Source: a virus
Lineage: Duplodnaviria; Caudoviricetes
Strand: one strand, 5' to 3'
Length of the DNA stretch: 24,077 nucleotides
IMG/VR virus record: IMGVR_UViG_3300042371_000197
Coordinates: 1 to 24,077 of that record
Part shown: one piece after another, positions 1-24,077 of the stretch
Numbering within the stretch: position 1 is the first letter of the stretch
Layout: every line of letters starts with the position of its first letter
Notes under the pieces: generated by a model
What the model was told of the DNA's origin: nothing
What the model saw: only the letters and a program-made list of their open reading frames with translations
Database searches by the model: none
Translations under genes and position numbers: made by a program

Positions 1-207
1 GGCTCCGGCGACGGCAACGGCTCCGGCGACGGCGACGGCTCCGGCTCCGGCGACGGCAACGGCTCCGGCGACGGCGACGGCTCCGGCGACGGCGACGGCA
101 ACGGCTCCGGCTACGGCTACGGCTCCGGCGACGGCGACGGCTACGGCGACGGCGACGGCTACGGCGACGGCGACGGCTACGGCAACGGCTCCGGCTACGG
201 CGACGGC
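1..207 (+). repeat. Tandem hexamer repeat GGC-(TCC/GAC/AAC/TAC), 34 units plus a final GGC, encoding G-[SDNY]
   Basis: Directly visible. It has a partial higher-order 18-nt period (e.g. ggctac ggcgac ggcgac) and runs off the left edge of the window. Confidence 0.97.
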
Positions 208-675
208 TTAAAGACATATAATAACCAAGAAGTATATTTAATTGACGGCGTGCAAACATTAATGAACACCGTTAAAGGAAATATAGCGAAAGGCTTTATA
301 ATTAACTCCGACCTTACGCTTACCGCTTGCTTTGTCGTAAAAGGTGAGAACTTTTTCGCGCACGGCGAAACTTTGAAAAAAGCGGTTGACGACTTGCAAA
401 ACAAACTTTTAAAAAAATTGCCTATTGAGAAAAGAATAGAGAAATTTAACGAAGAGTTTAGCAGTAGTACCAAAAAATATGAAGCTAAAGATTTTTATCA
501 ATGGCACTATTTTTTAACCGGCAGTTGCGACGTTGGACGCCGCTCTTTTTGTAACGATAAAGGGATTAACCTAGAAAAAGACAAAATTACGGTTAACGAA
601 TTTATCGAGCTAACTTTAAATAGTTACGGTAGCGACGTTATTAAGCAGCTAAAAGAAAGTAGAAAAAAAATTTAA
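1..675 (+). CDS. 5'-truncated phage protein with N-terminal (Gly-X)n repeat and conserved C-terminal domain of unknown function
   Basis: Frame 1 is open from base 1: GSGDGNGSGDGD...GYGDG-LKTYNNQEVYLIDGVQTLMNTVKGNIAKGFIINSDLTLTACFVVKGENFFAHGETL...WHYFLTGSCDVGR, ending at TAA 673-675. The track's start at 250 is an internal GTG of this frame. Confidence 0.85.
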   Translation, partial: GSGDGNGSGDGDGSGSGDGNGSGDGDGSGDGDGNGSGYGYGSGDGDGYGDGDGYGDGDGYGNGSGYGDGLKTYNNQEVYLIDGVQTLMNTVKGNIAKGFIINSDLTLTACFVVKGENFFAHGETLKKAVDDLQNKLLKKLPIEKRIEKFNEEFSSSTKKYEAKDFYQWHYFLTGSCDVGRRSFCNDKGINLEKDKITVNEFIELTLNSYGSDVIKQLKESRKKI

Positions 676-685
676 ACTATCAAAA

Positions 686-889
686 ATGACAAAACTAGAA
701 TTTTACGAAAAGCTCGAGGAGGTTAAAAAAAGGCTCCCGGTGGGTATTTACCCCCTTTATCTTAAAGCTTACCCAAAGGAGATAAATTTCTCCCGAGTTA
801 AAAACACGATCGCCGGGAAAATCCACGACGAGAAAATCCTTAGAAACTTGGAAAAGTTGGCCGACGCGGTCGAAAATGTGAAACAATAA
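686..889 (+). CDS. Small hypothetical protein, possibly Cro/HTH-like DNA-binding
   Basis: 67-aa basic helical ORF with an A-rich start context (tatcaaaaATG). FSRVKNTIAGKIHDEKIL resembles the recognition-helix end of small phage HTH proteins (weak). Confidence 0.6.
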   Translation: MTKLEFYEKLEEVKKRLPVGIYPLYLKAYPKEINFSRVKNTIAGKIHDEKILRNLEKLADAVENVKQ

Positions 890-899
890 GCCAACAAGT

Positions 900-1142
900 A
901 TGGAAAACTATATCTTTAAAATAGAGGCCCAAAGAGACGCCGACGGTAGTTTTAGAAAAGACGTAAGCCTAGAGTTTGACGGCTACGACTACGAGCACGG
1001 CGCCGCGTTGGTTATGGTAGGACAAAAATACGACTTTTTAAAAGCCGCGATAATTTACGCCGCCGACCACCTACAAGGCAAACACTTACGAGACGAGTCC
1101 CGCGTTAAGGAGGACCAACAAGAAAACAACCCTTTAAATTAA
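900..1142 (+). CDS. Hypothetical protein
   Basis: 80-aa ORF tightly packed between co-oriented genes, with the same codon style as its neighbours. Confidence 0.7.
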   Translation: MENYIFKIEAQRDADGSFRKDVSLEFDGYDYEHGAALVMVGQKYDFLKAAIIYAADHLQGKHLRDESRVKEDQQENNPLN

Positions 1143-1147
1143 TTTTT

Positions 1148-1837
1148 ATGAGTAGAGGAGCAAAAACACAAACACACGGAGGAGAGAAAATGCTCTCTTT
1201 TATGGCCGGTAAATTTGTCGAGAGAGTCGACGAAAACACGACCGGAGCAATCGCGAGAGTCCTAGAAAAAGGACCAAACGCGGGGAAAACAGTTCACGAG
1301 GTAACTTATGAAGGTTACGAGGGACAAATTTACGACGTGCAAACAGAGGCGAGCGAATACGGTACGCGCCTAGTTATCTTTATGGACGTTTCAACAGTTG
1401 AGGAGCCAAACGCTAAAGTAAAAATCAGCTTACCGCTTTCAAGTGGTCCGGCTAAGGCTTTCCTTTCCCGCCTCCCGGTTATCGACTTTAATAAGGACGT
1501 TTTACTTAATGGGTACAATATCCAAAACAAAGAGACGGGCCGCTTTAATCAGTTTATCGTACCTTACCAAGATGGTAAAAAGATCGAGGCTTTTTACACT
1601 AAAGATAAACCGAACGGTTTACCTAAAATGCAACAGATTAAAGTTAAGGGCAACCTTGTTTGGGACGACACCGAACAACTTGAATTTTACACCGCTCTAA
1701 TTAACTCAACTCCTTTTCCGGGCAGAGTTACAGCTCCCGAGGCGGCTAGTCCGGCAGTAGAGCAAGCGGAGGAACATATCGAAGTTAACGCGGTAATCCC
1801 TGACACAGCTCCGAAAAGAGGGCGCCAAGCTTTTTAA
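1148..1837 (+). CDS. Hypothetical protein, candidate ssDNA-binding/recombination protein
   Basis: 229 aa with a beta-rich core and a low-complexity Ala/Glu/Pro tail ending in Phe. It sits in the recombination block upstream of the RecE-like nuclease. Function is inferred. Confidence 0.55.
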   Translation: MSRGAKTQTHGGEKMLSFMAGKFVERVDENTTGAIARVLEKGPNAGKTVHEVTYEGYEGQIYDVQTEASEYGTRLVIFMDVSTVEEPNAKVKISLPLSSGPAKAFLSRLPVIDFNKDVLLNGYNIQNKETGRFNQFIVPYQDGKKIEAFYTKDKPNGLPKMQQIKVKGNLVWDDTEQLEFYTALINSTPFPGRVTAPEAASPAVEQAEEHIEVNAVIPDTAPKRGRQAF

Positions 1838-1845
1838 TATTCACC

Positions 1846-1867
1846 GGGGCGGCTCCGGTCGCCCCTT
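1846..1867 (+). terminator. GC-rich hairpin (weak terminator or mRNA stabiliser)
   Basis: GGGGCGGC-tccg-GTCGCCCC just after the stop at 1837. The T tail is short. Confidence 0.5.
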
Positions 1868-1881
1868 AATAACCTTTAAAA

Positions 1882-2157
1882 ATGAGTACAAACGAAAAAA
1901 ATAACAGCGGTATGAGCTTTCTAGGAGTTTTAACTTTAATCTTTATAGTCCTTAAATTAACCGGCTCGATAGCGTGGTCGTGGTGGTGGGTACTTTGTCC
2001 ACTTTGGGCGCCGCTTGCTTTATTCTTAGCAGTTTTTCCGATTTTCTCGATTTACAAATCGAGACTACTAAAAAAGCAAGAGGAGGAGCTTAACCAACTA
2101 AGGCCAGGAAGAACTAGTCGGATAAAGTTAACGATTGAGCAAGAAAAAGAAAACTAA
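1882..2157 (+). CDS. Small phage membrane protein (TMEM185/Fragile-X-F-like motif)
   Basis: Two hydrophobic segments around the signature LTLIFIVLKLTGSIAWSWWWVLCPLW, followed by a charged C-terminal tail. Confidence 0.8.
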   Translation: MSTNEKNNSGMSFLGVLTLIFIVLKLTGSIAWSWWWVLCPLWAPLALFLAVFPIFSIYKSRLLKKQEEELNQLRPGRTSRIKLTIEQEKEN

Positions 2158-2184
2158 GCACATTAACCCTTTAAATTAAGCACA

Positions 2185-2943
2185 ATGCAAGCAGCAACTT
2201 TAAAACAAGATCGACCTTTAAGCTACTCCGCCTTAAAAGCGTTTAGCGAAAGCCCTAACCACTTGGTTAGCTATTGGAACAGAGAAAAAGAAAGCACTCC
2301 CGCAATGATTAAGGGCTCGCTTATCCACACCCTTATTTTAGAGCCGGAAAAATTCGAGAGCTCTTACGCTATTTGGAAAGGCGGACGACGCGCCGGAGGT
2401 GAATACACAACCTTTTGCGAGCTTAACGCCGGAAAAGAAATAATTAAGCCGGAGGACCTCGACGAGGTTAAGCCGATAGCCGACTTAGCTCGTAAAAATA
2501 TCCTTATTAAAAACCTAAAGGGGACCGAGCTCCTTATCGAGTGGGAATTTTCCGGAGTACCTTTTAAGGGGTTTGTCGACGGCTATGGTGACGGGTTTAT
2601 CCTAGATATTAAAACAACGTCAGACGCCTCTCCTAAATCCTTTTTAAGAGACTTTGTAAAATACAAGTACTATTGGCAAGCGGCTTTATATCTTCACGCT
2701 AACAGATCGCTAAACTTAGCGGGAGACTTACCGGACTTTTTTATCGTTGCCGTAGAGACAAGCGCCCCTTTTAACGTCCAAGTCTATAAAGTGGCTCCGG
2801 AATTTATCGACAAAGGTTTCGCCGAGGTTGCTAAATACGTGCAAGCTTTTAAAGATTGGAACGGAGAGCCCGGCGGATATGAGTTTTTTAACCCACTAGC
2901 AGAAAACGGAGTTTTAACTCTAAACTTACCCGAGTGGCTATAA
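2185..2943 (+). CDS. PD-(D/E)XK exonuclease, RecE/exonuclease VIII (DUF3799)-like
   Basis: Motifs LSYSALKAF, AMIKGSLIHTLILEP, FKGFVDG...ILDIKTT, YYWQAALY and FFIVAVETSAP. Confidence 0.88.
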   Translation: MQAATLKQDRPLSYSALKAFSESPNHLVSYWNREKESTPAMIKGSLIHTLILEPEKFESSYAIWKGGRRAGGEYTTFCELNAGKEIIKPEDLDEVKPIADLARKNILIKNLKGTELLIEWEFSGVPFKGFVDGYGDGFILDIKTTSDASPKSFLRDFVKYKYYWQAALYLHANRSLNLAGDLPDFFIVAVETSAPFNVQVYKVAPEFIDKGFAEVAKYVQAFKDWNGEPGGYEFFNPLAENGVLTLNLPEWL

Positions 2944-3266
2944 AACCTTTTAACCGGGCGAAATATCAGAAAATGGTTAACTATATACGCGAGAACGTCG
3001 GCGGCGTTCTCGCCTTATACGACCCGAAGCCCGGAGAGCTCGCCAAAAATTACGCCGGCCAATTTATACAAGTAATAAGGGCAACCGACGACCTAGAGGA
3101 GTTTAAAGAGTTGGTTTTCCACTATTGCGACAATTATAAATATTTTTCCGATTACCCTATTTTAGAGTTTAACGAAGATTATACGCTCGCATATATAAAG
3201 CCGAGTTTTGACTCGCAGCTCGAGGAGTTTAGGGAAAAGGTACTACCAACTAAAAGATTTAAGTAA
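2934..3266 (+). CDS. Hypothetical protein
   Basis: 110-aa ORF whose GTG start overlaps the upstream gene end and whose stop overlaps the next start (TAATG). Confidence 0.65.
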   Translation: MAIKPFNRAKYQKMVNYIRENVGGVLALYDPKPGELAKNYAGQFIQVIRATDDLEEFKELVFHYCDNYKYFSDYPILEFNEDYTLAYIKPSFDSQLEEFREKVLPTKRFK

Positions 3267-3487
3267 TGGAGATCGTTAAAGTAAAACACGTAAAAGCAAA
3301 AGGATCAATGAGCAAATATAAATACAGAATAGTAAAAGTAAGGAGGACAACCTCCGACGGCGTCGAGGTTTTCGGCTACATAGTGCAACAAAAATATTTT
3401 CTTTTCTTTTGGGTCGCCGTCTCTCCGATATTCGACCACAAAGATAACGCGAGACACTACTTTTACAGAGAGATACAAAACAAATAA
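3266..3487 (+). CDS. Hypothetical protein
   Basis: 73 aa, translationally coupled via TAATG. The KYRIVK...YIVQQKYFLFFW pattern is typical of small phage proteins. Confidence 0.65.
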   Translation: MEIVKVKHVKAKGSMSKYKYRIVKVRRTTSDGVEVFGYIVQQKYFLFFWVAVSPIFDHKDNARHYFYREIQNK

Positions 3488-3498
3488 ACACAATTAAA

Positions 3499-4848
3499 AT
3501 GCAGCTAAGACCCTACCAAGAGCAAGCCGTCCAAAGCTTGCGCGCTACTTTTGCCCAAGGTAAAAACAGCGCGATTCTTTGCATACCTACCGGAGGCGGT
3601 AAAACCGTAGTGTTTACCACAATAGCAAAAAGCGCAATAACTCGCGGGTCCCGTATTATGATCGTATGCGACCGAAAGGAGTTAATAAGCCAAGCACATG
3701 ACAACCTACTCCGCCTCGGACTTAACCCGACTATTATCGCTCCGGGTTATCCGCAGCATATTAATAACTGTTACCTCGCAAGCGTCGACTCCCTTAGACG
3801 CCGAGAGCTCCCGGACGTGGACGTTATTATTATCGACGAGGCTCACAAACAAACTTTTGATAAGCTAATCGTCCGTTACCGTGAAAGCGGAAAGGATCCG
3901 CTAATTATAGGAGCAACAGCCACTCCACTAAGGACCGGAGGACAAGACGCTTTAAGTCTTTACTATGAAACGATAACAGAGCCGACAACTATCGAGAAAC
4001 TACTCGCGGAGGGTTACCTCGTCCCTTGCCGTACCTATGCAGCAAAAGCCGACTTTTCCGACGTTAAAGTTACCGGTAACGACTACAACAACGCCGCCCT
4101 TTTTAAGAAGTTCGACGAGGCGGTCCTTTACGATGGGCTCGTCGAACAGTTCGAAAAGTTCGCCAAGGATAAAAAGACTTTGATCTTTAATGTTAACGTC
4201 GAGCACTCCCTTAAAACAGTTGAAAAACTTAGAGAGGCCGGTTATGCTTGCGAGCACGTCGACGGATCAACACCAAGCGAAAAACGCCGTAAGATACTCG
4301 CAGACTTTAAAGCCGGAGCTTTTCAGATTTTAAGTAATTGCTCGGTCCTTACTACTGGTTACGACGAGCCAAGTATCGAGGCTATTATCGTTAATCGCGC
4401 GACAATGAGCTTACCGCTTTGGCTACAAATGGCCGGACGAGGCTCCCGACTTTTTGAAAATAAGCCCTATTTTATTCTTATTGATATGGGCGCCAACTGC
4501 TACAAGCACGGACTTTGGGACGACGCTCGCACTTGGTCCCTTCATAAGCCGAGACGTAGCTCCTCCGGCGTTGCCCCGGTGAAACTTTGCGAAGGTTGCG
4601 AGGCTATGAACCACGCAAGCGCGAGAGTTTGTAAGGAGTGCGGTAAGCCTTTTGAGATTAAAAAGAAAGCCCTTAAAAAAGGTGAGTTTGTCGAGGTTAA
4701 AAGCAGCCGCGGAGGTATTAACCTCTTTAACTCAATGAACGCCACATACGAAGAGCTTAAAGCGCACGCCGAGAAAATGGGCTATAATCCGAGGTGGGTA
4801 CACGTTCAAATAAATTTACAAAAGAAAAAGCAGAGCGAAACGACTTAG
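3499..4848 (+). CDS. SF2 DEAH-box helicase (RadD/YejH-like) with C-terminal zinc finger
   Basis: LRPYQ Q-motif, PTGGGKT (I), IIIDEAH (II), GATATP (III), LTTGYD (V), QMAGRGSR (VI) and CEGC...CKEC. Confidence 0.93.
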   Translation: MQLRPYQEQAVQSLRATFAQGKNSAILCIPTGGGKTVVFTTIAKSAITRGSRIMIVCDRKELISQAHDNLLRLGLNPTIIAPGYPQHINNCYLASVDSLRRRELPDVDVIIIDEAHKQTFDKLIVRYRESGKDPLIIGATATPLRTGGQDALSLYYETITEPTTIEKLLAEGYLVPCRTYAAKADFSDVKVTGNDYNNAALFKKFDEAVLYDGLVEQFEKFAKDKKTLIFNVNVEHSLKTVEKLREAGYACEHVDGSTPSEKRRKILADFKAGAFQILSNCSVLTTGYDEPSIEAIIVNRATMSLPLWLQMAGRGSRLFENKPYFILIDMGANCYKHGLWDDARTWSLHKPRRSSSGVAPVKLCEGCEAMNHASARVCKECGKPFEIKKKALKKGEFVEVKSSRGGINLFNSMNATYEELKAHAEKMGYNPRWVHVQINLQKKKQSETT

Positions 4849-4908
4849 CTCTTAAATTTATCCTATATTTACAACCCCTTTTTATAACCCTTTAAATACA
4901 CCCTAAAA

Positions 4909-7143
4909 ATGAGAATAAGCTTTTTTAAAAAAATTTTCGACAATACGCCGGAGCGCGAAAGTTCGATCTTAGAGTTTTTAAACAATGTAAAACACGGAAC
5001 TTGGGCCAACCTTATTAAGCCAATAAACGCAGAGGAGGACAAAGTTAAGCGCAAAGCATTAAAAGAAAATACTCTCCCATACGTTACCCTTTCCGGGACG
5101 TTCACCAAGAGAGTTAAAAGCGAGCTAATAGCTCACTCCGGTTTTATTTGCCTCGATATTGACGACTCGCCGGACCTTGGTAGAGATTGGCAAAATATAA
5201 CAAACGACCGCTTTACCTACGGAGCCTTTCGCTCCGCCTCCGGCCTCGGCCTTGCTGTTATTATCAAAATAGATCCAAGTAAACACCTCGAGAGCTTTCT
5301 CTCTCTCGAAAGCTATTACCTAGAAAACTATCAAATTATTTTGGATAAGTCTTGCAAGGATATAACACGACCCCGCTTTGTTTCATTCGACCCTCAAACC
5401 TTTATAAACGAAAAGGCCCAACTATTTAAAGCGGTAGTAAAAAAGAGTACACCGGTCCAAAAGCTCCCGCAAATAATAACCGGAGAGTCCGATCTCGACT
5501 ACCTTATCGAGCAAATTAATAACGGAGGCGTCGACCTTACCCGCGGATCTTACGAGATTTGGCTCGAAATAGGTTTTGCCATTGCCTCCGAGCTTGGCGA
5601 AAATGGTCGCCCTTATTATCACTCAATAAGCCGTTTTAACCAAAAATATAACCCGGAGGTTTGCGACCGTCAATATAACCATTGTATCAAAAGCGGCGGG
5701 ACCGGTATTAAAATAGCTACCCTATTTTACTACGCCAAAGAGGCAAACCTTAACCTAGTTTCTCCGAAAACAAAGCATATTGTCGCCGTGGCTAACCAAG
5801 GGAAAAGAGGCGGACGAACAAAAGAGGACGTTTTAAAATTACTAGACCAAGTCGATAATATTAGCGACAAGGATAGTAAAAGCATAGTCGAAAAGGTTTT
5901 TAACTCAAGCGTCGAACTGAAGCTTACCGAGGACCTTACTCCTCTAGAAAAATTAGAGCTATTTATTAAAAATAACTATAACCTTAAACGAAACGAAGTT
6001 ACTCGCTACATCGAAAACAACGGGGTCGAGGTCGATACCGTTTTTAGTAACTCTGTTTACTTCCAAGTTAAGAGAATCGTCTCGGATAAGATACCGGTCG
6101 ACACCGTGGAGCGCCTTATTTCCTCCGACTTTATCCCGGAGTATAACCCTCTTATCGAATTTTTAGAGCAAAACGCACACCTACGCCCCGTTGGACTACT
6201 CGACCAATTAGCGAAAAGTATCGACACAGACACGGGCGCCAAGGTTAACGACGTAGATCCTGACTATAAGTATTTATTTATTCGTAAGTGGTTTGTCGGG
6301 ATTATTGCCTCTATATATAAACAACACTCGCCAATATTATTGGTACTCACCGGAGGACAAAACACCGGGAAAACGGAATTTTTCCGCCGCCTCCTCCCGG
6401 ATAAACTTAAACCTTACTACGCAGAGAGTAAACTCGACGCCGGAAAGGACGATGAAATCCTTATGTGTCAAAAGCTACTTATTATGGACGACGAGCTCGG
6501 CGGTAAGTCTAAGCAAGAGGCTAAACGCTTAAAAGAGCTTACAAGTAAGGACGAGTTTACTCTCCGAGAGCCTTACGGCCGTAAAAATGTAAGGCTTAAA
6601 CGCTTGGCCGTACTTTGCGGAACTTCAAACGACGAACTTGTCCTTAACGACCCTACCGGTAACCGTCGAATCGTACCAATAAACGTTTTAAGCATCGACC
6701 ACGCTCTTTATAATTCAATTAACAAGACAGATCTTTTACTCGAGGCTTACCACCTTTATAACGAGGGTTATAATTGGAGGCTTACGGCGGAGGACGTTCA
6801 GAAACTTAATAACAATACTATCGAGTTTGAACAGATAAGACACGAGGCCGAGCTTATTAGTATGTACTATAAGCGTCCGGAATACGCGCAAGGGATCCAA
6901 TCGGTTGAACTATTGACGGCGACCGAAATCAAAACCTATGTTGAGGAGAAAAGCGGCCAAAAGTTAAGCCAATGGAAAATCGGCCAAGAGCTAAAAGCTT
7001 TAGGTTTTGAGCAAGAGGTCCGCAGAATGTTTGGAAAAACTCAAAGGCTTTATAGGGTTATTGTCTTAAACCCGGAGGACTTGAGCGCCGAAAAATATAA
7101 AAAGGAGGCCAAGGACCATAAACCGAGCGGACTCGCTTTTTAA
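4909..7143 (+). CDS. Primase-helicase: BT4734-like N-terminal domain, PriCT-2 and VirE/VapE P-loop ATPase
   Basis: N-terminal LPYVTLSGTF, HSGFICLDID and FRSASGLG; PriCT-2-like YEIWLEIGFAIASELG; Walker A GGQNTGKT; Walker B IMDDE; LREPYGR; DPTGNRR. Confidence 0.9.
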   Translation: MRISFFKKIFDNTPERESSILEFLNNVKHGTWANLIKPINAEEDKVKRKALKENTLPYVTLSGTFTKRVKSELIAHSGFICLDIDDSPDLGRDWQNITNDRFTYGAFRSASGLGLAVIIKIDPSKHLESFLSLESYYLENYQIILDKSCKDITRPRFVSFDPQTFINEKAQLFKAVVKKSTPVQKLPQIITGESDLDYLIEQINNGGVDLTRGSYEIWLEIGFAIASELGENGRPYYHSISRFNQKYNPEVCDRQYNHCIKSGGTGIKIATLFYYAKEANLNLVSPKTKHIVAVANQGKRGGRTKEDVLKLLDQVDNISDKDSKSIVEKVFNSSVELKLTEDLTPLEKLELFIKNNYNLKRNEVTRYIENNGVEVDTVFSNSVYFQVKRIVSDKIPVDTVERLISSDFIPEYNPLIEFLEQNAHLRPVGLLDQLAKSIDTDTGAKVNDVDPDYKYLFIRKWFVGIIASIYKQHSPILLVLTGGQNTGKTEFFRRLLPDKLKPYYAESKLDAGKDDEILMCQKLLIMDDELGGKSKQEAKRLKELTSKDEFTLREPYGRKNVRLKRLAVLCGTSNDELVLNDPTGNRRIVPINVLSIDHALYNSINKTDLLLEAYHLYNEGYNWRLTAEDVQKLNNNTIEFEQIRHEAELISMYYKRPEYAQGIQSVELLTATEIKTYVEEKSGQKLSQWKIGQELKALGFEQEVRRMFGKTQRLYRVIVLNPEDLSAEKYKKEAKDHKPSGLAF

Positions 7144-7168
7144 GATTTTTCTTTTTTTTTTTAGGGTG

Positions 7169-7203
7169 AGGGGTCGACTTTTAGGGGGTCGGCCCCTTTT
7201 TTT
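7169..7203 (+). terminator. Rho-independent terminator
   Basis: AGGGGTCGAC...GTCGGCCCCT stem (one G-U pair) followed by a T run, 25 nt after the primase stop. Confidence 0.8.
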
Positions 7204-7210
7204 GCCTCAA

Positions 7211-7533
7211 ATGTTACAGAGTTACAGAGTTGTTACAGAGTTTTTTAAAACTCTGTAACGCTGTAAAACATTAAAAAACAGGCGATTAACAAAAGCGTTA
7301 CAGAGTTACAGAATAAAATCAAACTTTTAGATATTTATTTAAAAAAACACCTCTTTTTTAAAATACTCGTTTTTTTTATATTATAGGCTTTGTAATTGCG
7401 TATTTTTCAAAAACTCTGTAACGCTTGACGTTTCCCTTTAATAACAAGGGTTAGAAATGTAACAGATAGTTTTTAAACTCTGTAACACTATCAATAAAAA
7501 CAAATATAACACTAGGCGTTAAAGCGTTACAGT
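7211..7533. repeat. Cluster of direct and inverted GTTACAGAG repeats; putative replication origin (iterons)
   Basis: GTTACAG on + at 7213, 7221, 7232, 7297, 7305 and 7526; CTCTGTAAC at 7251, 7414 and 7478; AT-rich core at about 7315-7385; non-coding gap right after the primase gene. Confidence 0.75.
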
Positions 7534-7599
7534 CTTTTGGAAACGTTTTTTTATAGTTCAAACGGAACAACAAGAGAGAAAAATCTTTAAATTTACAAC

Positions 7600-7956
7600 A
7601 TGGCAGAAAATAAAAGCGAAGCAAAAATACAAAGCGAATTAGTCGTTTGGTTTTGGAATGAGTTCACGGAGTTTAGAGGTTTGTTATATCACAACTTTAG
7701 CAACCCAAGAAACGAAATAAACGGGGCGCAACTTATGGCCCTCGGACTCGTTAAGGGTAACCCTGACCTTACTCTCGCAATACCTCGCGGAGGCTTTGGA
7801 GCTCTTTATATTGAATTAAAGAAAGCCGGAGAGAAACCTCGACCGGACCAAGTTAAGCAAATGGAGAGGCTAAGGTCGGCGGGCAACTTGGTAGAATGGG
7901 CCGACAATGTGGAGGACGCTAAAAACATCATACTAAAATATTTAACTTTAGTATGA
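7600..7956 (+). CDS. VRR-NUC domain nuclease (candidate Holliday junction resolvase)
   Basis: SEAKIQ...GLVKGNPDL...LYIELKK...RPDQ PD-(D/E)XK pattern in a 118-aa protein. Confidence 0.88.
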   Translation: MAENKSEAKIQSELVVWFWNEFTEFRGLLYHNFSNPRNEINGAQLMALGLVKGNPDLTLAIPRGGFGALYIELKKAGEKPRPDQVKQMERLRSAGNLVEWADNVEDAKNIILKYLTLV

Positions 7957-8144
7957 CAAAGGAAATAGATCGGGACGTTAAGAGGTTGGTTAACTCTTTG
8001 AAGCCGGATAAGCAAAGCGGATTAAAAACGCTTTTAGTGTCTTTAGATACGGCGGAGAGTTGGGAGCAACAACTTAAAGACAACGGTTATATAATAGTAA
8101 CAGTAGAGGAGTTAAAGAGAATGAAACAAATATATTTTATTTGA
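7953..8144 (+). CDS. Hypothetical protein
   Basis: 63 aa, ATGA overlap with the VRR-NUC gene. Confidence 0.6.
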   Translation: MTKEIDRDVKRLVNSLKPDKQSGLKTLLVSLDTAESWEQQLKDNGYIIVTVEELKRMKQIYFI

Positions 8145-8145
8145 T

Positions 8146-8334
8146 ATGCCTATTTACGATTATTTTTGCAGTTGCGGAGAGTCTAAGCTCGACGAAATAG
8201 TTAAGGACTTTAAAGAGGTTGTAACTTGCGACTCTTGCGGTAAAAAAATGGAGAGAGCTATATCGGCCCCAAAGTTGGGAGGCTTTGATAAAAGCGGGAG
8301 AAGTAGAAGTAAAAACGAAAAACAAAAAGGTTAA
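8146..8334 (+). CDS. FmdB-family zinc-ribbon protein
   Basis: MPIYDYFCSCG...VTCDSCGKKMERAISAP matches the MPxYxYxC...CxxCG...RxxS signature. Confidence 0.82.
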   Translation: MPIYDYFCSCGESKLDEIVKDFKEVVTCDSCGKKMERAISAPKLGGFDKSGRSRSKNEKQKG

Positions 8335-8338
8335 AGTT

Positions 8339-8851
8339 ATGGAAGCTATTAAGTTGACGGATAAACAAAAGGTATTTTGTAGGGAATACATTATAGATTT
8401 TAACGCTTCGCGTGCAGCTCACGCGGCCGGATATTCTGAAAAGACTGCAGCTAAAACCGGTAGCGAAAACCTCCAAAAACCCGAAATACAAAACGAAATT
8501 AAGCGCCTAACCAAAGATAGGACCGAGCGGACCGAAATAACAGCGGACCGAGTTGTCCGGGAGTTGGCTAAAATCGCTTTTGGTACGATAGACGATTTAG
8601 GTAAGTTTACGGAGGAGGGCGAATTTATATTGCACAACTCAAACGATATGAATGAGAGCGGAAAAGCCTCGTTAAATACCGTAAGTTCCACAACAACGAC
8701 CGGAGAGGGACAAAAAACAACAAATTTAAAGATAACCCGCCAAGATAAAATAAAAGCTTTGGAGCTTTTAGGCCGCCACGTCGGCGCGTTCAATAATGAC
8801 GAAAGCGGAAAGGCTACTATTAAGGTAACTATCGGAAAGCCTAAACAATGA
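8339..8851 (+). CDS. terS: Terminase small subunit
   Basis: LTDKQKVFCREYIIDFNASRAAHAAGYSEKTA, VVRELAKIAF and DKIKALELLGRHVGAF. The in-frame ATG at 8339, just after the FmdB stop, is preferred over the track's TTG at 8285. Confidence 0.92.
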   Translation: MEAIKLTDKQKVFCREYIIDFNASRAAHAAGYSEKTAAKTGSENLQKPEIQNEIKRLTKDRTERTEITADRVVRELAKIAFGTIDDLGKFTEEGEFILHNSNDMNESGKASLNTVSSTTTTGEGQKTTNLKITRQDKIKALELLGRHVGAFNNDESGKATIKVTIGKPKQ

Positions 8852-10299
8852 GTATAAATGTCGAGCTCCCGGACTTTGCGGAGACTGTTAACGCTCCTTT
8901 CGCGGGGTTGTTTGATAACGACGCCCGCCTCATTTTGCTTTGGGGTGGTCGCGGGTCCGGTAAGACTCACGGGACCGTTATGAAGGTTATATATAGAATG
9001 TTAACCGCTAACTACTTTAAGGGTATATTGGTCCGCAAGGTTTATGATACGATCAAAGAGTCTCAATTTGATAGTATTAAGCAGACTATCGAGGACTTAG
9101 GACTAAGCTCCTTATTTATTTTCAAGACGTCGCCCCTTTCTATTACTTGCGTTAATGGTAATCGACTTATCGCTAGGGGCTTGGATAAGGCGGAAAAAAT
9201 AAAGTCGATAAAAGACCCGTCTTTCGTTTGGTACGAGGAGGGTAACGAGATAACGGAGGACGATTTTAACACGGTATCGACAACGGTAAGAAGTAATAAA
9301 GCCGACTATTTACAAGAGATTTTCAGCTTTAACCCGGAGAGCGACGAGCCCGATTTTAACGACTTTTGGATATATAAACGTTTTTTTAGCGATACGGTAG
9401 AGAAAACTTTTAAGACAGTTATCGACGTAGAGACGCCGGACGGTCCCGTCTCTTATACCGTCGACTCTATTCACAGCACTTACAGAGATAACCCTTTCCT
9501 CCCTCCGTCAATATCGGCCACTTACGAGGATTTTAAAAGGACGTCGCCGTTTTATTATACTGTTTACACGCTCGGCCTTTGGGGTAACAAGGAGGTCGGA
9601 AATAGATTTTATAAATGCTTTACTTTGGACCACGTCGAGGCGGTGGATTATAACCCAAGGCTCCCGCTACACATATCCTTAGACGAAAACGTTAACCCTT
9701 ACCTCACGCTCACAATACACCAAGCCGAGCAAGTTGGCGACGTTATGGAAGTTAGGCAGATAGGCGAGATCTGTTTAAAGAGCCCAAGGAATACGCTCCG
9801 GAATACTTGCGAGGAGTTCGCTAGGATATTCAAGGACCATAAGGAGGGCCTTTATATTTACGGGGACCGTACGAGTAAAAAGGAGGACACGAAGCTCGAG
9901 AAGGGGGAAAACTTTTTCAGCTTGGCGAGTAACTACTTGAGAGATTTTAATCCGGTGGAGAGGTTGCCAAGTCGTAACCCGGGAGTTAAGAGCCGAGGCG
10001 AATTTATTAATCAAATTTTCTCCGGGAATATTCCAAACGCGCGTATTATTATAGGGGACCAATGTAACAACACGGTCGCGGATTATCTTTATTTAAAGGA
10101 GGCCGCCGACGGGTTAAAGCATAAGGAGAAAACAGCGGACAAGGTGAGTAAAGTCCGTTTCGAAAAATACGGCCACACCTCGGACGCAAACGATTATTTA
10201 CACTTAGAGATATTTAAACCACAATTTACCCGATTTATTGACGGCGGAGTCGTAAAAACTCCTATATTTGGACTAAGAAAACCCTCAAACCGTTATTAA
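8848..10299 (+). CDS. terL: Terminase large subunit (PBSX-type ATPase domain)
   Basis: Walker A WGGRGSGKT, Walker B WYEEG, SFNP and HSTYRDNPFL; nuclease domain LHISLDEN...HTSDANDY; ATGA overlap with terS. Confidence 0.93.
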   Translation: MSINVELPDFAETVNAPFAGLFDNDARLILLWGGRGSGKTHGTVMKVIYRMLTANYFKGILVRKVYDTIKESQFDSIKQTIEDLGLSSLFIFKTSPLSITCVNGNRLIARGLDKAEKIKSIKDPSFVWYEEGNEITEDDFNTVSTTVRSNKADYLQEIFSFNPESDEPDFNDFWIYKRFFSDTVEKTFKTVIDVETPDGPVSYTVDSIHSTYRDNPFLPPSISATYEDFKRTSPFYYTVYTLGLWGNKEVGNRFYKCFTLDHVEAVDYNPRLPLHISLDENVNPYLTLTIHQAEQVGDVMEVRQIGEICLKSPRNTLRNTCEEFARIFKDHKEGLYIYGDRTSKKEDTKLEKGENFFSLASNYLRDFNPVERLPSRNPGVKSRGEFINQIFSGNIPNARIIIGDQCNNTVADYLYLKEAADGLKHKEKTADKVSKVRFEKYGHTSDANDYLHLEIFKPQFTRFIDGGVVKTPIFGLRKPSNRY

Positions 10300-10300
10300 T

Positions 10301-10717
10301 ATGGCCTTTATAGTTAAAAGCGACTTAGTAAGATACATCGACGAGACTACTATCGACCAACTTACGGACGACGACGATACTCTCGTTACGGAGGCAATTA
10401 AGGACGCGGAGGGAATTAGCGAGAGAATAGGCCAAAGAGTTAACACGGCGACCGAGTTCGCTAAGAGTGGAGCCAATAGACAAAGATCTTTATTAAAACA
10501 TTGCATATCATTAGCGATTTATTACTTATTCGAGCGCCTTTATACGGACGTTTTACCGGAGGGAAGGATCCAAGCGATGCAGTACGCGGAGGCTTGGCTC
10601 GAGGACGTGAGTAAGGGTAAAATAGTTGTAAACCTTACTAAGGTTGACGAGGCAAACCAAAGCGGTTGGCCTATACGTTGGGGCTCGCAGCCGAAAAAAG
10701 ACTCACAAAACTACTAA
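10301..10717 (+). CDS. Head-tail adaptor, Mu gp36/DUF1320-like
   Basis: 138-aa helical protein with LLKHCISLAIYYLFER and YAEAWLEDVSKG, located between TerL and the portal. Confidence 0.78.
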   Translation: MAFIVKSDLVRYIDETTIDQLTDDDDTLVTEAIKDAEGISERIGQRVNTATEFAKSGANRQRSLLKHCISLAIYYLFERLYTDVLPEGRIQAMQYAEAWLEDVSKGKIVVNLTKVDEANQSGWPIRWGSQPKKDSQNY

Positions 10718-10720
10718 GAA

Positions 10721-13696
10721 ATGGGACTACTAGATAAATTATTTAACGCTATTAAGCCGGCAGTTAACGAGCCTACAAAGCAAGCGGAGAGAATAGAGAA
10801 AAAGACTATCCGCCAACAAATGTACCGCTTTAACCAAGAGTTAAAGAGTTGGAAAAGTGGCGTAAGCAATTTTGAGGACCCTTATAACCCTATTTGCGTG
10901 GACCTTATCCGCGTTTATAACGACGTAATTATCGACGCTCACCTTAGCGCCTCTATTGACTCAAGGATTATAAGAACAACGTCGAAAGACTTTAAAGTCG
11001 TGGACGATAAAAACGAGGAGCTTAACGAGGAGACGGAAATTTTTACCTCTCCTTGGTTTAGAGATTTTTTAAGGTTGGCCCTAGAGTCTAAATTTTTCGG
11101 TTATTCGCTTATACAGTTTGGCGACCTAAAAGGAAAGCGATTTAAGAGCGTGGAGCTTATCCCTCGCGAGTATGTTTACGCGCAAAAAAACGCGGTTAGG
11201 AAGTCGCCGTATGACTCAAACGATTTAATATACTTCGACGACGCTCCTTACGACGCTTGGCTTATGGGGGTTGGGAAACCGTCCGACTTAGGGCTTTTAA
11301 TGAAAGCGGCGCCTCTTGTTATTTATAAAAAGACGGCTATCGGATCTTGGACCGAGTTCGCGGAGCTTTTCGGGGCTCCTTTCAGACTAGGAAAAACGAA
11401 TATAAGAGACAAAGAGCTTAGAGATAATATGTTCGATATGTTGGAAAATATGGGGCGTAACGCTTTCGGAGTTTTCGACGAGTCGGATAGCTTGGAGTTT
11501 ATTAGAGACGGGAAAACCGACTCACATAACGTATATAACCAACTAATCGAGAGAGTTAACTCGGAGGTTAGTAAGTTGATACTTGGGTCCACTATGACAA
11601 TGGACGCCGGGAGCAGTCGCTCACAAAGCGAGGTGCATGAGAGAACAAGCGCCGCGATAAATAAAGAGGACGCTTTTTTCATTACCTCATTGGTTAACGA
11701 CGAGCTTATCCCTTTCCTTAATAAGTACCACGGTTTCAATATTACCGGTCGCTTTATGTTTGACGACACGGAAAACACGACCAAGGCGGAGCAGTTTAAA
11801 ATTGACTCGGAGCTTATCAAGCTCGGTTTTAACGTTCCCAAGGCTTACCTTACAGATACTTACGGGACACCTATCGACGAAAAGGAGGAAAACGACGACG
11901 AAACCGACGGGCCAAAAGGACCAAAAAAAGAAAGCGCAGAGGGCGACGAGTTGGACAACTCAATTAAAAAAAAAACGACTTTAGCGAGTATTTACGAAGC
12001 TTTTACCTCGGAGAGTAGCTTACACGTATGCAATACTTTAGACTACGAGGAGACACCTCTCCCGGAGTGGTCCGACGAGTACGTCGAGGAGGTTATCGCG
12101 GGAGTTTATTCCGGGCTTTACACTATCGACAACCTCCCGGCAAACCTTTACAACGAAATAGGGGCTCGACTTATGCAAGGCCTTTATGACGGTTTAGCGA
12201 CCGGCGAAGCTCTTAGCACTATTAAGGACCCGGAATATATTAAGACTTTGCAAAAAAACATCTTTACTTTCTCCGGCGCTAAGACTTGGCACGAGGTTAA
12301 GCTTATGAGCGATTACTTAATCGACGAGAACGGAAACCCTCGCAGCTTTAAGGAATATAAAGACTACGCTAAAAAGGTTTTTGGTGAGTTTAACGTCAAT
12401 TATTTAAAGACTGAAATAAACCACGCTAAGGGGTCCGCTCAAATGGCCGACAAGTGGAAGCAATTTGGTGAGGAGGCGGAGCTTTTCCCTTATTTGCGCT
12501 ATGTAACAGCGGGAGACGACAGAGTCCGCCCCGCTCACAAAGCTTTGAACGGTATCGTTAAGAGATACGACTCTCCTTTTTGGAAGGAAAACGCGCCGCT
12601 TAACGGTTGGAATTGTCGTTGCGACTTAAAGCAAGTTGAGGAGGCTATCGAGACGCCGGACGACGTTATCGAAGAGAGAATAAATAAAGAGACGGACGGG
12701 AAAGGACTACAAACTCCCGACTATATGAAAAACAATCCGGGGGTTGAGGTTTTCGGAAAAGAACACCCTTATTTTAAAATCCCTCGAGCTTTTAAGAAGG
12801 ACCAAGCCAATAATTTTGGCCTCCCGGAGCCGCCGAAACTAAGCAGCGAGAAGATAGTTAAAGAGATTAAGAAGGCTCAAGAGGCTTACACTCCTCCTCT
12901 TGTATCGTTGGACCCAACTCTTATAAAGTCGACGATTAAGGACTTAGATAGGGCACAACTTGAGGACCTTATCAATAACCAAGACGGGGCCGCTAAGGTT
13001 TTAAACGACTTTAGGACGGATTTAGGGATAAGAACGTCGTCGGAGCGTACCGGAGCCGGAGCTCTCAAGTGGGCAAAAGAAACCGGAGCTAATAACGCTC
13101 AAAGCATATCTAGCGACTCGCTAGGACATTGCGCAACATCAAATAAATTTATAAACATCGTTAAGAAAAAAGACGAGAATATTAATTTTGAGGTCGTTAA
13201 TATGGTGCATAAGGCCGAGGACTTAGTTAAAGAGTTCCCGGAAACCTATTATATAAACACGAGAAACCACCTTTGCAAAAAGACGGGGATAAGTAGAAAA
13301 ACCGGGCTACCAACTGCGGAGGTTGTGGGTAAAGTAAAAGATGACGGTTTCGTTTTATTTCACGGGATAACGGAGGCGAGCGGAATAAATAGCAAATCAA
13401 TCGCTCCGTTAATAACTCACGAAGTTAACCACGCGATCCACAACTCTATTGATAAAATGATTAACGAAAACCGTTTTAAAACTTCGGCGGCCGCTACAAA
13501 GTACGGGGTTAAATTATCCGACTCGGTTACGACTTACGGCTCGAGTAATTGGTCCGAGTTTTACGCCGAAAATATGGCCGTTTACGTTCACGCGCACGAC
13601 TATTTAAAGAAGGAACACGGAAAAGTTTACGACTTTTTAGTCAACTTACATAACGAGTTAGGCGTAGATATTAAAACCTTTAAAATTGCTAAATAA
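10721..13696 (+). CDS. Fusion of portal (DUF935/Mu gp29-like), MuF minor head domain and C-terminal HExxH zincin metallopeptidase
   Basis: Portal motifs DAHLSASIDSR, LGLLMKAAP, WTEFAELFGAPFRLGK and SKLILGSTMTMDAGSSRSQSEVH (to about 11880); acidic linker; MuF motifs YLKTEINHA, LRYVTAGDDRVRPAH and PLNGWNCRC (about 12620); HEVNH at 13418-13432 and EFYAE at 13556-13570. Confidence 0.88.
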   Translation: MGLLDKLFNAIKPAVNEPTKQAERIEKKTIRQQMYRFNQELKSWKSGVSNFEDPYNPICVDLIRVYNDVIIDAHLSASIDSRIIRTTSKDFKVVDDKNEELNEETEIFTSPWFRDFLRLALESKFFGYSLIQFGDLKGKRFKSVELIPREYVYAQKNAVRKSPYDSNDLIYFDDAPYDAWLMGVGKPSDLGLLMKAAPLVIYKKTAIGSWTEFAELFGAPFRLGKTNIRDKELRDNMFDMLENMGRNAFGVFDESDSLEFIRDGKTDSHNVYNQLIERVNSEVSKLILGSTMTMDAGSSRSQSEVHERTSAAINKEDAFFITSLVNDELIPFLNKYHGFNITGRFMFDDTENTTKAEQFKIDSELIKLGFNVPKAYLTDTYGTPIDEKEENDDETDGPKGPKKESAEGDELDNSIKKKTTLASIYEAFTSESSLHVCNTLDYEETPLPEWSDEYVEEVIAGVYSGLYTIDNLPANLYNEIGARLMQGLYDGLATGEALSTIKDPEYIKTLQKNIFTFSGAKTWHEVKLMSDYLIDENGNPRSFKEYKDYAKKVFGEFNVNYLKTEINHAKGSAQMADKWKQFGEEAELFPYLRYVTAGDDRVRPAHKALNGIVKRYDSPFWKENAPLNGWNCRCDLKQVEEAIETPDDVIEERINKETDGKGLQTPDYMKNNPGVEVFGKEHPYFKIPRAFKKDQANNFGLPEPPKLSSEKIVKEIKKAQEAYTPPLVSLDPTLIKSTIKDLDRAQLEDLINNQDGAAKVLNDFRTDLGIRTSSERTGAGALKWAKETGANNAQSISSDSLGHCATSNKFINIVKKKDENINFEVVNMVHKAEDLVKEFPETYYINTRNHLCKKTGISRKTGLPTAEVVGKVKDDGFVLFHGITEASGINSKSIAPLITHEVNHAIHNSIDKMINENRFKTSAAATKYGVKLSDSVTTYGSSNWSEFYAENMAVYVHAHDYLKKEHGKVYDFLVNLHNELGVDIKTFKIAK

Positions 13697-13881
13697 TGGA
13701 ATGGGAAGAAATTAAAAGCTTAATTAATACGGCTATTGAGTCGGACGACCCTAAGCAAGTACGCGAAATAATTGATAAAATAGCGGCCCAAGACGAGCAA
13801 ACTCCGGGAGCTATTGAGGCTATTTATTCCGGTATAAGCGATAAAATGCACGAACTTTTGCAAAATGGCCAAGCGGAATAA
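13696..13881 (+). CDS. Small acidic helical protein, candidate immunity protein for the MuF metallopeptidase
   Basis: 61 aa, TAATG-coupled to the fusion gene and placed between MuF and the virion morphogenesis gene. Function is inferred from position. Confidence 0.55.
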   Translation: MEWEEIKSLINTAIESDDPKQVREIIDKIAAQDEQTPGAIEAIYSGISDKMHELLQNGQAE

Positions 13882-14314
13882 ACTAGGCCCCCAACTAAGG
13901 GAGGACCAAAAGCTCGCTAAAAACGAGGTTAAAAAAATTCTTGTCCTAGCGGCGGAGGAGGCCGTCCAATTTTTCCAAGATAATATAACCGGTCGCCAAG
14001 GTTTCTTAGATAGGTCCACGGAAAAATGGAAACCAAGAAAGGGCAACCTCGACCCGGGGCGTAACTTATTGGTCGGAAAGGGTGGAGGCGCCAAGCTTTA
14101 TAAAAGTATCGCGCGGACGAGCTTATCGGCGTCGAGGGTTGTTATTGGTATAAAAGGGCCGGCCAACGTTTATGCCTCTGTACATAATTTTGGACTTAGA
14201 GCGGGACGGGGTCGAGGTTTTATAATGCCTAAGCGTAAATTTATGGGCGAAAGCGTTGTTTTAAACCGCAAAATAGTTAGACTAATAGAAAGAAGGATTA
14301 AGAAAATACTTTAA
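13865..14314 (+). CDS. Phage virion morphogenesis (neck/tail completion) protein, Mu gpG-like
   Basis: KWKPRK and YASVHNFG...MPKRKFMGES signature in a basic 149-aa protein. Confidence 0.85.
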   Translation: MAKRNKLGPQLREDQKLAKNEVKKILVLAAEEAVQFFQDNITGRQGFLDRSTEKWKPRKGNLDPGRNLLVGKGGGAKLYKSIARTSLSASRVVIGIKGPANVYASVHNFGLRAGRGRGFIMPKRKFMGESVVLNRKIVRLIERRIKKIL

Positions 14315-14325
14315 ATTTACACCTT

Positions 14326-14877
14326 ATGCAAAGGATATTGATCGAAAGTATTTTAGATAAGATAGCCGCGGACCTCCCGCAGTTTAAAACCGTCGACCTA
14401 TACAACGACCAATTTAATAAGCAAGACACGGCGAAAATAGACTCTTTTCGCTTTCCGGCTTTGTTTATTTCCTTTCCGGACGGTGCGGATTATACCGACT
14501 ATACGGCAAAAGTTCAGCAGACTAAAGACTTAACGGTCCGCTTTTATATTGCCGACCAATTAACGGCGAGCCGTCTCTCGATAAGTAAGACGGTACTCGA
14601 AATATTAGATTTAAAGCAAACGGTTTTCGAGAAGTTCCAAGGGTGGAGCGTGGAAGGGGTAAAAACTTTTTCGAGAATACACGAGGAGACGGACGAGGAC
14701 CGAACAAATTACTATATTTTTGTACAAGACTATAAAACGGGAGCAATAGACTCGTCTAAGTACGTCGACCAAGGCCAAGAGGTAACTCTTACCTTAGACG
14801 CTACGGCTCAAGTAATAATAAACCCGGTAACGGATAACGGGATCCGTACCGCAAGGAATACAAGCGACAACGTTTAA
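14326..14877 (+). CDS. Putative tail terminator/completion protein (Mu gp37-like)
   Basis: VDLYNDQF...FRFPALFISF motif and position after the gpG-like gene. Confidence 0.62.
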   Translation: MQRILIESILDKIAADLPQFKTVDLYNDQFNKQDTAKIDSFRFPALFISFPDGADYTDYTAKVQQTKDLTVRFYIADQLTASRLSISKTVLEILDLKQTVFEKFQGWSVEGVKTFSRIHEETDEDRTNYYIFVQDYKTGAIDSSKYVDQGQEVTLTLDATAQVIINPVTDNGIRTARNTSDNV

Positions 14878-14888
14878 AATTTAAGACA

Positions 14889-15758
14889 ATGGCGAGAACG
14901 GTAGACGAAATCCAAGACGAAATAATCGCAGCGGTACAAGCGGACGCAACTCTTGCGGGCTTAACCTCGTCGAGCGCGGTCGCTTTTTGGCGACTTGTTA
15001 CTCGAGTGGTGGCGGCGGCTTTGGAAACAGAGGAGCAAATTAACGATATTTTTAGGGCGGAGCTTGAGCAAATCGCACGCGAAGCCGTTCCGGGAACCGC
15101 TCAATGGTTGCAGCGTAGAGTTTTGGAGTTTCAATACGACGCTTTGAGCCCTCAAGTGGTGCAAGTGGTGGACGGACGAGTTACTTATCCGGTAGTAGAT
15201 CCGGCGCTTAGAATAGTAACAGCGGCGGCGGTAAAGGAGCAAGCTAACGGTCGAGCTTTAGTAAAAGCAGCTAAGACAAGCGGCGGGGGAGTTTTGGAGC
15301 CTTTGACGGGGCCGCAATTAACAGCTTTAAGCGGTTACTTGTCTCGTATTGGCTTTGTAGGTATTCCGATCGACGTTATTAGCCAACAGCCGGACCGCGT
15401 TCGTATGGTGGGGCTTAGTATTTACTATTATAGACAATATGATTTAGTCGCAATTAAGGCCGCGGTTAACTTGGCGGGTGCAAACTATTTAAAAGAAATA
15501 TCGACGACTAACTTTAACGGGGTTGTCGTAAGATCAACGTTAATAGATCGCTTGCAAGCTATCGAGGGAGTCGCTTTAGTTGGCGACTTTGGCGGCGGTC
15601 CTTTTTTACGTAACTTTTCAACACCGACCCCGGGAGGCGTGTTGATTAATACCCAAGTCGAAACGGCGGCGGGCTACGCTATTTTAGAAGATACGGCCGG
15701 CTATACTTGGGACGACGAAATCGACTATTTTACGGACGACTTAATACCAAACTCTTAG
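14889..15758 (+). CDS. Putative baseplate wedge (J-like) protein
   Basis: MARTVDEIQDEII, LTSSSAVAFWRL, PGTAQW...FQY and NFNG...LIDRLQAIEGV, as in baseplate proteins of Bacteroidota myophages. Confidence 0.68.
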   Translation: MARTVDEIQDEIIAAVQADATLAGLTSSSAVAFWRLVTRVVAAALETEEQINDIFRAELEQIAREAVPGTAQWLQRRVLEFQYDALSPQVVQVVDGRVTYPVVDPALRIVTAAAVKEQANGRALVKAAKTSGGGVLEPLTGPQLTALSGYLSRIGFVGIPIDVISQQPDRVRMVGLSIYYYRQYDLVAIKAAVNLAGANYLKEISTTNFNGVVVRSTLIDRLQAIEGVALVGDFGGGPFLRNFSTPTPGGVLINTQVETAAGYAILEDTAGYTWDDEIDYFTDDLIPNS

Positions 15759-15761
15759 GAT

Positions 15762-16262
15762 ATGAGTATTTACGTAGTTAATTGGGACGACTTTGTTACG
15801 GACTACCTTCCGCCGGATAAGCGGGAGCCGGTTAATAAGGCTTTTTTAGGCGCTAATTTAGAGCCTTTAAACACTTTGCACGTCGATACTTTCGACGTAT
15901 TTAAACCGGATATTACCGACCGCGCAAAGCACAACGGGCAACGTATTTTAATGGAGTCGGTACTTAACGCGGCTTTTTCGGTTGTTTCGGCTCCTTTTAT
16001 TTATATAGATAACAGCGGGGACAACGTTACGCCGGACATCTTTTTTAATGAGTCCGAGGGGTTGCCTCCTTACATATTTTTTAATGAGTCGGAGGGGGAA
16101 ACTCCGGCCTATTTTAATAACCAAGCCGAGGTAACAAACAACCGTAATTTTGTGGTTTACGTTCCGGCGGCGGTTTATGCAGCAGTAGGCGAGGCAGCTA
16201 TTAAGCAGCAAGTCGACCGACTTAGACCTTATTCAACTTTTTACACAATCGTACAATATTAA
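15762..16262 (+). CDS. Putative baseplate protein (partner of the J-like protein)
   Basis: LPPDKR, HNGQRILMESVLN and FVVYVP motifs, an internal 12-aa repeat and position between the J-like and fibre genes. Confidence 0.6.
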   Translation: MSIYVVNWDDFVTDYLPPDKREPVNKAFLGANLEPLNTLHVDTFDVFKPDITDRAKHNGQRILMESVLNAAFSVVSAPFIYIDNSGDNVTPDIFFNESEGLPPYIFFNESEGETPAYFNNQAEVTNNRNFVVYVPAAVYAAVGEAAIKQQVDRLRPYSTFYTIVQY

Positions 16263-16266
16263 TATT

Positions 16267-17307
16267 ATGGCACTAAAAACAAAAAAACCAAGGTTCAAAG
16301 TAATAGGTAGCGGCGAAATGAATACCGGAGGAGCTCCGATATTGGCCGACGATATTATTACTTTGCAAGAAAACGCGAGAGCTGACTTACTAAACGAGCT
16401 CGAATATTATAGGAGTAAGCTCCCGGCGTTAATGTATTACCAAGGCGTAGGAAATCCAAACGCGGCGGAATTTAAAAACGGGTTAATCTTGAGCGGTTGC
16501 GAGTACAACAACACGGACCCACAAAACCCGGTAATAAGCGAGGGCTTCATTTACTCGGGCGGCGAAATTTGCTACTTTCCCGGAGGTACTTACAACACCG
16601 GACCAACGAACGCGGGATTGATTTACTTATTTAAAGGCGCAGAAACTACGGTTTTACGCGTTTTTAACGACGGAGGCAACAAACAGATTTTTACCTCTTT
16701 CGCGTGCACAGTAGAGACGGCGAGCGTAGGAGCTCAAGGACCACAAATGCCCGCGGGAACTGCAATAGTGCCGACGTCGGAGGTTGTGGTTATTTGTTGC
16801 GGGGTTAATACTCAAACGATCGCGGAGAGCTATTTTACTAAGGAGGCGGCTCTCGGTATTATAACAATGGGGGCGCAATTATTTAAACCGGCTTGGGTTT
16901 CTCATAGTAGTTTAAATACTTTCGTCTCTTTTGACGCTACTACTATGCCTTATTTATTTTCACGAATTCTGAAAGGGAATTTTACAGAAATAAGAGGAGG
17001 GTTAAAAATAAACTCGGCGACTATTGGAGGAGGCTCAAACGTAATGTTGGCGACTTTAAGCTCGCACGCTGTTAATACGGGGGTGAGTGTCGGTATTTAC
17101 GCGGCTTATAGCGATCAGTCTCTCGAAGCTCCTAAGGTAAGTATTAACATAAACGGACAAATAAGGCTACAAGAACCGACCGGAGGTTGGGCAGCTTTAA
17201 CGGGTAATCCGATTTTAATTATTAACGCTATTGTTTACGGACGAAATGACGCCCCGGCCGGAGACGTTTATACTTTCGACTCAAGTTTCTTAAATGTTAC
17301 ACCTTAG
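16267..17307 (+). CDS. Putative tail fibre/receptor-binding protein
   Basis: N-terminal GGAP...LQ and ILSGCE...ISEGFIYSGGEICYFPGG baseplate-attachment-like pattern, a beta-rich C-terminus and position after the baseplate genes. Confidence 0.55.
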   Translation: MALKTKKPRFKVIGSGEMNTGGAPILADDIITLQENARADLLNELEYYRSKLPALMYYQGVGNPNAAEFKNGLILSGCEYNNTDPQNPVISEGFIYSGGEICYFPGGTYNTGPTNAGLIYLFKGAETTVLRVFNDGGNKQIFTSFACTVETASVGAQGPQMPAGTAIVPTSEVVVICCGVNTQTIAESYFTKEAALGIITMGAQLFKPAWVSHSSLNTFVSFDATTMPYLFSRILKGNFTEIRGGLKINSATIGGGSNVMLATLSSHAVNTGVSVGIYAAYSDQSLEAPKVSININGQIRLQEPTGGWAALTGNPILIINAIVYGRNDAPAGDVYTFDSSFLNVTP

Positions 17308-17456
17308 GGTTTAACGTCGGGGTGATTGTCGAAATAATAGTCTATAATTTCACGCAAAAGGGCGGCCGTATTGGCCTCCTTTTTGTTTTTTAGCCTCTCG
17401 AATAGCATACGGCGGCGGCCGTGGATCCAAGCTTTTACCTCTATTTTTATTGACAT
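17304..17456 (-). CDS. Unannotated 50-aa ribbon-helix-helix-like DNA-binding protein
   Basis: Hand translation: MSIKIEVKAWIHGRRRMLFERLKNKKEANTAALLREIIDYYFDNHPDVKP*. Start context is attaaaagtATG, the stop overlaps the fibre gene's stop, and the ORF fills an otherwise empty gap. Confidence 0.7.
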   Translation of the reverse strand: MSIKIEVKAWIHGRRRMLFERLKNKKEANTAALLREIIDYYFDNHPDVKP

Positions 17457-17533
17457 ACTTTTAATCTTATGGTCCTTTTTGGTCCAATTACTTACCTATA
17501 GGCGCCGGTTAAGGGCTTAAAAATAGTTATTTT

Positions 17534-17541
17534 TACCTTTG
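17534..17541 (+). promoter_or_regulatory. Possible Bacteroidota sigmaA -7 element (TAnnTTTG)
   Basis: TACCTTTG immediately upstream of the protease ATG, in the divergent intergenic region. It is very close to the start codon and no clear -33 TTTG is seen. Confidence 0.3.
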
Positions 17542-17542
17542 T

Positions 17543-18673
17543 ATGGAAAAATTCCGCTATATAAATAACTACATCGTCGGTAAAAAAACCGCGAAAATGA
17601 GTTTAAACCGTCCTATTGGCGGCGATAACGGCCCGAGTATTAACGGGGCGGACTTCGCTCGCGAAATGGATTATTTAGCAGAGGCGGGAGTCGAGGAGGT
17701 TGTTATCGAGATCAATAGCCCGGGCGGAAACATTAAAGAGGGCTTTAGTATCTTTGCAGCTATTAAAGACGCTCCTTTTAGAACGGTAACCAAAGTTATT
17801 GGTATCGCGGCGAGTATGGCCGGGATTATATCGCAAGCGGGAGACTATCGTATTATAAAAGACTACGGACTTTTCCACGCTCACGGGCCGCAAGTTCCGA
17901 AAGGTAAAGAGGTTGAGGCCGACCTTTTAAATAAAATGCTTGAGAGCCTTAAAACAATGATAAGATCTAAAACAAGTTTGAGCGACGAACAAGTTAACGC
18001 TTTACTTGGTAAGGAAACCGTTTTGACAGCTCAAGAGGCTTTTAATATGGGACTTTTTGACGAAATAGAAGAAACTAAAGGAGTGAAACCGGAGTTGCTA
18101 GTTAGCAACAACGTGGAGGCCCTTTATGAAATGGCAAATAATTTTATAACTAAAAACGACGAAATGAAAAATTTAAACGATTTTTTACAGTTAGAGAACG
18201 CAACCGAGGAGCAAATTATTGCTAAGGTTACGGAGATTAAAGCAGAGGCGGCGAAAGTCGAGGAGCTTAACAACGAGCTTACGGCTAAAACTACCGAAAT
18301 CGAAAGCTTAACCAATGAGTTAAACACGGTGAAAGAGGCTAACAAGGCGCTTAAATTGCAAGCAGCTACGGACGTAGTGGAAAACGCAATTAAAGCGGGC
18401 AAAATTAAAGAGGACTCTCGCGAGTCTTGGATTAACCAAGCGGTTAACGACTTGGACGTTACGCGTTCTTTATTGTTGAGCTTTGCCGGAGAGACTAAAG
18501 CGGTAAGAATTAACAACGCTTTGAAAGTAGAAAGCCAAAGAGAAGATAAAGAAAGCCGCAAAGATTGGGACTTTCAAAAATGGGGGCAAGAAGATCCAAA
18601 AGGATTGGAGCAATTAAAAGCAGACGCTCCGGAGGAGTTCGAGGCTTTACTTAATGCCTATATCGCAGAGTAA
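17543..18673 (+). CDS. ClpP-type (S14) prohead protease with C-terminal coiled-coil scaffold domain
   Basis: IEINSPGG, GIAASMAG (Ser), FHAHGP (His) and LTAQEAFNMGLFDEI, followed by a heptad-rich C-terminal half; directly upstream of the capsid gene. Confidence 0.9.
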   Translation: MEKFRYINNYIVGKKTAKMSLNRPIGGDNGPSINGADFAREMDYLAEAGVEEVVIEINSPGGNIKEGFSIFAAIKDAPFRTVTKVIGIAASMAGIISQAGDYRIIKDYGLFHAHGPQVPKGKEVEADLLNKMLESLKTMIRSKTSLSDEQVNALLGKETVLTAQEAFNMGLFDEIEETKGVKPELLVSNNVEALYEMANNFITKNDEMKNLNDFLQLENATEEQIIAKVTEIKAEAAKVEELNNELTAKTTEIESLTNELNTVKEANKALKLQAATDVVENAIKAGKIKEDSRESWINQAVNDLDVTRSLLLSFAGETKAVRINNALKVESQREDKESRKDWDFQKWGQEDPKGLEQLKADAPEEFEALLNAYIAE

Positions 18674-18711
18674 AAAACAAAACAAAATATTAACTATTAA
18701 AATTTACAAAA

Positions 18712-19617
18712 ATGGCAGAGCAAATCATCAAATTATTTAGTAAGGAGTTACAAAGTAACTTATTTCCTTCAAACGAATTCTATAAGAGTTCAAAAGTAGA
18801 CGGCGACATCGACGCGCGTTTCGGAAGTGTTGAGGTTCCTCAAGCGGGATCAACTCCGGGAGTAACTAAAAACCCATCATCTTTCCCGTTAACAGCGGCG
18901 CAAAGAACGGACGACGTTAAGAGCTACACCGTAGACCTTTACGCAACGGATGCAATTCACATTACAGACGTTAACGAAATGGTTACCAACTACCAAAAAA
19001 GAAGCGACATTTTGAAGGACCACACAGCAACATTAAACACAAGAATTGCGGATGAGATCGCTTACGCTTGGGCTCCAACGGTTGCGGGACAAAAGTCTTA
19101 CATGACAGGAACAGCGGACGGCACGGCTTTAGCTCCGGGCGCAACGGGTACAAGAAAAACCTTAACACGTAACGACTTGAGCGATTTAGCGATTAAATTC
19201 GACATCGACGACGTTCCGGCGGGTATGAGAAACATCTTGGTTGACGCGAGACTTTACGCTCAATTATTGAAAATTGACTCTTTTATCAATTTTGACTATG
19301 TGAACAGAAAACCAACGGTTGACGGACAAATCGGCGAAATTTTCGGAATGAAAGTTTTTAAGAGATCTAAATCGGTTGTTTTCAACACGTCAAACGTGAA
19401 AAAAGCGGTAGGAGCTGCGACAGCGGTAACGGATCACCTTTCAATTTTGGCTTGGGCTGACAACTGTGTAAGACGTGCAGAGGGCGCGGTTAAAGTTTTC
19501 GCAGACATCGACAACCCTTTATATTTGGGCTCAATCTTTAACGCAAGCGTAAGAGCGGGCGGTACTGCATCGAGAACAGACGAGAAAGGAGTTTACGCAC
19601 TTATTCAAGCGGTTTAG
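18712..19617 (+). CDS. Major capsid protein
   Basis: 301 aa after the protease, with SVEVPQAG, DVPAGMRNILVD and GQIGEIFGMKVF patterns typical of HK97-fold capsids. Confidence 0.85.
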   Translation: MAEQIIKLFSKELQSNLFPSNEFYKSSKVDGDIDARFGSVEVPQAGSTPGVTKNPSSFPLTAAQRTDDVKSYTVDLYATDAIHITDVNEMVTNYQKRSDILKDHTATLNTRIADEIAYAWAPTVAGQKSYMTGTADGTALAPGATGTRKTLTRNDLSDLAIKFDIDDVPAGMRNILVDARLYAQLLKIDSFINFDYVNRKPTVDGQIGEIFGMKVFKRSKSVVFNTSNVKKAVGAATAVTDHLSILAWADNCVRRAEGAVKVFADIDNPLYLGSIFNASVRAGGTASRTDEKGVYALIQAV

Positions 19618-19619
19618 TC

Positions 19620-19790
19620 GTGGAAAAGGTGGCGGACAAATATTTTACAAAGTCGGAGGTCGTTTATAGGACCTCCGACGGAGTAATTTTTTACGACGAA
19701 ACTTTCGCGAAAGCTCACGCCTCAAAAAATGGGCTAACAGTAGAAGAATGTAAGAAACCCGAAAAAAAGCTAAAAAATGGCACTAAATAA
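19620..19790 (+). CDS. Unannotated 56-aa protein between capsid and sheath genes
   Basis: GTG at 19620 gives MEKVADKYFTKSEVVYRTSDGVIFYDETFAKAHASKNGLTVEECKKPEKKLKNGTK*. It fills the gap exactly and overlaps the sheath start. Confidence 0.65.
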   Translation: MEKVADKYFTKSEVVYRTSDGVIFYDETFAKAHASKNGLTVEECKKPEKKLKNGTK

Positions 19791-20952
19791 AGTATTATTC
19801 AACATCAACACGGCCGGCCTTGGCACTCCTTTAACTAGTAAGGACCACATCAGCGGCTTAGTGTTTTACGAGGACACTCTCCCGAGTGGTTTCGCAAGTA
19901 ACGACCGCATCAAAACTGTTTTCTCTTTAGCTCAAGCGGAGGCTTTAGGTATCATAGAAGGTAGCGCCGATTTTGGCGTACATTGGTACCACGTAAGGGA
20001 ATTTTTCCAAAAGCAGCCAAACGGTGAGCTTTGGATCGGTTACTTTGCCGAGCCGGTAAGTACACCGACGTTTATCGACGTTAAAACAATGCAAGACACA
20101 GCTCTCGGAACTATTCGCCAAGTAGGCGTTTATTATCCTTTGGCGGCTTTTGCTACGGCTCAAGTAACAGCTTTACAAGCAGTTGCAACGACTTTAAAAG
20201 CAGAAAATAAACCGTTATCTATTTTATACGGTCCTAATATTTTCGCGGTTTCCGACTTGTCAACATTGCCGGACCTTAGAGCCTTGACGGCTCCCTCTGT
20301 TTCGGTATGTATTGGCCAAGACGGGAACGCGAAAGGTAGAGCTTTGTTTTTATCAAAATCTTACTCAATTACTGACTTGGGCGCTAAACTAGGAACTGTT
20401 TCAGCGGCCAACGTTAACGAGTCTATAAGTTATTTTGAGAAGTTCCAAATGGTAACAGACGGGGCGGAATTTGATACGGCACACTTTGCAAATGGCGTCG
20501 CCTTTGCTTTGACGGCGACGTCTTTAGTAAATGCGATCGACGATAAAGGCTACTTGTTTTTAGTAAAAGAGATCGGTTTCTCTAATACTTACAATAACGA
20601 TAGTTATAGCAGCGTAGCGGTAACGAACGACTTAGCGACAATCGAGAACAATAGAACTATTGACAAGGCAACAAGAAACTTGAGAACTTTTATTGTTCCG
20701 AAACTTGGTAGCCCGTTAAGAGTAAACGCGGACGGCACTCTTAGAGAGGACACCGTTAAAACGTTCAAAGCGTTGGCGGACCGTGCTCTTGCATCAATGG
20801 AAGCAAACGGAGAGCTTTCGGCTTACGAAATTGTAATTAACTCGGCTCAAAACGTAGTTAGTACAAGTAAACTCGAGATTACCGTTAAATTGGTTCCGGT
20901 TGGCGTAGCTCGCGAAATAGTTATAAACCTAGGCTTTGTACCAAGCCTTTAA
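19777..20952 (+). CDS. Tail sheath protein (DUF2586-like)
   Basis: 391 aa with C-terminal IENNRTIDKATR and LEITVKLVPVGVAREIVINLGF, typical of contractile sheath C-termini. Confidence 0.85.
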   Translation: MALNKVLFNINTAGLGTPLTSKDHISGLVFYEDTLPSGFASNDRIKTVFSLAQAEALGIIEGSADFGVHWYHVREFFQKQPNGELWIGYFAEPVSTPTFIDVKTMQDTALGTIRQVGVYYPLAAFATAQVTALQAVATTLKAENKPLSILYGPNIFAVSDLSTLPDLRALTAPSVSVCIGQDGNAKGRALFLSKSYSITDLGAKLGTVSAANVNESISYFEKFQMVTDGAEFDTAHFANGVAFALTATSLVNAIDDKGYLFLVKEIGFSNTYNNDSYSSVAVTNDLATIENNRTIDKATRNLRTFIVPKLGSPLRVNADGTLREDTVKTFKALADRALASMEANGELSAYEIVINSAQNVVSTSKLEITVKLVPVGVAREIVINLGFVPSL

Positions 20953-20964
20953 AATTTTTAGAAA

Positions 20965-21390
20965 ATGGACAACACACCTTTAGTAAACGGACAAGCTTAC
21001 GCTTACGCCGATATTATCGTTACGGTTTTGGGATCACCACTAGCCGGGATAACGGCGATTAACTACTCGGATAAACAAGAGATTACCGAAAACTTTGGAG
21101 CGGGACGTTTTCCCGTATCGAGAGGCTTGGGGAAAATCGAGAGTGAGGCGAGTATGACAATCGACCGTGCGGAGTTAAATGCTTTGCTTAAAGCGGCTCC
21201 AAAAAACAGATTACAAAACATTGGCGAGTTTGATATTACCGTTTCGTACGTTCCCGAGGGGAGCGCGCCGGTTACGGATATTATTAAAAATTGCCGATTT
21301 AAAAACACGCCAAGCGGTGCGGCGGAGGGCGATAGCAACGTTATCGCGGAGCTCGAGCTTGCCGTTTCTCATATTGATTGGGCGCAATAG
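20965..21390 (+). CDS. Tail tube protein
   Basis: 141 aa after the sheath, with LVNGQAYAYADI, GITAINYSDKQE...GAGRFPVSRGLG and FDITVSY...DIIKNCRF. Confidence 0.85.
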   Translation: MDNTPLVNGQAYAYADIIVTVLGSPLAGITAINYSDKQEITENFGAGRFPVSRGLGKIESEASMTIDRAELNALLKAAPKNRLQNIGEFDITVSYVPEGSAPVTDIIKNCRFKNTPSGAAEGDSNVIAELELAVSHIDWAQ

Positions 21391-21430
21391 TTGGCTTTTC
21401 TTTTGTGTTTATATTGATTATTTAAAGGGG

Positions 21431-21466
21431 AAAAACCTCCGGACTAAAAACCCGGAGGTTTTTTTT
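21431..21466 (+). terminator. Rho-independent terminator (possibly bidirectional)
   Basis: AAAAACCTCCGG-actaaaaac-CCGGAGGTTTTTTTT. Confidence 0.85.
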
Positions 21467-21467
21467 A

Positions 21468-21475
21468 TATCTTTG
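21468..21475 (+). promoter_or_regulatory. Possible Bacteroidota -7 promoter element
   Basis: TATCTTTG (TAnnTTTG) directly after the terminator and 22 nt before the chaperone ATG. No obvious -33 element. Confidence 0.35.
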
Positions 21476-21497
21476 GTTAAACTTTAAATTTTATAGT

Positions 21498-21806
21498 ATG
21501 GCAGAAATCACAGAAAAAGAAATCGAAAGCTTAAAAGCCAAGCACGGCGAATTGTTTAAGCTAACAATCCCGTTAAAAGACGACGAGGTCGTTTTAATCC
21601 TTAAAAAGTTGGACCGCGTAACCTATTCGGCCGGATCTAAGTTATTGGAAAAGGACGAACTACTCGCGGCGGAAATGTTTTTAAGGTCGTTAACGGTTGC
21701 GGGCCCGGTTGAGGACGTTATCAAAGACTTTGAAGCGTTAAGAATTGCGGCGAGCTTGCTCGGTACTGTAATAGGGACGCGCTCGGGAAACGTAGCGAAG
21801 TTGTAA
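21498..21806 (+). CDS. Tail assembly chaperone (lambda gpG analogue)
   Basis: 102 aa between the tube and tape measure genes, with EIESLKAKHGELF and a slippery heptamer near its 3' end. Confidence 0.85.
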   Translation: MAEITEKEIESLKAKHGELFKLTIPLKDDEVVLILKKLDRVTYSAGSKLLEKDELLAAEMFLRSLTVAGPVEDVIKDFEALRIAASLLGTVIGTRSGNVAKL

Positions 21807-22054
21807 AAATTTTAGAGTCGATAGACTTATCACTCGCTTACTCTTTTGGAGTATTTAGGCAAATAAATTTTTACGACGCAAGGATAAAAGAGATTAACGT
21901 CGACGCCGACGAGGGTTTACAATGGGACTCACTTATCCGTTATCACTTTAAAATAGATCCGGAGCCTTTGAGCGACGACGCTTATTTTAAGTTAGTGGCG
22001 GGCCTCGAGTGGGTTATCAGACAAGAAAACGAGCGGCACAAAAACAAGGACTAA
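21785..22054 (+). CDS. -1 frameshift extension of the tail assembly chaperone (gpGT analogue)
   Basis: G GGA AAC at 21785-21791. The -1 frame is open to TAA 22052-22054: RSEVVKILESIDLSLAYSFGVFRQINFYDARIKEINVDADEGLQWDSLIRYHFKIDPEPLSDDAYFKLVAGLEWVIRQENERHKNKD, and it has no ATG of its own. Confidence 0.85.
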   Translation, partial: GKRSEVVKILESIDLSLAYSFGVFRQINFYDARIKEINVDADEGLQWDSLIRYHFKIDPEPLSDDAYFKLVAGLEWVIRQENERHKNKD

Positions 22055-22079
22055 AAAGGGGAGGTAACTCCCTTTTTTT
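22053..22079 (+). terminator. Rho-independent terminator
   Basis: AAAAAGGGGAG-gtaa-CTCCCTTTTTTT starting at the stop codon of the frameshift extension. Confidence 0.75.
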
Positions 22080-22115
22080 GCTATTTTTACACAACGACCA
22101 CCAATATAAAAGATA

Positions 22116-23804
22116 ATGGCAGAAAGTACGACCTACGTAATAGAGTTAAACGACAAGTTAAGCCCCGGATTAAAAAAAGCAGCGGCCGCCGCTATGGGGC
22201 TCGATAATGCTATGAGCGGAATAGGTAAGAAGGGAAAGCAAGGGGCGGACATGGCCGGAGGCGGGTTAAACTCATTAATTACTAAGGTGGGGCTTGCGGC
22301 TTTAGCTTATAAAGCTTTAAACGCGGCGATAGGTTTCGCGTCGGAGTCGGTAAAGACGGCCCGAGAGTTTGAGAGTTTAAAAAATGCGATAACTTTCGCG
22401 TCGGGATCGGCGGAGGAGGGCGCTAAAAATATGGACTTTATCCGAGAGCGGTCGAAATTACTAGGGACAGATTTAAGAGTGTCGGCGGAGGGTTTTAAAA
22501 CCTTGTCGGGAGCAATGATAGGGACCAAGCTCGAAGGACAAGCAACTCGCGATATTTTCGACGGGATCCAGGTAGCGAGCTCGGTAATGGGATTAAGTGC
22601 GGAGGACTCTAAAGGCGCTATGTTGGCCCTTGGGCAAATAATGGGTAAAGGTAAAGTACAAGCGGAGGAGTTACGCGGGCAAATTGGCGAGCGTATTCCG
22701 GGAGCTTTCAATATTGCGGCCCGTGCAATGGGTATGACTACGCAACAGCTCGACAAAGCTTTAGAAAAGGGCGAGGTAATGGCCGAGGACTTTCTCCCTA
22801 AATTCTCGAATGAATTAAAAAAGACTTTTGGCGGCGGATTAGAGACGGCGGTTAATAGCTCACAAGCTAACTTCAACCGCTTTAACAACATGATGACAGA
22901 CTTAAAGGTTACTTTAGGTAACTCATTGATGCCTATAATTAATAGGGTTATGACGGGGCTACAAAACGCCTTTAACTTTCTGAAAACAAACTACGGAGTT
23001 ATAATGCAAGCCTTACAGCCTTTAATCACTCACTTTAGAGAAATTGGCGCCTTGGTAGAGTCTTTTTTTAACAGATTAACGGGAGGCGCTACGGTGGCGG
23101 AGTCCTTACAAAGCGCGTTTGCGGGATTACAGGAAGTTATGAAATTTATGACGCCAATATGGGAAAAAATTCGCGATATTCTCGGGACTGTTTTCGACGC
23201 TATAATTAAAATAAAAGTAGCTTTTGACGGATTTCTCGAGCGTTTTCCTATTATAGGTAAAACTTTTAGAGGGCTTATATACTTGATTCGTGAGGGGTTT
23301 CTTATAATAATGGACTCGGCTAAGAATATACTCGGCGGAGTAGGGGATTTGTTGGCGGGTATCTTTAGCGGAGACGTCGATCAGATTAAAAAGGGTCTTT
23401 CCGGACTTTCGGACGCTTTCGCACCTATCGAAGGGGGTAAGCGTATGGCCTCGGCTTTTGCGGAGGGTTTCAATATGGAAATGATAAAGGAGCCGCTTAA
23501 ACTAAAGACGGACACCGGAGAAAAAAAACACGCAAACTTTAACGACGTTTTAAAGTCTCAATCTTTAGTAAAGGCGACCGGAGCGGGAGCAGCCGGAGCG
23601 GGGGCGGGTGGAAAGCAGTCGAGTACAAGCGTCGACGGCGTAAAATCGGGACGTCCGACGAGTATTAATATAAGTATCGGTAAGCTTATCGAGACTTTTA
23701 ATGTAACAGCTACCAACCTCGACGACATTAATAACAGAGCAAAGGACTTGGTCGCTCAAGCTCTTTTAAGTGCAGTGAATAACGTTAATAACATTGCTCA
23801 ATAA
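22116..23804 (+). CDS. Tape measure protein
   Basis: Tape-measure N-terminal motif ALGQIMGKGKVQAEELRGQIGERIPGAF, Ala/Gly-rich helical sequence, position after the chaperone. Confidence 0.92.
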   Translation: MAESTTYVIELNDKLSPGLKKAAAAAMGLDNAMSGIGKKGKQGADMAGGGLNSLITKVGLAALAYKALNAAIGFASESVKTAREFESLKNAITFASGSAEEGAKNMDFIRERSKLLGTDLRVSAEGFKTLSGAMIGTKLEGQATRDIFDGIQVASSVMGLSAEDSKGAMLALGQIMGKGKVQAEELRGQIGERIPGAFNIAARAMGMTTQQLDKALEKGEVMAEDFLPKFSNELKKTFGGGLETAVNSSQANFNRFNNMMTDLKVTLGNSLMPIINRVMTGLQNAFNFLKTNYGVIMQALQPLITHFREIGALVESFFNRLTGGATVAESLQSAFAGLQEVMKFMTPIWEKIRDILGTVFDAIIKIKVAFDGFLERFPIIGKTFRGLIYLIREGFLIIMDSAKNILGGVGDLLAGIFSGDVDQIKKGLSGLSDAFAPIEGGKRMASAFAEGFNMEMIKEPLKLKTDTGEKKHANFNDVLKSQSLVKATGAGAAGAGAGGKQSSTSVDGVKSGRPTSINISIGKLIETFNVTATNLDDINNRAKDLVAQALLSAVNNVNNIAQ

Positions 23805-23811
23805 GTGAAGT

Positions 23812-24077
23812 ATGAAAAGTTACGATAAAATAGGCGGACGTTTTTCGCCAAGAGTGGACCCGGAAATCGTTTTAAGAGGTTTCGGTTTGCAGAGCTTAAA
23901 ATCTAAATTTTATAACTCCTTAGAACTAGGAGAGGACGAGGACGAAAACGACCCTAAAATTACAAGTTACTTAGGTACTCCGGTTTTTGCTAACCTTATT
24001 TTTATTCCGGGATCTTATAAGGATAAGAAAGGGCAAACGGTGAACTACGGCGAGATTTATAAGAACGACGACAAAAA
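23812..24077 (+). CDS. 3'-truncated tail/baseplate protein (DUF6046-like)
   Basis: ATG at 23812 is open to the window end: MKSYDKIGGRFSPRVDPEIVLRGFGLQSLKSKFY...ITSYLGTPVFANLIFIPGSY..., directly after the tape measure gene. Confidence 0.65.
   Translation, partial: MKSYDKIGGRFSPRVDPEIVLRGFGLQSLKSKFYNSLELGEDEDENDPKITSYLGTPVFANLIFIPGSYKDKKGQTVNYGEIYKNDDK

Follow-up and report, generated by a model that had tools for sequence, protein, structure and literature searches.

A phage gene joining portal, MuF and predicted zincin domains, with a likely slippage site at the portal/MuF joint and a candidate inhibitor gene downstream

In a freshwater phage, ORF calls and Pfam searches identified a 991-aa open reading frame, which joins a Mu-type portal, a MuF domain and a C-terminal tip in one frame. 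The explanation that we rate slightly better than even is that this portal-MuF-zincin fusion is gated by slippage into two products and serves as cargo for the next host. How MuF toxins enter virions and how they act is a wider question, and in this phage it would be the portal itself that carries the cargo.

Layout of the fusion gene and its relatives

The window (the whole stretch of viral DNA analyzed, 24,077 nucleotides) contains the following features at and around the fusion gene:

10301..10717, + strand: Mu gp36-like head-tail adaptor, directly 5' of the fusion (PF07030, E 3e-11)
10721..13696, + strand: portal-MuF-zincin fusion ORF, 991 aa (ORF, Pfam, PHROG; fused in relatives; spanned by independent contigs)
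10910..11866, + strand: Mu-type (DUF935) portal domain, residues 64-382 (PF06074 Portal_Mu, E 4e-74; PHROG 113 portal, E 1e-55)
11867..11965, + strand: acidic, Pro/Gly-rich variable linker, residues 383-415 (from the sequence; relatives differ in length and letters)
11966..11975, + strand: A10 run (AAA AAA AAA A, KKK 416-418), likely a programmed slippage site (A9-10 conserved in the clade)
11982..11984, + strand: +1-frame TAG, 2 codons past the run; a 420-aa portal would result if one A were lost
12016..12018, + strand: -1-frame TAG, 14 codons past the run; a 432-aa portal would result from one added A or from a -1 slip of the ribosome
12056..12835, + strand: MuF (SPP1 gp7-like) module, about residues 446-705 (PHROG 220 'minor head protein and DNA pilot', E 1e-30)
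12359-12628, + strand: Phage_Mu_F core, residues 547-636 (PF04233, E 7e-15)
12836..13696, + strand: swappable C-terminal tip, residues 706-991, with the predicted zincin domain at 734-991 (Pfam, AlphaFold2, structure comparison, relatives)
13696..13881, + strand: acidic 61-aa ORF, predicted cognate inhibitor (immunity protein); its start overlaps the fusion stop
13865..14314, + strand: Mu gpG-like neck/tail completion gene (PF05069, E 7e-6)

The initial annotation had described one ORF composed of portal, linker, MuF domain and tip, followed by an acidic 61-aa ORF. The domain searches confirmed the former, and for the latter we found that the fusion stop and the small-ORF start share the letters TAATG and that the encoded protein contains 14 D/E and 5 K/R residues. 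The MuF domain sits in a portal/terminase module with the terminase, gp36 and portal adjacent (Pfam), and in tipless relatives the gpG-like gene follows directly after MuF. In the first set of relatives, the fusion was in frame in all 11 loci reaching MuF (locus L006 ends before this domain). Prior to counting, 10 repeat loci (L003, L012, L024, L033-L039) and six loci without a MuF match (L006, L029, L041, L048, L055, L075) were dropped, and three clade loci truncated at contig ends were excluded from the tip table. A locus scan of genome contigs returned four distant loci only, so that no host was identified.

The best cultured matches (29-37% identity) were members of the Winoviridae (Peternella_1, lotta8-1, FPSV-S27, fF4) and Bacteroides phage p00. 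They share with our phage the order terminase, gp36, DUF935 portal, MuF and gpG, as well as a Clp protease and a sheath gene, but their portal and MuF are annotated as separate genes. The portals of Peternella_1, fF4, TCUEAP3 and p00 have a slippery site at their end with MuF in the -1 frame, and this site is absent from the record annotations. Slippage at the joint would mean that the MuF start is probably misannotated in many Bacteroidota phages. The word 'frameshift' does not occur in PMC8776804.

The A run at the portal/MuF joint

The A10 run lies exactly at the joint and is the sole run of at least nine As in the window. It had been overlooked in the initial annotation. A run of A9-10 was present at the joint of 30/30 clade loci (21 distinct junctions), and 12 other runs of at least nine As were counted elsewhere in 218,583 bp. 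The run is preserved in every codon phase, and AAA accounts for only 68% of the portal lysine codons. Among the 23 fused loci, a +1-frame stop followed within five codons of the run in 22 (background 0.35; the one without a near +1 stop is L040) and a -1-frame stop within about 14 codons in all 23 (background 0.76). Rough P values at the level of lineages (11 lineages, grouped by eye) were 2e-4 for the +1 stops and 0.05 for the -1 stops, and since related loci are not independent of each other, these values overstate the significance.

At the run, the portal frame reads as an A_AAA_AAA heptamer of the X_XXY_YYZ type. A stimulatory hairpin 5-8 nt 3' of the run that is conserved in the clade was not detected (z -1.2 to +2.7; z 0.18 for the window itself), and a 3' stimulatory structure is present in most of the distant relatives with T_TTT_TTC. 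When we inspected 34 distant loci, a slippery heptamer was found in 25/25 with MuF in the -1 frame, in 2/2 fused ones and in 1/7 of the others. KKK was present in 75/119 fused linkers as compared with 7/498 control windows. Sister phages that are one A apart switch between the fused and the split layout: L045, L047 and L053 are A10 and fused, L046, L049-52 and L054 are A9 and split, and the end of L045 in the +1 frame is the natural portal end of L046. Neither KKK nor FF occurred in the linkers of 37/119 fused proteins and thus, some fusions may work slip-free. Taken together, we hold with good confidence that the joint carries a working slip site, and these sequence patterns suggest that the run likely yields a portal-only and a fused protein from one gene. 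As underlying process, slippage of the RNA polymerase on the A run is slightly favored over a -1 ribosomal slip.

This arrangement resembles the tau/gamma system of Thermus thermophilus dnaX (PMC5009743, PMC3711429), in which a long ORF likewise carries a run of 9-10 A/T bases at a domain boundary with nearby stops in both other frames. There, slippage on a 9-base run leads to about 50% short product (PMC5009743), both polarities of product formation are seen among dnaX genes, and short and long subunits belong to one oligomer, as we propose here (PMC5009743, PMC3711429). The two systems differ in that another gene is concerned, that slippage of MuF-fused portals is deduced from sequence and that the long product bears an effector. 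The word 'portal' is absent from the accessible part of PMC5009743 and from PMC3711429. Slippage at the joint would amount to recoding within a portal gene, and the literature search (subscription papers and supplements outside its scope) retrieved no portal-gene frameshift or slippage. PMC10299305 was considered as precedent and rejected, since it concerns a hydrolase gene.

The C-terminal tip and the 61-aa protein

In the motif spacing of the tip, the initial annotation had noted a resemblance to zincins of the anthrax lethal factor (LF) and PPEP type, and structure prediction supports this reading. The AlphaFold2 model (pLDDT 94.9, pTM 0.91) matched best the LF catalytic domain (1yqy; Z 11.5, rmsd 3.5, 163 aligned residues), followed by PPEP-2 (6fpc; Z 10.7, rmsd 3.3, 150 aligned residues). 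A Foldseek search against the PDB gave no match at E <=0.001 (best E 1.9e-3, TM 0.4-0.55), and in a sequence search of solved structures the tip matched PPEP-1 only (E 0.27-0.46). With the tip alone, the Pfam model ATLF (PF07737) scored E 5.5e-5 and 23.4 bits, which is under the gathering cut-off of 27.4, so that the tip would work like a PF07737 protein and is not filed there.

The motif residues are H900, E901 and H904 of HEVNH (residues 900-904, 13418-13432), Y939 of YGSS and E946 of EFYAE. From the PPEP alignment and numbering, E946 would be the third zinc ligand. HExxH was present in 33/39 representatives of the tip family, the other six being short fragments, and the downstream Tyr and Glu are invariant in 34 aligned tip rows. 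With the LF catalytic domain and PPEP-1 to PPEP-3 the tip thus shares the fold and the HExxH...Y...E layout (alignment E 0.27), but sequence identity is only 10-17%, none of the other LF domains is present, the model contains a 65-residue beta-rich insert (residues ~110-147 of the model) and the phage context points to a bacterial target. We conclude that the tip is predicted to adopt an LF/PPEP-type zincin fold and is a putative zinc protease. An ESM Atlas feature search pointed to ATLF/M90-like clusters (0.92-0.94, fewer than 170 shared features), which we regard as a lead only.

Within one clade with a constant N-terminus, the tips comprise four zincin types, an ADP-ribosyltransferase (ART), or none. 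The window and L001 carry a zincin tip and their sister L002 an ART (PF03496, E 7e-20); L007, L009, L026 and L008 have near-identical portals, yet other zincin tips or no tip. Tip and downstream ORF vary together: a small ORF follows 12/13 tipped and 0/14 tipless genes (Fisher p 7e-7, a value that treats related rows as independent). No part of the broad tip alignment was sufficiently conserved to scan for loci; with a tip-family motif, 32 other viral loci were found, all of which carry a coupled small ORF. To the small-ORF family of these tips, the 61-aa ORF is weakly similar (hhalign E 0.013, probability 3%), and it was the top non-member match to that family among 5,786 ORFs (E 0.86). Small ORFs are not always tip-specific, since one Cys-rich type stands behind both the ART tip of L002 and the zincin tip of L014, and L007 has a zincin tip without any small ORF. 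HU-HIG or DNA-binding protein assignments of the 61-aa ORF (Pfam, PHROG, E 0.01-0.08) were weak and mutually inconsistent and were rejected.

Co-folding of the tip with the 61-aa protein gave a score of 0.92 and the best of three controls 0.00. At least 76% of the contacts were shared between runs, and the partner had a pLDDT of at least 85. The same mark was reached by 116/157 solved complexes and 2/215 mismatched pairs, counts that are only roughly valid here because the co-fold alignment assumed the weak homology between the 61-aa protein and the small-ORF family. The predicted interface takes in H904, Y939, E946 and the strand 801-807, and the 61-aa protein is thus predicted to cover the active-site cleft of the tip, in line with the binding suggested previously. 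Absence of a zincin fold, invariance of the tip across relatives or lack of binding of the small protein was not borne out in these sequence and model checks, and we are fairly sure that tip and 61-aa protein form an effector-inhibitor pair. Judged by sequence comparison, they are a family pair without a passing Pfam model, which is spread over unrelated phages.

By their layout, tip and small ORF are a candidate toxin-immunity pair of the MuF polymorphic type, an arrangement that is already established (PMC5576092). In that survey of 191 MuF toxins, 20% were metallopeptidases, and a small ORF was found downstream in 89.4% (Jamet et al. 2017, PMC5576092). Like our system, these toxins have MuF1 beside the portal, a variable C-terminal domain and a small ORF downstream. 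In contrast, MuF is here in frame with the portal, with the slippery run as likely gate. The words 'frameshift' and 'bacteroid' have no occurrences in the main text of that paper. The Bxa and Apk2 toxins of Bacteroides and Streptococcus prophages also carry swappable enzyme tips on MuF, with a Bacteroidota head module, and an adjacent small inhibitor blocks the toxin by binding (PMC11699363). The tips tested there were an ADP-ribosyltransferase, an alarmone synthetase or a deaminase, whereas here a predicted zincin sits on a portal fusion. For tested MuF metallopeptidases, the literature search retrieved nothing relevant.

Proposed mechanism and alternative explanations

In our preferred explanation, slippage at A10 would give a plain portal and the full fusion, both products would co-assemble, and of the subunits in the portal ring only a part would bear the MuF-protease cargo into the head. 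The 61-aa protein may keep the protease inactive in the cell that makes the virions. The cargo would then be cut from the portal and ejected without the inhibitor into the next Bacteroidota host, where the predicted protease may cleave some bacterial protein. We consider it a little better than an even bet that the newly infected cell is where the effector works. Ejection of a portal-bound chain requires that it is cut first, and no cut site was identified. A tethering of the protease to the portal had been proposed before; in the fusion this link is indeed covalent, but it probably does not apply to every portal subunit, since the conserved slippery run likely makes portal-only protein. For SPP1 gp7, the portal targets few copies into the procapsid (PMC6316719). 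If the recoding site is real, it would set the cargo dose, and loading would be measurable in cultured relatives.

A bolder version of this explanation is speculative. Here, the A run might be a payload dial that sets how many of the twelve subunits bear cargo, and a one-base change might flip 'fusion by default' into 'fusion by slip' and vice versa. Tip and partner might represent a new zincin family and a new inhibitor family, and the cargo, once freed from the portal, might be injected and destroy a protein of host defence. Mu-like phages of Bacteroidota, cultured isolates from the gut and the sea among them, might share this dial in the form of T_TTT_TTC plus hairpin.

Among the alternatives, the strongest but still unlikely one retains the pair and the slip site and lets the effector work inside the producer or once lysis has occurred (superinfection exclusion, damage to neighboring cells, or host fitness as proposed for Bxa), so that it is never injected with the DNA. 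The portal remains in the virion, and the tip is covalently bound to it, which would suit such a role. Moreover, PMC11699363 describes the Bacteroides MuF-ART Bxa as a prophage fitness factor that is secreted, and calls the biological role of MuF toxins unknown. However, the fusion of portal and MuF points to capsid loading (PMC6316719), and an inhibitor coupled to the effector implies that the effector should be off in the producing cell. A benefit for the lysogen is weakened by the scan of 24 window proteins and of 19 ORFs from G001, a complete relative, which gave no integrase or transposase match; MuF polymorphic toxins, in contrast, have been tied to temperate phages (PMC5576092).

It is somewhat less probable that the A run is inert or varies in the DNA itself, by slipped-strand phase variation, so that only the fusion is made and all 12 portal subunits carry cargo. 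Such a reading gains from sister genomes that are one A apart, as are L046 and L047. Poly-A can also slip during replication (PMC3711429), and the Microbacterium phages EA3, EA5, EA8 and EB have single-ORF portal-MuF fusions, for which the accessible part of PMC7302621 describes no slip site at the joint. MuF-VIP2 fusions occur in the Microbacterium phages EH and EJ, and portal, MuF and toxin in one chain are not described in that part. Against DNA-level variation, lineages keep their run length (A10 in 21/23 fused, A9 in 6/7 split loci), the A9 and A10 sisters also differ in letters upstream of the run, and no indel at the run was seen in four low-depth contig sets. In split phages, a start codon is often missing from MuF, whose frame begins at the run, an arrangement that needs slippage at the level of expression. 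For an inert run, the retention of AAA throughout is unexpected (chance 0.32 per lineage).

About equally improbable, if not slightly more so, is a zincin that serves as self-processing or maturation protease, freeing MuF from the portal with the small protein timing the cut. Zincin domains of phage polyvalent proteins have been proposed to be autoproteolytic (PMC5512222), and the zincin tip of L007 without a small ORF would fit. On the other hand, 14/27 complete clade members are tipless and in one an ADP-ribosyltransferase takes the place of the zincin, the same tip family also occurs on free-standing MuF proteins of unrelated phages, and a Clp-type head protease is already encoded by a gene of its own (17543-18673; Pfam scan of the window proteins).

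A sequencing or assembly error in the 10-base homopolymer at the joint, with portal and MuF as separate genes, can practically be dismissed: the first in-frame ATG past the joint is residue 485, inside MuF, by which a separate MuF start 3' of the joint was rejected, the 23 fused clade loci come from many assemblies, and contigs of two other, independent studies (runs X4, 11831-13029, and X6, 11801-12296) cross the joint gap-free.

The fusion gene and its surroundings

By its gene content (Pfam/PHROG), the window corresponds to a head-tail module from a Mu-like phage with a contractile tail; it encodes the small and large terminase, gp36 adaptor, portal, gpG neck, Clp-type head protease, major capsid, sheath and tape measure. 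Among cultured phages, Winoviridae infecting Flavobacteriia and Bacteroides phages match best (29-37% identity), from which we infer a Bacteroidota host. Lake and freshwater runs contain contigs near-identical to the window, and a complete relative genome (33,605 bases) shares 91-93% identity with it across most matched blocks. The initial annotation had described a 991-aa portal-MuF ORF and a small ORF joined to it by a TAATG overlap, and both are present in the sequence. The portal and MuF domains score above the Pfam cut-offs and the C-terminal tip (residues 706-991) matches Pfam ATLF with a score below the cut-off. The portal/MuF joint is spanned gap-free by contigs of two independent studies. 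The features of the window are as follows.

1-220: first ORF, which runs off the window edge; long Gly-Asp/Gly-Tyr-Gly-Ser repeat, then a globular part
7152-7162, 7370-7377 and 21459-21466: intergenic T runs, 8-11 long, probably terminators
8146-8334: 62-aa zinc-ribbon ORF (PF09723, E 3.5e-7) preceding the small terminase
10721-13696: 991-aa ORF; portal domain at residues 64-382, MuF at 547-636
11966-11975: A10 run
about 12010-12035 (residues 430-440), just past the candidate slip site: His/Cys motif (HxC, CxxC or CC) found in most fused proteins, which could form one metal site with the conserved His and CxC of MuF
13696-13881: 61-aa acidic ORF
13704-13739: 36-base piece of the small ORF that aligns, with 5 mismatches and loose ends, to contigs of other sequence from three runs; the match is probably due to chance or unrelated
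14889-17307: three genes (289, 166 and 346 aa) lacking Pfam hits, placed after the neck genes and before the head protease; they may encode baseplate or fibre proteins, in what would be an unusual position for tail parts
17304-17456, reverse strand: 50-aa ORF upstream of the Clp protease, with a pattern that we take to resemble a ribbon-helix-helix protein
21498-22116: tail assembly chaperone region, ahead of the tape measure gene

The A run at the portal/MuF joint

The A10 run, which is absent from the initial annotation, is the sole A run of at least 9 in the window and lies exactly between the end of the acidic linker and the start of the MuF-associated sequence. Frame reading indicates that loss of one A would lead to a stop at 11984 (420 aa) and gain of one A to a stop at 12018 (432 aa). 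In the clade, defined as 30 loci (27 complete) with a portal identity of at least 54%, A9 or A10 was found at the joint in 30/30 loci (21 distinct junctions), and 12 other such runs occur in 218,583 bases. When portal and MuF are fused in one frame, a +1-frame stop follows within 5 codons in 22/23 loci and a -1-frame stop within about 14 codons in 23/23 (background rates 0.35 and 0.76, respectively). The 7 split clade loci carry MuF in the -1 frame, and the +1-frame end of the fused form is the natural portal end of the split form. Since 6 of these 7 are one A apart from fused sisters, the sequences indicate that the arrangement has changed at least twice on the portal tree.

Among 34 distant loci (near-duplicates included), a slippery heptamer (in most cases T_TTT_TTC plus a hairpin) was detected in all 25 with MuF in the -1 frame, in both fused loci and in 1/7 with other frames. 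The cultured phages Peternella_1, fF4, TCUEAP3 and p00 are among the loci with such a heptamer. Their portal-end sites (L015:3033-3042, L019:2999-3007, L018, L016) are unannotated, and several of their annotated MuF starts look too late. The linkers of fused proteins contain KKK in 75/119 cases vs 7/498 control windows, FF in 7 more and neither in 37. Many KKK-less fused proteins (P0046-P0081) have G-K in its place, which may be the trace of a slippery heptamer G_GGA_AAx.

We propose that one gene would give two products, plain portal and fusion, via a slip at the A run, like Thermus dnaX. In dnaX, where the two alternative frames also contain stops, slippage on a 9-base run makes about half of the product short (PMC5009743), and A9 and A11 cassettes show 40% and 63% shifting (PMC3711429). 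Polymerase slippage is the favoured mode, because run length is fixed at 9-10, codon phase is irrelevant and a hairpin is lacking. A -1 ribosomal slip is in play as an alternative because of the relatives with T_TTT_TTC and a hairpin, including the fused locus L017; ribosome sliding on iterated AAA is also described (PMC4363877).

The predicted zincin tip and its putative small partner

The motif spacing of the tip had been likened to that of lethal factor/PPEP-type zincins, and a predicted fold of this type is borne out by motif, model and structural matches. A profile from five close tips, searched against 1.84 billion proteins, retrieved 39 representatives with HExxH in 33, the remaining 6 being short fragments. 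Y939, E946 and E950 do not vary in the 34-row alignment, and conservation is at least 90% at H900, E901 and H904. The AlphaFold2 model (pLDDT 94.9, pTM 0.91) was matched in a wide structural search to the lethal-factor catalytic domain (rank 1, Z 11.5, rmsd 3.5, 163 aligned, 16% identity) and to PPEP-2 (rank 2, Z 10.7); Foldseek gave the same families but at best E 1.9e-3. Thus, the tip is predicted to be a zincin with putative protease activity. Since unrelated phages carry members of its family on both MuF1 and MuF2 proteins, it is, on sequence grounds, a mobile domain.

Joint swapping of tip and downstream ORF had been named as a check; among the relatives, the tip is polymorphic and the small ORF travels with it (12/13 tips, 0/14 tipless). 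Among the 27 complete clade loci, 12 have tip and small ORF, 1 (L007) the tip alone and 14 neither. The window's sister on the portal tree (L002) bears an ADP-ribosyltransferase tip, and L007, L009, L026 and L008 have near-identical portals and other zincin tips or none. A scan with a DNA pattern built on the motif of the tip family yielded 32 viral loci (26 distinct), and at 32/32 there is a 61-73-aa ORF whose overlap with the stop is 1 or 4 bases (31 net acidic). Among 5,786 ORFs, the small ORF of the window is the best non-member match to the profile of this ORF family, with weak values (E 0.86; hhalign E 0.013). A Cys-rich small ORF type (L002:4008-4208, L014:4622-4822) may be a general partner instead of a cognate inhibitor, because it follows both ADP-ribosyltransferase and zincin tips.

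Co-folding with the small protein had been proposed earlier as a check. When the tip was folded together with zinc and this protein, the predicted complex had a score of 0.92 (best control 0.00), at least 76% of contacts common to the runs and a partner pLDDT of at least 85. In calibration, 116/157 solved complexes and 2/215 mismatched pairs came up to this mark, counts that are only rough for the custom alignments used. The model places partner residues 33-49 against strand 801-807, H904, Y939 and E946, i.e. over the active site, which supports the 61-aa protein as a putative inhibitor of the tip.

Proposed use of the fusion and known systems

Plain portal and fusion would co-assemble in one ring, giving few MuF copies. 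The portal ring is a dodecamer. In SPP1, few MuF copies arise through non-covalent gp7-portal binding (PMC6316719), whereas covalent fusion on some subunits is proposed here. The putative inhibitor, whose ORF is coupled to the stop of the fusion, would hold the protease off in the producing cell, and the cargo would be released from the portal and ejected into the next host. These last two steps, drawn from the MuF toxin model, are the weakest. Alternatively, the effector might act in the producing cell, or the zincin tip might be self-processing. That the A run sets the number of portal subunits bearing MuF-toxin cargo, which is then cut off and injected, is a tentative reading that we consider rather unlikely as a whole.

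The observation as a whole is real. All features of a MuF polymorphic toxin that could be tested are present at the locus, temperate lifestyle apart. Metallopeptidase-tipped MuF toxins followed by small ORFs are already known (PMC5576092). Earlier work also describes MuF toxin-immunity pairs that were tested experimentally (PMC11699363), fusions of portal and MuF (PMC7302621) and PBECR domains joined to MuF and portal (PMC5512222, PMC3482391). A literature search without most subscription papers or supplements found no publication on a portal/MuF slip. New are the pair of zincin and putative inhibitor families and the candidate slip site with its polarity flips.

The zincin family of the tip also occurs in an unrelated phage with another portal and a free MuF2 (L078:620-4587), where a 73-aa ORF is coupled to it.
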